From: Escherichia coli | GTDB lineage: Bacteria > Pseudomonadota > Gammaproteobacteria > Enterobacterales > Enterobacteriaceae | Length of the DNA stretch: 64,000 bases | Assembly: GCF_016903815.1 (NCBI RefSeq) | Contig: NZ_CP069973.1 | Reading direction: 5' to 3' (one strand) | Shown here: one piece after another, positions 1-64,000 of the stretch | How the letters are laid out: each line of letters begins with the position of its first letter | How positions within the stretch are numbered: position 1 is the stretch's first letter | Notes under the pieces: generated by a model | Seen by the model: only the letters and a program-made list of their open reading frames with translations | Told to the model about the DNA's origin: nothing | Databases searched by the model: none | Program-made: the position numbers and the translations under genes

Positions 1-2478
1 AAGACTGATATCCGCGCCGTTCATCAGGCGCTGGATGCCGACCACCGTACCTGGGCGCGGGAGGATGACTCCCCGCAAGGCTCGGTAAAGGCGCGTCTGG
101 AACAAGCCTGGCCAGATTCACTTGCTGATGGACAGTTAATTAAAGACGACGAAGGACGCGATCAGCTTAAGGCTATGCCAGAAGCAAAACGCTCCTCGAT
201 GTTTCCCGACCCGTGGCGTACCAACCCGGTAGGCCGTTTCTGGGATCGTCTGCGTGGACGCGATGTCACGCCACGCTATCTGGCTCGTTTGACCAAAGAA
301 GAGCAGGAAAGCGAGCAAAAGTGGCGTACCGTCGGTACCATCCGCCGTTACATTTTGTTAATCCTTACGCTCGCGCAAACTGTTGTCGCGACCTGGTATA
401 TGAAGACCATTCTTCCTTATCAGGGGTGGGCGCTGATTAATCCTATGGATATGGTTGGTCAGGATGTGTGGGTTTCCTTTATGCAGCTTCTGCCTTATAT
501 GCTGCAAACCGGTATCCTGATCCTCTTTGCGGTGCTGTTCTGTTGGGTGTCCGCCGGATTCTGGACGGCGTTGATGGGCTTCCTGCAACTGCTTATTGGT
601 CGCGATAAATACAGTATATCTGCGTCAACAGTTGGCGATGAACCATTAAACCCGGAGCATCGCACGGCGTTGATCATGCCTATCTGTAACGAAGACGTGA
701 ACCGTGTTTTTGCTGGCTTGCGTGCAACGTGGGAATCAGTAAAAGCCACCGGGAATGCCAAACACTTTGATGTCTACATTCTGAGTGACAGTTATAACCC
801 GGATATCTGCGTCGCAGAGCAAAAAGCCTGGATGGAGCTTATCGCTGAAGTCGGTGGCGAAGGTCAGATTTTCTATCGCCGCCGCCGTCGCCGCGTGAAG
901 CGTAAAAGCGGTAATATCGATGACTTCTGCCGTCGCTGGGGCAGCCAGTACAGCTACATGGTGGTGCTGGATGCTGACTCGGTAATGACCGGTGATTGTT
1001 TATGCGGCCTGGTGCGTTTGATGGAAGCCAACCCGAACGCCGGGATCATTCAGTCGTCGCCGAAAGCGTCCGGTATGGATACGCTGTATGCACGCTGTCA
1101 GCAGTTCGCGACTCGCGTGTATGGGCCACTGTTTACAGCCGGTTTGCACTTCTGGCAACTTGGCGAGTCGCACTACTGGGGACATAACGCGATTATCCGC
1201 GTGAAACCGTTTATCGAGCACTGCGCACTGGCTCCGCTGCCGGGCGAAGGTTCCTTTGCCGGTTCAATCCTGTCACATGACTTCGTGGAAGCTGCGTTGA
1301 TGCGCCGTGCAGGTTGGGGAGTCTGGATTGCTTACGATCTCCCGGGTTCTTATGAAGAATTACCGCCTAACTTGCTTGATGAGCTAAAACGTGACCGCCG
1401 CTGGTGCCACGGTAACCTGATGAACTTCCGTCTGTTCCTGGTGAAGGGTATGCACCCGGTTCACCGTGCGGTATTTCTGACGGGCGTGATGTCTTATCTC
1501 TCCGCTCCGCTGTGGTTTATGTTCCTCGCGCTCTCTACTGCATTGCAGGTAGTGCATGCGTTGACCGAACCGCAATACTTCCTGCAACCACGGCAGTTGT
1601 TCCCGGTGTGGCCGCAGTGGCGTCCTGAGCTGGCGATTGCACTTTTTGCTTCGACCATGGTGCTGTTGTTCCTGCCAAAGCTATTGAGCATTTTGCTTAT
1701 TTGGTGCAAAGGAACGAAAGAATATGGCGGCTTCTGGCGCGTTACATTATCGTTGCTGCTGGAAGTGCTGTTTTCCGTGCTGCTGGCTCCGGTACGCATG
1801 CTGTTCCATACGGTCTTCGTCGTCAGCGCGTTCCTTGGCTGGGAAGTGGTGTGGAATTCACCGCAGCGTGATGATGACTCCACTTCCTGGGGTGAAGCGT
1901 TCAAACGCCACGGCTCACAGCTGCTGTTAGGGTTAGTGTGGGCTGTTGGGATGGCGTGGCTGGATCTGCGTTTCCTGTTCTGGCTGGCTCCGATTGTCTT
2001 CTCGTTGATCCTGTCACCGTTTGTTTCGGTGATTTCCAGCCGTGCCACCGTTGGTCTGCGCACCAAACGCTGGAAACTGTTCCTGATCCCGGAAGAGTAT
2101 TCACCGCCGCAGGTGCTGGTTGATACCGATCGGTTCCTTGAGATGAACCGTCAACGCTCCCTTGACGATGGCTTTATGCACGCAGTGTTTAACCCGTCAT
2201 TTAACGCTCTGGCAACCGCAATGGCGACCGCGCGTCACCGGGCCAGTAAGGTGCTGGAAATCGCCCGTGACCGCCACGTTGAACAGGCGCTGAACGAGAC
2301 GCCAGAGAAGCTGAATCGCGATCGTCGCCTGGTGCTGCTAAGCGATCCGGTGACGATGGCCCGTCTGCATTTCCGCGTCTGGAATTCCCCTGAGAGATAT
2401 TCTTCATGGGTGAGTTATTACGAAGGGATAAAGCTCAATCCACTGGCATTGCGTAAACCGGATGCGGCTTCGCAATAA
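1..2478 (+). CDS. opgH: Glucans biosynthesis glucosyltransferase H (OpgH/MdoH), 5'-partial
   Basis: ORF-track protein 175..2478 matches the OpgH C-terminal region; the frame is open from window base 1, so the N-terminus lies upstream of the window. Confidence 0.93.
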
Positions 2479-2489
2479 AAACGTAGTTG

Positions 2490-2587
2490 CCTGATGCGCT
2501 ACGCTTATCAGGCCTACATCGCTCCTGCAATGTGTTGATTTTGCAAGATTTTGTAGGTCGGATAAGGCGTTCACGCCACATCTGGCA
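2490..2587. repeat. REP/BIME-type palindromic repeats downstream of opgH
   Basis: gcctgatgcgctacgcttatcaggcctac and gtaggtcggataaggcgttcacgcc motifs typical of enterobacterial REP elements. Confidence 0.7.
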
Positions 2588-2650
2588 AAAACAACGAGCC
2601 AATAAAAATACCGGCGTTATGCCGGTATTTTTTTACGGAAGAGGTATCAA

Positions 2651-2878
2651 ATGCGTTTAATTGTGGTGAGCATCATGGTGACCTTGCTGAGTGGCTGTGG
2701 CAGCATTATTAGTCGCACTATACCGGGGCAGGGGCATGGCAACCAATATTATCCCGGTGTGCAATGGGATGTGCGTGACTCCGCCTGGCGTTATGTCACG
2801 ATCCTTGATCTGCCATTCTCCCTGGTTTTTGATACTTTACTGCTGCCGATCGACATTCATCATGGCCCGTATGAGTGA
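2651..2878 (+). CDS. yceK: Lipoprotein YceK
   Basis: 75-aa ORF with lipoprotein signal and lipobox (LLSGC); matches my memory of K-12 YceK. Confidence 0.85.
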   Translation: MRLIVVSIMVTLLSGCGSIISRTIPGQGHGNQYYPGVQWDVRDSAWRYVTILDLPFSLVFDTLLLPIDIHHGPYE

Positions 2879-3253
2879 TTAACGTTCATCCCACTCATCA
2901 GCTGCTGCGCGTCCTTCCTCGGTATCCAGCGGTGGCTCAAGCTGAAATTCCCCCTCGTCCCATTCATGTAATGTATTCTCTTCCTGCCACTCCTGGCGGA
3001 TCTCTATCTCATCATAGTCGCCATCAAAAACACTTTGCGCGGCTTCACCGCTAAGCATAGGTAAACATTCACCTTCTTCCCCTTCGTCGGCAAAAAACTC
3101 AACTTGCCACATGATGTCGCCGTCCTGCAAAACGTATTTTTGGGCATTGAACTGTTGCACATTCGCATTTTCGGCGTCGATGCCGGGGTTGTCTGCAAGA
3201 AATTCTTCGCGTGCAGCGTCAATGGCTTCTTCAAGCGTTGCGTACATGGTCAT
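2879..3253 (-). CDS. msyB: Acidic protein MsyB
   Basis: Highly acidic 124-aa protein MTMYATLEEAIDAAREEF...; start trimmed by one codon to the second Met of the ORF. Confidence 0.88.
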   Translation of the reverse strand: MTMYATLEEAIDAAREEFLADNPGIDAENANVQQFNAQKYVLQDGDIMWQVEFFADEGEEGECLPMLSGEAAQSVFDGDYDEIEIRQEWQEENTLHEWDEGEFQLEPPLDTEEGRAAADEWDER

Positions 3254-3335
3254 CACGATTCTCCCTTTGAGTTGATGAGGTTTCAGGGAAAAGGATAGCT
3301 GATTCTCCGCTTTTGCAAGTATGAAAGGCGAAAAA

Positions 3336-4562
3336 TCAGTTCGATACCTGGGGTATTCGACGACGACGTAGACTGTTCCATGAATAGACTGCGTTGAATA
3401 ACACTACGCCAGCAGTGACGAGAAATACCGCTCTGAAACCGTAGTTCGCTGAAATCGCTGCTCCCATCAATGGTCCGGTAACATTGCCAATATCACGAAA
3501 CGATTGGTTATAGCTGAAGATACGCCCGGCGATTTGGTTGCTCGAGTTGTAAACCAACAGTGTTTGTACGGCGGGGAGTAGTGCACCATCGGCGGCACCG
3601 AGCAAAAAACGTAAAATCCCAAGTTGTAATGGCGTCTGAACGTAAGACATTGGGATCAATAGCAGTACAGAAAAGATCAGCGCCGTAATCAGGATCTTTT
3701 CGGGTCCGATTCGATCGCCAAGTTTGCCGAGTCGTGGTGCACTCAGCAGAGCCGCCACGCCTGGCACCGAGGCGATCATGCCACTGATAAAGGCGACGTT
3801 ACTGACGTTACCCGCCAGTTCGCGGACATACAGCGTCAGAATGGGGGCAATTGAGCCCGTCGCCACCTGGATGATTAACGTAGTGACAAACAGGCTGAGT
3901 ACCAGTTTCGGGTTTTTAAGTGATGTCACCACTTCCCGCATGTGCAGCATCTCTTTTTTGCTGACCGGCTGGAATTTTTCTCTGATGCAAAACAGGGTGA
4001 CGAAAAAGCAGAGTATGAGCACACTGGCGGTAATAAAGAATACCGGACGTAAGCCGTAGCTATCAGCGAGCAGGCCGCCAGCCATTGGGCCAAGCAACGC
4101 ACCGCTAACGCCGCCTGTGGAGAGCGTCCCCAGCGCCCAGCCGCTTTTATTACGTGGTACTTGTGTGGCGATAAGAGCATTAGCGTTGGGGACAAATCCG
4201 CCAAGTAAACCAAGAAGCGCCCGCAGGATCAAAAACTGCCAGATATTTTGTGCCAGCCCCATCAACACCATCACGATGCCCATGCCGAGGGCAGAGCGTA
4301 ATAGCATGAGTTTTCGGCCTTTACGGTCGGCGAGTCCACCCCAAAACGGTGAGGCGATGGCCGAAAATAAAAATGTAATGCTGAAGACAATACCGGACCA
4401 CATATTCAGGGCGGAGTGACCGGTAACGCCAAGCTGCTCAACGTAGAGGGGTAAGAAGGGCATTACCAGACTGAAGGCGGCACCGGTAAGAAAACAGCCT
4501 AGCCAGGCGACGATCAGGTTTCGTTTCCAGTTTATAGGGGTGTCATTTTCACAGGGTGACAT
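3336..4562 (-). CDS. mdtG: MFS multidrug efflux transporter MdtG (YceE)
   Basis: 408-aa polytopic membrane protein matching MdtG. Confidence 0.92.
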
Positions 4563-4733
4563 AGCAATCCGCTGTTGGTGCGCCAGGCGCGGTGAACATA
4601 AGAAGAAAAGATAAGCACACTAATTATGCGCCCGACTTCCAGGGGGCGCAATCCAGAGAGCTTTTATCGCTAAATCAGGGGGATTTGCTGTGGTAATGCC
4701 GGATACCCTTCTGAAGCATCCGGCATGGGAGAT

Positions 4734-5654
4734 TTAATAGCGTGAAGGAACGCCTTCCGGGCGTGTTTTAAAGCGACGGTGTAACCACATATACTGCTCT
4801 GGTGCCATCATGATGCATTTTTCGACCACTTTGTTCATCCACGCGGCGGTGGTTTCGGCATCATCCAGCGGCGGAGAACACTCTGGCGGCAGCATAATCA
4901 ACTGATACCCTTTGCCATCTGGCTTACGGCGTGGAACGAAGGGCACCAGACATGCGCCGGACATCCGTGCCAGCATCCAGGTTCCGGTCGTGGTCGCAGC
5001 CTGCTCAACGGCAAACAACGGGACGAAAACGCTTGAGCGCGGGCCGTAATCATGATCCGGTGCGTACCAGACCACTTCGCCTTTTTTCAGGGCTTTAATC
5101 ATGCCTTTTAAATCTTTGCGGTCGAGCATCGATTTATTTGAGCGCAAACGGCCCCAGGTTTGTAGCCAGTCAATCAGTGGATTATCGTTCGGGCGGTAAA
5201 CGCCAATCCCCGGTTCCTGCATACCAAACTGCCGCGCACCCAGCTCCAGTGTCAGAAAATGGATGCCAACTAACAGGATGCCGCGTTTTTGCGCCTGCAC
5301 GTCACGAATGTGTTCCATGCCGATCACTTCCGTCCAGCGGGCGATTCTGCGGTCCGGCCAGAACCACGCCATGCCAGTTTCCATCAGTCCCATGCCAACG
5401 GATTCGAAATTCTTCACCACCATTTTACGGCGTTCTTGTTCGCTCATTTCCGGGAAGCACAGTTCCAGGTTGCGATGCACAATTTTTGCGCGTCGTTTCA
5501 TAAAACGTAACGCCAGTTTTCCTAATCCACAACCGAGGCGGTAGATAACCGGGTAGGGCAATTGCACGACTAACCAAAGTACGCCAATACCCAACCAGGT
5601 TAACCAATAACGCGGATGAAGCAGTGCGGTGGAGAACTTGGGTAGATTCGTCAT
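4734..5654 (-). CDS. lpxL: Lipid A biosynthesis lauroyltransferase LpxL (HtrB)
   Basis: 306-aa protein from the internal Met [17 protein letters not shown]...; the 21-codon N-terminal extension in the ORF track is judged spurious. Confidence 0.92.
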
Positions 5655-5878
5655 ATCAATCCTGTTTTTCAACCTATTCGGGCAATTGTATGTATTGTCG
5701 CATTTTTTCGCCCGCAACCAAAATTTGTGGCTGAAGACTGGGCGAAATTGCCGCGCTTGTAAATAATAAATAATTTTTAATGCGCAAATGTAGCGTAAAA
5801 TGTGTGGATGTTAATTATCGATAATTGCTATATCATGCCGCGGATTTTTACTTTCCCATCTCGCAGGAACCGTACACC

Positions 5879-6931
5879 ATGCCAGTGTTACACAACCGCA
5901 TTTCCAACGACGCGTTAAAAGCCAAAATGTTGGCTGATAGCGAACCGCGAACCACCATTTCGTTTTACAAGTATTTCCACATCGCCGATCCTAAGGCGAC
6001 CCGTGAAGCTTTATATCAGCTGTTTACCGCGCTGGATGTTTTTGGGCGAGTGTATCTGGCGCATGAGGGCATTAACGCGCAAATCAGCGTACCTGCGAGC
6101 AATGTTGAAACATTTCGCGCGCAGCTTTATGCCTTCGACCCGGCTTTAGAGGGCTTACGCCTGAATATCGCGTTGGATGATGACGGGAAATCCTTCTGGG
6201 TACTGCGCATGAAGGTCCGCGATCGTATCGTTGCCGACGGTATTGACGATCCTCACTTTGATGCCAGCAATGTGGGTGAGTATCTGCAAGCGGCGGAAGT
6301 GAACGCTATGCTTGACGATCCCGATGCATTGTTTATCGACATGCGTAACCACTATGAGTATGAAGTGGGGCACTTTGAAAACGCGCTGGAAATTCCGGCA
6401 GATACCTTCCGTGAGCAGCTGCCAAAAGCAGTCGAGATGATGCAGGCACATAAAGATAAAAAAATCGTTATGTACTGCACCGGCGGCATTCGTTGTGAAA
6501 AGGCCAGTGCCTGGATGAAACATAACGGATTCAATAAAGTCTGGCATATCGAGGGCGGAATTATTGAATACGCCCGCAAGGCGCGCGAGCAGGGTTTACC
6601 GGTACGTTTTATTGGCAAAAATTTTGTTTTTGACGAGCGGATGGGCGAACGTATATCTGATGAGATTATCGCGCATTGCCACCAGTGCGGTGCGCCGTGC
6701 GACAGCCATACCAACTGTAAAAATGATGGCTGCCACCTGCTTTTTATTCAGTGTCCAGTATGTGCGGAAAAATACAAAGGTTGTTGTAGTGAGATTTGCT
6801 GTGAAGAAAGCGCGTTACCGCCTGAAGAACAGCGACGCCGTCGGGCAGGACGTGAAAATGGCAATAAGATCTTTAATAAGTCTCGTGGACGTCTGAATAC
6901 AACACTGGGCATTCCTGATCCAACGGAATAA
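5879..6931 (+). CDS. trhO: Rhodanese-domain tRNA uridine(34) hydroxylase YceA/TrhO
   Basis: 350-aa protein from [11 protein letters not shown]...; rhodanese active-site Cys context (CTGGIRC) and C-terminal Cys-rich tail. Confidence 0.9.
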
Positions 6932-6939
6932 ATATCATT

Positions 6940-6960
6940 GCCGGATGCGTGCCATCCGGC
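6940..6960. terminator. Bidirectional hairpin between convergent yceA and yceI
   Basis: gccggatg-cgtgc-catccggc perfect stem-loop between two convergent stop codons. Confidence 0.6.
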
Positions 6961-6972
6961 AACATTTCACTC

Positions 6973-7548
6973 TTACTTCTGCTGTACGCCTTCCACTGAA
7001 ATAATCAGATCCACTTCCTGAGAAGCTGGACCTAAATCTGTCTTGATATTGAAGTCCTTGAGCTTAATTTTGCCTTCGGCCTCGAAGCCTGCACGTTTAC
7101 CACCCCATGGGTCGTCGCCCTGACCAATTAATTTCGCTTCCAGTGTGACGGGCTTGGTTACGCCATTCAGCGTCAGATCGCCGGTAATATCCAGGTCGTC
7201 ACCGTCTTTCTTCACGCTGGTGGAGGTGAATGTTGCCTGTGGATATTTTGCGGTATTGAGAAAATCCGCACTGCGAAGATGTTTATCGCGTTCGGCGTGG
7301 TTAGTATCGACGCTGGTGGTGTTAATTGTCACATTCACTTTATCGGCAGCTGGATTTTTTTCATCAAAGGTAAAAGTACCGTCGAAATCTTTAAAGGTGC
7401 CGTATAACCAGCTATAGCCAAGGTGCTGTATGCGGAAGTTAACAAAGGCGTGCTGACCTTCTTTGTCAATTTTGTAATCGGCGGCAACCGCTGAACCGGC
7501 AGAGAACATCAGGGAAGCGAAGGTTAAACCAAGCAGGCTTTTTTTCAT
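6973..7548 (-). CDS. yceI: Periplasmic polyisoprenoid-binding protein YceI
   Basis: 191-aa protein with signal peptide; matches YceI. Confidence 0.9.
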
Positions 7549-7551
7549 TTT

Positions 7552-8118
7552 TTATACTCCATAGTCAGATGACGACTTTCCCAGCATGCGCTTCAGAGTG
7601 TCGTCTTTATCGATGAAATGATGCTTCAGGGCCATAAATCCGTGCATAACGGACAGTACTACGACGCTCCACGCGAGCCAAAAATGCAGGGCACCGGCAA
7701 AGTCAGCCTGTGCGCCAGCGTCGGCGAGGGTCGCGGGGACGTCAAACCAGCCAAAAACGCTGATCGGTTTACCATCGGCTGTTGAGATCAGATAGCCGCT
7801 GATGCCGATGGCGAACAGCAATAAGTACAATGCGAGATGTCCAGCCTTTGCGCCAAGACGAGTCATGGGCGAATAACTCTGCAGCGGACCCGGCGGTGGA
7901 GATATGACGCGCCACAGAACGCGAATAACCAGCCCCATCATTAACAAAATACCGATGCTTTTATGCAGTTCGGGTGCTTTGTGATACCAGCCATCGTAAT
8001 AACTGAGCGTGACCATCCACAGACCTAAAGCAAACATGCCGTAGACAATAATTGCGCTTAGCCAATGGAAGGCCGCAGATATAACACCATAGCGTTCAGG
8101 GGTATTTGTGAATGACAT
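7552..8118 (-). CDS. yceJ: Cytochrome b561-family protein YceJ
   Basis: 188-aa membrane protein from the internal Met MSFTNTPERYGV...; upstream extension in the ORF track judged spurious. Confidence 0.88.
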   Translation of the reverse strand: MSFTNTPERYGVISAAFHWLSAIIVYGMFALGLWMVTLSYYDGWYHKAPELHKSIGILLMMGLVIRVLWRVISPPPGPLQSYSPMTRLGAKAGHLALYLLLFAIGISGYLISTADGKPISVFGWFDVPATLADAGAQADFAGALHFWLAWSVVVLSVMHGFMALKHHFIDKDDTLKRMLGKSSSDYGV

Positions 8119-8378
8119 AAGTGCATCCAAAACGAATTTGCGAGAGAAAGAAAATGGCGTGTCGGAGAATGAATTGCAACACAAAAATAACAAATTGAAT
8201 GATATTTATTTTTATTTCAATAATTTTGAATTAATAATGAAAGAATCTTCATAAGTTTAGTGGGTTCAGCATCAGAGATGTCTGGTGAGTGCTGTAGAAG
8301 CAGGAATAATCTCATTCAATTTTTCACGCTAAATGAAAGGGAGATTAAATATTTGTCAGTTTATGTCAGTGCGGAAAA

Positions 8379-8492
8379 CTAAAAATAAAACACATAGATC
8401 AGATCCATAATTGCCAACAATCCCCAGAGAAAAAGATAAAGCATCAGATGCTCGCGAATATTATTGATGAGATAGTGCAACAGCCGACGCAT
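8379..8492 (-). CDS. yceO: Small membrane protein YceO (37 aa)
   Basis: Manual translation of the minus strand gives [37 protein letters not shown] with a TAG stop; below the ORF-track size cutoff; matches the K-12 small protein YceO as I recall it. Confidence 0.65.
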
Positions 8493-8539
8493 TAAATACT
8501 CCTGTAAAAACGGCCTCATTCTGGAGGCCGTAATGATGA

Positions 8540-9658
8540 TTATTGGAAGCGGGAAAGCCTGAATGGCGTCAAATCAAAATCGCTTTTTTTTTCTTGCGCA
8601 AAATCGGCAGCTATTTCCCCTAAAACTGACGCAAATTTAAAACCGTGCCCACTCAGGCCGGTAATGAGCAGTGTATTATCGTGGCCGGGTAGGGTATCGA
8701 TAATAAAATCTTCGTCAGGCGAATTATCATAGGTGCAGGCAGCGCCGTACAGGCAGCAACCGATACCCGGCAATACATTGCGCAAGAACGGGAAGGCTTC
8801 CGAACCATCGCTGACCACTTCCGCAAACGGAACACGTTCATCCGCTGAATGGATAACCTGGCCTCCGTTATGTTTGCCAATCTTCAACGCGTCGTTTTCT
8901 GCCGGAAAACCATAATATTGATCGCCATTGGGCAGTTCACCGGTAAACGCCGGGAATTTATTCTTCACGCTATAGCGACCATCGGCCTGATACCAGGCAA
9001 ATACTTTGCGTACGGGCTGGACAGGCAGCTCCGGGAGCTGGTCTTTTACCCATGTTCCCGCGCAGACAATCGCTTTTTTCGCCTGATAATCACCGTCAGC
9101 CGTTTCAATAGTTACGCCATCATCGTCATGACGAATTGCGGTGACCGGGCAGTTGAACAGCTGCGCACAGCCCGCTTCCTTCGCCAGTTGGATCCAGGTT
9201 TTAATCGCCAGTTCGCTGCGCAAAAAACCGGAATCAGTCTCAAATAAGCCGATGTAGTTGTCCGGGACGCGTATTTCCGGCCAGCGGGCCATAATCCCTT
9301 GCGCATCGAGCTTTTCAACGTTGAGTTGCCATTGTTCGGCGCTGTGGGCGACGTTGGCGAGAAATGTGGAATCAGCCGGGCCAAGGTTAATGACGCCAGA
9401 GCGTACAAAAATGGGATCTTCTTCGTTGTGGCGGGAGAGTTCATCCCACAGCGTTTGCGCGCGAAGAACCAGCGGGACATACTTTTCGCCTTCACCATAA
9501 GCATGGCGAATTAATCGCGTATCGCCGTGGTGGCTGCCGTGTTGATGTGGTGGCATATGGGCGTCGGTCATAAGCACGTTTAAACCGGCGTGGGTTGCAT
9601 AATACCCGGCGGCAGCGCCTACGGAACCGCTGCCAATAATGATGAGATCGTATTTCAT
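8540..9658 (-). CDS. solA: N-methyl-L-tryptophan oxidase SolA
   Basis: 372-aa protein with N-terminal FAD-binding motif [15 protein letters not shown]. Confidence 0.93.
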
Positions 9659-9772
9659 TTTTTTCTCTCTGCTCTCATGGTTTAAGCAGAGTAATTAACT
9701 GAATGCAGATATACAACCCAGAAATGGTAAAGGCACCGGTGAGGTGCCTTTTGGGTGGATGGTCATGTCATG

Positions 9773-10027
9773 TTAATGACGCCGATACTCGTTTACCGGG
9801 AAATCACCGGATTCAATTTTGGCGATTCCTGCTTCTAATATCGAAATAAATTGTCTGGCAACATCAGTGGTTAACCAGAGCGTCTGACCAACTTCAGTCC
9901 CTTCCTGCTCGGACTTATTTGGGGTCTGGTAGTGCAAACGCAACATCAGCGCATCATAGCTATCAACGGTGCTGATGTCCCACCCTACGAGCGGATGAGT
10001 CTGAATGACTTCATTATTTTTTTCCAT
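9773..10027 (-). CDS. bssS: Biofilm regulator BssS
   Basis: 84-aa protein MEKNNEVIQTHPLVGWDISTVDSY... Confidence 0.88.
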   Translation of the reverse strand: MEKNNEVIQTHPLVGWDISTVDSYDALMLRLHYQTPNKSEQEGTEVGQTLWLTTDVARQFISILEAGIAKIESGDFPVNEYRRH

Positions 10028-10279
10028 CATGGCCCCCTAATTCGTGTTACTAGACAACGTTATTCGAGGTTCAATGCGTTTTTATCTGAAGCAACTTCAG
10101 TATACCAATAAGTAAGGGTATTCACCGAATTTTTAAAGGGGGGAACAGATAAATTTTTGCTTTTAAGATTTATATGAACAATAAAACAGCATGTCATTCA
10201 TATTTTTTTAGCATATTGTGCAATTATTTTGAGGAAGTGTAGAAATTTTGTACTCGAAATTTGTAAGTAAAATAAAAAA

Positions 10280-10295
10280 GCCGGGGCGACCCGGC
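10280..10295 (-). terminator. Rho-independent terminator downstream of dinI
   Basis: gccgggg-cgac-cccggc hairpin followed on the minus strand by a T-tract. Confidence 0.6.
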
Positions 10296-10316
10296 AAAAA
10301 CAAAAATCACTGCATA

Positions 10317-10562
10317 TTATTCGCTGACAAACCAGTCATCGGCGCTTTCCCACGTTTCCTGGAGAATTTCGCTAATGCGCTGTTTATCTTCTTTTGTCGC
10401 GCCAATAACCGATAAATTATTCGCTGCGGCATAACGTACCGATACGTGGCCTTCATTATCAGGAAACGCATACTGAATACGGCGGGAAAGTTCGCCAGCC
10501 AGGGCGTCAATAGCCCCAGCTGGCAATGGAGAAGTTTTCGCTATGGTGACTTCAATTCGCAT
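10317..10562 (-). CDS. dinI: DNA damage-inducible protein DinI
   Basis: 81-aa protein MRIEVTIAKTSPLPAGAIDALAGELSRRIQYAF...; SOS box directly upstream. Confidence 0.92.
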   Translation of the reverse strand: MRIEVTIAKTSPLPAGAIDALAGELSRRIQYAFPDNEGHVSVRYAAANNLSVIGATKEDKQRISEILQETWESADDWFVSE

Positions 10563-10583
10563 AATAGCCCCCTGTTGAATATA

Positions 10584-10599
10584 CTGGTTATTTATACAG
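10584..10599 (-). promoter_or_regulatory. LexA (SOS) box of dinI
   Basis: Minus-strand CTGTATAAATAACCAG fits the CTG-N10-CAG LexA consensus, 22 bp upstream of the dinI start. Confidence 0.8.
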
Positions 10600-10635
10600 G
10601 TAAAATAACCTAATGACAACAGGAAGCTACGATTT

Positions 10636-11682
10636 TTATTGTTTAACGGACCAGCGTACCGTTTCCCCGGCGAGGAATGGCACCAGTGTGTCATCAGTCA
10701 GTGCGATGCTTGCAGCAACCTGTTGTTCTTCGCGGACCAGTTCGATGAATGTGTCGTTGACAGGCAAGCCATAGAACTGCGGGCCGTTTACAGAACAGAA
10801 TGCTTCAAAGTGCTGCAGAGCATTCATCTCTTCAAAGACGGTAGCGTAACTGCCCAGCGCGGTTGGGGCATTGAAGCAGCCCGCGCAGCCGCAGCTACTC
10901 TCTTTGCGATGACGTGCATGCGGCGCAGAATCCGTACCGAGGAATACGCGATTAAAACCGCTGGCGACCAGTTCACGCAATGCCTGTTGGTGAATATTGC
11001 GTTTGAGGATGGGTAGACAATACAGATGTGGACGCACGCCACCAACCAGCATATGGTTGCGGTTAAACATCAGATGCTGCGGAGTGATGGTGGCAGCCAG
11101 CCGTTCATTTCCGTTACGGACATAGTCGGCAGCATCTTTGGTGGTGATGTGCTCAAAAACGACTTTCAGCGCAGTCAGGCGCTGGCGCAGCGGTTCCATC
11201 ACGCTTTCAATAAAGCGCGCTTCACGATCAAAAATGTCGATATCTGCATGTGTCACTTCACCATGCACCAGTAACGGCATACCGATTTTTTCCATGCGCT
11301 CAAGTACCGGCATGATTGCGTCAACTGACGTCACGCCGTGACTGGAGTTAGTGGTTGCGTTTGCCGGGTAAAGTTTGGCAGCGGTGAACACGCCTTCGTT
11401 AAATCCACGCTCAAGCTCATTAGGATCTAGTGAATCTGTCAAATAACAGGTCATCAGCGGGGTGAAATCGTGCCCGGCAGGTACGGCGTCAAGAATACGC
11501 TGGCGATACGCCACGGCAGCCTCAACGGTGGTCACGGGCGGAGCCAGATTGGGCATTACGATAGCCCGTCCATAAATTTCGCTGGTATACGGCACGACAG
11601 TTTTTAACATGTCGCCATCGCGGAGGTGAAGGTGCCAGTCGTCTGGGCGGCGGATCTTTAATACCTGGGATGGTGCAGTCAT
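10636..11682 (-). CDS. pyrC: Dihydroorotase PyrC
   Basis: 348-aa protein with metal-binding HLH motif near the N-terminus ([10 protein letters not shown]). Confidence 0.95.
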
Positions 11683-11733
11683 TAATCTCTATGCTCCGGC
11701 TGAAGGGATGTTTTTGCCGGACACAAAGGATAA

Positions 11734-11749
11734 GCGGAAACGTTTTCCT
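11734..11749. promoter_or_regulatory. Candidate PurR operator upstream of pyrC
   Basis: agcGGAAACGTTTTCCt, with the palindromic AAACGTTT core of PurR boxes; pyrC is a known PurR target. Confidence 0.5.
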
Positions 11750-11787
11750 TTGCACGAAAAATAAAGGGCGCGAATGCGCCCTCGTGA

Positions 11788-12348
11788 TTAATCAGTAAAC
11801 GGAATGACAATTTCGCCTGGCTTCACTTCAATGCCTTTCGCCAGTTTCTTCGCCATTGCTTCGCCCTGGCTGCCATCTTCGCGCAGGACGTAAGCAGGTT
11901 GCTGGTTAAAGTAATTGCGTAATGCCTGGTTCAAATAGGGAAGCAACGTTTGCATCACCGTTTGCATTTTTTCCGGTTGTACCGTCGCATCGACCACTTC
12001 CATCTCTTTCAGGAAGATCGCGCCTTTTTCTTTATCAAACACGGGTAGCGCTTTCAGCTTCAGTTTCATGGTCGCTTTCTGGCTACCGAACAGGGAGTTC
12101 ATGTCCAGATTGGCGTCTCCGGTTAGGGTAACCTTATTCGGCTCTTCGCGACCAATTTGGCTGGTCAGGTTTGTCAGAACAATATGGGCGTCAGCCACGC
12201 CGGGTAAACCGATATCTTTTGAGAAATTATTATGTTTCGCAAGCGACTGGTTAATTTCTTGTTCGGTGATGGTGTATTGGGTGAGTTGATTACAGCCAAC
12301 GAGCAGGCCACTGACGATCAATGCAGCGGCAAATAAAAACTTGTTCAT
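11788..12348 (-). CDS. yceB: Lipoprotein YceB
   Basis: 186-aa protein from MNKFLFAAALIVSGLLVGC (lipobox); the long upstream extension in the ORF track overlaps grxB and is judged spurious. Confidence 0.85.
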   Translation of the reverse strand: MNKFLFAAALIVSGLLVGCNQLTQYTITEQEINQSLAKHNNFSKDIGLPGVADAHIVLTNLTSQIGREEPNKVTLTGDANLDMNSLFGSQKATMKLKLKALPVFDKEKGAIFLKEMEVVDATVQPEKMQTVMQTLLPYLNQALRNYFNQQPAYVLREDGSQGEAMAKKLAKGIEVKPGEIVIPFTD

Positions 12349-12481
12349 GGTAGTCCTCGACATGAAATCTGCGTCAATATCCTGACACAACGCAGCATGT
12401 GTCACCAGCGATAAACGCGCCAGCAGAAAAAACTGAAAACGGCGGCAACCCGCGAATACAGGCTGCCGCGGCGGGTCAGGA

Positions 12482-13129
12482 TTAAATCGCCATTGATGAT
12501 AACAAATTGATTTGTGTCTGTTTCGCCATATTATCGCGGTAATCAGCAACGCGGCTTGGCCAGTTGATTCCGGCTACTAGCGTCAGATTACGCAGGAGCG
12601 GAAATAGCTGAATATCATCTTCCGAAAGTTCGCCATTCACGGCGTTCGGTTTGACGATCAGTTTGTCCAGCGCACGTAAATCATCGCTGATATTCTTAAT
12701 CAGACCGTCAGAGTGGGCCAGCAGGTCGGCAAAATTACCCGCGCTGGCCTCTTTTTTGTCGACGAAATATTTGCGCGCGGCAGGAGTAGAAAACTCATCA
12801 AATGCCGATTTGGCAAAACGCGGCAACAGCAGTTTGTTGGCGTAGCCATTGACCTTGCGCAGCCACTCTTCAATGGCAGGGGAACGTTTGCCGGTCAGTA
12901 ACGGTTTGCCGTCGAGTTTATCGACATAGTGAACGATGTCCATGCTTTCTGGCATATAGCGGCTGTCATCTTTTTGCAGAATGGGAACCTGTTTTTGACC
13001 GACCATCCGGGTGGGTGTTTCTGCGTCGTCGTTGAGCAGAACATGTAATTCGACGGGGATATTTTTCAGGCCGAAAATCATGCGGGCTTTGAGGCAGTAA
13101 GGGCAGTGATCGTAAATGTATAGCTTCAC
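12482..13129 (-). CDS. grxB: Glutaredoxin 2
   Basis: 215-aa protein with CPYC active site (MKLYIYDHCPYCLKARMIFG). Confidence 0.93.
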   Translation of the reverse strand: MKLYIYDHCPYCLKARMIFGLKNIPVELHVLLNDDAETPTRMVGQKQVPILQKDDSRYMPESMDIVHYVDKLDGKPLLTGKRSPAIEEWLRKVNGYANKLLLPRFAKSAFDEFSTPAARKYFVDKKEASAGNFADLLAHSDGLIKNISDDLRALDKLIVKPNAVNGELSEDDIQLFPLLRNLTLVAGINWPSRVADYRDNMAKQTQINLLSSMAI

Positions 13130-13192
13130 GTGACTCCTCCATTTGGCTGTCAGTTCACTTTCAGTATGGAGGAGTCAGGGGGGAGTATCAAA

Positions 13193-14401
13193 TCAGGCGT
13201 CGCGTTCAAGCAAACGACGCGCGGCGCGTTTCTGGCTAAACTGCCAACCCAGCGCAAGGAAAGTGAAGATGCCAATAATGCCCAGCATCATCCATGGAAG
13301 CTCTGGCTGGTGCGCCGATTTGCCCAGGTCAAACAGCCAGCCGCCACCGATATAACCAATAGCGCCGCCAATCGCCAGACCCAGACGGCTAAACCCCATA
13401 TAGCTGCCGCGAGCTCTTGCGTCTGCCAGCGAAGCACTTAAGGTTTCACGCGCAGGCTCGGCAATGATTGACCCGATATAAAACAGACAAATCAGGGTGA
13501 AAAGTTGTTGCAGACCGCTGACCATGCCCACCGGCATCATGCTTAATGACATTATCAACAGCCCAGCCATCAACCGGTGTTCCAGACGAAAATGCTTTTC
13601 ACTCCAGCGGGCGATAGGATAGAGCAACGTTAACGACAGACACGCTTCAATGGCATACATCCATTTAACGGCAGAGGGCGCGCCAGCCACGTCGTTGACC
13701 ATAATTGGCAGCATCAGCATCACTTGTACAGCCAGCATGTAGTAACCCGCCAGCGTCAGGACATAGGTGACAAAACGCTTGTCGCGCATCACGCGGGTCA
13801 TGCCTTCGCGAACGGGCGTGCGTACAGTGGAGAGCTTCCATGCCGGTAACAACCACGCATTGAACGCTGCACACAGCACAAACAAAACTGCCCCTGTGGC
13901 GCAGACCAGGCGAAAGTCGTATTGCAACAGCCAGCTCCCCAACAATGCGCCAATGACCGCACCGGCACTGTCCTGCATCATCAACAGCGAGAAAAAACGA
14001 CCACGCTGCTGTGGACGGATTAATTTCACCACCAGCGCCGAACGCGGCGGATCAAACAACGTGCCGCCGAGTCCCGAAAGCAGGCATGAAAACCACAGTA
14101 GCCACGGTTCGTGGGCGATACCCATTGTGGCGAATCCGGCGGCACGCATCAGCATACCGGTAACAATCATCGGTTTGGCACCAAAGCGGTCGGCAATTGC
14201 TCCGCCGAAAATACCCAGACCTTGCTGAATAAACTGGCGTAGGCCGAGGGCAATACCGACCATTACGGCGGCCCAGCCCATTTGATCAACGAAGCGGATA
14301 GAGATCAGCGGGAAGACAACAAAGAACCCCAGCACGACCAGCATATTATCGATGAGCAGGAAATATTTACCCAGGTTCCTGGCCTGCGACACGCGGGACA
14401 T
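13193..14401 (-). CDS. mdtH: MFS transporter MdtH (YceL)
   Basis: 402-aa membrane protein from [16 protein letters not shown]... Confidence 0.9.
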
Positions 14402-14636
14402 TTCCCCTCCCGGGAAATAAAAGATGAGCACTTTCTATTCTGCATTGCCGCTAAGACTTTTCCCATCACTTCGGGGACAATATTTTTTTATCAAAACGTC
14501 GCTTTGATAGAGAGTTTTTATCAAATATGTGAATAATGCAGAAAATGGCATTCTGGACTTTTCACAGGGTCTGGTTGCGCAGGTATAGTAATACTTACAG
14601 CGTATTAAAGACGTTACGGGAAGGAGTAGGTATAGA

Positions 14637-15879
<1,243 letters not shown>

Positions 15880-15880
15880 A

Positions 15881-16804
15881 GTGAAAAAATTACGTATCGG
15901 CGTAGTGGGGTTAGGCGGCATCGCGCAAAAGGCGTGGTTACCGGTGCTGGCGGCAGCGTCTGACTGGATGTTACAAGGAGCCTGGTCGCCTACGCGCGCG
16001 AAAGCCCTGCCAATTTGTGAAAGCTGGCGCATTCCTTATGCCGATTCGTTATCCAGCCTTGCCGCCAGTTGCGATGCGGTTTTTGTGCATTCCAGCACCG
16101 CCAGCCACTTTGACGTGGTCAGTACGTTACTCAATGCGGGGGTACATGTCTGTGTCGATAAACCGCTGGCAGAAAATCTGCGCGATGCTGAACGGCTGGT
16201 GGAACTTGCGGCGCGGAAAAAACTGACGTTGATGGTCGGTTTTAACCGTCGTTTCGCACCACTCTACGGTGAGTTAAAAACGCAACTCGCCACCGCAGCC
16301 TCGCTAAGAATGGATAAACATCGTAGCAATAGCGTCGGGCCACACGATCTTTATTTCACGTTGCTGGATGATTATCTGCATGTGGTGGATACCGCGCTGT
16401 GGTTGTCGGGCGGTAAAGCCTCTCTGGATGGCGGTACGCTACTGACTAATGACGCTGGCGAAATGCTGTTTGCCGAGCACCATTTTTCGGCCGGTCCTTT
16501 GCAGATCACCACCTGTATGCATCGCCGTGCCGGAAGCCAGCGTGAAACCGTGCAGGCCGTGACTGACGGTGCGCTCATCGACATTACGGATATGCGCGAA
16601 TGGCGTGAGGAGCGTGGGCAGGGTGTAGTGAATAAACCGATTCCTGGTTGGCAGAGTACGCTTGAGCAACGTGGATTTGTCGGCTGTGCGCGGCACTTCA
16701 TTGAATGCGTGCAAAATCAGACAGTTCCGCAAACCGCCGGCGAACAGGCAGTGCTGGCGCAACGTATCGTTGACAAGATCTGGCGCGATGCGATGAGTGA
16801 ATAA
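15881..16804 (+). CDS. yceM: Gfo/Idh/MocA-family oxidoreductase YceM (MviM)
   Basis: 307-aa protein from a GTG start (VKKLRIGVVGLGGIAQKAWLP), Rossmann motif; start chosen just after the yceH stop. Confidence 0.85.
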   Translation: MKKLRIGVVGLGGIAQKAWLPVLAAASDWMLQGAWSPTRAKALPICESWRIPYADSLSSLAASCDAVFVHSSTASHFDVVSTLLNAGVHVCVDKPLAENLRDAERLVELAARKKLTLMVGFNRRFAPLYGELKTQLATAASLRMDKHRSNSVGPHDLYFTLLDDYLHVVDTALWLSGGKASLDGGTLLTNDAGEMLFAEHHFSAGPLQITTCMHRRAGSQRETVQAVTDGALIDITDMREWREERGQGVVNKPIPGWQSTLEQRGFVGCARHFIECVQNQTVPQTAGEQAVLAQRIVDKIWRDAMSE

Positions 16805-16826
16805 ACCCTGTAACATCTGGCGGTAG

Positions 16827-18449
<1,623 letters not shown>

Positions 18450-18488
18450 CAATGCATTCCGGCCTGCAGTGCAGGCCGGAGATAATCT

Positions 18489-18905
18489 TCAGATCGAAAT
18501 CTTTTTACCGCCGCGATGGGTTGTTGAGGTCTGACCGTTCGCTCCATATAGCGTCGGTTCCTGATGCGGTTTCAACATTTCCAGCGCCTGTTGATTGCGC
18601 TCAATCTGTCCTTCCAGTAACCAGCCGTTATGTTGATTCATTTGGCGTAGTTGCTGCGTTTTCACAGTAATTTCCTGCCAGCGTTGACTAATATCAACGC
18701 TATTTGCTGCATTGGGTTCTTTCCTGCGTAACTGTTCGAGGTAATCCAGCGTCGCCAGCAGAGAGCTTTTTTGTTCTGTAATCCATTGCAACTGACTGCC
18801 GTTGATCTGCCCCATAGAGAGATGTTGCTGCTCTTGATCCATTACCGTTTTGAGATCGTTAAGCACAGCGGACATCTGGTCGAGGATCTCTGCAAGACGC
18901 GTCAT
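18489..18905 (-). CDS. flgN: Flagellar export chaperone FlgN
   Basis: 138-aa protein matching FlgN; co-oriented directly downstream of flgM. Confidence 0.92.
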   Translation of the reverse strand: MTRLAEILDQMSAVLNDLKTVMDQEQQHLSMGQINGSQLQWITEQKSSLLATLDYLEQLRRKEPNAANSVDISQRWQEITVKTQQLRQMNQHNGWLLEGQIERNQQALEMLKPHQEPTLYGANGQTSTTHRGGKKISI

Positions 18906-18909
18906 ACGA

Positions 18910-19203
18910 TCAGTTACTCTGCAAGTCTTGCTGCGCTTCGTTGATCAGCGCATCGGCAATTTTGCCGGTGTCCATTTTTAGTTCACCGTTACGAATCGCC
19001 AGTTTTAACGCTTCGACACGTTCAAGATTGATATCACTGCTGCCGGGTTGCATCAGTTTTGCTTGCGCGTCGCTTAACGTCACACTGGTGCTGGTGGAGG
19101 CGGTTGTTTTTGCCGCCCGGGTGTTCGTTACCGGCGCGTCAGTGGTTTCGCGCGGTTGAACGGTGCTTACGGGCTTCAGAGGCGAAGTGCGATCAATACT
19201 CAT
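18910..19203 (-). CDS. flgM: Anti-sigma-28 factor FlgM
   Basis: 97-aa protein [25 protein letters not shown]... Confidence 0.93.
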
Positions 19204-19246
19204 TGTTTATTCCTCATTGAGGGCGCTTTTATCATGTGTTGCTTAT

Positions 19247-19273
19247 TTATCGGCAAGGGACGGGTAATCTTTA
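19247..19273 (-). promoter_or_regulatory. Sigma-28 (FliA) class 3 promoter of flgMN
   Basis: Minus strand reads TAAAGATT-N11-GCCGATAA, against consensus TAAAGTTT-N11-GCCGATAA, just downstream of the flgA stop. Confidence 0.8.
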
Positions 19274-19278
19274 ACAGC

Positions 19279-19938
19279 TTACAGGTTTATAAGAATATTC
19301 CCATCTGCATCAACAACGCCGCTGACCACCTGTCCCGATACCATGCGCACCCGCGCATTCTGTGCGACGGCAGCATTGTTCAGCGCCTGACCTTCTGCGT
19401 TGGCGCTAAACCCATCACCGCTGGCGATCACGTTGACGCGTTGTCCCGCTTTTACCCGCCATGCCTGGCGAAACTGGGTTAACTGGATAGGTTGATCGGG
19501 TGATAGATCGCGCAGGCTAACGGCATCAACAAGTTGATTGATATCCAGCACCGTACGCGGTGGCAAGGTGTCCAGCCGTCCGCGTTTCAGTTTGACATTG
19601 CCAGCTTCCAGCTTTCCTCCCCGCACAATGGGCATTGCGGCAACCACATAATTTCCTGTGGCCTGCACATTAACCTGTAAATATCGTTTGTCGTTACCGC
19701 AGCGTGCCAACACATTCACATTGCCCCACAGGCGGGAATTATTGCTCATCGAAAGCAATGGCTGCTCGCACGGCGGTAGTAGATTGGGCGCTGTACGAAT
19801 AGAAACACGAACCTCATCACTTACCCCCGCGAGCTGGGCGCTAAAAAAGGTGTGCAATTGCGATGTGAGATTGCTCGCCGCACTTAACGGACTGAACAGT
19901 ATCGCGATGATTGCCACGCTACGTTTTATTGCCAGCAT
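19279..19938 (-). CDS. flgA: Flagellar P-ring assembly chaperone FlgA
   Basis: 219-aa protein with signal peptide, matching FlgA. Confidence 0.93.
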   Translation of the reverse strand: MLAIKRSVAIIAILFSPLSAASNLTSQLHTFFSAQLAGVSDEVRVSIRTAPNLLPPCEQPLLSMSNNSRLWGNVNVLARCGNDKRYLQVNVQATGNYVVAAMPIVRGGKLEAGNVKLKRGRLDTLPPRTVLDINQLVDAVSLRDLSPDQPIQLTQFRQAWRVKAGQRVNVIASGDGFSANAEGQALNNAAVAQNARVRMVSGQVVSGVVDADGNILINL

Positions 19939-20092
19939 TTTCGCCCCCTGCCATTTCTACAACGTGAATTGTACCTGTCCGCAATGACCATCAACGGCAT
20001 AAATAGCGACCCATTTTGCGTTTATTCCGCCGATAACGCGCGCGTAAAGGCATTTAAGCTGATGGCAGAATTTTGATACCTGCGGAGGAGAT
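19939..20092. promoter_or_regulatory. Divergent flgA / flgB class 2 (FlhDC-dependent) promoter region
   Basis: 154-bp divergent intergenic region between flgA and flgB; individual FlhD4C2 sites not resolved by eye. Confidence 0.5.
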
Positions 20093-20509
20093 ATGCTCGA
20101 TAAGCTCGACGCCGCCTTACGTTTTCAACAAGAGGCGCTCAATCTGCGCGCCCAGCGTCAGGAAGTGCTGGCAGCAAACATCGCCAATGCCGATACCCCT
20201 GGTTATCAGGCGCGCGATATCGATTTTGCCAGTGAACTTAAAAAAGTCATGCAACGTGGACGGGATGCAACAAGCGTGGTTGCACTGACGATGACCTCAA
20301 CGCAACACATTCCGGCGCAGGCGCTGACGCCTCCTACCGCAGAACTGCAATACCGTATTCCGGACCAGCCTTCGCTTGACGGTAATACCGTCGATATGGA
20401 TCGCGAACGTACCCAGTTTGCCGATAACAGCCTGCAATACCAGATGAGCCTTAGCGCGTTGAGCGGGCAAATCAAAGGCATGATGAACGTTTTACAGAGC
20501 GGAAATTAA
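20093..20509 (+). CDS. flgB: Flagellar basal-body rod protein FlgB
   Basis: 138-aa protein matching FlgB. Confidence 0.95.
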
Positions 20510-20512
20510 CGG

Positions 20513-20917
20513 ATGGCACTGCTGAATATTTTTGATATCGCCGGGTCGGCGTTAACTGCCCAGTCCCAGCGCCTGAACGTGGCGGCCAGTAATCTGGCGA
20601 ATGCTGATAGCGTGACCGGTCCCGATGGACAGCCATATCGGGCAAAACAGGTGGTATTTCAGGTTAACGCTGCACCAGGTGCTGCGACAGGCGGCGTAAA
20701 GGTTGCCGATGTTATAGAAAGTCAGGCCCCGGACAAACTGGTTTATGAACCGGGTAATCCGCTGGCGGATGCAAAGGGCTACGTGAAAATGCCAAACGTT
20801 GATGTCGTCGGGGAGATGGTTAACACCATGTCGGCGTCACGCAGCTATCAGGCCAATGTTGAAGTGCTCAACACGGTGAAAAGCATGATGCTGAAAACCC
20901 TTACGCTCGGTCAATAA
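20513..20917 (+). CDS. flgC: Flagellar basal-body rod protein FlgC
   Basis: 134-aa protein matching FlgC. Confidence 0.95.
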
Positions 20918-20928
20918 AGGAGAAAGCT

Positions 20929-21624
20929 ATGTCCATTGCGGTAACCACCACCGATCCGACAAATACCGGCGTCAGCACCACCAGTAGTAGTTCGCTCACG
21001 GGCAGCAACGCCGCAGATTTACAAAGCAGTTTTCTGACTTTGTTGGTGGCGCAGCTGAAAAACCAGGACCCGACCAATCCAATGGAAAACAACGAGCTGA
21101 CGTCGCAATTGGCTCAAATCAGCACGGTCAGCGGGATTGAAAAACTCAATACCACGCTCGGATCTATTTCCGGACAGATTGATAACAGCCAGTCGTTACA
21201 GGCCAGTAACCTGATCGGTCACGGCGTGATGATCCCCGGCACCACTGTTCTTGCGGGAACCGGTAGTGAAGAAGGGGCTGTGACCACGACCACGCCGTTT
21301 GGTGTTGAGCTGCAACAGGCGGCAGACAAAGTTACGGCCACCATCACCGATAAAAACGGTGCGGTTGTCCGTACCATTGATATCGGTGAACTGACTGCCG
21401 GAGTCCACAGTTTCACCTGGGACGGTACGTTGACTGACGGCAGCACTGCGCCGAACGGTTCTTACAATGTAGCGATTAGCGCCAGTAACGGTGGTACACA
21501 ACTGGTTGCCCAGCCGCTGCAGTTTGCTCTGGTGCAGGGTGTGATCCGCGGCAACAACGGTAATACGCTGGATCTCGGCACTTACGGCACCACCACCCTC
21601 GACGAAGTACGGCAGATAATTTAA
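20929..21624 (+). CDS. flgD: Flagellar hook capping protein FlgD
   Basis: 231-aa protein matching FlgD. Confidence 0.95.
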   Translation: MSIAVTTTDPTNTGVSTTSSSSLTGSNAADLQSSFLTLLVAQLKNQDPTNPMENNELTSQLAQISTVSGIEKLNTTLGSISGQIDNSQSLQASNLIGHGVMIPGTTVLAGTGSEEGAVTTTTPFGVELQQAADKVTATITDKNGAVVRTIDIGELTAGVHSFTWDGTLTDGSTAPNGSYNVAISASNGGTQLVAQPLQFALVQGVIRGNNGNTLDLGTYGTTTLDEVRQII

Positions 21625-21648
21625 GCCTTCACATTTCAGGAGTCAGTC

Positions 21649-22854
21649 ATGGCCTTTTCTCAAGCGGTTAGCGGATTAAACGCTGCCGCCACCAACCTCG
21701 ATGTTATTGGCAACAATATCGCCAACTCCGCCACCTACGGCTTTAAATCAGGCACGGCCTCTTTTGCCGATATGTTTGCCGGTTCGAAAGTGGGACTGGG
21801 GGTAAAAGTTGCCGGTATCACCCAGGACTTTACCGATGGCACGACCACCAACACCGGGCGTGGTCTGGACGTTGCTATCAGCCAGAACGGTTTTTTCCGT
21901 CTGGTGGACAGCAACGGTTCGGTGTTCTACAGCCGTAACGGACAATTTAAGCTGGATGAAAACCGTAACCTGGTGAATATGCAAGGTTTACAGTTGACGG
22001 GTTACCCGGCAACCGGTACGCCGCCGACTATTCAGCAAGGGGCGAATCCGACCAATATTTCGATTCCGAATACCCTGATGGCAGCGAAAACTACCACCAC
22101 GGCGTCGATGCAGATCAACCTGAATTCCAGTGATCCGCTTCCCTCTGTTAACGCATTTGATGCCAGCAATGCGGATAGCTATAACAAAAAAGGTTCGGTG
22201 ACTGTTTTCGATAGTCAGGGTAATGCTCATGACATGAGCGTCTACTTTGTGAAGACCGGGGATAATAACTGGCAGGTCTACACCCAGGATAGTAGTGATC
22301 CAAACAGCATTGCGAAGACAGCGACAACACTGGTGTTTAATGCCAATGGCGTTCTGACCTCAGATCCAACAGCGAATATTTCCACTGGCGCAATTAACGG
22401 CGCAGTTCCCGCCACGTTTAGCCTGAGCTTCCTCAACTCCATGCAGCAAAATACCGGCGCTAACAACATTGTGGCAACCACCCAGAACGGCTACAAACCG
22501 GGCGATCTGGTGAGCTATCAAATCAATGATGACGGTACGGTTGTCGGCAACTATTCCAACGAACAAACCCAACTGCTGGGGCAGATTGTACTGGCGAACT
22601 TTGCCAACAACGAAGGTCTGGCATCCGAAGGCGACAACGTCTGGTCTGCGACGCAATCTTCTGGCGTGGCGCTGTTGGGGACAGCCGGGACGGGCAACTT
22701 TGGCACCCTGACCAACGGTGCGCTGGAAGCGTCCAACGTCGATCTCAGTAAAGAACTGGTCAATATGATCGTTGCCCAGCGTAACTATCAGTCTAACGCC
22801 CAGACCATCAAAACCCAGGACCAGATCCTCAACACGCTGGTTAACTTACGCTAA
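21649..22854 (+). CDS. flgE: Flagellar hook protein FlgE
   Basis: 401-aa protein with conserved rod/hook N- and C-terminal segments. Confidence 0.95.
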   Translation: MAFSQAVSGLNAAATNLDVIGNNIANSATYGFKSGTASFADMFAGSKVGLGVKVAGITQDFTDGTTTNTGRGLDVAISQNGFFRLVDSNGSVFYSRNGQFKLDENRNLVNMQGLQLTGYPATGTPPTIQQGANPTNISIPNTLMAAKTTTTASMQINLNSSDPLPSVNAFDASNADSYNKKGSVTVFDSQGNAHDMSVYFVKTGDNNWQVYTQDSSDPNSIAKTATTLVFNANGVLTSDPTANISTGAINGAVPATFSLSFLNSMQQNTGANNIVATTQNGYKPGDLVSYQINDDGTVVGNYSNEQTQLLGQIVLANFANNEGLASEGDNVWSATQSSGVALLGTAGTGNFGTLTNGALEASNVDLSKELVNMIVAQRNYQSNAQTIKTQDQILNTLVNLR

Positions 22855-22873
22855 TCGCTGACGGGATAGCTCA

Positions 22874-23629
22874 ATGGATCACGCAATTTATACCGCGATG
22901 GGAGCAGCCAGCCAGACGCTGAATCAACAGGCGGTAACTGCCAGTAATCTGGCCAATGCCTCAACGCCCGGTTTTCGCGCGCAGTTAAACGCCTTGCGCG
23001 CAGTGCCGGTGGAAGGGCTTTCACTGCCCACGCGCACGCTGGTAACGGCGTCAACGCCGGGTGCAGACATGACGCCCGGCAAGATGGATTACACCTCGCG
23101 CCCGCTGGACGTTGCGTTGCAGCAGGATGGCTGGCTGGCCGTGCAGACCGCTGACGGTAGCGAAGGGTATACGCGTAATGGCAGCATTCAGGTTGATCCC
23201 ACCGGGCAACTGACAATTCAGGGACATCCGGTGATAGGCGAGGCTGGGCCAATTGCTGTGCCGGAAGGGGCGGAAATCACTATTGCTGCCGACGGCACAA
23301 TCTCGGCGCTGAATCCGGGCGATCCGGCAAATACGGTTGCGCCAGTGGGGCGTCTGAAACTGGTGAAAGCCACGGGCAGCGAAGTCCAGCGCGGTGACGA
23401 CGGCATTTTTCGTTTAAGCGCAGAAAGCCAGACCACGCGTGGGCCGGTACTGCAGGCAGATCCAACCTTGCGTGTGATGTCGGGGGTTCTGGAGGGCAGT
23501 AACGTCAATGCCGTTGCGGCAATGAGCGACATGATTGCCAGCGCGCGGCGTTTTGAAATGCAGATGAAGGTGATCAGCAGCGTCGATGATAACGCAGGCC
23601 GTGCCAACCAACTGCTGTCGATGAGTTAA
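22874..23629 (+). CDS. flgF: Flagellar basal-body rod protein FlgF
   Basis: 251-aa protein matching FlgF. Confidence 0.95.
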   Translation: MDHAIYTAMGAASQTLNQQAVTASNLANASTPGFRAQLNALRAVPVEGLSLPTRTLVTASTPGADMTPGKMDYTSRPLDVALQQDGWLAVQTADGSEGYTRNGSIQVDPTGQLTIQGHPVIGEAGPIAVPEGAEITIAADGTISALNPGDPANTVAPVGRLKLVKATGSEVQRGDDGIFRLSAESQTTRGPVLQADPTLRVMSGVLEGSNVNAVAAMSDMIASARRFEMQMKVISSVDDNAGRANQLLSMS

Positions 23630-23747
23630 TTAAACGATTGATGACATTGCAATAAAAGCGCGCGGACTATTCTCTCGCCCATTTTGGGAGAGGTTAGGGT
23701 GAGGGGAAATGCGCACCGTCGCGTGCTTCTGCTCTGCTTGTCACTAA

Positions 23748-24548
<801 letters not shown>

Positions 24549-24600
24549 GGCATAACCGGTGGCAGATTCACCGGTTTACTGATTTTTGAAGATGATAGCC

Positions 24601-25299
24601 ATGCAAAAAAACGCTGCGCATACTTATGCCATTTCCAGCTTGTTGGTGCTTTCACTAACCGGCTGCGCCTGGATACCCTCCACGCCGCTGGTACAGGGGG
24701 CGACCAGTGCACAACCGGTTCCCGGTCCGACGCCCGTCGCCAACGGTTCTATTTTCCAGTCTGCTCAGCCGATTAACTATGGCTATCAACCGTTGTTTGA
24801 AGATCGTCGACCACGCAATATTGGCGATACGCTGACCATCGTGTTGCAGGAGAACGTCAGCGCCAGCAAAAGCTCCTCTGCGAATGCCAGCCGTGACGGT
24901 AAAACTAATTTTGGCTTTGATACTGTGCCGCGCTATTTGCAGGGGCTGTTTGGTAACGCTCGTGCCGATGTCGAAGCCTCCGGTGGTAACACGTTCAACG
25001 GAAAGGGCGGGGCCAATGCCAGCAATACCTTTAGCGGCACGTTGACGGTGACGGTTGACCAGGTACTGGTCAACGGCAACCTGCATGTGGTGGGTGAAAA
25101 ACAGATCGCCATTAATCAGGGTACCGAATTTATTCGCTTCTCTGGTGTAGTTAATCCTCGCACCATCAGCGGCAGCAATACCGTACCGTCTACTCAGGTG
25201 GCGGATGCGCGCATTGAATACGTAGGCAATGGCTACATTAACGAAGCGCAAAATATGGGCTGGTTGCAGCGTTTCTTCCTCAACCTGTCACCAATGTAA
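24601..25299 (+). CDS. flgH: Flagellar L-ring lipoprotein FlgH
   Basis: 232-aa protein from [22 protein letters not shown] (lipobox); start trimmed from the ORF-track start. Confidence 0.93.
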
Positions 25300-25310
25300 G
25301 TGAGGCTGTG

Positions 25311-26408
25311 GTGATTAAATTTCTCTCTGCATTAATTCTTTTACTGGTTACCACGGCGGCTCAGGCTGAGCGTATTCGCGATCTCACCAGTGTTCAGGGG
25401 GTAAGGCAAAACTCACTGATTGGCTATGGCCTGGTGGTGGGGCTTGATGGTACAGGTGACCAGACAACTCAGACGCCGTTTACCACACAAACGCTTAATA
25501 ACATGCTCTCACAGCTGGGAATTACCGTTCCGACGGGCACTAATATGCAGCTAAAAAACGTCGCTGCGGTTATGGTGACAGCGTCACTTCCACCGTTTGG
25601 ACGTCAGGGGCAAACCATTGACGTGGTGGTTTCTTCCATGGGAAATGCCAAAAGTCTGCGTGGCGGTACGTTATTGATGACACCGCTTAAGGGCGTTGAC
25701 AGTCAGGTGTATGCGCTGGCGCAGGGCAATATTCTGGTTGGCGGCGCAGGGGCCTCCGCTGGCGGTAGCAGTGTTCAGGTGAACCAACTGAACGGTGGAC
25801 GGATCACCAATGGTGCGGTTATTGAACGTGAATTGCCCAGCCAGTTTGGCGTCGGGAATACCCTTAATTTGCAACTTAACGACGAAGATTTCAGTATGGC
25901 GCAGCAAATCGCTGACACCATCAACCGTGTGCGTGGATATGGCAGCGCCACCGCGTTAGATGCGCGGACTATTCAGGTGCGCGTACCGAGTGGCAACAGT
26001 TCCCAGGTCCGTTTCCTTGCCGATATCCAGAATATGCAGGTTAATGTCACCCCGCAGGACGCTAAAGTAGTGATTAACTCGCGCACTGGTTCGGTGGTGA
26101 TGAATCGCGAAGTGACCCTCGACAGCTGCGCGGTAGCGCAGGGGAATCTCTCAGTAACAGTTAATCGTCAGGCCAATGTCAGCCAGCCAGATACACCGTT
26201 TGGTGGTGGGCAGACTGTGGTTACTCCACAAACGCAGATCGATTTACGCCAGAGCGGCGGTTCGCTGCAAAGCGTACGTTCCAGCGCCAGCCTCAATAAC
26301 GTGGTGCGTGCGCTCAATGCGCTGGGCGCTACGCCGATGGATCTGATGTCCATACTGCAATCAATGCAAAGTGCGGGATGTCTGCGGGCAAAACTGGAAA
26401 TCATCTGA
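25311..26408 (+). CDS. flgI: Flagellar P-ring protein FlgI
   Basis: 365-aa protein from a GTG start ([19 protein letters not shown] signal peptide). Confidence 0.93.
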
Positions 26409-27349
26409 TGATCAGCGACAGCAAACTACTGGCAAGTGCGGCCTGGGATGCACAATCGCTCAACGAACTTAAGGCGAAAACGGGCGAAGATCCGGCGGCA
26501 AATATCCGTCCGGTGGCCCTCCAGGTGGAAGGGATGTTCGTGCAGATGATGTTGAAAAGCATGCGCGACGCTTTACCAAAAGATGGCCTGTTCAGCAGCG
26601 AGCACACTCGCCTGTATACCAGTATGTATGACCAGCAGATTGCCCAACAGATGACGGCGGGCAAAGGTCTGGGGCTGGCAGAGATGATGGTTAAACAGAT
26701 GACGCCAGAACAACCATTGCCAGAGGAGTCCACGCCAGCAGCACCGATGAAATTCCCGCTCGAAACCGTGGTGCGTTATCAAAATCAGACGCTTTCGCAG
26801 CTGGTGCAAAAGGCCGTACCACGTAACTACGATGATTCGCTGCCGGGTGACAGTAAAGCATTCCTCGCGCAACTCTCGCTGCCAGCCCAACTGGCAAGCC
26901 AGCAAAGTGGTGTGCCACATCATTTGATCCTCGCTCAGGCGGCGCTGGAATCTGGCTGGGGACAACGGCAAATCCGCCGTGAAAACGGCGAGCCGAGCTA
27001 TAACCTGTTTGGCGTCAAAGCCTCTGGCAACTGGAAAGGGCCAGTCACTGAAATCACCACGACTGAATATGAAAATGGCGAAGCGAAGAAAGTAAAAGCG
27101 AAGTTTCGGGTCTACAGCTCGTATCTGGAAGCATTGTCGGATTACGTTGGGCTGTTAACGCGTAACCCGCGCTACGCCGCCGTGACGACCGCCGCGAGTG
27201 CGGAGCAGGGGGCGCAGGCCCTACAGGACGCGGGCTATGCCACCGATCCTCACTATGCCCGCAAACTCACCAACATGATTCAGCAGATGAAATCGATAAG
27301 CGACAAGGTGAGCAAAACCTACAGCATGAACATTGATAATCTGTTCTGA
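26408..27349 (+). CDS. flgJ: Flagellar rod-assembly protein / muramidase FlgJ
   Basis: 313-aa protein from [16 protein letters not shown]...; its ATG overlaps the flgI stop (ATGA). Confidence 0.93.
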   Translation: MISDSKLLASAAWDAQSLNELKAKTGEDPAANIRPVALQVEGMFVQMMLKSMRDALPKDGLFSSEHTRLYTSMYDQQIAQQMTAGKGLGLAEMMVKQMTPEQPLPEESTPAAPMKFPLETVVRYQNQTLSQLVQKAVPRNYDDSLPGDSKAFLAQLSLPAQLASQQSGVPHHLILAQAALESGWGQRQIRRENGEPSYNLFGVKASGNWKGPVTEITTTEYENGEAKKVKAKFRVYSSYLEALSDYVGLLTRNPRYAAVTTAASAEQGAQALQDAGYATDPHYARKLTNMIQQMKSISDKVSKTYSMNIDNLF

Positions 27350-27354
27350 ATAAC

Positions 27355-27381
27355 TCAAGTCCGGCGGGTCGCTGCCGATAA
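27355..27381 (+). promoter_or_regulatory. Candidate sigma-28 class 3 promoter of flgKL
   Basis: Perfect -10 GCCGATAA at 27374..27381, with a weaker -35 (TCAAGTCC) 11 bp upstream. Confidence 0.6.
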
Positions 27382-27414
27382 TACTCTGTAATTGAAGGCT
27401 TATAAGGAACCTCC

Positions 27415-29058
27415 ATGTCCAGCTTGATCAATAACGCCATGAGCGGACTGAACGCGGCCCAGGCGGCGTTAAATACGGCAAGTAATAATATCTCCAGCTA
27501 TAACGTTGCCGGATATACCCGCCAAACCACTATTATGGCGCAGGCCAATAGCACGTTGGGCGCTGGCGGCTGGGTTGGCAATGGCGTCTACGTTTCTGGT
27601 GTGCAGCGTGAGTATGATGCGTTTATTACCAACCAGTTACGTGCGGCGCAGACGCAAAGTAGCGGCCTGACTGCCCGCTATGAGCAGATGTCGAAAATCG
27701 ACAATATGCTCTCCACCAGTACCTCTTCGCTGGCAACACAGATGCAGGATTTCTTCACCAGCCTGCAAACGCTGGTGAGTAACGCGGAAGATCCGGCAGC
27801 GCGCCAGGCGCTGATTGGGAAATCAGAAGGGTTGGTGAATCAGTTTAAAACCACCGATCAATATCTGCGCGACCAGGACAAACAGGTCAATATCGCGATA
27901 GGTGCCAGTGTTGATCAGATCAACAATTACGCTAAACAAATCGCCAGCCTGAACGATCAAATCTCCCGCCTGACAGGCGTGGGGGCAGGGGCATCACCTA
28001 ACAATCTGCTGGATCAACGCGATCAACTGGTGAGCGAATTAAACCAGATTGTTGGCGTAGAAGTCAGCGTTCAGGATGGTGGCACTTATAACATCACGAT
28101 GGCCAATGGCTACTCACTGGTTCAGGGAAGTACGGCGCGGCAACTTGCGGCAGTTCCTTCCAGCGCCGACCCTTCTCGTACGACTGTCGCTTATGTTGAT
28201 GGGACGACAGGCAATATTGAGATCCCGGAGAAATTACTGAATACCGGGTCGCTGGGCGGCATTCTGACATTCCGTTCTCAGGATCTTGACCAGACGCGTA
28301 ATACGCTTGGACAACTGGCGCTGGCATTTGCCGAGGCTTTCAACACCCAACACAAAGCCGGATTTGATGCTAACGGCGATGCCGGTGAAGATTTCTTTGC
28401 TATCGGTAAGCCCGCGGTTCTGCAAAACACGAAAAACAAAGGTGACGTTGCGATCGGTGCCACGGTAACTGATGCCTCAGCGGTACTGGCGACAGATTAC
28501 AAAATCTCGTTCGATAATAATCAGTGGCAGGTCACCCGCCTTGCCAGCAATACCACTTTTACGGTGACGCCGGATGCCAACGGTAAAGTGGCATTTGATG
28601 GTCTGGAGTTGACGTTTACAGGAACGCCTGCCGTTAACGACAGCTTCACGCTGAAACCGGTAAGTGACGCCATCGTCAACATGGATGTATTAATCACCGA
28701 CGAAGCGAAAATCGCCATGGCGAGCGCAGAAGATGCGGGTGATAGCGACAACCGCAACGGTCAGGCCCTGCTCGATCTGCAAAGCAACAGTAAAACGGTG
28801 GGCGGTGCGAAATCCTTTAACGACGCTTATGCCTCGTTAGTGAGTGATATCGGTAATAAAACCGCGACGTTGAAAACCAGTAGCACCACTCAAGGTAATG
28901 TGGTGACGCAGCTTTCCAATCAGCAGCAGTCGATTTCCGGTGTCAATCTCGATGAGGAGTACGGAAATCTGCAACGTTTTCAGCAGTATTACCTCGCGAA
29001 TGCGCAGGTTCTGCAGACGGCAAACGCGATTTTTGATGCGCTGATTAACATTCGCTAA
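27415..29058 (+). CDS. flgK: Flagellar hook-associated protein 1 FlgK
   Basis: 547-aa protein matching FlgK. Confidence 0.95.
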   Translation: MSSLINNAMSGLNAAQAALNTASNNISSYNVAGYTRQTTIMAQANSTLGAGGWVGNGVYVSGVQREYDAFITNQLRAAQTQSSGLTARYEQMSKIDNMLSTSTSSLATQMQDFFTSLQTLVSNAEDPAARQALIGKSEGLVNQFKTTDQYLRDQDKQVNIAIGASVDQINNYAKQIASLNDQISRLTGVGAGASPNNLLDQRDQLVSELNQIVGVEVSVQDGGTYNITMANGYSLVQGSTARQLAAVPSSADPSRTTVAYVDGTTGNIEIPEKLLNTGSLGGILTFRSQDLDQTRNTLGQLALAFAEAFNTQHKAGFDANGDAGEDFFAIGKPAVLQNTKNKGDVAIGATVTDASAVLATDYKISFDNNQWQVTRLASNTTFTVTPDANGKVAFDGLELTFTGTPAVNDSFTLKPVSDAIVNMDVLITDEAKIAMASAEDAGDSDNRNGQALLDLQSNSKTVGGAKSFNDAYASLVSDIGNKTATLKTSSTTQGNVVTQLSNQQQSISGVNLDEEYGNLQRFQQYYLANAQVLQTANAIFDALINIR

Positions 29059-29069
29059 GGGGAGATAAA

Positions 29070-30023
29070 ATGCGTTTCAGTACCCAGATGATGTACCAGC
29101 AAAACATGCGCGGCATCACCAATTCTCAGGCAGAATGGATGAAGTACGGCGAACAGATGTCGACGGGTAAGCGAGTCGTTAACCCTTCAGATGATCCCAT
29201 TGCTGCATCACAAGCTGTTGTTCTCTCCCAGGCACAGGCGCAAAACAGCCAGTACACGCTGGCGCGTACTTTCGCCACTCAAAAAGTGTCACTGGAAGAG
29301 AGTGTACTTAGCCAGGTCACCACCGCTATCCAGAATGCTCAGGAAAAAATTGTCTACGCCAGCAATGGCACCTTGAGTGACGATGACCGTGCCTCGCTGG
29401 CTACGGATATTCAGGGGCTTCGTGACCAGTTGCTGAATCTGGCGAACACCACTGACGGTAACGGGCGCTACATTTTTGCCGGTTATAAAACAGAAACTGC
29501 GCCGTTTAGTGAGGCGGATGGCAAATACGAAGGCGGAGCAGAAAGTATTAAACAACAGGTCGATGCTTCGCGTTCGATGGTGATAGGGCACACGGGTGAC
29601 AAAATTTTCGACAGTATTACCAGCAACGCGGTAGCGGAACCAGACGGTAGCGCTTCTGAAACCAATCTTTTTGCCATGCTGGATAGCGCCATCGCAGCCC
29701 TAAAAACGCCGGTCGCGGATAGCGAAGCGGATAAAGAAACCGCCGCTGCGGCACTGGATAAAACCAACCGCGGACTGAAAAACTCGCTGAACAATGTGCT
29801 GACTGTTCGCGCGGAATTAGGCACGCAGCTGAACGAACTGGAGTCGCTGGATTCATTAGGTAGCGATCGCGCTTTAGGGCAAACGCAGCAGATGAGCGAT
29901 CTGGTTGATGTGGACTGGAATGCAACTATTTCATCTTACATCATGCAGCAAACGGCATTGCAGGCATCGTATAAAGCATTTACCGATATGCAGGGATTGT
30001 CGCTGTTCCAGCTCAACAAATAA
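29070..30023 (+). CDS. flgL: Flagellar hook-associated protein 3 FlgL
   Basis: 317-aa protein matching FlgL. Confidence 0.95.
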   Translation: MRFSTQMMYQQNMRGITNSQAEWMKYGEQMSTGKRVVNPSDDPIAASQAVVLSQAQAQNSQYTLARTFATQKVSLEESVLSQVTTAIQNAQEKIVYASNGTLSDDDRASLATDIQGLRDQLLNLANTTDGNGRYIFAGYKTETAPFSEADGKYEGGAESIKQQVDASRSMVIGHTGDKIFDSITSNAVAEPDGSASETNLFAMLDSAIAALKTPVADSEADKETAAAALDKTNRGLKNSLNNVLTVRAELGTQLNELESLDSLGSDRALGQTQQMSDLVDVDWNATISSYIMQQTALQASYKAFTDMQGLSLFQLNK

Positions 30024-30117
30024 GCTCGCTTTAAAACATATCATGAAACTGGGTATGTTTTCTCTGCCTGCTCTGGGATCGCCGGGGCGGGCATTTTTTT
30101 GCATGAGACATAACGAA

Positions 30118-30902
<785 letters not shown>

Positions 30903-30933
30903 AAATATATCCTTCGGCTTTGCATGGATGATA

Positions 30934-30963
30934 ATTATACAGCGCATGTAACGCTAATGTCAT
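30934..30963 (-). promoter_or_regulatory. Candidate sigma-70 promoter of the antitoxin-toxin operon
   Basis: Minus strand: -35 ATGACA, 18-bp spacer, consensus -10 TATAAT; palindrome ATAATTAT overlaps the -10 and could be an autoregulatory operator. Confidence 0.45.
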
Positions 30964-30994
30964 TACAACAAAGATGCTACCCTGAAATAAAAAA

Positions 30995-31014
30995 GCCCTG
31001 GCAGTTACCAGGGC
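30995..31014 (-). terminator. Rho-independent terminator of rne
   Basis: gccctgg-cagtta-ccagggc hairpin followed on the minus strand by TTTTTT, about 20 bp past the rne stop. Confidence 0.7.
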
Positions 31015-31034
31015 TTGATTACTTGAGCTAATTA

Positions 31035-34000
31035 TTACTCAACAGGTTGCGGACGCGCAGGAGCGGCAGAGGCATGATGCGTTGCCGTATGACCACCTGC
31101 AGCACCTTTACCTTCGAAGGCAAAAGTAGGGCGCTGCCAGTCACTGTGACGCGGTGCCTCCGGAACATATTCCGGTGCCGGAGCGCGCGTCATTGGCGCG
31201 GTAGCGTGGTTATGCTCAACGGTGACCTCAGGTTTAACCGCGGCTACCGTTTCAACTTCTGCTGCGACTTCGGCGACGACTGGCGCGGCAGGTTGAGCAA
31301 CAACTTCAGGTTCAGCAACCACAACCTCAGCAGTTTCGGCAACTTCTTCAATATCAGCCGTCTCTTCCTGCGGTTCAACCACCGGTTCTGCGTGTTCTGC
31401 AACTTCCTGGGCTATGGCAACATCAGACTCGGTAATCACCTGCGGCTGTTCAGTTACCGCGGCGGCAATCACTTCAGGATGCGTCGTTTCAACCACTTCC
31501 GGTTGCGGTTCGGCAACCTGAACGGGGGCTTCTACAACTTCAGCCACTTCTTCAACAACCGGTGCGCTAACAACAGGTTCGACAGCGGCGGCGACAGGGA
31601 CCTCAGTCACCATCGGCTGCACTTGTACTTCTTCCTGTTCGCGCTGCTCTTCAACCTGTACATCTTGCGGACGTACAATTGGATAGCGGATCCAGACTTT
31701 GCCAGAGGCCAGTTCCGGAGATGCGCACGCTACGGTCAACGGCATTGGCGATTGGGTTGGATAACGCTCGTCACGATAGCGACGACGACGCTGACCACTC
31801 ACGCGCAGGTGACGAGGCGAGCGGCGAGAACGACGCGGCATGCCACCGTTGTCACGGTTATCGGCATTGTTCTCTTCTTGCTGTTCTGGTGCAGCTTGCG
31901 CTACGACTGGCAGCGGGACTTTCACCAGTTCTGTGCGTGGAGCTGGCGCTTCCTGAACAATTGGTTCGGCAGCGACAGTTTCTTCAACCACCGGTGCGAC
32001 TACCGCTTCTTCGGCTACGCTTTGCTCGTAACGCACTTTCTGATTGAGCTGACGCTGTTTACGACGCGGCTGAACCGGACGTACACGTTCTTCCTGTTCG
32101 GTTTCCTGAACAGATTGCTCTTCAACATTCAGCGCCTTCGCTTCTTGTTGCGCCTGACGTTTATCATCGTTACGGCGGCGGCTACGTTCACGACGCGGCG
32201 CTTGCTGCTCGTCGGTGGTACGTGCTTTTTCCGTTACCTCAGCCTGCTGACGGCTCTCACGCGTCTCGGCAGTCTGCTGCTGTGCCTGGCGACGATTACG
32301 ACGGTTTTCTTCGCGATTATCGCTGCCTTCAGTACGTTCACTACGGGTGTCGCGGCGCTCATTACGGTCACGGCGGTTGTTCTGACGAGGCTTGCGACGA
32401 TCCTGTTGACGTTCCGGTTTCGCTTCTGCTTTCGGTGCTGGTTGCTCGGCCGGTTTGGTTTCTTCACCACCGCTGAATAGCGCTTTCAGTGCGCCGAAGA
32501 AGCGGCTCAACAACCCTGGTTGTGCAGGAGATGCTGGTGTTGCCGTTGCAGCTTTAGGTGCTGGGGCTACAACAGGGGCGGCAGGTTCAGCTGGGGTTGG
32601 AGCTGGCGGCACATCCGGCATGGCAAAGGTTGCCAGCGCAGGTTGTTCAGGACGCTTACGTTCAGCGAACTCTTCTTCAGACGGCAGCGCCATCGCTTCT
32701 TCATGCAGCTTCGGCAGCATGTAGCTTAAGGTTGGAGTTTCTTCCCCTTTACGCACGCGCAGCACATGGTAGTGCGGGGTTTCCATCTGATCGTTTGGCA
32801 CAATCACACAGCGCACGCCGTCCTGACGAGTTTCAATCGCATTCACTGCAGAACGTTTTTCATTCAGCAGGTAAGACGCGATTGGCACAGGAACAATGGC
32901 GTGAACTTCCTGAGTGTTCTCTTTCAGCGCTTCTTCTTCGATCAGACGCAGAATAGAGAGCGACAACGATTCGTTGTCACGCACGGTACCGGTACCGGAG
33001 CAGCGCGGGCAGACGTGATGGCTGGATTCACCCAGTGATGGGCTCAGACGCTGACGGGACATTTCCAGCAGGCCAAAGCGAGAAATATGGCTGATTTGAA
33101 TACGCGCCCGGTCCTGACGCACCGCTTCACGCAGACGGTTTTCTACCGCACGCTGGTGGCGTACTGGCGTCATGTCGATGAAGTCGATAACAATCAGGCC
33201 GCCGAGGTCACGCAGGCGCAGCTGACGAGCAATCTCATCGGCAGCTTCGAGGTTGGTGTTAAACGCGGTTTCTTCGATATCGCCGCCGCGGGTCGCGCGT
33301 GCGGAGTTGATGTCGATGGCGGTTAACGCTTCGGTGCTGTCGATAACAATGGAACCACCGGATGGCAGACGAACTTCACGCTGGAAGGCGGACTCAATCT
33401 GTGACTCGATCTGGTAGTGGCTGAACAGCGGGATCTCGCCGGTGTACAGTTTGATTTTGCTGCTGAAATCCGGGCGACCTAATGCAGCGATATGCTGGCG
33501 TGCCAGTTCGAGCACTTTCGGGTTATCGATAAGGATTTCGCCGATGTCCTGACGTAAGTAATCGCGGAATGCGCGAACGATTACGTTGCTCTCCTGATGA
33601 ATCAGGAACGGAGCTGGGCGGCTTTCAGCGGCTTTTTTGATGGCTTCCCAGTGTTTCAGACGGAAGCTTAAATCCCATTGCAGCGCCTCAGCAGATTTGC
33701 CGACGCCAGCGGTGCGCACGATAAGCCCCATGCCTTCCGGCAGTTCAAGGCTTGCCAGTGCTTCTTTTAATTCGGTACGGTCGTCGCCTTCGATACGACG
33801 AGAAATGCCACCCGCGCGCGGGTTGTTCGGCATCAGAACCAGATAGCTACCCGCCAGACTGATAAAGGTGGTTAATGCCGCGCCTTTGTTGCCGCGCTCT
33901 TCTTTATCGATCTGAACAATGACTTCCTGACCTTCACGCAACACATCTTTAATGTTGGGACGACCATGAGCACTGTAGTTAGCAGGGAAATATTCGCGGG

Positions 34001-34220
34001 CAATTTCTTTTAGTGGGAGGAAACCGTGACGTTCAGCGCCGTAATCAACAAAAGCAGCTTCCAGACTCGGTTCAATGCGGGTGATTTTACCTTTGTAGAT
34101 GTTTGCCTTTTTCTGCTCGTGCCCTGGACTTTCGATATCCAGGTCATACAGACGCTGCCCATCTACAAGGGCAACGCGCAACTCTTCCTGCTGAGTTGCG
34201 TTGATTAACATTCTTTTCAT
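31035..34220 (-). CDS. rne: Ribonuclease E
   Basis: 1061-aa protein with S1/catalytic N-terminal half and an Arg/Glu/Pro-rich low-complexity C-terminal scaffold. Confidence 0.97.
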
Positions 34221-34581
34221 CGTAACTTACTCATTATTCTTACATTGACGACTAAGCTGCGGGCAAAGTAACGCCTTTCCGGGTGTGAACCGATGGCCTC
34301 GTGTCTAGTCGCGTCGCCAACCTCACGGTTATCGTCAGCTCAAAGAGGCGCAGAGTGTCGGTTGCCCGTTTTTCATGCGGAAAAACAGCGCAATTATCAA
34401 AGAAACAGACTGGGTATTACTCTCCAGAAATATTTCCATCTACCGGTAAGGACTGCAACCCGCAGCCCGCTAACTGCCTGAAAGATCAATACGTCTTACG
34501 CCATTGCTGCGTGGATGATCGGTCGGGCAAAATGGGTTATTCCGTAAAATTTCTTGTTTTAACAAGGATGGACACGGAAAC
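34221..34581 (-). promoter_or_regulatory. rne 5' untranslated leader (autoregulatory)
   Basis: Long untranslated region upstream of the rne ATG; its extent (about 360 nt) is taken from established E. coli knowledge, not measured here. Confidence 0.55.
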
Positions 34582-34792
34582 GGCCTCATTATTCCACTGC
34601 AAGCCTTGTTATAGCAAGATGACTTTTACCATTTATCACCCGCTTACTCACAGTTTTTTCACTTCTTGCTGGTGATTGGTTTAATAACCATCAATAAAGT
34701 GATCACGTAGTGAAGTAATAAGGTGCAAAACTAAATATAAGCATAGAAAAATGAGTGGCGCGAATCCTGTTGACTAATTAGAATCGCCCACC

Positions 34793-35752
34793 ATGAAAAC
34801 AGAGACTCCATCCGTAAAAATTGTTGCTATCACCGCTGACGAAGCGGGGCAACGTATCGATAACTTTTTGCGTACCCAATTGAAAGGCGTACCAAAAAGT
34901 ATGATTTACCGTATTTTGCGTAAAGGCGAAGTGCGGGTGAACAAAAAACGTATTAAGCCTGAATATAAACTCGAAGCGGGTGATGAGGTGCGTATCCCAC
35001 CGGTTCGCGTTGCTGAACGGGAAGAAGAGGCGGTTTCGCCACATCTGCAAAAGGTGGCGGCGCTGGCGGACGTCATCTTATATGAAGATGACCATATCCT
35101 GGTGCTGAATAAACCTTCCGGTACGGCGGTACATGGCGGTAGTGGTTTAAGCTTCGGCGTTATCGAAGGTTTGCGGGCGTTGCGCCCGGAAGCGCGGTTC
35201 CTTGAACTGGTTCATCGTCTCGACCGGGACACTTCAGGTGTGTTGCTGGTAGCGAAAAAACGCTCGGCGTTGCGTTCTCTGCATGAGCAATTACGTGAAA
35301 AAGGGATGCAAAAAGATTACCTGGCGCTGGTGCGCGGTCAGTGGCAGTCGCATGTGAAGAGCGTTCAAGCGCCGTTATTGAAAAATATTCTGCAAAGCGG
35401 CGAACGTATCGTGCGTGTGAGTCAGGAAGGCAAACCGTCGGAAACACGCTTTAAAGTGGAAGAACGCTATGCTTTTGCCACCCTGGTGCGTTGTAGCCCG
35501 GTAACAGGGCGTACTCATCAGATCCGTGTTCATACACAGTATGCGGGTCATCCGATTGCCTTTGACGATCGCTACGGTGACCGTGAATTTGACAGACAGC
35601 TCACTGAAGCAGGCACGGGATTAAATCGCCTGTTCCTGCACGCTGCAGCGTTGAAGTTTACTCATCCGGGGACCGGTGAGGTGATGCGTATCGAAGCGCC
35701 GATGGATGAAGGTTTGAAGCGTTGTTTGCAAAAGCTGCGTAACGCGCGCTAA
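34793..35752 (+). CDS. rluC: 23S rRNA pseudouridine(955/2504/2580) synthase RluC
   Basis: 319-aa protein with S4 domain and RluA-family catalytic core (HRLDRDTSG). Confidence 0.95.
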   Translation: MKTETPSVKIVAITADEAGQRIDNFLRTQLKGVPKSMIYRILRKGEVRVNKKRIKPEYKLEAGDEVRIPPVRVAEREEEAVSPHLQKVAALADVILYEDDHILVLNKPSGTAVHGGSGLSFGVIEGLRALRPEARFLELVHRLDRDTSGVLLVAKKRSALRSLHEQLREKGMQKDYLALVRGQWQSHVKSVQAPLLKNILQSGERIVRVSQEGKPSETRFKVEERYAFATLVRCSPVTGRTHQIRVHTQYAGHPIAFDDRYGDREFDRQLTEAGTGLNRLFLHAAALKFTHPGTGEVMRIEAPMDEGLKRCLQKLRNAR

Positions 35753-35783
35753 TACAAGCATATAAACCTGATAATGGGCGGTT

Positions 35784-35855
35784 GGCCTGATAAGGCGTTT
35801 ACGCCGCATCAGGCCGCCAGCACCGATTGCCGGATGCGAAGTAACCGCATCCGGC
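35784..35855. repeat. REP/BIME-type palindromic repeats between rluC and yceF
   Basis: gcctgataaggcgtttacgccgcatcaggc and gccggatgcgaagtaaccgcatccggc. Confidence 0.7.
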
Positions 35856-35863
35856 GCAAACAA

Positions 35864-36448
35864 CTATCCCATCAGCGGGTTTTTCCCTTCCCGACGTAAC
35901 ATCTGACACAGCGCGATTAGCGGTAAACCAACCAGCGTGTTAGGATCACGCCCCTCTAAACGCTCAAACAGCGTAATGCCAAATCCTTCACTCTTAAAGC
36001 TACCCGCGCAGTGCAGGGGATGCTCTTTACGCACGTAATTATCAATCTCCGCCTCGCTCAGGTGACGGAAATGGACGTCAAAAGGCTCCACTTCTGTTTG
36101 TAGATGCCCATTCGCCGAATTAAACAACGCCAGTCCAGTATAGAAGGTGACGATATTGCCGCTGGCTTTGCGTAATTGCAGACGGGCATTTTCTTCCGTT
36201 AACGGTTTACCGGTGATTTCGCCATCAAGAACACATACCTGGTCTGAACCAATAATTAAATGATCCGGATAACGTGACGCCAGAGATTGCGCTTTTTCTT
36301 GTGCCAGTCGAAGCACCAACTGTCGCGGTGATTCGTCGCTGCGTGGGGTTTCGTCGACCTCTGGTGCTGCACATTCAAAAGAGATTTGCAGTTTTTCCAG
36401 AAGAGCGCGACGCCAGGGCGAGGTGGAGGCTAAAATAAGTTTAGGCAT
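35864..36448 (-). CDS. yceF: Maf-like nucleotide pyrophosphatase YceF
   Basis: 194-aa protein from [20 protein letters not shown]... Confidence 0.9.
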
Positions 36449-36634
36449 ATTTTTTTCCATCAGATATAGCGTATTGATGATAGCCATTTTAAACTATGCG
36501 CTTCGTTTTGCAGGTTGATGTTCGTTATCAGCACTGAACGAAAATAAAGCAGTAACCCGCAATGTGTGCGAATTATTGGCAAAAGGCAACCACAGGCTGC
36601 CTTTTTCTTTGACTCTATGACGTTACAAAGTTAA

Positions 36635-37168
<534 letters not shown>

Positions 37169-37207
37169 TTGGTGCTCCCCGTTGGATCGGGGATAAACCG
37201 TAATTGA

Positions 37208-37393
<186 letters not shown>

Positions 37394-37473
37394 TCACGCG
37401 TCTGCGTGATGAAGCTTAGTGAGGATTTTCCCCAGGCAACTGGGGAAAGACCAAACCGGGCGGCGACGATACC

Positions 37474-38544
37474 TTGACACGTCTAACCCTGGCGTTAGAT
37501 GTCATGGGAGGGGATTTTGGCCCTTCCGTGACAGTGCCTGCAGCATTGCAGGCACTGAATTCTAATTCGCAACTCACTCTTCTTTTAGTCGGCAATCCCG
37601 ACGCCATCACGCCATTGCTTGCTAAAGCTGACTTTGAACAACGTTCGCGTCTGCAGATTATTCCTGCGCAGTCAGTTATCGCCAGTGATGCCCGGCCTTC
37701 GCAAGCTATCCGCGCCAGTCGTGGGAGTTCAATGCGCGTGGCCCTGGAGCTGGTGAAAGAAGGTCGAGCGCAAGCCTGTGTCAGTGCCGGTAATACCGGG
37801 GCGCTGATGGGGCTGGCAAAATTATTACTCAAGCCCCTGGAGGGGATTGAGCGTCCGGCGCTGGTGACGGTATTACCGCATCAGCAAAAGGGCAAAACGG
37901 TGGTCCTCGATTTAGGGGCCAACGTCGATTGTGACAGCACAATGTTGGTGCAATTTGCCATTATGGGCTCAGTCCTGGCTGAAGAGGTGGTGGAAATTCC
38001 CAATCCTCGCGTGGCGTTGCTCAATATTGGTGAAGAAGAAGTAAAGGGTCTCGACAGTATTCGGGATGCCTCAGCGGTGCTTAAAACAATCCCTTCTATC
38101 AATTATATCGGCTATCTTGAAGCCAATGAGTTGTTAACTGGCAAGACAGATGTGCTGGTTTGTGACGGCTTTACAGGAAATGTCACATTAAAGACGATGG
38201 AAGGTGTTGTCAGGATGTTCCTTTCTCTGCTGAAATCTCAGGGTGAAGGGAAAAAACGGTCGTGGTGGCTACTGTTATTAAAGCGTTGGCTACAAAAGAG
38301 CCTGACGAGGCGATTCAGTCACCTCAACCCCGACCAGTATAACGGCGCCTGTCTGTTAGGATTGCGCGGCACGGTGATAAAAAGTCATGGTGCAGCCAAT
38401 CAGCGAGCTTTTGCGGTCGCGATTGAACAGGCAGTGCAGGCGGTGCAGCGACAAGTTCCTCAGCGAATTGCCGCTCGCCTGGAATCTGTATACCCAGCTG
38501 GTTTTGAGCTGCTGGACGGTGGCAAAAGCGGAACTCTGCGGTAG
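37474..38544 (+). CDS. plsX: Phosphate acyltransferase PlsX
   Basis: 356-aa protein matching PlsX. Confidence 0.93.
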
Positions 38545-38611
38545 CAGGACGCTGCCAGCGAACTCGCAGTTTGCAAGTGACGGTATATAACCGAAAAGTG
38601 ACTGAGCGTAC

Positions 38612-39565
38612 ATGTATACGAAGATTATTGGTACTGGCAGCTATCTGCCCGAACAAGTGCGGACAAACGCCGATTTGGAAAAAATGGTGGACACCTCTGA
38701 CGAGTGGATTGTCACTCGTACCGGTATCCGCGAACGCCACATTGCCGCGCCAAACGAAACCGTTTCAACCATGGGCTTTGAAGCGGCGACACGCGCAATT
38801 GAGATGGCGGGCATTGAGAAAGACCAGATTGGCCTGATCGTTGTGGCAACGACTTCTGCTACGCACGCTTTCCCGAGCGCAGCTTGTCAGATTCAAAGCA
38901 TGCTGGGCATTAAAGGTTGCCCGGCATTTGACGTTGCAGCAGCCTGCGCAGGTTTCACCTATGCATTAAGCGTAGCCGATCAATACGTGAAATCTGGGGC
39001 GGTGAAGTATGCTCTGGTCGTCGGTTCCGATGTACTGGCGCGCACCTGCGATCCAACAGATCGTGGGACTATTATTATTTTTGGCGATGGCGCGGGCGCT
39101 GCGGTGCTGGCTGCCTCTGAAGAGCCGGGAATCATCTCCACCCATCTGCATGCCGACGGTAGCTATGGTGAGTTGCTGACGCTGCCTAATGCTGACCGTG
39201 TGAATCCAGAGAATTCAATTCATCTGACGATGGCGGGCAACGAAGTCTTCAAGGTTGCGGTAACAGAACTGGCGCACATCGTTGATGAGACGCTGACGGC
39301 GAATAATCTTGACCGTTCTCAACTGGACTGGCTGGTTCCGCATCAGGCTAACCTGCGTATTATCAGTGCAACGGCGAAAAAACTCGGCATGTCGATGGAC
39401 AATGTCGTGGTGACGCTGGATCGCCACGGTAATACCTCTGCGGCCTCTGTCCCGTGCGCTCTGGATGAAGCTGTACGCGACGGGCGCATTAAGCCGGGGC
39501 AGTTGGTTCTGCTTGAAGCCTTTGGCGGTGGATTCACCTGGGGCTCCGCGCTGGTTCGTTTCTAG
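38612..39565 (+). CDS. fabH: 3-oxoacyl-ACP synthase III FabH
   Basis: 317-aa protein with active-site Cys context (AACAGF). Confidence 0.96.
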
Positions 39566-39580
39566 GATAAGGATTAAAAC

Positions 39581-40510
39581 ATGACGCAATTTGCATTTGT
39601 GTTCCCTGGACAGGGTTCTCAAACCGTTGGAATGCTGGCTGATATGGCGGCGAGCTATCCAATTGTCGAAGAAACGTTTGCTGAAGCTTCTGCGGCGCTG
39701 GGCTACGACCTGTGGGCGCTGACCCAGCAGGGGCCAGCTGAAGAACTGAATAAAACCTGGCAAACCCAGCCAGCGCTGTTGACTGCATCTGTTGCGCTGT
39801 ACCGCGCATGGCAGCAGCAGGGCGGTAAAGCACCGGCATTGATGGCCGGTCACAGCCTGGGGGAATACTCCGCGCTGGTTTGCGCTGGTGTGATTGATTT
39901 CGCTGATGCGGTGCGTCTGGTTGAGATGCGCGGCAAGTTCATGCAAGAAGCCGTACCGGAAGGCACGGGCGCTATGGCGGCAATCATCGGTCTGGATGAT
40001 GCGTCTATTGCGAAAGCGTGTGAAGAAGCTGCAGAAGGTCAGGTCGTTTCTCCGGTAAACTTTAACTCTCCGGGACAGGTGGTTATTGCCGGTCATAAAG
40101 AAGCAGTTGAGCGTGCTGGCGCTGCCTGTAAAGCTGCGGGCGCAAAACGCGCTCTGCCGTTACCAGTGAGCGTACCGTCTCACTGTGCGCTGATGAAACC
40201 AGCAGCCGACAAACTGGCAGTAGAATTAGCGAAAATCACCTTTAACGCACCAACAGTTCCTGTTGTGAATAACGTTGATGTGAAATGCGAAACCAATGGT
40301 GATGCCATCCGTGACGCACTGGTACGTCAGTTGTATAACCCGGTTCAGTGGACGAAGTCTGTTGAATACATGGCAGCGCAAGGCGTAGAACATCTCTATG
40401 AAGTCGGCCCGGGCAAAGTGCTTACTGGCCTGACGAAACGCATTGTCGACACCCTGACCGCCTCGGCGCTGAACGAACCTTCAGCGATGGCAGCGGCGCT
40501 CGAGCTTTAA
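39581..40510 (+). CDS. fabD: Malonyl-CoA:ACP transacylase FabD
   Basis: 309-aa protein with GHSLGE active-site motif. Confidence 0.96.
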   Translation: MTQFAFVFPGQGSQTVGMLADMAASYPIVEETFAEASAALGYDLWALTQQGPAEELNKTWQTQPALLTASVALYRAWQQQGGKAPALMAGHSLGEYSALVCAGVIDFADAVRLVEMRGKFMQEAVPEGTGAMAAIIGLDDASIAKACEEAAEGQVVSPVNFNSPGQVVIAGHKEAVERAGAACKAAGAKRALPLPVSVPSHCALMKPAADKLAVELAKITFNAPTVPVVNNVDVKCETNGDAIRDALVRQLYNPVQWTKSVEYMAAQGVEHLYEVGPGKVLTGLTKRIVDTLTASALNEPSAMAAALEL

Positions 40511-40522
40511 AAGAGGAAAATC

Positions 40523-41257
40523 ATGAGTTTTGAAGGAAAAATCGCACTGGTAACCGGTGCAAGCCGCGGAATTGGCCGCGCAATTGCTGAAACGCTCGCA
40601 GCCCGTGGCGCGAAAGTTATTGGCACTGCGACCAGTGAAAATGGCGCTCAGGCGATCAGTGATTATTTAGGTGCCAACGGCAAAGGTCTGATGTTGAATG
40701 TGACCGACCCGGCATCTATCGAATCTGTTCTGGAAAAAATTCGCGCAGAATTTGGTGAAGTGGATATCCTGGTCAATAATGCCGGTATCACTCGTGATAA
40801 CCTGTTAATGCGAATGAAAGATGAAGAGTGGAACGATATTATCGAAACCAACCTTTCATCTGTTTTCCGTCTGTCAAAAGCGGTAATGCGCGCTATGATG
40901 AAAAAGCGTCATGGTCGTATTATCACTATCGGTTCTGTGGTTGGTACCATGGGAAATGGCGGTCAGGCCAACTACGCTGCGGCGAAAGCGGGCTTGATCG
41001 GCTTCAGTAAATCACTGGCGCGCGAAGTTGCGTCACGCGGTATTACTGTAAACGTTGTTGCTCCGGGCTTTATTGAAACGGACATGACACGTGCGCTGAG
41101 CGATGACCAGCGTGCGGGTATCCTGGCGCAGGTTCCTGCGGGTCGCCTCGGCGGCGCACAGGAAATCGCCAACGCGGTTGCATTCCTGGCATCCGACGAA
41201 GCAGCTTACATCACGGGTGAAACTTTGCATGTGAACGGCGGGATGTACATGGTCTGA
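40523..41257 (+). CDS. fabG: 3-oxoacyl-ACP reductase FabG
   Basis: 244-aa SDR protein (TGASRGIGRAIA, YAAAKAG). Confidence 0.96.
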   Translation: MSFEGKIALVTGASRGIGRAIAETLAARGAKVIGTATSENGAQAISDYLGANGKGLMLNVTDPASIESVLEKIRAEFGEVDILVNNAGITRDNLLMRMKDEEWNDIIETNLSSVFRLSKAVMRAMMKKRHGRIITIGSVVGTMGNGGQANYAAAKAGLIGFSKSLAREVASRGITVNVVAPGFIETDMTRALSDDQRAGILAQVPAGRLGGAQEIANAVAFLASDEAAYITGETLHVNGGMYMV

Positions 41258-41467
41258 CCGCGATTTGCACAAAATGCTCATGTTGCGCGCAGTCTGCGTG
41301 GTTATGAGTAATAATTAGTGCAAAATGATTTGCGTTATTGGGGGGTAAGGCCTCAAAATAACGTAAAATCGTGGTAAGACCTGCCGGGATTTAGTTGCAA
41401 ATTTTTCAACATTTTATACACTACGAAAACCATCGCGAAAGCGAGTTTTGATAGGAAATTTAAGAGT

Positions 41468-41704
41468 ATGAGCACTATCGAAGAACGCGTTAAGAAAATT
41501 ATCGGCGAACAGCTGGGCGTTAAGCAGGAAGAAGTTACCAACAATGCTTCTTTCGTTGAAGACCTGGGCGCGGATTCTCTTGACACCGTTGAGCTGGTAA
41601 TGGCTCTGGAAGAAGAGTTTGATACTGAGATTCCGGACGAAGAAGCTGAGAAAATCACCACCGTTCAGGCTGCCATTGATTACATCAACGGCCACCAGGC
41701 GTAA
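41468..41704 (+). CDS. acpP: Acyl carrier protein
   Basis: 78-aa protein with phosphopantetheine attachment motif [13 protein letters not shown]. Confidence 0.97.
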
Positions 41705-41761
41705 GTGAACATCTCCAGGCGGTCGTTCGACCGCCTGAGTTTTATCTTTTTGTCCCACTAG

Positions 41762-43033
<1,272 letters not shown>

Positions 43034-43057
43034 GTTGTCATTTCCCACCCTTATAAA

Positions 43058-43080
43058 AGGTCCGCTTGCGGGCCTTTTTT
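43058..43080 (+). terminator. Rho-independent terminator of the acpP-fabF transcript
   Basis: aggtccgc-ttg-cgggcct hairpin followed by TTTTTT, 25 bp after the fabF stop. Confidence 0.7.
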
Positions 43081-43081
43081 C

Positions 43082-43794
43082 TTGTGCACAGAAAACCCCC
43101 AGCTAGGCTGGGGGTTCCGGAAAGCTTTCAGCTTTAAGCCAGTTATTAAAACCCCTTTTGATTTGTTAAAACACCTTGCGGTCTGGCAACTGCAAGTGTC
43201 AAACAAGAAATCAAAAGGGGGTCCCAATGGGGAACGAAAAGAGCTTAGCGCACACCCGATGGAACTGTAAATATCACATAGTTTTTGCGCCAAAATACCG
43301 AAGACAGGTGTTCTACAGAGAGAAGCGTAGAGCAATAGGCAGTATTTTGAGAAAGCTGTGTGAGTGGAAAAGTGTACGGATTCTGGAAGCTGAATGCTGT
43401 GCAGATCATATCCATATGCTTGTGGAGATCCCGCCCAAAATGAGCGTATCCGGCTTTATGGGATATCTGAAAGGGAAAAGCAGTCTGATGCTTTACGAGC
43501 AGTTTGGTGATTTGAAATTCAAATACAGGAACAGGGAGTTCTGGTGCAGAGGGTACTACGTCGATACGGTGGGTAAGAACACGGCGAAGATACAGGATTA
43601 CATAAAGCACCAGCTTGAAGAGGATAAAATGGGAGAGCAGTTATCGATTCCCTATCCGGGCAGCCCGTTTACGGGCCGTAAGTAACGAAGTTGGATGCAA
43701 ATGTCAGATCGTGTGCGCCTGTTAGGGCGCGGCTGGTAAGAGAGCCTTATAGGCGCATTTGAAAAACCTCCGGCTATGCCGGAGGATATTTATT
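43082..43794 (+). mobile_element. IS200 (IS200/IS605 family) insertion sequence, copy 1
   Basis: About 713 bp that is apparently identical to 59980..60692 (ORF-track translations identical on both strands); encodes an HuH Y1 transposase; left-end hairpin cccccag-ctagg-ctggggg (43096..43114) and right-end hairpin cctccggc-tat-gccggagg; boundaries set by where the two copies diverge, plus or minus a few bp. Confidence 0.9.
43227..43685 (+). CDS. tnpA: IS200 transposase TnpA (HuH Y1 family)
   Basis: 152-aa protein MGNEKSLAHTRWNCKYHIVFAPKYRR...ADHIHMLVEIP...; HxH motif and Tyr-containing C-terminal region; closely matches Salmonella IS200 TnpA from memory. Confidence 0.9.
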   Translation: MGNEKSLAHTRWNCKYHIVFAPKYRRQVFYREKRRAIGSILRKLCEWKSVRILEAECCADHIHMLVEIPPKMSVSGFMGYLKGKSSLMLYEQFGDLKFKYRNREFWCRGYYVDTVGKNTAKIQDYIKHQLEEDKMGEQLSIPYPGSPFTGRK

Positions 43795-43863
43795 AGCTTT
43801 TATTCTGACTTGTTCCGTAGTGAACATGCTGCCACACTAACAATTCTCTGATAAGGAGCCGGT

Positions 43864-44673
43864 ATGTTCTTAATTAACGGTCATAAGCAGGAATCGCTGG
43901 CAGTAAGCGATCGGGCAACGCAGTTTGGTGATGGTTGTTTTACCACCGCCAGAGTTATCGACGGTAAAGTCAGTTTGTTATCGGCGCATATCCAGCGACT
44001 ACAGGATGCTTGTCAGCGGTTGATGATTTCCTGTGACTTCTGGCCTCAGCTTGAACTAGAGATGAAAACGCTGGCAGCAGAACAGCAAAATGGTGTGCTG
44101 AAAGTGGTGATCAGTCGCGGTAGTGGCGGGCGAGGATACAGCACATTGAACAGCGGACCGGCAACGCGGATTCTCTCCGTTACGGTTTATCCCGCACATT
44201 ACGACCGTTTGCGTAACGAGGGGATGACGTTGGCGCTAAGCCCGGTGCGGCTGGGGCGCAATCCTCATCTTGCAGGTATTAAACATCTTAATCGGCTTGA
44301 GCAAGTATTGATCCGCTCTCATCTTGAGCAGACAAACGCTGATGAGGCGCTGGTCCTTGACAGCGAAGGGTGGGTTACGGAATGCTGTGCGGCTAATTTG
44401 TTCTGGCGGAAGGGCAACGTAGTTTATACGCCGCGACTGGATCAGGCAGGTGTTAACGGCATTATGCGACAATTCTGTATCCGTTTACTGGCACAATCCT
44501 CTTATCAGCTTGTCGAAGTGCAAGCCTCGCTGGAGGAGGCGTTGCAGGCAGATGAGATGGTTATTTGTAATGCGTTAATGCCAGTGATACCCGTACGTGC
44601 CTGTGGCGATGTCTCCTTTTCGTCAGCAACGTTATATGAATATTTAGCCCCACTTTGTGAGCGCCCGAATTAG
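43864..44673 (+). CDS. pabC: Aminodeoxychorismate lyase PabC
   Basis: 269-aa protein matching PabC. Confidence 0.93.
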
Positions 44674-44675
44674 TC

Positions 44676-45698
44676 ATGAAAAAAGTGTTATTGATTATCT
44701 TGTTATTGCTGGTGGTACTGGGTATCGCCGCTGGTGTGGGCGTCTGGAAGGTTCGCCATCTTGCCGACAGCAAATTGCTTATCAAAGAAGAGACGATATT
44801 TACCCTGAAGCCAGGGACCGGACGTCTGGCGCTCGGTGAACAGCTTTATGCCGATAAGATCATCAATCGCCCACGGGTTTTCCAATGGCTGCTGCGTATC
44901 GAACCGGATCTTTCTCACTTTAAAGCCGGGACTTACCGCTTTACACCGCAGATGACCGTGCGCGAGATGCTGAAATTGCTGGAAAGCGGTAAAGAAGCAC
45001 AGTTCCCTCTGCGACTGGTAGAAGGGATGCGTCTGAGCGATTACCTCAAGCAATTGCGTGAGGCCCCGTATATCAAGCACACGCTGAGCGACGATAAGTA
45101 CGCCACCGTAGCGCAGGCACTTGAACTGGAAAACCCGGAGTGGATTGAAGGTTGGTTCTGGCCAGACACCTGGATGTATACCGCCAATACCACCGATGTC
45201 GCGTTACTCAAGCGAGCGCACAAGAAAATGGTGAAAGCGGTCGATAGCGCCTGGGAAGGGCGTGCGGACGGTCTGCCCTATAAAGATAAAAACCAGCTGG
45301 TGACGATGGCATCAATTATCGAAAAAGAAACCGCCGTTGCCAGTGAACGCGATCAGGTTGCCTCGGTATTTATCAACCGGTTACGCATTGGTATGCGCCT
45401 GCAGACCGACCCGACCGTGATTTACGGGATGGGAGAGCGTTATAATGGCAAACTTTCTCGTGCAGACCTGGAAACGCCGACAGCGTATAACACCTATACC
45501 ATTACCGGTTTGCCGCCAGGTGCAATAGCTACGCCGGGGGCGGATTCGCTGAAGGCTGCTGCGCATCCGGCAAAAACGCCGTATCTCTATTTTGTGGCCG
45601 ATGGTAAAGGTGGTCACACGTTTAATACCAATCTTGCCAGTCATAACAAGTCTGTGCAGGATTATCTGAAAGTGCTTAAGGAAAAAAATGCGCAGTAA
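44676..45698 (+). CDS. mltG: Endolytic murein transglycosylase MltG (YceG)
   Basis: 340-aa protein with N-terminal membrane anchor, matching YceG/MltG. Confidence 0.93.
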
Positions 45699-46329
45699 GT
45701 ATATCGTCATTGAGGGGCTGGAAGGCGCAGGCAAAACTACCGCGCGTAACGTGGTGGTTGAGACGCTCGAGCAACTGGGTATCCGCGACATGGTTTTCAC
45801 TCGGGAACCTGGCGGTACGCAACTTGCCGAAAAGTTAAGAAGCCTGGTACTGGATATCAAATCGGTAGGCGATGAAGTCATTACCGATAAAGCCGAAGTT
45901 CTGATGTTTTATGCCGCGCGCGTTCAACTGGTAGAAACGGTCATCAAACCTGCGCTGGCTAACGGCACCTGGGTGATTGGCGATCGCCACGATCTCTCCA
46001 CTCAGGCGTATCAGGGCGGCGGACGTGGTATTGACCAACATATGCTGGCAACACTGCGTGATGCTGTTCTCGGGGATTTTCGCCCCGACTTAACGCTCTA
46101 TCTCGATGTTACCCCGGAAGTTGGCTTAAAACGCGCGCGTGCGCGCGGCGAGCTGGATCGTATTGAGCAAGAGTCTTTCGATTTCTTTAATCGCACCCGC
46201 GCCCGCTATCTGGAACTGGCAGCACAAGATAAAAGCATTCATACCATTGATGCCACCCAGCCGCTGGAGTCCGTGATGGATGCAATCCGCACTACCGTGA
46301 CCAATTGGGTGAAGGAGTTGGACGCATGA
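45688..46329 (+). CDS. tmk: Thymidylate kinase
   Basis: 213-aa protein with P-loop GLEGAGKTT. Confidence 0.95.
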
Positions 46330-47330
46330 GATGGTATCCATGGTTACGACCTGATTTCGAAAAACTGGTAGCCAGCTATCAGGCCGGAAGAGGTCACCAT
46401 GCGCTGCTCATTCAGGCGTTACCGGGCATGGGCGATGATGCTTTAATCTACGCCCTGAGCCGTTATTTACTCTGCCAACAACCGCAGGGCCACAAAAGTT
46501 GCGGTCACTGTCGTGGATGTCAGTTGATGCAGGCTGGCACGCATCCCGATTATTACACCCTGGCTCCCGAAAAAGGGAAAAATACGCTGGGCATTGATGC
46601 GGTACGTGAGGTCACTGAAAAACTGAATGAGCACGCCCGCTTAGGTGGTGCGAAAGTTGTCTGGGTAACCGATGCTGCCTTACTGACCGACGCCGCGGCT
46701 AACGCATTGCTGAAAACGCTTGAAGAGCCACCAGCAGAAACCTGGTTTTTCCTGGCTACCCGCGAGCCTGAACGTTTACTGGCAACATTACGTAGTCGTT
46801 GTCGGTTACATTACCTTGCGCCGCCGCCGGAACAGTACGCCGTGACCTGGCTTTCACGCGAAGTGACAATGTCACAGGATGCATTACTTGCCGCATTGCG
46901 CTTAAGCGCCGGTTCGCCTGGCGCGGCACTGGCGTTGTTTCAGGGAGATAACTGGCAGGCTCGTGAAACATTGTGTCAGGCGTTGGCATATAGCGTGCCA
47001 TCGGGCGACTGGTATTCGCTGCTAGCGGCCCTTAATCATGAACAAGCTCCGGCGCGTTTACACTGGCTGGCAACGTTGCTGATGGATGCGCTAAAACGCC
47101 ATCATGGCGCTGCGCAGGTGACCAATGTTGATGTGCCGGGACTGGTCGTCGAACTGGCAAACCATCTTTCTCCCTCGCGCCTGCAGGCTATACTGGGGGA
47201 TGTTTGCCACATTCGTGAACAGTTAATGTCTGTCACAGGCATCAACCGCGAGCTTCTCATCACCGATCTTTTACTGCGTATTGAGCATTACCTGCAACCG
47301 GGCGTTGTGCTACCGGTTCCTCATCTTTAA
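46326..47330 (+). CDS. holB: DNA polymerase III delta' subunit HolB
   Basis: 334-aa protein from [14 protein letters not shown]...; ATGA overlap with the tmk stop. Confidence 0.93.
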
Positions 47331-47340
47331 GAGAGACATC

Positions 47341-48138
47341 ATGTTTTTAGTCGACTCACACTGCCATCTCGATGGTCTGGATTATGAATCTTTGCATAAG
47401 GACGTGGATGACGTTCTGGCGAAAGCCGCCGCACGCGATGTGAAATTTTGTCTGGCAGTCGCCACAACATTACCAGGTTATTTACATATGCGGGATCTGG
47501 TAGGCGAACGTGACAACGTCGTATTTTCTTGTGGCGTGCATCCACTCAACCAGAATGATCCCTACGATGTAGAAGATTTACGCCGTCTGGCGGCAGAAGA
47601 GGGTGTTGTAGCGCTGGGTGAAACCGGTCTGGATTATTATTACACACCGGAAACTAAAGTACGTCAGCAAGAGTCCTTCATTCATCATATCCAGATTGGT
47701 CGTGAACTGAACAAGCCGGTTATCGTCCATACCCGTGACGCCCGCGCCGATACGCTGGCAATTCTGCGCGAAGAAAAAGTGACGGATTGCGGTGGCGTAC
47801 TACACTGTTTTACAGAGGACAGAGAAACGGCGGGTAAATTACTGGATCTCGGATTTTACATCTCCTTTTCCGGCATTGTGACCTTCCGTAATGCGGAGCA
47901 ACTGCGCGATGCTGCGCGTTATGTCCCCCTGGATCGGTTACTGGTAGAAACTGACTCACCTTACCTTGCACCGGTTCCGCATCGAGGAAAAGAGAATCAA
48001 CCTGCGATGGTTCGTGACGTTGCAGAATACATGGCTGTGTTGAAAGGTGTTGCCGTTGAAGAACTGGCGCAGGTAACCACCGATAACTTCGCCCGTCTGT
48101 TTCACATCGACGCTTCCCGCCTTCAATCCATCCGTTGA
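47341..48138 (+). CDS. ycfH: TatD-family metal-dependent nuclease YcfH
   Basis: 265-aa protein from [16 protein letters not shown]... Confidence 0.92.
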
Positions 48139-48312
48139 ATGAGTTTTTTTAAAGCTCGTAATTAATGGCTAAAACGAGTAAAGTTCACCGCCGAAAATTG
48201 GGCGGTGAATAACCACGTTTGAAATATTGTGACATATGTTTTGTCAAAATGTGCAACTTCTCCAATGATCTGAAGTTGAAACGTGATAGCCGTCAAACAA
48301 ATTGGCACTGAA

Positions 48313-48338
48313 TTATTTTACTCTGTGTAATAAATAAA
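48313..48338 (+). promoter_or_regulatory. Candidate Mlc operator in the ptsG promoter region
   Basis: AT-rich inverted repeat TTATTTTACTCTGTGTAATAAATAA about 100 bp upstream of the ptsG ATG; ptsG is a known Mlc target. Confidence 0.4.
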
Positions 48339-48393
48339 GGGCGCTTAGATGCCCTGTACACGGCGAGGCTCTCCCCCCTTGCCACGCGTGAGA

Positions 48394-48432
48394 ACGTAAA
48401 AAAAGCACCCATACTCAGGAGCACTCTCAATT
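48394..48432 (+). promoter_or_regulatory. ptsG 5' UTR / ribosome-binding region, the site paired by the sRNA SgrS
   Basis: aaagcacccatactcaggagcactctcaatt immediately upstream of the ptsG ATG, recalled as the SgrS pairing region. Confidence 0.5.
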
Positions 48433-49866
48433 ATGTTTAAGAATGCATTTGCTAACCTGCAAAAGGTCGGTAAATCGCTGATGCTGCCGGTATCCGTACT
48501 GCCTATCGCAGGTATTCTGCTGGGCGTCGGTTCCGCGAATTTCAGCTGGCTGCCCGCCGTTGTATCGCATGTTATGGCAGAAGCAGGCGGTTCCGTCTTT
48601 GCAAACATGCCACTGATTTTTGCGATCGGTGTCGCCCTCGGCTTTACCAATAACGATGGCGTATCCGCGCTGGCCGCAGTTGTTGCCTATGGCATCATGG
48701 TTAAAACCATGGCCGTGGTTGCGCCACTGGTACTGCATTTACCTGCTGAAGAAATCGCCTCTAAACACCTGGCGGATACTGGCGTACTCGGAGGGATTAT
48801 CTCCGGTGCGATTGCAGCGTATATGTTTAACCGTTTCTACCGTATTAAGCTGCCTGAGTATCTTGGCTTCTTTGCCGGTAAACGCTTTGTGCCGATCATT
48901 TCTGGCCTGGCTGCCATCTTTACTGGCGTTGTGCTGTCCTTCATTTGGCCGCCGATTGGTTCTGCAATCCAGACCTTCTCTCAGTGGGCTGCTTACCAGA
49001 ACCCGGTAGTTGCGTTTGGCATTTACGGTTTCATCGAACGTTGCCTGGTACCGTTTGGTCTGCACCACATCTGGAACGTACCTTTCCAGATGCAAATTGG
49101 TGAATACACCAACGCAGCAGGTCAGGTTTTCCACGGCGACATTCCGCGTTATATGGCGGGTGACCCGACTGCGGGTAAACTGTCTGGTGGCTTCCTGTTC
49201 AAAATGTACGGTCTGCCAGCTGCCGCAATTGCTATCTGGCACTCTGCTAAACCAGAAAACCGCGCGAAAGTGGGCGGTATTATGATCTCCGCGGCGCTGA
49301 CCTCGTTCCTGACCGGTATCACCGAGCCGATCGAGTTCTCCTTCATGTTCGTTGCGCCGATCCTGTACATCATCCACGCGATTCTGGCAGGCCTGGCATT
49401 CCCAATCTGTATTCTTCTGGGGATGCGTGACGGTACGTCGTTCTCGCACGGTCTGATCGACTTCATCGTTCTGTCTGGTAACAGCAGCAAACTGTGGCTG
49501 TTCCCGATCGTCGGTATCGGTTATGCGATTGTTTACTACACCATCTTCCGCGTGCTGATTAAAGCACTGGATCTGAAAACGCCGGGTCGTGAAGACGCGA
49601 CTGAAGATGCAAAAGCGACAGGTACCAGCGAAATGGCACCGGCTCTGGTTGCTGCATTTGGTGGTAAAGAAAACATTACTAACCTCGACGCATGTATTAC
49701 CCGTCTGCGCGTCAGCGTTGCTGATGTGTCTAAAGTGGATCAGGCTGGCCTGAAGAAACTGGGCGCAGCGGGCGTAGTGGTTGCTGGTTCTGGTGTTCAG
49801 GCGATTTTCGGTACTAAATCCGATAACCTGAAAACCGAGATGGATGAGTACATCCGTAACCACTAA
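48433..49866 (+). CDS. ptsG: Glucose-specific PTS enzyme IICB
   Basis: 477-aa protein with IIC membrane domain and C-terminal IIB domain. Confidence 0.97.
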
Positions 49867-49925
49867 TCCGTAAGACGTTGGGGAGACTAAGGCAGCCGGA
49901 TGGCTGCCTTTTTTACAGGTGTTAT

Positions 49926-52115
49926 TCAGAATTGATACGTGCCGGTAATGCTGAAATTACGCGGTGCGCCGTAGACGATAGAACCTTCCACGTTGGTATC
50001 GTAGGTTTTGTCGAACAGGTTATTGACGTTCCCCTGTAACGAGAAGTTTTTCGTCACCTGGTAGCGGGTGAAGAGATCCACCAGCGCGTAGCTACCTTGC
50101 TCGGCGCGGAAGGTGCCATACGGTGTCACGGTGTCGGTATACACGCGATTTTGCCAGTTAACACCACCGCCGACCGTCAACTCTGGCATGACAGGCAACC
50201 GGTAGCTGGTGAACATTTTAACCGTGGTGCGTGGCAGATTAGGATTAACGGCGTTTCCTTCGTTATCCTCTGCAATATAGCGTGTTGCGCCAAACGTCAG
50301 CTGCCAGTTGTCGGTAATTGCGCCGTTGAGTTCAAATTCCACACCTTTACTGACTGTCCCATCCACCGCTTTATAGGCGGTTTCGCCGTTGCTGCCGGGG
50401 ATAGGTGTACCGGTGGACTGAGCGACATTATCCTGCTCAATACGGAAGATGGCTAACGTGGTGATCAGACGGCTATTCATCCAGTCCGATTTCAGACCCA
50501 GCTCGTAGTTGTTACCGGTGATTGGAGCCAGATATTTGCCTGAACTGTCACGATCATTTTGCGGCTGGAAAATAGAGGTATAGCTGGCGTAGGTCGACCA
50601 GTTGTCATTGATGTCAAACACCAGACCAGCATAAGGCGTGGTGTGGTTTTTCTCCATGCTGTAAGTCAGCGTATCAACCCGCCAGTTGGTATATCGCGCG
50701 CCGAGGATCAGATGCAGCGGATCGGCAAGGGTGACACGAGTGGCAGCATATAACGATTTCATATGTGTGGTATCGTCCTGCGCCAGGCTCTGTGGTGACC
50801 AGTCGGTTTGTGGGAAATTGCCATTAAAGTTGTAGAAACTGCCAATTTCATCCGGGAAGATGTTTGCCCATGAACTGAAGTAACGATTGTTTTGTTTGCT
50901 GTAACTGCCACCAAACATTAGATTGTGCTGACGACCAAACAATTCATAACTACCGTCAGCAAACAAATCCAGCGCATCAACTTTACGTTTGCCGCTGTTC
51001 CAACCGGTGCCGCCGACATAATCAAAGCCAGGTCCATAATTACTGTATGGCCCAACCAGCATACCATCCGCTTTATTTACATAGGCATCGACATACATCA
51101 TTTTACTGTCAAATTCGACTTCGGAGTGGGTGGCATTCAGTGTCGCTTGCCAGGTATCAGCAAACCGCTGCTTGAGGGTCATAAAGACCTTGTTGATCTC
51201 TTTATCGTTATACGCCCAGTCAGGTGCGGTACTGCGTGCGCGATCGTAACTGTTGCTGCTGCCATCAGTATTCCAGCGCGGTAAACCGCCCCAGGTTGGG
51301 TTATTAACATCAATGCGCTGATATTCGTAACCGGCTGAAAGCGTCGTAAGATCGCCTAAATCAGCATCGACAATGCCGGAGAAGAAGGTCTTTTCACTGT
51401 TGTAGCGGTCCAGCCATGAGTCGTTATTCTGGTAGCCACCGACAATTCGCGCGCGGAATTTACCATCTTCGGTGAGTGGGCTTTGTAAATCCGCCACATA
51501 CCGTTCTTTGTTCCAGCTACCGTATTCCGCCGAGACATCGCCTTTAAATTCACGACTGGTCGCGTGTTTTCGAACCATATTAATTGCCGCAGATGGATTA
51601 CCCGTCCCGGTCATGAGTCCTGTCGCGCCACGCACTACTTCTACGCGTTCAAACAGTGCCATATCAGAAAGTGCGTCGCCCAGATTCCAGCGCGATTCAA
51701 AATAGGTGGGGATACCATCAACCATATAGTTATCGATCTGGAATCCGCGGGAATAATAAAGAGCACGATCGGAATCCGCCTGACTTTTGCTGATCCCCAG
51801 CGTGTTTTCCATCACTTCGCCCAGCGTTTGCAACTGCTGATCTTCCATCCGCTGCTGGCTAACAATAGTGACCGACTGAGGAATATCACGTTGAGTCATC
51901 TGCATTTTGGTTCCTGCAGAAGTAGACGTTACGCTGTAATCATTTTCGCCATCATCTGGAGCTGTGGCTGAACCCTCAACAATCACCGTTTCTTCAGTGG
52001 CTGGTGCAGCAAAAGCGGCAGAAGGTAATAGTGCCAGTACAATGCAACCGGCAAGTAGTGACGGTTTGGTGATGGCTTGATATTGATTATCCCTGTTAAA
52101 TTGTGTTGAAAGCAT
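49926..52115 (-). CDS. fhuE: TonB-dependent ferric coprogen / rhodotorulic acid receptor FhuE
   Basis: 729-aa outer-membrane receptor with signal peptide and terminal aromatic residue (…GTYQF). Confidence 0.95.
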   Translation of the reverse strand: MLSTQFNRDNQYQAITKPSLLAGCIVLALLPSAAFAAPATEETVIVEGSATAPDDGENDYSVTSTSAGTKMQMTQRDIPQSVTIVSQQRMEDQQLQTLGEVMENTLGISKSQADSDRALYYSRGFQIDNYMVDGIPTYFESRWNLGDALSDMALFERVEVVRGATGLMTGTGNPSAAINMVRKHATSREFKGDVSAEYGSWNKERYVADLQSPLTEDGKFRARIVGGYQNNDSWLDRYNSEKTFFSGIVDADLGDLTTLSAGYEYQRIDVNNPTWGGLPRWNTDGSSNSYDRARSTAPDWAYNDKEINKVFMTLKQRFADTWQATLNATHSEVEFDSKMMYVDAYVNKADGMLVGPYSNYGPGFDYVGGTGWNSGKRKVDALDLFADGSYELFGRQHNLMFGGSYSKQNNRYFSSWANIFPDEIGSFYNFNGNFPQTDWSPQSLAQDDTTHMKSLYAATRVTLADPLHLILGARYTNWRVDTLTYSMEKNHTTPYAGLVFDINDNWSTYASYTSIFQPQNDRDSSGKYLAPITGNNYELGLKSDWMNSRLITTLAIFRIEQDNVAQSTGTPIPGSNGETAYKAVDGTVSKGVEFELNGAITDNWQLTFGATRYIAEDNEGNAVNPNLPRTTVKMFTSYRLPVMPELTVGGGVNWQNRVYTDTVTPYGTFRAEQGSYALVDLFTRYQVTKNFSLQGNVNNLFDKTYDTNVEGSIVYGAPRNFSITGTYQF

Positions 52116-52448
52116 TTGAAATCTCTAGGTTTATGTTGTCGTCAGGCTCATGCCGGAGGAGGGTGATGAGCGGTTATATTTAGTGTGCGAATAATTTTGC
52201 ATGTAAATGCAAATGAGAAATATACGCATTCATATTTGACGTGTAAACCAAACAGAGAATGTCTTTTCAGCGCATTCGCAGGCAGAAATGGGAATAATGG
52301 CGATATATACGGCAGCAAAACGATTTTTTGCTTAAGAAATCGTGAGTTAAGGTTGAAAGAGCAGGTTTAACTCGACCATACTCTATACTCGCAGTGTGGC
52401 GCGGCGTAGCATGGCGCAACGCATGGCTATTTGAAAAAGGAAAATGTC

Positions 52449-52808
52449 GTGGCAGAAGAAACTATATTCAGCAAAATTATTCGTCGTGAGATCCCCTCCG
52501 ATATCGTCTACCAGGATGATCTGGTAACGGCGTTTCGCGATATTTCGCCGCAAGCGCCAACGCATATTCTGATCATTCCGAATATCCTCATTCCGACTGT
52601 GAACGACGTGTCTGCTGAGCATGAGCAGGCGCTGGGACGCATGATCACCGTAGCGGCAAAAATTGCTGAGCAAGAAGGTATTGCCGAAGATGGCTATCGT
52701 CTGATCATGAACACCAACCGCCACGGCGGACAAGAGGTTTACCACATCCATATGCACTTGTTGGGTGGCCGTCCGCTGGGACCAATGCTGGCGCATAAAG
52801 GTCTGTAA
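52449..52808 (+). CDS. hinT: Purine nucleoside phosphoramidase HinT (HIT family)
   Basis: 119-aa protein from a GTG start ([17 protein letters not shown]…) with HIHMHLL histidine-triad motif. Confidence 0.9.
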
Positions 52809-52810
52809 CG

Positions 52811-53188
52811 ATGAGAAAAGGATGCTTTGGGCTGGTGTCTCTGGCGTTGTTAGTGCTGGTGGGCTGTCGTTCACATCCGGAAATTCCGGTGAATGATGAG
52901 CAATCGCTGGTGATGGAGTCATCTTTATTGGCTGCGGGCATCAGTGCAGAAAAGCCCGTCCTTTCGACGTCTGATATTCAACCTTCAGCATCCTCAACGC
53001 TTTATAACGAAAGGCAAGAACCCGTTACCGTTCATTATCGTTTTTACTGGTATGACGCCAGAGGGCTGGAGATGCATCCTCTGGAAAGGCCACGCAGCGT
53101 TACCATTCCCGCACATTCGGCGGTAACGCTGTACGGCAGCGCCAATTTTCTGGGGGCGCACAAAGTCAGACTTTATCTATATTTGTAA
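52811..53188 (+). CDS. ycfL: Lipoprotein YcfL
   Basis: 125-aa protein with lipobox LVLVGC. Confidence 0.88.
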   Translation: MRKGCFGLVSLALLVLVGCRSHPEIPVNDEQSLVMESSLLAAGISAEKPVLSTSDIQPSASSTLYNERQEPVTVHYRFYWYDARGLEMHPLERPRSVTIPAHSAVTLYGSANFLGAHKVRLYLYL

Positions 53189-53201
53189 GGGGTGAATCTT
53201 G

Positions 53202-53823
53202 ATGACAAAAATGAGTCGCTACGCCTTGATTACCGCGCTGGCGATGTTTCTCGCCGGGTGTGTGGGGCAACGTGAACCTGCGCCGGTAGAAGAAGTGAAA
53301 CCAGCGCCGGAACAACCAGCCGAGCCACAACAGCCTGTCCCCACAGTGCCATCGGTGCCGACAATACCGCAGCAGCCAGGCCCAATTGAGCACGAAGATC
53401 AAACTGCACCGCCTGCGCCGCATATTCGCCATTATGACTGGAATGGCGCAATGCAGCCGATGGTCAGTAAGATGCTTGGGGCTGACGGCGTGACTGCGGG
53501 TAGCGTCCTGCTGGTTGATAGCGTTAACAACCGTACTAACGGTTCGCTGAATGCCGCAGAAGCGACCGAAACGCTGCGAAATGCGCTGGCTAATAACGGT
53601 AAATTTACCCTGGTTTCCGCCCAGCAGCTGTCGATGGCTAAGCAACAGTTAGGTTTGTCGCCGCAGGACAGTTTAGGCACCCGTAGTAAAGCCATAGGCA
53701 TTGCCCGCAATGTCGGCGCTCATTACGTGCTGTACTCCAGCGCCTCTGGCAACGTTAACGCTCCGACCCTACAAATGCAGCTGATGCTGGTGCAGACGGG
53801 CGAAATTATCTGGTCAGGTAAAG

Positions 53824-53843
<20 letters not shown>
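53202..53843 (+). CDS. lpoB: Penicillin-binding protein 1B activator LpoB (YcfM)
   Basis: 213-aa lipoprotein from [20 protein letters not shown]. Confidence 0.9.
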
Positions 53844-55684
<1,841 letters not shown>

Positions 55685-55706
55685 CCCTGGCTTATGTGAG
55701 GAAGCG

Positions 55707-56249
55707 ATGATTATCTATTTACACGGTTTTGACTCTAACAGTCCGGGTAACCACGAGAAAGTCTTACAATTGCAGTTTATTGACCCGGATGTACGCTTGA
55801 TAAGCTACAGTACGCGGCATCCGAAACATGATATGCAGCATCTGCTTAAAGAAGTGGACAAAATGTTGCAACTGAACGTTGACGAGCGTCCGCTAATTTG
55901 CGGCGTTGGTCTGGGCGGATACTGGGCAGAACGGATTGGTTTTCTTTGCGACATCCGCCAGGTGATCTTCAACCCTAATTTGTTCCCTTATGAGAACATG
56001 GAAGGCAAGATTGATCGCCCGGAAGAGTATGCCGATATTGCCACTAAGTGTGTGACCAACTTCCGCGAAAAGAATCGCGATCGTTGCCTGGTGATTTTGT
56101 CGCGTAATGATGAAGCGCTTAACAGCCAGCGGACATCTGAAGAGTTGCATCATTATTACGAGATTGTCTGGGACGAAGAGCAGACGCACAAATTTAAGAA
56201 TATCTCCCCGCATTTGCAGCGCATTAAAGCGTTCAAAACCCTCGGGTAA
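55707..56249 (+). CDS. ycfP: UPF0227 esterase-like protein YcfP
   Basis: 180-aa protein from [18 protein letters not shown]... Confidence 0.88.
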
Positions 56250-56260
56250 ATGCCCTCGTC

Positions 56261-56378
<118 letters not shown>

Positions 56379-56648
56379 GAACGCCCTCCATACACACCTC
56401 ACTCTATATCACTCTCACAAATTCGCTCAAATAATAAACAACAAACTCTGTTTTTTGATCTCACCCGGTAAAGTCGCCTATCTTTTCAGCAACAAAACTT
56501 GATTAACATCAATTTTGGTATGACCAATGCACCATTCATGTTATTCTCATTAGCGAAGAACATTTTCATTGCTGTAACCTGTTGTTAATTAAGAGCCATG
56601 TTAATAACCATTAATTAACAATTGGTTAATAAATTTAAGGGGGTCACG

Positions 56649-57953
56649 TTGACTACGCCATTGAAAAAAATTGTGATTGTCGGCGGCGGTGCTGGTGGGC
56701 TGGAAATGGCAACACAGCTGGGGCATAAGCTGGGACGCAAGAAAAAAGCCAAAATTACGCTGGTCGATCGTAACCACAGCCACCTGTGGAAACCGCTGCT
56801 GCACGAAGTAGCGACTGGCTCGCTTGATGAAGGCGTCGATGCGTTGAGCTATCTGGCCCATGCGCGCAATCATGGTTTCCAGTTCCAGCTGGGTTCCGTC
56901 ATTGATATTGATCGTGAAGCGAAAACAATCACTATTGCAGAACTGCGCGACGAGAAAGGTGAACTGCTGGTTCCGGAACGTAAAATCGCCTATGACACTC
57001 TGGTAATGGCGCTGGGTAGCACCTCTAACGATTTCAATACACCAGGTGTCAAAGAGAACTGCATTTTCCTCGATAACCCGCACCAGGCGCGTCGCTTCCA
57101 CCAGGAGATGCTGAATCTGTTCCTGAAATACTCCGCCAACCTGGGCGCGAATGGCAAAGTGAACATTGCGATTGTCGGTGGCGGCGCGACGGGTGTAGAA
57201 CTCTCCGCTGAATTGCACAACGCGGTCAAGCAACTGCACAGCTACGGCTATAAAGGTCTGACCAACGAAGCCCTGAACGTAACGCTGGTAGAAGCGGGCG
57301 AACGTATTTTGCCTGCATTACCGCCACGTATCTCTGCTGCGGCCCATAATGAGTTAACGAAACTTGGCGTTCGCGTGCTGACGCAAACCATGGTCACCAG
57401 TGCTGATGAAGGCGGCCTGCATACTAAAGATGGCGAATATATTGAGGCTGATCTGATGGTGTGGGCAGCCGGGATCAAAGCGCCAGACTTCCTGAAAGAT
57501 ATCGGTGGTCTTGAAACCAACCGTATCAACCAGCTGGTGGTGGAACCGACGCTGCAAACCACTCGCGATCCAGACATTTACGCTATTGGCGATTGCGCGT
57601 CATGCCCGCGTCCGGAAGGGGGCTTTGTTCCGCCGCGCGCTCAGGCTGCACACCAGATGGCAACTTGCGCAATGAACAACATTCTGGCGCAGATGAATGG
57701 TAAGCCGCTGAAAAATTATCAGTATAAAGATCACGGTTCTCTGGTATCGCTGTCGAACTTCTCCACCGTCGGTAGCCTGATGGGTAACCTGACGCGCGGC
57801 TCAATGATGATTGAAGGACGAATTGCGCGCTTTGTATACATCTCGCTATACAGAATGCATCAGATTGCGCTGCATGGTTACTTTAAAACCGGATTAATGA
57901 TGCTGGTGGGGAGTATTAACCGCGTTATCCGTCCACGTTTGAAGTTGCATTAA
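56649..57953 (+). CDS. ndh: Type II NADH:quinone oxidoreductase (NDH-2)
   Basis: 434-aa protein from a TTG start ([16 protein letters not shown]…), two FAD/NAD Rossmann motifs. Confidence 0.93.
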
Positions 57954-57963
57954 TCGGCTTGTA

Positions 57964-58054
<91 letters not shown>

Positions 58055-58179
58055 TCCTTCAGACTCCTCCGAATCCCTAAGTATTTCCAGCCATTCCCGC
58101 GCTTTTCATCTTCTGTCTGATAGCTGCTTTTCTCCTTCGCTTGCATGATTGGCATAACAGCAAAGAAGGAGGTGTTCCC

Positions 58180-58719
58180 GTGAATAAATCAATGTTGGCG
58201 GGTATGGGGATTGGTGTCGCAGCTGCGTTGGGCGTAGCGGCAGTGGCCAGTCTGAACGTGTTTGAACGTGGCCCGCAATACGCTCAGGTTGTTTCTGCAA
58301 CCCCAATCAAGGAAACGGTTAAAACACCGCGTCAGGAGTGTCGCAACGTCACAGTGACCCATCGTCGACCGGTGCAGGATGAAAATCGCATTACCGGGTC
58401 GGTGCTCGGCGCTGTTGCTGGCGGCGTGATAGGGCATCAGTTTGGCGGTGGTCGCGGTAAAGATGTCGCCACTGTTGTGGGGGCGCTGGGAGGTGGCTAT
58501 GCCGGTAACCAGATCCAGGGCTCTCTCCAGGAAAGCGATACTTACACGACTACGCAACAGCGTTGTAAAACGGTGTATGACAAGTCAGAAAAAATGCTCG
58601 GTTATGATGTGACCTATAAGATTGGCGATCAGCAGGGCAAAATCCGCATGGATCGCGATCCGGGTACGCAGATCCCGCTAGATAGTAACGGGCAACTGAT
58701 TTTGAATAACAAAGTATAA
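58180..58719 (+). CDS. ycfJ: Glycine-zipper membrane protein YcfJ
   Basis: 179-aa protein from a GTG start preceded by AAGGAGG (VNKSMLAGMGIGVAAALG…). Confidence 0.85.
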   Translation: MNKSMLAGMGIGVAAALGVAAVASLNVFERGPQYAQVVSATPIKETVKTPRQECRNVTVTHRRPVQDENRITGSVLGAVAGGVIGHQFGGGRGKDVATVVGALGGGYAGNQIQGSLQESDTYTTTQQRCKTVYDKSEKMLGYDVTYKIGDQQGKIRMDRDPGTQIPLDSNGQLILNNKV

Positions 58720-58780
58720 CAAGGCTGTACTCTGCAATTTGGCCCCTCATTCGCTCAGGCTGAGGGGCTTTTTTTGCGAC

Positions 58781-59413
58781 TTATTTCACCAGTTCGGGCC
58801 ATAAACGCAAAGTCGTTCCGGCAATCTGCATCAGTTTTTCCAGCGATGCACCTTCGCGTGCGCTGATCGACATCCCCTGAATAATACAATTAAGGAATTC
58901 AGCCAGATGCGTCACGTCACAGTGGGTCGGGATTTCCCCGCGCGCTTGTCGTTGACATAAAAACTGCTGCAAAGTGCGCTCTTGCATCGCATGGCGTGAT
59001 TTCAGCGTATTGGCGATATCTCCGGAATCCGGGGAGAGGGTGGTGCAGTTGTTGATCATAAAGCAGCCAGCCGGGGTGTCTTTGCTGGTAAAGCAGTTGG
59101 CGACGGCAGCAAAATAGTCAGCCAGCGCAGACTCCACGCTTTTCTCTTCACAAAACAGCTGTGCTTCATGCTTAGCGGCAAAACGATCGATATAGCGGTC
59201 GAGTACGGCGCGAAATAACCCCTCTTTGTTGGTAAATTCCGCGTATAGCGTGGGCGCTTTGGCTCCGGTCGCTTCGACGAGGTCCGCAAGAGAAGTCGCT
59301 TCATAACCGTGCTGCCAGAACAATTTCATGGCCTTATCAAGCGCGGCATCCCTGTCGAACACTTTTGGGCGGCCACGGCTTTTTTTTACACATTGTGTTG
59401 AGTCAGTTGCCAT
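58781..59413 (-). CDS. comR: TetR-family transcriptional repressor ComR (YcfQ)
   Basis: 210-aa protein from MATDSTQCVKKSRGRPKVFDRD... with N-terminal TetR helix-turn-helix. Confidence 0.88.
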   Translation of the reverse strand: MATDSTQCVKKSRGRPKVFDRDAALDKAMKLFWQHGYEATSLADLVEATGAKAPTLYAEFTNKEGLFRAVLDRYIDRFAAKHEAQLFCEEKSVESALADYFAAVANCFTSKDTPAGCFMINNCTTLSPDSGDIANTLKSRHAMQERTLQQFLCQRQARGEIPTHCDVTHLAEFLNCIIQGMSISAREGASLEKLMQIAGTTLRLWPELVK

Positions 59414-59653
59414 GATGCCGTTGTACCTGGTGACTGTGATTGAAAGGTTATTATAAAAATAATCACCTCCGTTCACCAGTCCACAAACCATAAAAATAAT
59501 TGCTTTCTATTTAACTGAAATTTAAAGATTTTTAAATTAATTAATGATTGTTATAAAAAATATCTTGTATGTGATCCAGATCACATCTATCATTTAGTTA
59601 TCGATCGTTAAGTAATTGTTTGCGACGTCATTCATCTGCATAAGGCCACTATT

Positions 59654-59911
59654 ATGAAAAACGTAAAAACCCTCATCGCTGCGGCGATTTTAAGCTCCAT
59701 GTCATTTGCCAGCTTTGCGGCTGTCGAAGTTCAGTCAACGCCAGAAGGCCAACAAAAAGTCGGTACTATCAGTGCTAACGCGGGGACAAATCTGGGATCG
59801 CTGGAAGAGCAGCTGGCGCAAAAAGCGGATGAGATGGGCGCAAAATCATTCCGTATTACTTCTGTAACCGGTCCAAATACCCTCCATGGAACAGCAGTAA
59901 TTTATAAATAA
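59654..59911 (+). CDS. bhsA: Multiple stress resistance protein BhsA (YcfR)
   Basis: 85-aa secreted protein with signal peptide MKNVKTLIAAAILSSMSFASFA. Confidence 0.9.
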   Translation: MKNVKTLIAAAILSSMSFASFAAVEVQSTPEGQQKVGTISANAGTNLGSLEEQLAQKADEMGAKSFRITSVTGPNTLHGTAVIYK

Positions 59912-59950
59912 GCATTAACCCTCATTAATGCCTGCTACTGCTGATTTTTT

Positions 59951-59979
59951 CCCCGCGACATGCCGTGTCGCGGGGATTT
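59951..59979. terminator. Terminator hairpin downstream of bhsA (ancestrally shared with convergent ldtC)
   Basis: ccccgcgaca-tgccg-tgtcgcgggg 10-bp stem, flanked by TTTTTT upstream and ATTTT downstream. Confidence 0.7.
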
Positions 59980-60692
59980 TTGTGCACAGAAAACCCCCAG
60001 CTAGGCTGGGGGTTCCGGAAAGCTTTCAGCTTTAAGCCAGTTATTAAAACCCCTTTTGATTTGTTAAAACACCTTGCGGTCTGGCAACTGCAAGTGTCAA
60101 ACAAGAAATCAAAAGGGGGTCCCAATGGGGAACGAAAAGAGCTTAGCGCACACCCGATGGAACTGTAAATATCACATAGTTTTTGCGCCAAAATACCGAA
60201 GACAGGTGTTCTACAGAGAGAAGCGTAGAGCAATAGGCAGTATTTTGAGAAAGCTGTGTGAGTGGAAAAGTGTACGGATTCTGGAAGCTGAATGCTGTGC
60301 AGATCATATCCATATGCTTGTGGAGATCCCGCCCAAAATGAGCGTATCCGGCTTTATGGGATATCTGAAAGGGAAAAGCAGTCTGATGCTTTACGAGCAG
60401 TTTGGTGATTTGAAATTCAAATACAGGAACAGGGAGTTCTGGTGCAGAGGGTACTACGTCGATACGGTGGGTAAGAACACGGCGAAGATACAGGATTACA
60501 TAAAGCACCAGCTTGAAGAGGATAAAATGGGAGAGCAGTTATCGATTCCCTATCCGGGCAGCCCGTTTACGGGCCGTAAGTAACGAAGTTGGATGCAAAT
60601 GTCAGATCGTGTGCGCCTGTTAGGGCGCGGCTGGTAAGAGAGCCTTATAGGCGCATTTGAAAAACCTCCGGCTATGCCGGAGGATATTTATT
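59980..60692 (+). mobile_element. IS200 (IS200/IS605 family) insertion sequence, copy 2
   Basis: Apparently identical to copy 1, offset 16,898 bp, same orientation; left end abuts the bhsA terminator T-tract and right end lies 12 bp from the ldtC stop. Confidence 0.9.
60125..60583 (+). CDS. tnpA: IS200 transposase TnpA (HuH Y1 family), copy 2
   Basis: Protein identical to the copy 1 TnpA. Confidence 0.9.
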   Translation: MGNEKSLAHTRWNCKYHIVFAPKYRRQVFYREKRRAIGSILRKLCEWKSVRILEAECCADHIHMLVEIPPKMSVSGFMGYLKGKSSLMLYEQFGDLKFKYRNREFWCRGYYVDTVGKNTAKIQDYIKHQLEEDKMGEQLSIPYPGSPFTGRK

Positions 60693-60704
60693 TTTATCCA
60701 GGAT

Positions 60705-61667
60705 TTACAGAGTTTGTGGGCTCACTTGATGACGGCGGACATCCACCGGCATCCCGGAACGGACATCCATCACATGTTGCATCACTTCAGCGTCAGTTTG
60801 TGCTGCATCTTTAAATGATTGCATTGCGCTATTCAGCGTAATTGGCAGCAGCTGCGGATCGTCATCAATCTTCTCTGACAGCGGCTGATGTACTTCAACC
60901 AGACGCGCACCGTTTGGTTCGGCAGAGACTTTTATCGGAGTGTTGATGATATTCACTTTGGTGCCTGGGGTGACCTGGCTAAAGAGTGTTTTGATATCGT
61001 CATCCCGCAGACGAATACAGCCAGAACTTACCCGCATGCCAATGCCGAAATCGGCGTTCGTACCATGAAGCAAATAAACGCCGCCATAGGCCGCCAGACG
61101 AATCGCATGATGGCCCATTGGGTTATCCGGTCCAGCCGGCACTACCGCAGGCAACTCAATTCCCTGTGCTTTATAACGGGCGCGGATGTTTGCCGTTGGC
61201 GTCCAGGTTGGGTTTGCTCGTTTGTCTGAAACGGTGGTCACCATTGTCGGTGTCAGCGTGTCACCACCCAACTGACCAATACCTATTGGATACACGGTTA
61301 CCGAATTTTTACCCGGCGGGTAGTAATAGAGACGCAGCTCCGCAATATTGATCACAATGCCTTCGCGCGGCGCATCTGGAAGTAGGGTTTGCAACGGGAT
61401 CGTTAACACGCTGCCCGCGCGCGGTACGTAAGGATCAACGCCGGGGTTAGCCTGTAACAGAGCGAGAAAGCCGACGTTATATTTTTTGGCGATGGCTTCC
61501 AGAGAACCACCGTCATTTTCCACCACATGAAATTTGTTTTCGCCAACCAGACGACTGCCCGCTGGCGGCAGCGGCCAGGTGTTGGCTTTTGCCGGTAGCG
61601 CCAGCGCCACGGCAGCGGCGAACGTAAAAAACGTTAGCCAGCGAGAAAAACGCGTTTTGATCATCAC
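60705..61667 (-). CDS. ldtC: L,D-transpeptidase LdtC (YcfS)
   Basis: 320-aa protein from a GTG start (MIKTRFSRWLTFF…) with YkuD catalytic motif context (HGTN…SSGCIRL). Confidence 0.92.
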   Translation of the reverse strand: MMIKTRFSRWLTFFTFAAAVALALPAKANTWPLPPAGSRLVGENKFHVVENDGGSLEAIAKKYNVGFLALLQANPGVDPYVPRAGSVLTIPLQTLLPDAPREGIVINIAELRLYYYPPGKNSVTVYPIGIGQLGGDTLTPTMVTTVSDKRANPTWTPTANIRARYKAQGIELPAVVPAGPDNPMGHHAIRLAAYGGVYLLHGTNADFGIGMRVSSGCIRLRDDDIKTLFSQVTPGTKVNIINTPIKVSAEPNGARLVEVHQPLSEKIDDDPQLLPITLNSAMQSFKDAAQTDAEVMQHVMDVRSGMPVDVRRHQVSPQTL

Positions 61668-61810
61668 CAAAAATCCATAATAAATATAAGGTTATTGTAA
61701 TAAACAGATAAGCCTGAATTATGGATGGTGACAGTGTCGGATAGTGCAGGGAAGTGCAAAGAATTTGTAAATGTTGCAGATGGGGGCGCAGAAACGCCCC
61801 CGATTTACCA

Positions 61811-64000
61811 TTAAGCGATGGCGTTCTCTTCCAGTTCACGCATAAACTGGCGTACCCATTCGATACGCGTTTTCCGCTCACTCAAATCCTGAATAAACTT
61901 CAGGCGCGTCGGACCATCAAGGCGGTAATGCTGCGGCTGTTTTTGCAGCAAACCAATCAACCAGGCCGGATCAACGTGATTCTTCTCGGCAAATTCGATC
62001 ACGCCGCCTTTCTCATTACCTTCCAGCTTCCTGATCCCCAGTTTCTGCGCTTGCTGGCGCAGACGGGCAATATCCAGCAGGGTACGCGCCGGATCCGGCA
62101 GCAGGCCGAAGCGATCGATAAGCTCAACTTTGATCTCTTCCAGTTCGTTTTCCGTTTTGGCGCTGGCAATACGTTTATAGAACGACAAACGCGTATTCAC
62201 GTCAGGAATGAAATCATCTGGCAATAGCGACGGCATCCGCAGCTCGACTTCTGTTTGCTGGCTGGTGAGATCTTCCAGCGACGGCTCGCGTCCGGCTTTC
62301 AGTGCATCGACGGCGTTTTCCAGCAACTCCATATACAGCGAGAAACCGATGGTTTCCATTGAGCCGCTTTGTTCTTCGCCAAGCAGTTCACCCGCGCCCC
62401 GAATCTCCAGATCGTGCGTTGCCAGCGCAAAACCTGCCCCGAGATCTTCCAGCGAGGCAATCGCTTCAAGACGTTTTTGTGCATCGGTAGTCATCGCTTT
62501 TGGATGCGGCGTCAGCAGCCATGCATATGCCTGATGATGCGAACGTCCGACGCGACCGCGTAACTGGTGCAGCTGCGCCAGACCGAAGTGATCCGCGCGT
62601 TCAATGATAATGGTGTTGGCTGTCGGGATGTCGATCCCGGTTTCGATAATGGTTGTACAAACCAGCACGTTGAAACGTTGATGATGGAAATCATTCATCA
62701 CCCGTTCCAGTTCGCGCTCGCGCATCTGCCCGTGACCGATGGCGATCCGCGCTTCTGGCACCAGTTCTGCCAGCCGTTCGGCGGCTTTCTGGATGTTTTC
62801 CACATCATTGTAGAGATAATAAACCTGTCCTCCGCGCAAAATTTCACGCAGGATCGCCTCCCGGACCACCAGACTGTCATACTCGCGGACAAACGTTTTG
62901 ACCGCCAGACGACGGGCGGGCGGCGTGGCAATAATCGACAGATCGCGCATTCCGCTCATCGCCATATTCAGCGTACGTGGGATCGGCGTAGCGGTAAGCG
63001 TCAGAATATCCACGTTCGCACGCATCGCTTTAATGCGCTCTTTATGACGCACCCCGAAGCGGTGTTCTTCATCGACAATCAGCAGGCCTAAATCTTTAAA
63101 CTTGACGTCACTTTGCAGCAGTTTGTGCGTACCGATCAGAATATCGATTTTCCCTTCCGCCACTTCCGCAAGGATTTGCGTCTGCTCTTTGGCGCTGCGG
63201 AAACGGGAGATCATTTCGATACGTACCGGCCAGTTGGCGAAACGGTCGCGGAAGTTGTCGTAATGCTGCTGCGCGAGAAGGGTGGTAGGCACCAGCACCG
63301 CCACCTGCTTGTGGTTATCTACTGCCAGGAAAGCGGCGCGCATCGCCACTTCTGTTTTACCAAAGCCAACATCGCCGCACACCAGACGATCCATTGCCAG
63401 CGGCTGACACATGTCGCTAAGTACCGCATTAATGGCCTGTGCCTGATCCGGCGTGGTTTCAAACGGGAAGCTGTCGCAGAACAACTGATACTGCTCGCGA
63501 TCGTGTTTAAACGCGAAGCCCTCTTTGGCGGCGCGTTGCGCGTAAATATCCAGTAATTCTGCCGCCACATCACGCACTTTTTCCGCCGCTTTCTGCCGCG
63601 CGCGTGACCACGCATCGCCGCCAAGTTTATGCAGCGGGGCGTTTTCTTCCGCGCCACCTGCGTAACGGCTAATCAGATGCAGTGACGACACCGGAACATA
63701 CAGTTTGGCGTCGTTGGCATAGGTGAGCATCAGGTACTCGCCAGTAATGCCGCCCGCTTCCAGCGTGGTCATTCCTGCATAACGACCGACACCGTGCTCC
63801 AGATGGACCACCGGCTGACCAATATGCAGCTCCGCGAGGTTACGGATCAGTGTATCGGGGTTGATGGCGCGGCGAGAATCCTGACGACGGCGGGCAACGC
63901 GTTCACCGAGCAGATCGCTTTCGCAGATCAGCGCCAGATTACGCACCGTATCGACAAAACCATGTTCGGCAGCGCCAATCATCAGATAACGCCCACGGTC
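61811..64000 (-). CDS. mfd: Transcription-repair coupling factor Mfd, 5'-partial (C-terminal ~730 aa)
   Basis: Matches the Mfd helicase/translocase and C-terminal domains (DEEHRFGV, GQVYY…); the reading frame continues past the window end. Confidence 0.95.
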   Translation of the reverse strand, partial: DRGRYLMIGAAEHGFVDTVRNLALICESDLLGERVARRRQDSRRAINPDTLIRNLAELHIGQPVVHLEHGVGRYAGMTTLEAGGITGEYLMLTYANDAKLYVPVSSLHLISRYAGGAEENAPLHKLGGDAWSRARQKAAEKVRDVAAELLDIYAQRAAKEGFAFKHDREQYQLFCDSFPFETTPDQAQAINAVLSDMCQPLAMDRLVCGDVGFGKTEVAMRAAFLAVDNHKQVAVLVPTTLLAQQHYDNFRDRFANWPVRIEMISRFRSAKEQTQILAEVAEGKIDILIGTHKLLQSDVKFKDLGLLIVDEEHRFGVRHKERIKAMRANVDILTLTATPIPRTLNMAMSGMRDLSIIATPPARRLAVKTFVREYDSLVVREAILREILRGGQVYYLYNDVENIQKAAERLAELVPEARIAIGHGQMRERELERVMNDFHHQRFNVLVCTTIIETGIDIPTANTIIIERADHFGLAQLHQLRGRVGRSHHQAYAWLLTPHPKAMTTDAQKRLEAIASLEDLGAGFALATHDLEIRGAGELLGEEQSGSMETIGFSLYMELLENAVDALKAGREPSLEDLTSQQTEVELRMPSLLPDDFIPDVNTRLSFYKRIASAKTENELEEIKVELIDRFGLLPDPARTLLDIARLRQQAQKLGIRKLEGNEKGGVIEFAEKNHVDPAWLIGLLQKQPQHYRLDGPTRLKFIQDLSERKTRIEWVRQFMRELEENAIA

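Follow-up and report, generated by a model that had tools for sequence, protein, structure and literature searches.

The 64,000-nt stretch of Escherichia coli DNA analysed here (the window) contains two copies of the insertion sequence IS200C without a single difference between them over exactly 713 nt, the second lying +16898 from the first. The segment 42700–44200 matched many complete E. coli chromosomes at 100%, and in the matching E. coli records the open reading frame at 43227–43685 is annotated as IS200C transposase, flanked by fabF and pabC. The features of the two copies and of the adjoining host DNA are as follows.

43055–43081, + strand: intrinsic terminator of host fabF, hairpin 43055–43078 followed by a T-run, called as terminator-like; fabF ends at 43033
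43082–43794, + strand: IS200C copy 1, 713 bp, between fabF and pabC, delimited by the run common to both copies, by 13 junctions and by RefSeq annotation
43094–43116, + strand: left-end hairpin, 10-bp stem and loop TAG, equal to IS200 nt 12–34, from the fold, helix 1 covariation and the literature
43121–43135, + strand: small hairpin AAAGCU-UUC-AGCUUU, from the Rfam structure and helix 2 covariation
43146–43236, − strand: putative antisense sRNA art200 (STnc490), coordinates transferred from Ellis 2015 and from the fold
[quoted passage not shown]
43215–43222, + strand: SD sequence AAGGGGGU, the same as the published IS200 SD
43227–43685, + strand: tnpA, 152-aa Y1 (HUH) transposase, stop codon included, from the open reading frame, PF01797 and annotation
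43243–43271, − strand: candidate art200 promoter, −35 TTTACA at 43271–43266, 17-nt spacer, −10 CTAAGC at 43248–43243
43767–43785, + strand: right-end hairpin CCTCCGGC-TAT-GCCGGAGG, followed by the terminal ATATTTATT to 43794; terminator-like on both strands, from folds and conservation
59951–59979, + strand: terminator hairpin and T-run of host bhsA, directly before copy 2
59980–60692, + strand: IS200C copy 2, between bhsA and ldtC, 100% identical to copy 1, from the Rfam match and annotation
59992–60014, + strand: left hairpin of copy 2
60050–60118, + strand: SD stem-loop of copy 2
60125, + strand: ATG of copy 2
60665–60683, + strand: right hairpin of copy 2

The element begins with TTGTGCAC on the left and ends with ATATTTATT on the right. 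The base just outside these ends varies at 13 independent E. coli junctions, which fixes the boundaries of IS200C. The left and right flanks were unlike at all 13, with neither target-site duplication nor terminal inverted repeats. The identical TnpA products matched PF01797 (Y1_Tnp) and contain the HIH motif within CCADHIHMLVE. The single open reading frame for a Y1 (HUH) transposase and the subterminal hairpins at both ends on the + strand (43094–43116 and 43767–43785) place the element in the IS200 group of the IS200/IS605 family, and it is IS200 (IS200C).

Both copies start 1–4 nt after a canonical host terminator. A terminator-like hairpin with a T-run also lay directly 5′ of the element at 13/13 E. 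coli IS200C sites, and upstream of it at 42 of 55 cross-phylum loci versus 11 of 1060 control positions (L003–L095). In nine of the ten other E. coli sites, tnpA was co-oriented with the upstream gene. Upstream-terminator enrichment, strongest for IS200/IS605, has been described (bioRxiv 10.1101/2025.07.22.666184), as has IS200C insertion into a ‘T-rich region’ (PMC6963479). The bias may reflect targeting, in which an A-tract of the element acts as a guide with the T-tract, or selection.

The left-end hairpin, AACCCCCAGC-TAG-GCTGGGGGTT, consists of 10 perfect pairs, 8 of them G-C, closed by a 3-nt loop; its folding energy was −18.7 kcal/mol for RNA (z −3.6), and for DNA it was −11.7 kcal/mol. 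The original prediction had drawn a 7-bp stem with a 5-nt loop at 43096–43114; the hairpin is real, and that drawing covers only the core of the 10-bp stem. A 30-nt pattern over this core (43096–43125) gave exactly 2 occurrences versus 0 expected. With nt 1 at 43083, the sequence 43094–43116 is the GC-rich perfect palindrome of element nt 12–34, which Ellis 2015 (PMC4513863) gives as a bidirectional terminator of Salmonella IS200. Compared with an intrinsic terminator, the hairpin has the GC-rich stem-loop but lacks the U-rich tract 3′ of the stem. Its tail on the + strand is UUCCGGAA, UUCCGG as RNA, without a U-tract, and its tail on the − strand is UUUUCUGU. A consensus terminator scan did not call it on either strand; the same scan did call the fabF terminator (43055–43078) and the right-end hairpin. 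With no U-tract and no scan call, the terminator role rests on the Salmonella experiments, which are cited at second hand, and the label comes from these experiments rather than from sequence features. An invariant A-tract precedes the hairpin across IS200-group relatives, so that it resembles a terminator of leftward transcription more closely. The proposal that it stops incoming transcription thus has published backing for Salmonella IS200; the sequence features of such a terminator are absent here, and host terminators adjoin the element.

The second structure lies just before the start codon of tnpA. Its lower stem is a perfect 13-bp helix between CCCCTTTTGATTT (43152–43164) and AAATCAAAAGGGG (43208–43220), which encloses an interrupted upper stem and the apical hairpin at 43176–43195. 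The stem-loop folded at −32.1 kcal/mol (z −5.3), none of 200 shuffles folded as well, and the minimum free energy and centroid structures both retained the SD stem. The SD sequence lies 5 nt before the tnpA ATG at 43227; G43217–43220 are paired with a CCCC partner and G43221 is free, so that four of its five G's are inside the stem. The inverted repeat therefore corresponds to the second repeat of IS200 (nt 69–138), with the SD in its 3′ arm. The long inverted repeat overlapping the SD, as originally proposed, is present, and the structure prediction suggested then as a check gave stable pairing over the ribosome-binding site. In the published map of IS200, the second inverted repeat (nt 69–138) hides the SD and tnpA transcription starts near nt 40 (PMC4513863); the map also gives the SD AAGGGGGU and a C/A-rich stretch at −26 to −21 (Ellis 2015, PMC4513863). 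Mutations in the lower stem at −75 to −69 raised the 30S toeprint 20-fold and tnpA-lacZ expression 50-fold (Ellis 2015, PMC4513863), and the corresponding positions, 43152–43158, are intact in the window. The small hairpin at 43121–43135 lies at about the published transcription start (about nt 40, about 43122); on its own it was no better than shuffles (z −0.9), yet it is conserved in the family. Both copies keep all these structures, as had been claimed: they are identical over 713 nt and each has the Rfam match, and retention tells nothing beyond this identity.

The opposite strand of the same region would encode the antisense sRNA art200. Its published start at nt 153/154 maps to 43235/43236, and its 3′ end would lie past the stem, at GGGG-UUUU. 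When the minus-strand segment running from 43236 down to about 43146 was folded, its energy was −35.5 kcal/mol (z −5.1), and UUUUAA came directly after the last stem. Since this fold closes with the inverted repeat and UUUUAA, the repeat would also form the body and terminator of art200. Of the art200 promoter, the −35 has been called good and the −10 hardly recognisable (Ellis 2015, PMC4513863). The candidate at 43243–43271, within the opening codons of tnpA, fits this description and is invariant from E. coli to IS1541A of Y. pestis. A consensus promoter scan over 42950–43900 returned no promoter for tnpA or art200, so that neither can be confirmed by sequence. art200 would presumably be expressed from these copies. 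Published work on Salmonella IS200 found that art200 and Hfq repress tnpA independently (Ellis 2015, PMC4513863). The two structures named in the original account of tnpA control are right, and art200, Hfq and the processed 5′UTR sRNA were omitted from it.

Conservation of the left end was assessed with Rfam and with relatives of the transposase. The Rfam family RF01405 (STnc490) matched both copies at 43094–43217 and 59992–60115, each with 146.1 bits (cut-off 56) over model positions 1–124 of 124. This match runs in the sense of tnpA and takes in the left hairpin, whereas the published STnc490/art200 is antisense and runs from nt 153 to about nt 64; what RF01405 models seems to be the left end on the sense strand, not the sRNA itself. 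We collected 80 loci encoding transposase relatives, one genome per species, from Enterobacterales, Vibrio, Desulfovibrio, Sutterella and many Clostridia. They have the same left-end architecture with other stem sequences: CCCCCAG/CTGGGGG becomes CCACTCG/CGAGTGG, and CCCC/GGGG becomes CUCC/GGAG. A covariance model built from this alignment with a hand-given structure gave 82 matches with 77 distinct left ends. Across these 77, 95.5% of cells paired, compared with 77.5% after column shuffling and no more than 48% when partners were slid, in an alignment that was fitted to the model structure and so favours it. In the same alignment, double changes occurred in 25 of 29 pairs, and all four helices covaried from Gammaproteobacteria to Clostridia. 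Paired cells amounted to 98.4% in helix 1, 81% in helix 2 (the small hairpin, where 3/3 pairs covary), and 95.9% and 96.7% in helices 3 and 4.

In a plain MAFFT/RNAalifold analysis, too, most left-hairpin pairs had changed on both sides and none on one side only. That analysis found just this hairpin and the apical one; the SD stem was missed because its SD-side arm was misaligned between lineages, which made the covariance model necessary. Hardly any G-U pairs occur in the left-end hairpin or in the SD stem, whereas the apical hairpin retains G-U in 64 of the 77 sequences. Their scarcity suggests that the first two structures have been selected to fold on both strands, or as DNA.

A DNA-level role is suggested as well by the other end of the element. 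In nearly every relative, a hairpin of the form CCnCCnGC-nnn-GCnGGnGG lies about 80 nt past the stop codon and is followed by ATATTTATT. A count over the two 19-nt sequences gives 14 of 19 positions shared by the right and left hairpins, with compensatory changes at the others. Both hairpins fold as DNA, and they lie 12 nt from the left end and 9 nt from the right end, respectively. As established for IS608, transposases of the family bind to hairpins near the ends of the top strand when it is single-stranded (PMC3201880). The right-end twin, the Y1_Tnp product and this family mechanism point to the left hairpin as a TnpA binding site. Most likely, the left hairpin is, together with its near-twin at the right end, also a transposase-binding subterminal hairpin, so that the named terminator would probably double as the predicted DNA binding site of TnpA. 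The earlier reading of the hairpin as a transcription block only had left this Y1 DNA-binding role out. One relative (L024) has a sequence of the left-end type, AACCACGCGTTAGACGCGTGGTT, as its right-end hairpin, and weak matches to the left-end model occur 3′ of tnpA at L024:1228–1307 and L017:1223–1340. GC skew was positive on the + strand over the whole window (1–64000), which indicates that the + strand is the lagging-strand template. Both copies thus have their hairpin-bearing top strand on the lagging-strand template, the orientation expected for replication-coupled single-strand transposition.

Taken together, we consider it likely, with a probability of roughly 85%, that the window carries a standard IS200-group left end, a compact one with several functions, intact in two identical copies. 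The left hairpin would be the published IS200 terminator and likely also a subterminal hairpin bound by the Y1 transposase on the single-stranded top strand. In the tnpA 5′UTR, the arm CCCCUUUUGAUUU is predicted to pair with AAAUCAAAAGGGG, placing four of the five SD G's inside a stem-loop of −32 kcal/mol. Sequestration of the SD, shown for Salmonella IS200 to block 30S binding, would act in the same way here given the near-identity of the sequences. From the opposite strand, an art200 of about 90 nt starting at 43235/43236 would use the same inverted repeat and pair with the 5′UTR, and Hfq, as published, would presumably be a further block. The net effect would be very low TnpA synthesis per copy. 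These functional statements about the IS200C of the window are inferred by transfer from Salmonella IS200.

We weighed this reading against simpler and more distant ones. If control were at the RNA level only, the hairpin would just terminate transcription and the stem-loop would just hide the ribosome-binding site, and the two alone would explain a silent element. The published statements on Salmonella IS200 and the 50-fold derepression by stem-loop mutation speak for such an account. We consider it quite improbable, because no U-tract follows the hairpin on the strand of incoming transcription and the scan did not call it, host terminators adjoin both copies, elements across the family have an equivalent same-strand hairpin at the right end, further layers of control (art200 and Hfq) are documented, and the lineage of the window has about 20 copies. 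That the inverted repeats are chance or generic palindromes without a specific role is almost certainly wrong: the small middle hairpin, which alone equals its shuffles, would suit this view, and a chance origin of the repeats was ruled out by the Rfam match, the z-scores and the compensatory changes across phyla.

The left end might alternatively be a domesticated RNA locus, in which the processed 5′UTR (tnpA-110/-90), art200 or both act in trans and control of the transposase is secondary. Trans action on invF/SPI-1 in Salmonella is consistent with this idea (Ellis 2017, PMC5435999; also the abstract of a 2024 preprint). It would also fit in-frame stops in tnpA of Erwinia mallotivora (L005:701–1159, codon 30) and Edwardsiella ictaluri (L006:701–1159, codon 51), where the left end and 5′UTR are intact, and three loci (L002, L007 and L060) that have lost an arm of the left hairpin yet keep the SD stem-loop. 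Against it, Firmicute elements with intact tnpA covary too, which argues for a function at the level of the element, and the pseudogene cases are few and could be recent. In addition, the SPI-1 target invF is, to our knowledge, absent from E. coli, and we know of no E. coli target. We therefore regard domestication as improbable and retain the standard multifunctional left end as the preferred reading. Some further irregular relatives were seen: at L014 and L036 the frame from the match start has 41 and 129 codons, respectively, versus about 153, with the left ends and 5′UTR structures intact; at L002, L007 and L060, replacement or mutation of the left hairpin's 5′ arm has abolished the transposition hairpin; and most of the 5′UTR is deleted at L009.

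The left end of Salmonella enterica IS200 was reportedly described by Beuzon et al. in 1999, as cited in Ellis 2015 and Sittka 2008. The window elements share with Salmonella IS200, in unchanged order and spacing, the hairpin at nt 12–34, the repeat at nt 69–138, the SD, the C/A stretch, the ATG at nt 145 and the antisense start at nt 153/154. They differ in length (IS200 is quoted as 707 bp, versus a 713-bp IS200C unit by junctions), in a TnpA that begins with MGNEKS, and in copy number (about 20 in the lineage of the window versus 6–7 in S. Typhimurium). The same two-stem-loop description of IS200 is given in Sittka 2008 (PMC2515195). The match to the Salmonella layout put forward in the original prediction was borne out, with the terminator of nt 12–34 and the SD inverted repeat of nt 69–138 at the same positions. 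Each of the published IS200 features named above falls on the corresponding sequence of the window, so that the original prediction amounts to the published reading, correctly transferred. The left-end structures are ordinary, described IS200 biology; with no departure from it, the observation is already known.

IS1541A of Yersinia is 87% identical overall to IS200C. The paired positions of its left hairpin and SD stem and its candidate art200 promoter are all invariant, and it differs by a few substitutions in the linkers and the interrupted upper stem-loop. Expression of STnc490 from IS1541 has been reported (Ellis 2015, PMC4513863). IS608 and ISDra2, members of the IS200/IS605 family that move by single-strand ‘peel and paste’, share with IS200C a Y1 HUH transposase, same-strand hairpins near both ends, the lack of terminal inverted repeats and of target duplication, and insertion beside a short specific flank, which is T-rich in IS200C. 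Their palindromes are imperfect, whereas the IS200 hairpins are perfect. For transposase binding to single-stranded hairpins and cleavage at guide-defined sites, shown for IS608, IS200C offers a structural parallel. The RNA-IN/RNA-OUT system of IS10 is similar in that an abundant cis-encoded antisense RNA acts against the 5′ end of the transposase mRNA and RNA structure hides the ribosome-binding site, but its sequences are unrelated and its transposase is of another class. Unlike the IS10 fold-back in read-through RNA, the anti-SD arm is held within IS200's own transcript (start about nt 40), and sequestration is therefore not limited to read-through RNA.

The left-end devices have to be set against the abundance of the element. 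The element had a median of 1 matching place, and a maximum of 35, in 5,426 complete E. coli genomes; the genomes listed as 100% matches to the window had 18–27 places each, with 22 in strain 7/2. The insertion between fabF and pabC is common to 219 genomes. Ten other insertion sites, which served as a sample of copy identity in place of all ~22 copies of one genome, encode an identical TnpA, with element DNA 0–5 nt off over 713 nt. According to a population study, IS200C is among the few E. coli IS families with more than 10 copies, and such numbers are a sign of recent proliferation. Transposition is probably tightly repressed per copy; the stronger statement that it is tightly repressed here is in tension with some 20 copies per genome against an E. 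coli median of 1. The spread in this lineage means that repression did not prevent the expansion of IS200C. Intact repression devices thus coexist with a roughly 20-fold expansion in copy number, and the element should not be assumed to be dormant.

A mutation in the left end was considered as a cause of the copy expansion and found no support. In comparison with other E. coli copies, including two from single-match genomes, the left end differed by one linker base, A for G at 43136, which leaves the structure unchanged. No paired base is changed, so that loss of left-end structures does not explain the expansion. The A at 43136 (and at 60034), where E. coli and Yersinia copies have G, lies in an unpaired linker at about nt 15 of the tnpA transcript. 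In Salmonella, nt 12–19 of this transcript are part of the invF-pairing region (PMC5435999).

In non-proteobacterial relatives (L010–L080), a TAnAAT box lies within the stem-loop at a constant 6 nt before the apical hairpin, 3′ of the anti-SD arm. Thirty-eight of the 53 non-proteobacterial sequences match TATAAT there at 5 or more of 6 positions, and TGn is present in 18, whereas all nine proteobacterial sequences scored match it at only 4 of 6, with TAAAAC in this place (window 43164–43172, TGTTAAAAC). It is conceivable, although we think it rather unlikely, that either the TAnAAT box is a promoter of the element's own, situated past the anti-SD arm and decayed in Enterobacteria, or the A-tract guides insertion beside terminator T-tracts. 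If the box were a promoter, ancestral transcripts would be translatable and the stem would silence read-through RNA only, as in IS10 and IS50; enterobacterial dormancy and reuse of the 5′UTR as an sRNA could then stem from promoter decay. In the related reading, the invariant A-tract 5′ of each hairpin would be the guide for insertion next to a terminator T-tract. The observation on the left ends changes little for this window, where a textbook IS200 feature is confirmed. Its value for annotation lies in two IS200C copies, their ends, a putative antisense sRNA gene and the host terminators upstream. Other Rfam matches above the gathering score in the window were the rne 5′UTR element (34245–34581, − strand), SraB sRNA (36442–36610, + strand), the PyrC leader (11683–11732, − strand) and ES036 (CssrF) sRNA (2510–2552, − strand).

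Follow-up and report, generated by a model that had tools for sequence, protein, structure and literature searches.

The 294 bp between ycfH and ptsG (positions 48139-48432 of the 64,000-nucleotide stretch of E. coli DNA analysed here, called the window below) are almost certainly the native and unaltered E. coli ptsG control region, with the repressor Mlc acting at the promoter and the small RNA SgrS acting at the ribosome-binding site. A ptsG control region that carries both mechanisms is nothing new and is already known in full detail. What the analysis indicates is that the K-12 control logic of ptsG (Mlc and CRP at the promoter, SgrS at the ribosome-binding site) has been kept intact in an E. 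coli of a clinical lineage, and because the control region is intact there, the knowledge gained with K-12 can be transferred directly. The importance of this beyond annotation is small.

The open reading frame that follows the intergenic region scored 1004.6 bits against the NCBIfam equivalog NF008301 (PTS glucose transporter subunit IIBC, cut-off 647), and its product is identical to K-12 PtsG at 477 of 477 residues. Alignment of 48139-48470 with K-12 MG1655 (NC_000913.3) gave 332 aligned columns with 100% identity and zero differences. The first-pass annotation had named this alignment beforehand as the refutation test, and the divergence that would have counted against it was absent. A control region query of 322 bases was found as a single copy in 5,424 of 5,426 complete E. 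coli genomes, 5,382 of which carry it at an identity of at least 99%. Given both the identity to K-12 and the near-universal presence in E. coli, this is the standard allele in which both mechanisms were worked out. Five of the 5,424 matches sit on records labelled as plasmids, which are probably mislabelled replicons. The features of the region are collected in Table 1.

Table 1. Features of the ptsG control region, with their mean identity to the window in the cross-species comparison.
Feature	Position	Strand	Basis or remark	Mean identity
ycfH	end at 48138		left neighbour of the ycfH-ptsG intergenic region	
Second Mlc-type operator, TTTTTTTAAAGCTCGTAATTAAT	48144-48166	.	matches the strict Mlc pattern	0.74
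CRP-type site, AAACGTGATAGCCGTCAAACAA, 22 bp	48279-48300	.	read from sequence; conserved block	0.82 (block 48281-48302)
Mlc operator O1, TTATTTTACTCTGTGTAATAAAT, 23 bp	48313-48335	.	published rules, K-12 identity, orthologs	0.90
Likely P1 -10 hexamer, TTTACT (4/6 vs TATAAT)	48317-48322	+	inferred from +1; inside O1	
ptsG P1 start (+1)	48330	+	derived from PMC3089445 residue numbering; predicted here	
5'-proximal hairpin, AGGGCG-CUUAGA-UGCCCU	48338-48355	+	+9 to +26; MFE and centroid folds	
SgrS pairing site on ptsG mRNA	48405-48424	+	+76 to +95; -28 to -9 from ATG	
Core SgrS duplex, AUACUCAG (ptsG A82-G89)	48411-48418	+	8 Watson-Crick pairs with SgrS C174-U181	0.94
Shine-Dalgarno, AGGAG	48417-48421	+	overlapped by the SgrS duplex; invariant in aligned orthologs	
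ptsG coding sequence (EIICB-Glc, 477 aa)	48433-49866	+	ATG at 48433	
First 40 coding bases of ptsG				0.93
Intervening spacers				0.36-0.39

Mlc-type operators and promoter P1

Upstream of ptsG, an AT-rich inverted repeat had been annotated at 48313-48338 and proposed as a candidate Mlc operator. The repeat is present, and its true end is at 48337, one base earlier than had been given. The 25-nt AT-rich element, TTATTTTACTCTGTGTAATAAATAA (48313-48337), is a perfect inverted repeat only in its outer 6-nt arms, TTATTT (48313-48318) and AAATAA (48332-48337), with an imperfect inner part. The pattern TTATTT-N13-AAATAA has a single match in the 64-kb window and was found in 0 of 100 dinucleotide-preserving shuffles. 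The operator went unreported by the repeat finder, the minimum length of which was 7, since its perfect arms measure just 6 nt.

Mlc sites have been described as 23-bp quasi-palindromes in which conservation is complete only for TT at -6,-5 and AA at +5,+6, A and T predominate in the arms (±7 to ±11), and positions ±11 are A or T, whereas they are C or G in high-affinity NagC sites (PMC4288165, PMC1874608). Mutation of the TT or AA abolishes repression completely, at NagC operators as well as those of Mlc in general; in the same work a ptsG-lacZ fusion is the Mlc reporter and ptsG is the standard Mlc-specific target (PMC4288165). The proposal of an Mlc operator held up, in that the 23 bp at 48313-48335 (O1) follow these published rules and are identical in sequence to K-12. 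The TT (48318-48319) and the AA (48329-48330) are separated by 9 bp around a functional centre at 48324, which is one base off the geometric centre of the 25-mer (48325). The arms, TTATT and TAAAT, are AT-rich over ±7 to ±11 with imperfect dyad symmetry, and both ±11 positions (48313 and 48335) are T, as in Mlc-type rather than high-affinity NagC-type sites. By the operator rules, the ptsG bases footprinted by Mlc are probably those of O1.

A minimal form of the rule, W-N4-TT-N9-AA-N4-W, had no specificity (60 matches in the 64-kb window versus 77 expected). It is necessary rather than discriminating, and the stricter published description was used instead. The strict pattern, WWWWWTT-N9-AAWWWWW, gave three matches in 64 kb where 0.38 are expected. 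Those at 48313 and 48144 are both upstream of ptsG, and one at 52174 is in the fhuE-hinT intergenic region. This sole other strict match (52174-52196, TTATATTTAGTGTGCGAATAATT) is upstream of fhuE, which is on the minus strand, and may simply be AT-rich Fur-box DNA.

The position of O1 relative to P1 was obtained from published residue numbering, in which the SgrS-protected AUACUCAG is A82-G89 of the ptsG mRNA (PMC3089445). As these bases are 48411-48418 of the window, the predicted transcription start is 48330 and the 5' UTR is 103 nt long; in the register used here the residue called C92 in that paper is a G. With this derived start O1 is centred on -6 and extends from -17 to +6, so covering the -10 region and the start site, a geometry that, as derived, is classic for excluding RNA polymerase. 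Mlc, a ROK-family repressor, would bind 48313-48335 over the P1 -10 and +1 and thereby exclude RNA polymerase. Repression ends while glucose is being taken up, since dephosphorylated PtsG then holds Mlc sequestered at the membrane.

P1 was missed by a consensus promoter scan and has no recognisable -35 hexamer; the scan did not call it owing to the lack of a -35 match, which is expected of a CRP-dependent promoter. The half-sites of the CRP-type site, cGTGA and TCAaA, each match TGTGA/TCACA at four of five positions, and its centre (48289.5) is at -40.5 from P1, the class II consensus being near -41.5. From its agreement with the consensus and from the ptsG literature, 48279-48300 is a putative CRP site, and from the class II activator position at -40.5 it would supply activation. 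The one site that the promoter scan did report, 48241-48269, is at chance level (1 found versus 0.8 expected).

Cross-species comparison used a degenerate pattern for the first 12 ptsG codons, which retrieved 120 loci from Enterobacterales and Vibrio, 108 of them with at least 300 nt of upstream sequence. O1 has a recognisable ortholog in 104 of the 108 loci, and all but one of these (103/104) match the strict rule. Invariant in the 104 orthologs are TTATTTTA, the TT and AA, and the central T (position 0), variation being limited to -3 to +4 (mostly -2, +1 and +2) and to +7, +8, +10 and +11. In 102 of 108 loci ACTCAGGAG occurs no more than 45 nt from the ATG, the exceptions including the three Vibrio loci. 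By these alignments O1 and the SgrS site stand out as phylogenetic footprints in a set of about 100 Enterobacterales species. The ptsG comparison offers a clean example of phylogenetic footprinting, with repressor, activator and sRNA sites at 0.82-0.94 and spacers at 0.36-0.39.

These data bear on the possibility that the AT-rich repeat is mere promoter DNA, that is, the -10 or an extended AT-rich P1 region with incidental symmetry. The repeat does overlap the inferred -10 hexamer and +1, its palindrome is imperfect (7 of 11 or 7 of 12 symmetric positions), and the minimal TT-N9-AA rule occurs at chance level in the window. However, a promoter constrains the -10 hexamer and not +1 to +6, whereas the operator AA (+5,+6) and the AT-rich arm to its right, both situated past the transcription start, either do not vary or take only W across 104 species. 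Moreover, chance would yield the strict pattern just 0.38 times per 64 kb, and the sequence is identical to that of K-12 ptsG, the standard Mlc target in PMC4288165. We consider an explanation by promoter composition very improbable. Binding of O1 by the paralogous repressor NagC in place of Mlc is less credible still: although the operator logos of the two proteins are essentially indistinguishable, with only TT/AA fully conserved (PMC4288165), the T at each ±11 position of O1, where high-affinity NagC sites have C or G, is conserved in 104/104 and 103/104 orthologs, and no Mlc/NagC cross-regulation occurs at physiological protein levels, ptsG being an Mlc-specific target (PMC4288165).

Several loci depart from the common arrangement. 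The three Vibrio ptsG loci have no O1 ortholog near the homologous position and lack ACUCAGGAG, carrying AUCAGGAGCAUAAAC or UUCAGGAGCAUAAAC instead. In Citrobacter youngae ATCC 29220, Enterobacter sp. BIGb0383 and Pseudocitrobacter the ptsG 5' UTR is lengthened by an insertion of 80-123 nt that begins at about +70 or later and ends before the SgrS site, so that the Mlc operator is found at -188 to -232 from the ATG. In C. youngae ATCC 29220 the inserted sequence resembles an ERIC element (GTGAATGACAGGAGCTTACTAGAGTAAGTGACTGG), and a second C. youngae strain is without the insertion.

With O1 read as the Mlc operator of P1, the second strict-pattern match upstream of ptsG has its centre at 48155, just after the ycfH stop codon and at -175 relative to P1; centre to centre, it is 169 bp away from O1. 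It presumably corresponds to the second Mlc site already known for ptsG, which goes with the minor promoter P2. In 73 of 103 loci the strict pattern recurs at a distance of 166-170 bp on the upstream side of O1, most often at 168 bp (about 16 helical turns), and the sequence between the two Mlc-type sites is poorly conserved. This spacing suggests that the two operators may act jointly, with an Mlc tetramer bridging them and looping out the DNA between, a reading that, taken together with that of IS200-mediated amplification given below, we hold to be rather unlikely. The first-pass annotation had covered a stretch that misses the upstream Mlc-type site and the UTR hairpins and has the CRP-type site outside it or at its edge.

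Between the two Mlc-type sites there is also a GC-rich hairpin, 48184-48209 (TTCACCGCCGAA/TTGGGCGGTGAA), with 12-nt arms that are 92% complementary and a 2-nt gap. It is moderately conserved (0.51), is not followed by a T-run, and could represent either a structure at the ycfH 3' end or a portion of the leader transcribed from the minor ptsG promoter.

SgrS pairing at the ribosome-binding site

The sequence aaagcacccatactcaggagcac (48402-48424) lies directly upstream of the AGGAG and overlaps it, and had been put forward as the SgrS pairing site around the Shine-Dalgarno sequence. That assignment was borne out by a seed duplex at 48405-48424 that reproduces the published core. The query was K-12 sgrS (77367-77593, 227 nt), and pairing was scored with the single-stranded 20-nt seed, SgrS nt 168-187, against 40-nt tiles on both strands of the window. 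The seed forms 17 bp with 48405-48424 at -27.1 kcal/mol, which ranks first among the 12,792 tiles of both strands (mean -11.1, sd 2.9) and lies about 5.4 sd below the mean. When a longer segment (SgrS nt 157-190) was used, 10 of 1,000 target shuffles were as good.

Two key SgrS residues fall within the core, where G176 pairs with C48416 and G178 with C48414. Pairing of SgrS C174-U181 with ptsG A82-G89, and the critical roles of G176 and G178, have been established by mutation, compensatory mutation and footprinting (PMC3089445, PMC2760806); the published result for SgrS G176C/G178C is that repression of ptsG'-'lacZ is not retained. The flanking pairs formed here (48405-48409 and 48421-48424) overlap the weak protection reported in PMC3089445, C92 excepted. 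The duplex includes the Shine-Dalgarno AGGAG and hence overlaps the ribosome-binding site. Repression by SgrS depends on Hfq, and the decay that goes with it depends on RNase E (PMC3089445, PMC2760806). Under sugar-phosphate stress, Hfq-dependent SgrS would pair with 48405-48424 through the 8-bp core at 48411-48418, and the duplex over the Shine-Dalgarno sequence would block translation initiation and lead to RNase E-dependent decay.

A different outcome was obtained when RNAduplex was given the full 227-nt SgrS and the 150-nt ptsG leader. The result was a 190-nt "duplex" with large interior loops, an artefact of unrestricted loops, with an energy (-66.4 kcal/mol) no better than the shuffle mean (-72.7), 868 of 1,000 shuffles being at least as good.

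The full-length result, together with the GGAG inside the duplex region, which would be conserved regardless, could be put in favour of the view that 48405-48424 is conserved for ribosome binding alone and that its complementarity to SgrS is a coincidence. However, the full-length value is the artefact just described, whereas no site on either strand of the 64 kb gives a better duplex once pairing is restricted to the seed. In addition, AUACUCA, which precedes the Shine-Dalgarno sequence and is not required by the ribosome, is among the most strongly conserved stretches, and compensatory mutations and footprints have been published (PMC3089445, PMC2760806). Finally, the SgrS seed is invariant even in a divergent sgrS allele. 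Coincidence is hardly believable on this evidence, and we read 48405-48424 as the SgrS pairing site.

The divergent allele is found in strain 7/2 (NZ_CP023820.1), which has both IS200 junctions described below in common with the window. Its sgrS is 89% identical to that of K-12, with nt 132-161 and 188-213 heavily changed and the seed, nt 162-187, unchanged. A same-lineage genome, that of strain 7/2, is thus predicted to encode a cognate SgrS with an intact seed. E. coli sgrS as a whole is dimorphic, with 3,229 genomes at least 99% identical to K-12 and 2,158 genomes at 80-90%. The annotation of strain 7/2 lists no setA; past sgrS/sgrT the first gene it gives is leuD.

The remainder of the 5' UTR contains two hairpins. 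The 5'-proximal one (Table 1) is moderately conserved across species and may play a role in mRNA stability. The second, 48362-48383, is formed by a C-rich tract (GGCGAGGCTCTCCCCCCTTGCC), has 7 bp and appears in both the MFE and the centroid folds. The cross-species identity of this tract is about 0.7-0.8. The 5' UTR fold as a whole is no more stable than its shuffles (z = -0.86). Two terminator-like matches on the minus strand, 48355-48338 and 48428-48401, are incidental, since they represent the UTR hairpin and the A-run read on the opposite strand. A search of 48100-48470 found no Rfam family, and none was expected because the SgrS target site is not a structured RNA family.

IS200 copies flanking the ptsG segment

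Placement of ptsG within an IS200-bracketed segment, as had been described, was confirmed by two identical direct copies that flank the gene. The copies, 43079-43794 and 59977-60692, are each 716 nt long, are both on the plus strand and lie 16,898 bp apart. Each encodes an IS200 transposase and has an Rfam STnc490 match (43094-43217 and 59992-60115). The enclosed segment is pabC-yceG-tmk-holB-ycfH-ptsG-fhuE...bhsA. Among the 5,426 complete E. coli genomes the fabF-side junction is present in 221 and the bhsA-side junction in 90, and the genomes with these junctions are human isolates that have about 20 IS200 copies each.

IS200 copies in this arrangement might mediate tandem amplification of the 16.9-kb segment and so raise ptsG dosage, which is a weaker possibility than that of the Mlc loop. 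Were the segment amplified, the Mlc operators and the SgrS target sites would be copied along with ptsG. More than one copy of the ptsG control region was found in none of the 5,424 complete E. coli genomes. The segment contains tmk and holB, which we take to be essential genes; cells carrying a reciprocal deletion between the IS200 copies would for that reason probably not survive.

Other Rfam matches above the gathering score in the window are rne5, the RNase E 5' UTR element (34245-34581, minus strand), the SraB sRNA (36442-36610, plus strand), the PyrC leader (11683-11732, minus strand) and the ES036 sRNA (2510-2552, minus strand). All four are expected in this part of the E. coli chromosome.

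Relation to known systems

The closest known system for the ribosome-binding site is the SgrS-ptsG pairing of K-12, with which the window shares the target, the 8-bp core and the flanking pairs out to SgrS G168-U187. The difference lies in sgrS, strain 7/2 having the divergent, 89% identical allele in which seed nt 162-187 are those of K-12. At the promoter the counterpart is K-12 ptsG P1 with its Mlc operator, which has the same bases, the same TT-9 bp-AA core and AT-rich arms, A or T at ±11 and the same overlap with the -10 and +1. There is no sequence difference from K-12 P1, and what differs is the host, which belongs to a clinical lineage of E. coli that has about 20 copies of IS200. The NagC operators of nagE, nagB and galP are the same kind of 23-bp quasi-palindrome with TT and AA at ±5,6. 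High-affinity NagC sites, however, carry C or G at ±11, whereas O1 carries T at both positions.

Follow-up and report, generated by a model that had tools for sequence, protein, structure and literature searches.

The IS200C right-end hairpin as a predicted inward-facing terminator downstream of ldtC in Escherichia coli

Introduction

In the IS200/IS605 family, the transposase TnpA is described as binding subterminal hairpins on the top strand, and the cleavage site as pairing with a short guide sequence that lies just 5′ of each hairpin foot. The closest described example of such a hairpin acting on transcription is found at the left end (LE) of IS200, where the hairpin at nt 12–34 is reported to be a bidirectional rho-independent terminator that stops ~85% of impinging transcripts (Beuzon et al., 1999, as cited in Ellis et al., 2015, PMC4513863, and 2017, PMC5435999). 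That a transposition hairpin carried by an IS can also block transcription is already known from the IS200 LE, and the ldtC case described here would be a further instance. A text from the Haniford laboratory calls the native IS200 tnpA terminator “weaker,” a statement that concerns the direction opposite to ldtC. Our searches on IS200 or IS1541 together with terminators or Term-seq returned no test of the right end (RE) as a terminator, and the literature searched contained no 3′-end mapping for ldtC or for the right end of any IS200.

Bacterial class C group II introns, which are retroelements with RNA–DNA recognition, insert just past intrinsic terminators. SEnd-seq work in E. coli has reportedly identified bidirectional terminators between convergent genes in which the hairpin is preceded by an A-rich tract and followed by a T-rich one, thereby providing a U-tract for both transcripts. 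For insertion sequences, a 2025–26 preprint described terminator-like sequences as statistically enriched upstream of ISs, with the strongest enrichment for IS200/IS605, and an older paper placed IS1541 between pheL and pheA in Yersinia, i.e., at an attenuator. Taken together, these two reports mean that a tendency toward terminators is at least partly known; the preprint excepted, no explicit description of terminator targeting was found in the literature searched.

Here, we analyzed a 64,000-nt stretch of E. coli DNA (hereafter, the window; assembly GCF_016903815.1, contig NZ_CP069973.1), which was 100% identical to strain 7/2 (NZ_CP023820) across the stretch queried. A previous sequence-only reading had proposed that the convergent genes bhsA and ldtC ancestrally shared one terminator and that an inserted IS200 copy separated ldtC from it while supplying a replacement.

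Results

The gene order at the locus is comR(−), bhsA(+), the IS200C element, ldtC(−), and mfd(−). The bhsA ORF (59654–59911, + strand) matches the Pfam family YdgH_BhsA-like (2.6e-20) and is annotated in RefSeq as a multiple stress resistance protein in the identical strain 7/2, while the ldtC ORF (60705–61667, − strand; RefSeq coordinates), which carries Pfam YkuD, Ldt_C, and LysM domains, has its stop codon at 60705–60707. Between them lies IS200C copy 2 (59982–60692, + strand; 711 bp, with an IS200C tnpA in RefSeq), which is the same as copy 1 over this span and missing from the empty site. Its boundaries were set by aligning the two IS copies of the window with each other and with the empty site of strain PE15, and they carry a 2-nt TT ambiguity, such that 59980–60690 is equally possible. 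The element was inserted within the T-run behind the intrinsic terminator hairpin of bhsA and the sRNA BhsB (59950–59976, + strand; 12 pairs in the terminator scan; dG of about −24 kcal/mol and z of −4.7 on folding). No target duplication is present, since the host T8 (hairpin-T8-atccagg in the PE15 empty site) is simply split as T5, IS, and T3. According to the empty-site alignment, T5 (59977–59981, + strand) is the left remnant of the host T7/T8 tract and the pentanucleotide 5′ of the insertion point, and T3 (60693–60695, + strand) is the right remnant.

The copy and empty-site alignments agree with the sequence-only reading that the right end of the IS sits 12 bp past the ldtC stop (up to 14 bp with the TT ambiguity). 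The same reading had ldtC pushed ~713 bp away from the bhsA hairpin; the large separation stands (728 nt from stop to hairpin in the occupied site versus 17 nt in the empty site), with the increase corrected to 711 bp. Among 5,426 complete E. coli genomes, 91–95 carry the occupied site and the remainder are empty. Occupation of this site was also noted in lineages that differ from the window by ~2% in their flanks, one of which has T6 rather than T5 at the left junction; either independent insertions at a hot spot or transfer via recombination is suggested by this pattern. Weak Rfam matches to anti-hemB and NsiR1 (59872–59983) fell below their gathering scores and were discarded, as they simply match a shape that the bhsA hairpin has in common with terminators in general.

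The internal anatomy of copy 2 is that of the IS200 group. Behind the left terminus (GTGCACAG...), sequence and folding place the LE hairpin CCCCCAGC-TAG-GCTGGGGG at 59994–60012 (+ strand), preceded by AAAA (59990–59993). The STnc490 region, i.e., the tnpA 5′ UTR and locus of the antisense sRNA art200, spans 59992–60115 on the (+) strand (Rfam RF01405; 146 bits, gathering score 56, E-value of 4.7e-31); termination of art200 at the LE hairpin was considered and dropped. The tnpA ORF (60125–60583, + strand) encodes a Y1 (HUH) transposase of 152 aa that covers 119 of the 121 positions of the Pfam Y1_Tnp profile (3.8e-38), and it is the sole ORF of the 711-bp element, as expected for a group whose elements measure ~700 bp. 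The group features of a subterminal hairpin at each end, both on one strand, the STnc490 element, and absence of target duplication are likewise present, with the LE and RE hairpins resembling each other (CC...GG stems, 8 bp, and 3-nt loops). Direct reading showed no inverted-repeat relationship between the IS ends GTGCACAG... and ...ATATTTATT, and no inverted repeat of at least 100 nt, a threshold too long for short terminal repeats, was detected in the window. The GC skew of the window's plus strand is positive (+0.036), which indicates that this strand is the lagging-strand template; because the top strands of both IS copies lie on it, their placement is as expected for the family, whose members insert behind a particular tetra- or pentanucleotide (on its 3′ side) and in the orientation that puts the top strand on the lagging-strand template.

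At the other end of the element, the plus strand at 60660–60695 reads AAAAA CCTCCGGC TAT GCCGGAGG ATATTTATT TTT. It comprises (i) a GAAAAA motif at 60659–60664 (+ strand), located 5′ of the hairpin foot, which is guide-like on the top strand and corresponds to a terminator U5 tract in minus-strand RNA; (ii) the RE subterminal hairpin CCTCCGGC-TAT-GCCGGAGG at 60665–60683, a predicted TnpA-binding element on the top strand and the predicted ldtC terminator stem-loop on the minus strand; and (iii) the terminal 9-mer ATATTTATT at 60684–60692 (+ strand), which forms the IS end (consensus ...TTATT|) and is the commonest 9-mer behind the hairpin in relatives, followed there by unrelated flanks. Copy 1 has the identical RE hairpin within unrelated flanks, behind the fabF terminator and ahead of pabC.

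Relatives were collected by a TnpA scan of one genome per species, which yielded 80 loci with transposases 66–94% identical from Enterobacterales, Vibrio, and many Clostridia. The same RE architecture, ~80 nt past the tnpA stop, was found at 70 of the 80 loci: (G)AAAAA, CCNCCNGC, a 3-nt loop, GCNGGNGG, and ATATTTATT, after which the sequences become unrelated. These 70 relatives contain 19 different RE stem sequences, and RNAalifold, applied to 71 right ends with no pre-selection for hairpins, recovered the stem with 30–31 sequences changed on both sides at two pairs. The same alignment revealed a small second conserved hairpin upstream (GCCT-TAT-AGGC; 60642–60652, + strand), with three pairs at which 11–16 sequences had changed on both sides. 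GAAAAA precedes the RE hairpin in 36 of the 70 relatives, the corresponding sequence is A-rich in all of them, and an A-run motif, (G)AAAA(A), lies 5′ of both the LE and RE hairpins. Moreover, position −3 ahead of the hairpin and position +5 behind it form A:T in 44, G:C in 7, and C:G in 3 of 60 right ends, counts that ignore shared ancestry; this Watson-Crick covariation is supportive of a guide role of the IS608 type. The hairpin behind the ldtC stop is thus the IS200 RE transposition signal and belongs to the IS. By analogy with IS608 and ISDra2, TnpA would bind it, and the A-run would act as the guide. Since the minus-strand T5 is the complement of this conserved guide-like A-run, the terminator look is not peculiar to the present copy; the RE hairpin plus T-run is a built-in property across the group and no adaptation to ldtC.

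Read in the ldtC direction, the minus strand gives CCTCCGGC-ATA-GCCGGAGG followed by TTTTTCAAAT, with TTTTT at the stem foot, i.e., the G+C-rich stem-loop directly before a U-tract that is characteristic of intrinsic terminators. The terminator scan reported a 3-nt loop on a stem of 8 pairs, of which 7 are G-C, and the hairpin is both the minimum free energy and the centroid structure of the ldtC 3′ region (dG −14.8 to −15.5 kcal/mol). A generic scan returned 5 terminator-like sites in 3.5 kb versus 4.0 ± 2.1 in shuffled sequences, meaning that the pattern by itself is not beyond chance and that it is the conservation of the hairpin that sets the RE apart. We also computed a d'Aubenton-Carafa-type score, combined with ViennaRNA energies, which serves as a rough yardstick only. 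The RE scored +26.5 in the ldtC direction (T-score 3.75) and −7 in the tnpA direction, while the bhsA terminator scored +59.9 in the empty site and +35.3 in the occupied site. Among 66 relatives, a positive terminator score was obtained for 55 when the RE was read facing inward, compared with 11 when it was read in the tnpA direction. Two observations of the sequence-only reading are borne out by these data, namely, the minus-strand hairpin followed by TTTTT, on which sequence and scan agree, and the intrinsic-terminator anatomy in the ldtC direction (8-bp G+C-rich stem, 3-nt loop, U5, positive score). Its remark that ldtC read-through would be antisense to tnpA follows from the orientations.

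The reading that we favor, with moderate confidence, is that this cis element (hairpin plus guide-like A-run) doubles as an inward terminator and ends most ldtC transcripts. Judging from its anatomy and the analogy with the LE, most ldtC transcripts probably end ~7–9 nt past the RE stem, which is the usual distance and would place the 3′ end at approximately 60656–60658, with a 3′ UTR of roughly 47–49 nt. The stem begins 21 nt past the ldtC stop codon, a spacer at which a terminating ribosome should not block folding of the RE. The U-tract, however, is only 5 U long before it continues as CAAAUG; given this, the short stem, and the 3-nt loop, termination efficiency could be moderate. RNA antisense to the IS is C-rich and G-poor (C/G of 1.49, reaching 3.5 in one 78-nt window) and untranslated, which makes a Rho back-up plausible. 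No entries for ldtC/ycfS or bhsA/ycfR were found in the E. coli Term-seq supplementary tables searched (PMC7815308, PMC12207403, and PMC9023263).

The most serious competitor, which we nonetheless regard as rather unlikely, assigns little termination to the RE hairpin: Rho, or collision with RNA polymerase coming from bhsA/tnpA, would stop the ldtC RNA, and 3′ exonucleases would then trim it back to the hairpin, which would act as a stability element. The U-tract of just 5 nt and the C/G bias of the antisense-IS RNA fit such a scheme, as does the guide function, which fully explains why the A-run is conserved. In addition, the ancestral hairpin located 17 nt past the stop lacks a U-tract, so ldtC may normally rely on this mode. 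On the other hand, the stem is in line with the usual terminator rules in its energy and G+C content, as are the 5 contiguous U directly at its foot, and the very similar LE hairpin terminates efficiently both ways.

The ancestral hairpin was then considered in both directions. In the empty sites of PE15 and K-12, the plus strand reads T6-hairpin-T7/8, and the RNA made in the ldtC direction is A8-hairpin-A6. The hairpin folds equally well in both directions (approximately −24 kcal/mol), and a stable hairpin lies 17–21 nt past the ldtC stop in the occupied and empty states alike. In the ldtC direction, its tail is AAAAAAUCAGC, with no U in the first 6 nt and a T-score of 0.07, and a U-tract in both directions, the mark of a bidirectional terminator, is thus absent. 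The score in this direction is −40, which is no proof of inactivity, because the same yardstick also gives −40 to the LE hairpin in a direction in which it is experimentally ~85% efficient. By its sequence features, the bhsA hairpin is a one-directional bhsA/BhsB terminator and not a canonical shared one.

These features bear on the idea, carried by the sequence-only reading, that bhsA and ldtC ancestrally shared a bidirectional terminator whose ldtC half was exchanged like for like by the IS. We consider it improbable: in empty sites, the ldtC stop is indeed just 17 nt away from the hairpin, which folds as well in one direction as in the other, and hairpins with poor U-tracts can terminate (e.g., the IS200 LE in the top-strand direction), but the A8...A6 flanks, the T-score, and the negative score in the ldtC direction speak against it, as do the T-runs on both sides of the plus strand, which are not an A-run/T-run arrangement, and the absence of an ldtC 3′ end from the K-12 Term-seq tables searched. 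The word “replacement” fails for the same locus, as ldtC in the empty site has no U-tract terminator to replace. When the ldtC 3′ regions with and without the insertion are compared at the sequence level, a hairpin near the stop is common to both states and the U-tract exists only with the IS; the IS is thus predicted to add a U-tract terminator to ldtC, and “gain” is the better-fitting term. Finally, the proposal that the RE hairpin lies outside the IS, either as a native ldtC terminator of the host or as an inverted repeat arisen by chance, to which its nearness to the ldtC stop and the shuffled-sequence counts (5 versus 4.0 ± 2.1 sites) might lend credence, is refuted by its absence from empty sites, its identity in copy 1, and its conservation in ~70 elements of unrelated genomes.

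Both IS copies in the window sit in a T-run right behind a host terminator hairpin. We therefore surveyed the left junctions of all related loci with a recognizable left end and enough flank, using an RNAfold-based criterion with controls (a strict perfect-stem finder undercounted, with 23 of 61). Terminator-like junctions, defined as a hairpin plus T-run abutting the IS, were found at 53 of the 60 loci, and several of the 7 non-scoring junctions resemble terminators too. In comparison, terminator-like sequence was present in 25 of 1,800 random 45-mers, 422 of 2,572 T-run-matched positions, and 62 of 492 T-run-matched positions outside long ORFs. The 5-mer in the left flank was TTTTT, TTGTT, TTCTT, or TTATT at 40 of 61 loci as called and mostly T-rich at the others, which fits TTNTT; the IS itself terminates in TTATT. 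This terminator bias may owe something to the loss of harmful insertions by purifying selection as well as to possible target recognition. Mimicry of the RE (hairpin plus 9 nt) by the host terminator was set aside as speculation only, host tails measuring ~4–7 nt by eye versus the 9 nt of the RE.

Discussion

The proposed course of events at ldtC can be laid out as follows. TnpA, the Y1 transposase, would bind the 8-bp G+C-rich subterminal RE hairpin on the top strand, and GAAAAA would most likely serve as the guide by pairing with the cleavage site at the terminus, ...TTATT|. Because the top strand carries the A-run ahead of the hairpin, a bottom-strand transcript contains the hairpin followed by UUUUU, which amounts to a terminator pointing into the element. 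IS200 entered a target of its habitual kind, namely, the T-run behind the bhsA/BhsB hairpin, and thereby brought the RE to within 12 bp of the convergent ldtC stop. Transcripts of ldtC would then mostly stop at ~60656–60658, with residual read-through antisense to tnpA left to Rho.

The two ends of IS200 are alike in that each presents an A-run and a CC...GG stem of 8 bp that closes a 3-nt loop, a transposition hairpin that can double as a block to transcription from outside. They differ in that the LE is an experimentally established terminator and the RE a predicted one, and in what is blocked: the LE prevents sense entry toward tnpA, whereas the RE would prevent antisense entry and, at the present locus, end a neighboring host gene. 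IS608 and ISDra2, the models for the “peel and paste” mechanism of the family, share with IS200 the top-strand hairpins at both ends, a motif 5′ of the hairpin foot that is related to the cleavage site, the lack of inverted repeats and target duplication, insertion 3′ of a short sequence, and placement of the top strand on the lagging-strand template. IS200, in which guide pairing is deduced from covariation, combines an A-run guide with a T-rich target and terminus (TTNTT and TTATT, respectively), and it is this combination that makes the reverse reading terminator-like; in contrast, IS608 (TTAC) and ISDra2 (TTGAT) have no terminator-like reverse reading. The RE (AAAAA-hairpin-ATATTTATTTTT) also has the layout of the bidirectional terminators of convergent genes, which the native bhsA hairpin does not; unlike those terminators, it is supplied by a mobile element. 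Like class C group II introns, IS200 homes to a host hairpin plus T-run and does little harm to host genes, but it is a DNA transposon with a Y1 transposase.

A broader and more tentative reading, which we consider possible but doubtful, is that the IS200 group consists of “terminator squatters”: a hairpin plus T-run would be recognized in single-stranded DNA (ssDNA), insertion would occur in the T-run, and the hairpins at both ends would rebuild the insulation as a selected design. If so, candidates for the ssDNA would be the lagging-strand template and, where RNA polymerase pauses at the U-tract, the exposed non-template strand; the LE would back up the truncated host terminator, and the RE would provide an inward-facing terminator for the convergent gene. 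Insertion would then be near-neutral for host transcription, which would allow long persistence despite almost no transposition, and the ldtC case would be an instance of a general selected design and no accident. Judged from the sequence organization of the element, termination of ldtC transcripts by the RE is probably an ordinary side effect of how the element is built.

At ldtC itself, little changes: a stable 3′ hairpin is kept, a cleaner stop is probably gained, and tnpA would be shielded from antisense transcription. More generally, because the terminator look of the RE stems from the A-run guide plus hairpin, annotators and prediction programs will call a “terminator” at every IS200 right end. 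About 90% of the sampled IS200-group insertions, across phyla, lie in host terminator T-runs, which accounts for their frequent location between convergent or tandem genes and for their low polarity.

The insertion also touches the sRNA BhsB. In K-12 (1,169,303–1,169,402), the annotated 3′ end of BhsB is the last T of the T7 behind the bhsA hairpin, and the IS shortens the U-tail from U7–8 to U5-GUG. Shortened U-tails of 3′ UTR-derived sRNAs, such as the change of BhsB from U7–8 to U5, could matter for Hfq binding.

IS200-group elements lie mostly behind terminator-like host hairpins

Analysis of loci carrying related IS200-group elements (L003 to L082) revealed that 53 of 60 left junctions lie directly behind a host hairpin followed by a T-run, with the element always in the same orientation as the hairpin and T-run, in hosts belonging to both Proteobacteria and Firmicutes. 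The same arrangement was found at 1.4% of random positions and at 13 to 16% of T-run-matched positions. Targeting of T-runs by itself would not account for so strong an association with hairpins. The 5-mers flanking the left junctions have the consensus TTNTT; those of the two copies in the window are located at 43079–43083 (copy 1) and 59977–59981 (copy 2).

IS200C copy 1 (about 43084–43794) has the same sequence and strand as copy 2 and is inserted in the T-run behind the fabF terminator hairpin, immediately after GGTCCGCTTGCGGGCC TTTTTTCTT. Since this copy is positioned between the fabF terminator and pabC, its right end (RE) faces a co-directional downstream gene, and read-out from tnpA/RE would run toward pabC.

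Possible consequences of copy 2 for BhsB and ldtC transcripts

In the K-12 annotation (NC_000913.3, 1169303–1169402), the bhsA terminator (window 59950–59981) also forms the end of BhsB, a 3′-UTR-derived sRNA with RIL-seq and northern support that terminates at the final T of the T7 tract behind the hairpin. Copy 2 interrupts the BhsB U-tail, shortening it from U7–8 to U5, followed by GUGCACAG, and the terminator score, a rough yardstick, falls from 59.9 to 35.3. The shortened tail could make both termination and Hfq binding of BhsB weaker in the 91 to 95 genomes carrying the insertion. Such scoring proved unreliable for hairpins at the IS200 element ends: the left-end hairpin (59994–60012; tail TTCCGG in the top-strand direction) scored −40, i.e., a non-terminator by a simple hairpin and T-tract score, though ~85% termination has been reported for it in that direction (Beuzon et al. 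1999, as cited in PMC4513863 and PMC5435999).

Rho-dependent termination of any ldtC read-through is plausible, because the IS-antisense RNA (59982–60659, minus strand) is C-rich and G-poor, with a C/G ratio of 1.49 (maximum of 3.5 within 78 nt); by contrast, the antisense-bhsA RNA has a ratio of 0.94. The ldtC start is TTG at 61670 in a mechanical ORF list (321 aa) versus ATG at 61667 in RefSeq (320 aa), a trivial one-codon annotation difference.

The bhsA-ldtC site is also occupied in strains XJ5.2 and 2017.17.01CC, whose flanks diverge from the window by ~2% (129 to 140 differences in 6.9 kb), with merely 4 to 5 differences per 711 bases in the IS; the left junction in XJ5.2 is T6 versus T5 in the window. 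The site may be a hot spot for insertion; alternatively, the element could have inserted long ago and been precisely excised in other genomes, or it may have been transferred by recombination.

Covariation at the right end

In the window and at homologous positions of L003 to L082, the A-run preceding the RE hairpin on its 5′ side (60659–60664) covaries in a Watson-Crick manner with the terminal 9-mer (60684–60692). Specifically, position pair −3/+5 is A:T in 44 sequences, G:C in 7, and C:G in 3, covariation is weaker at −5/+8 and −6/+9, and GAAGAA variants of the A-run are accompanied by GTTACT or GTTCCT termini. This pattern looks like the guide/cleavage-site pairing of IS608; we found no description of such pairing for IS200 in the literature searched. 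The family also conserves a second small hairpin, GCCT-TAT-AGGC (60642–60652), which precedes the RE hairpin by ~12 nt, with compensatory GC-to-CG and CG-to-UA changes in 11 to 16 of 71 sequences.
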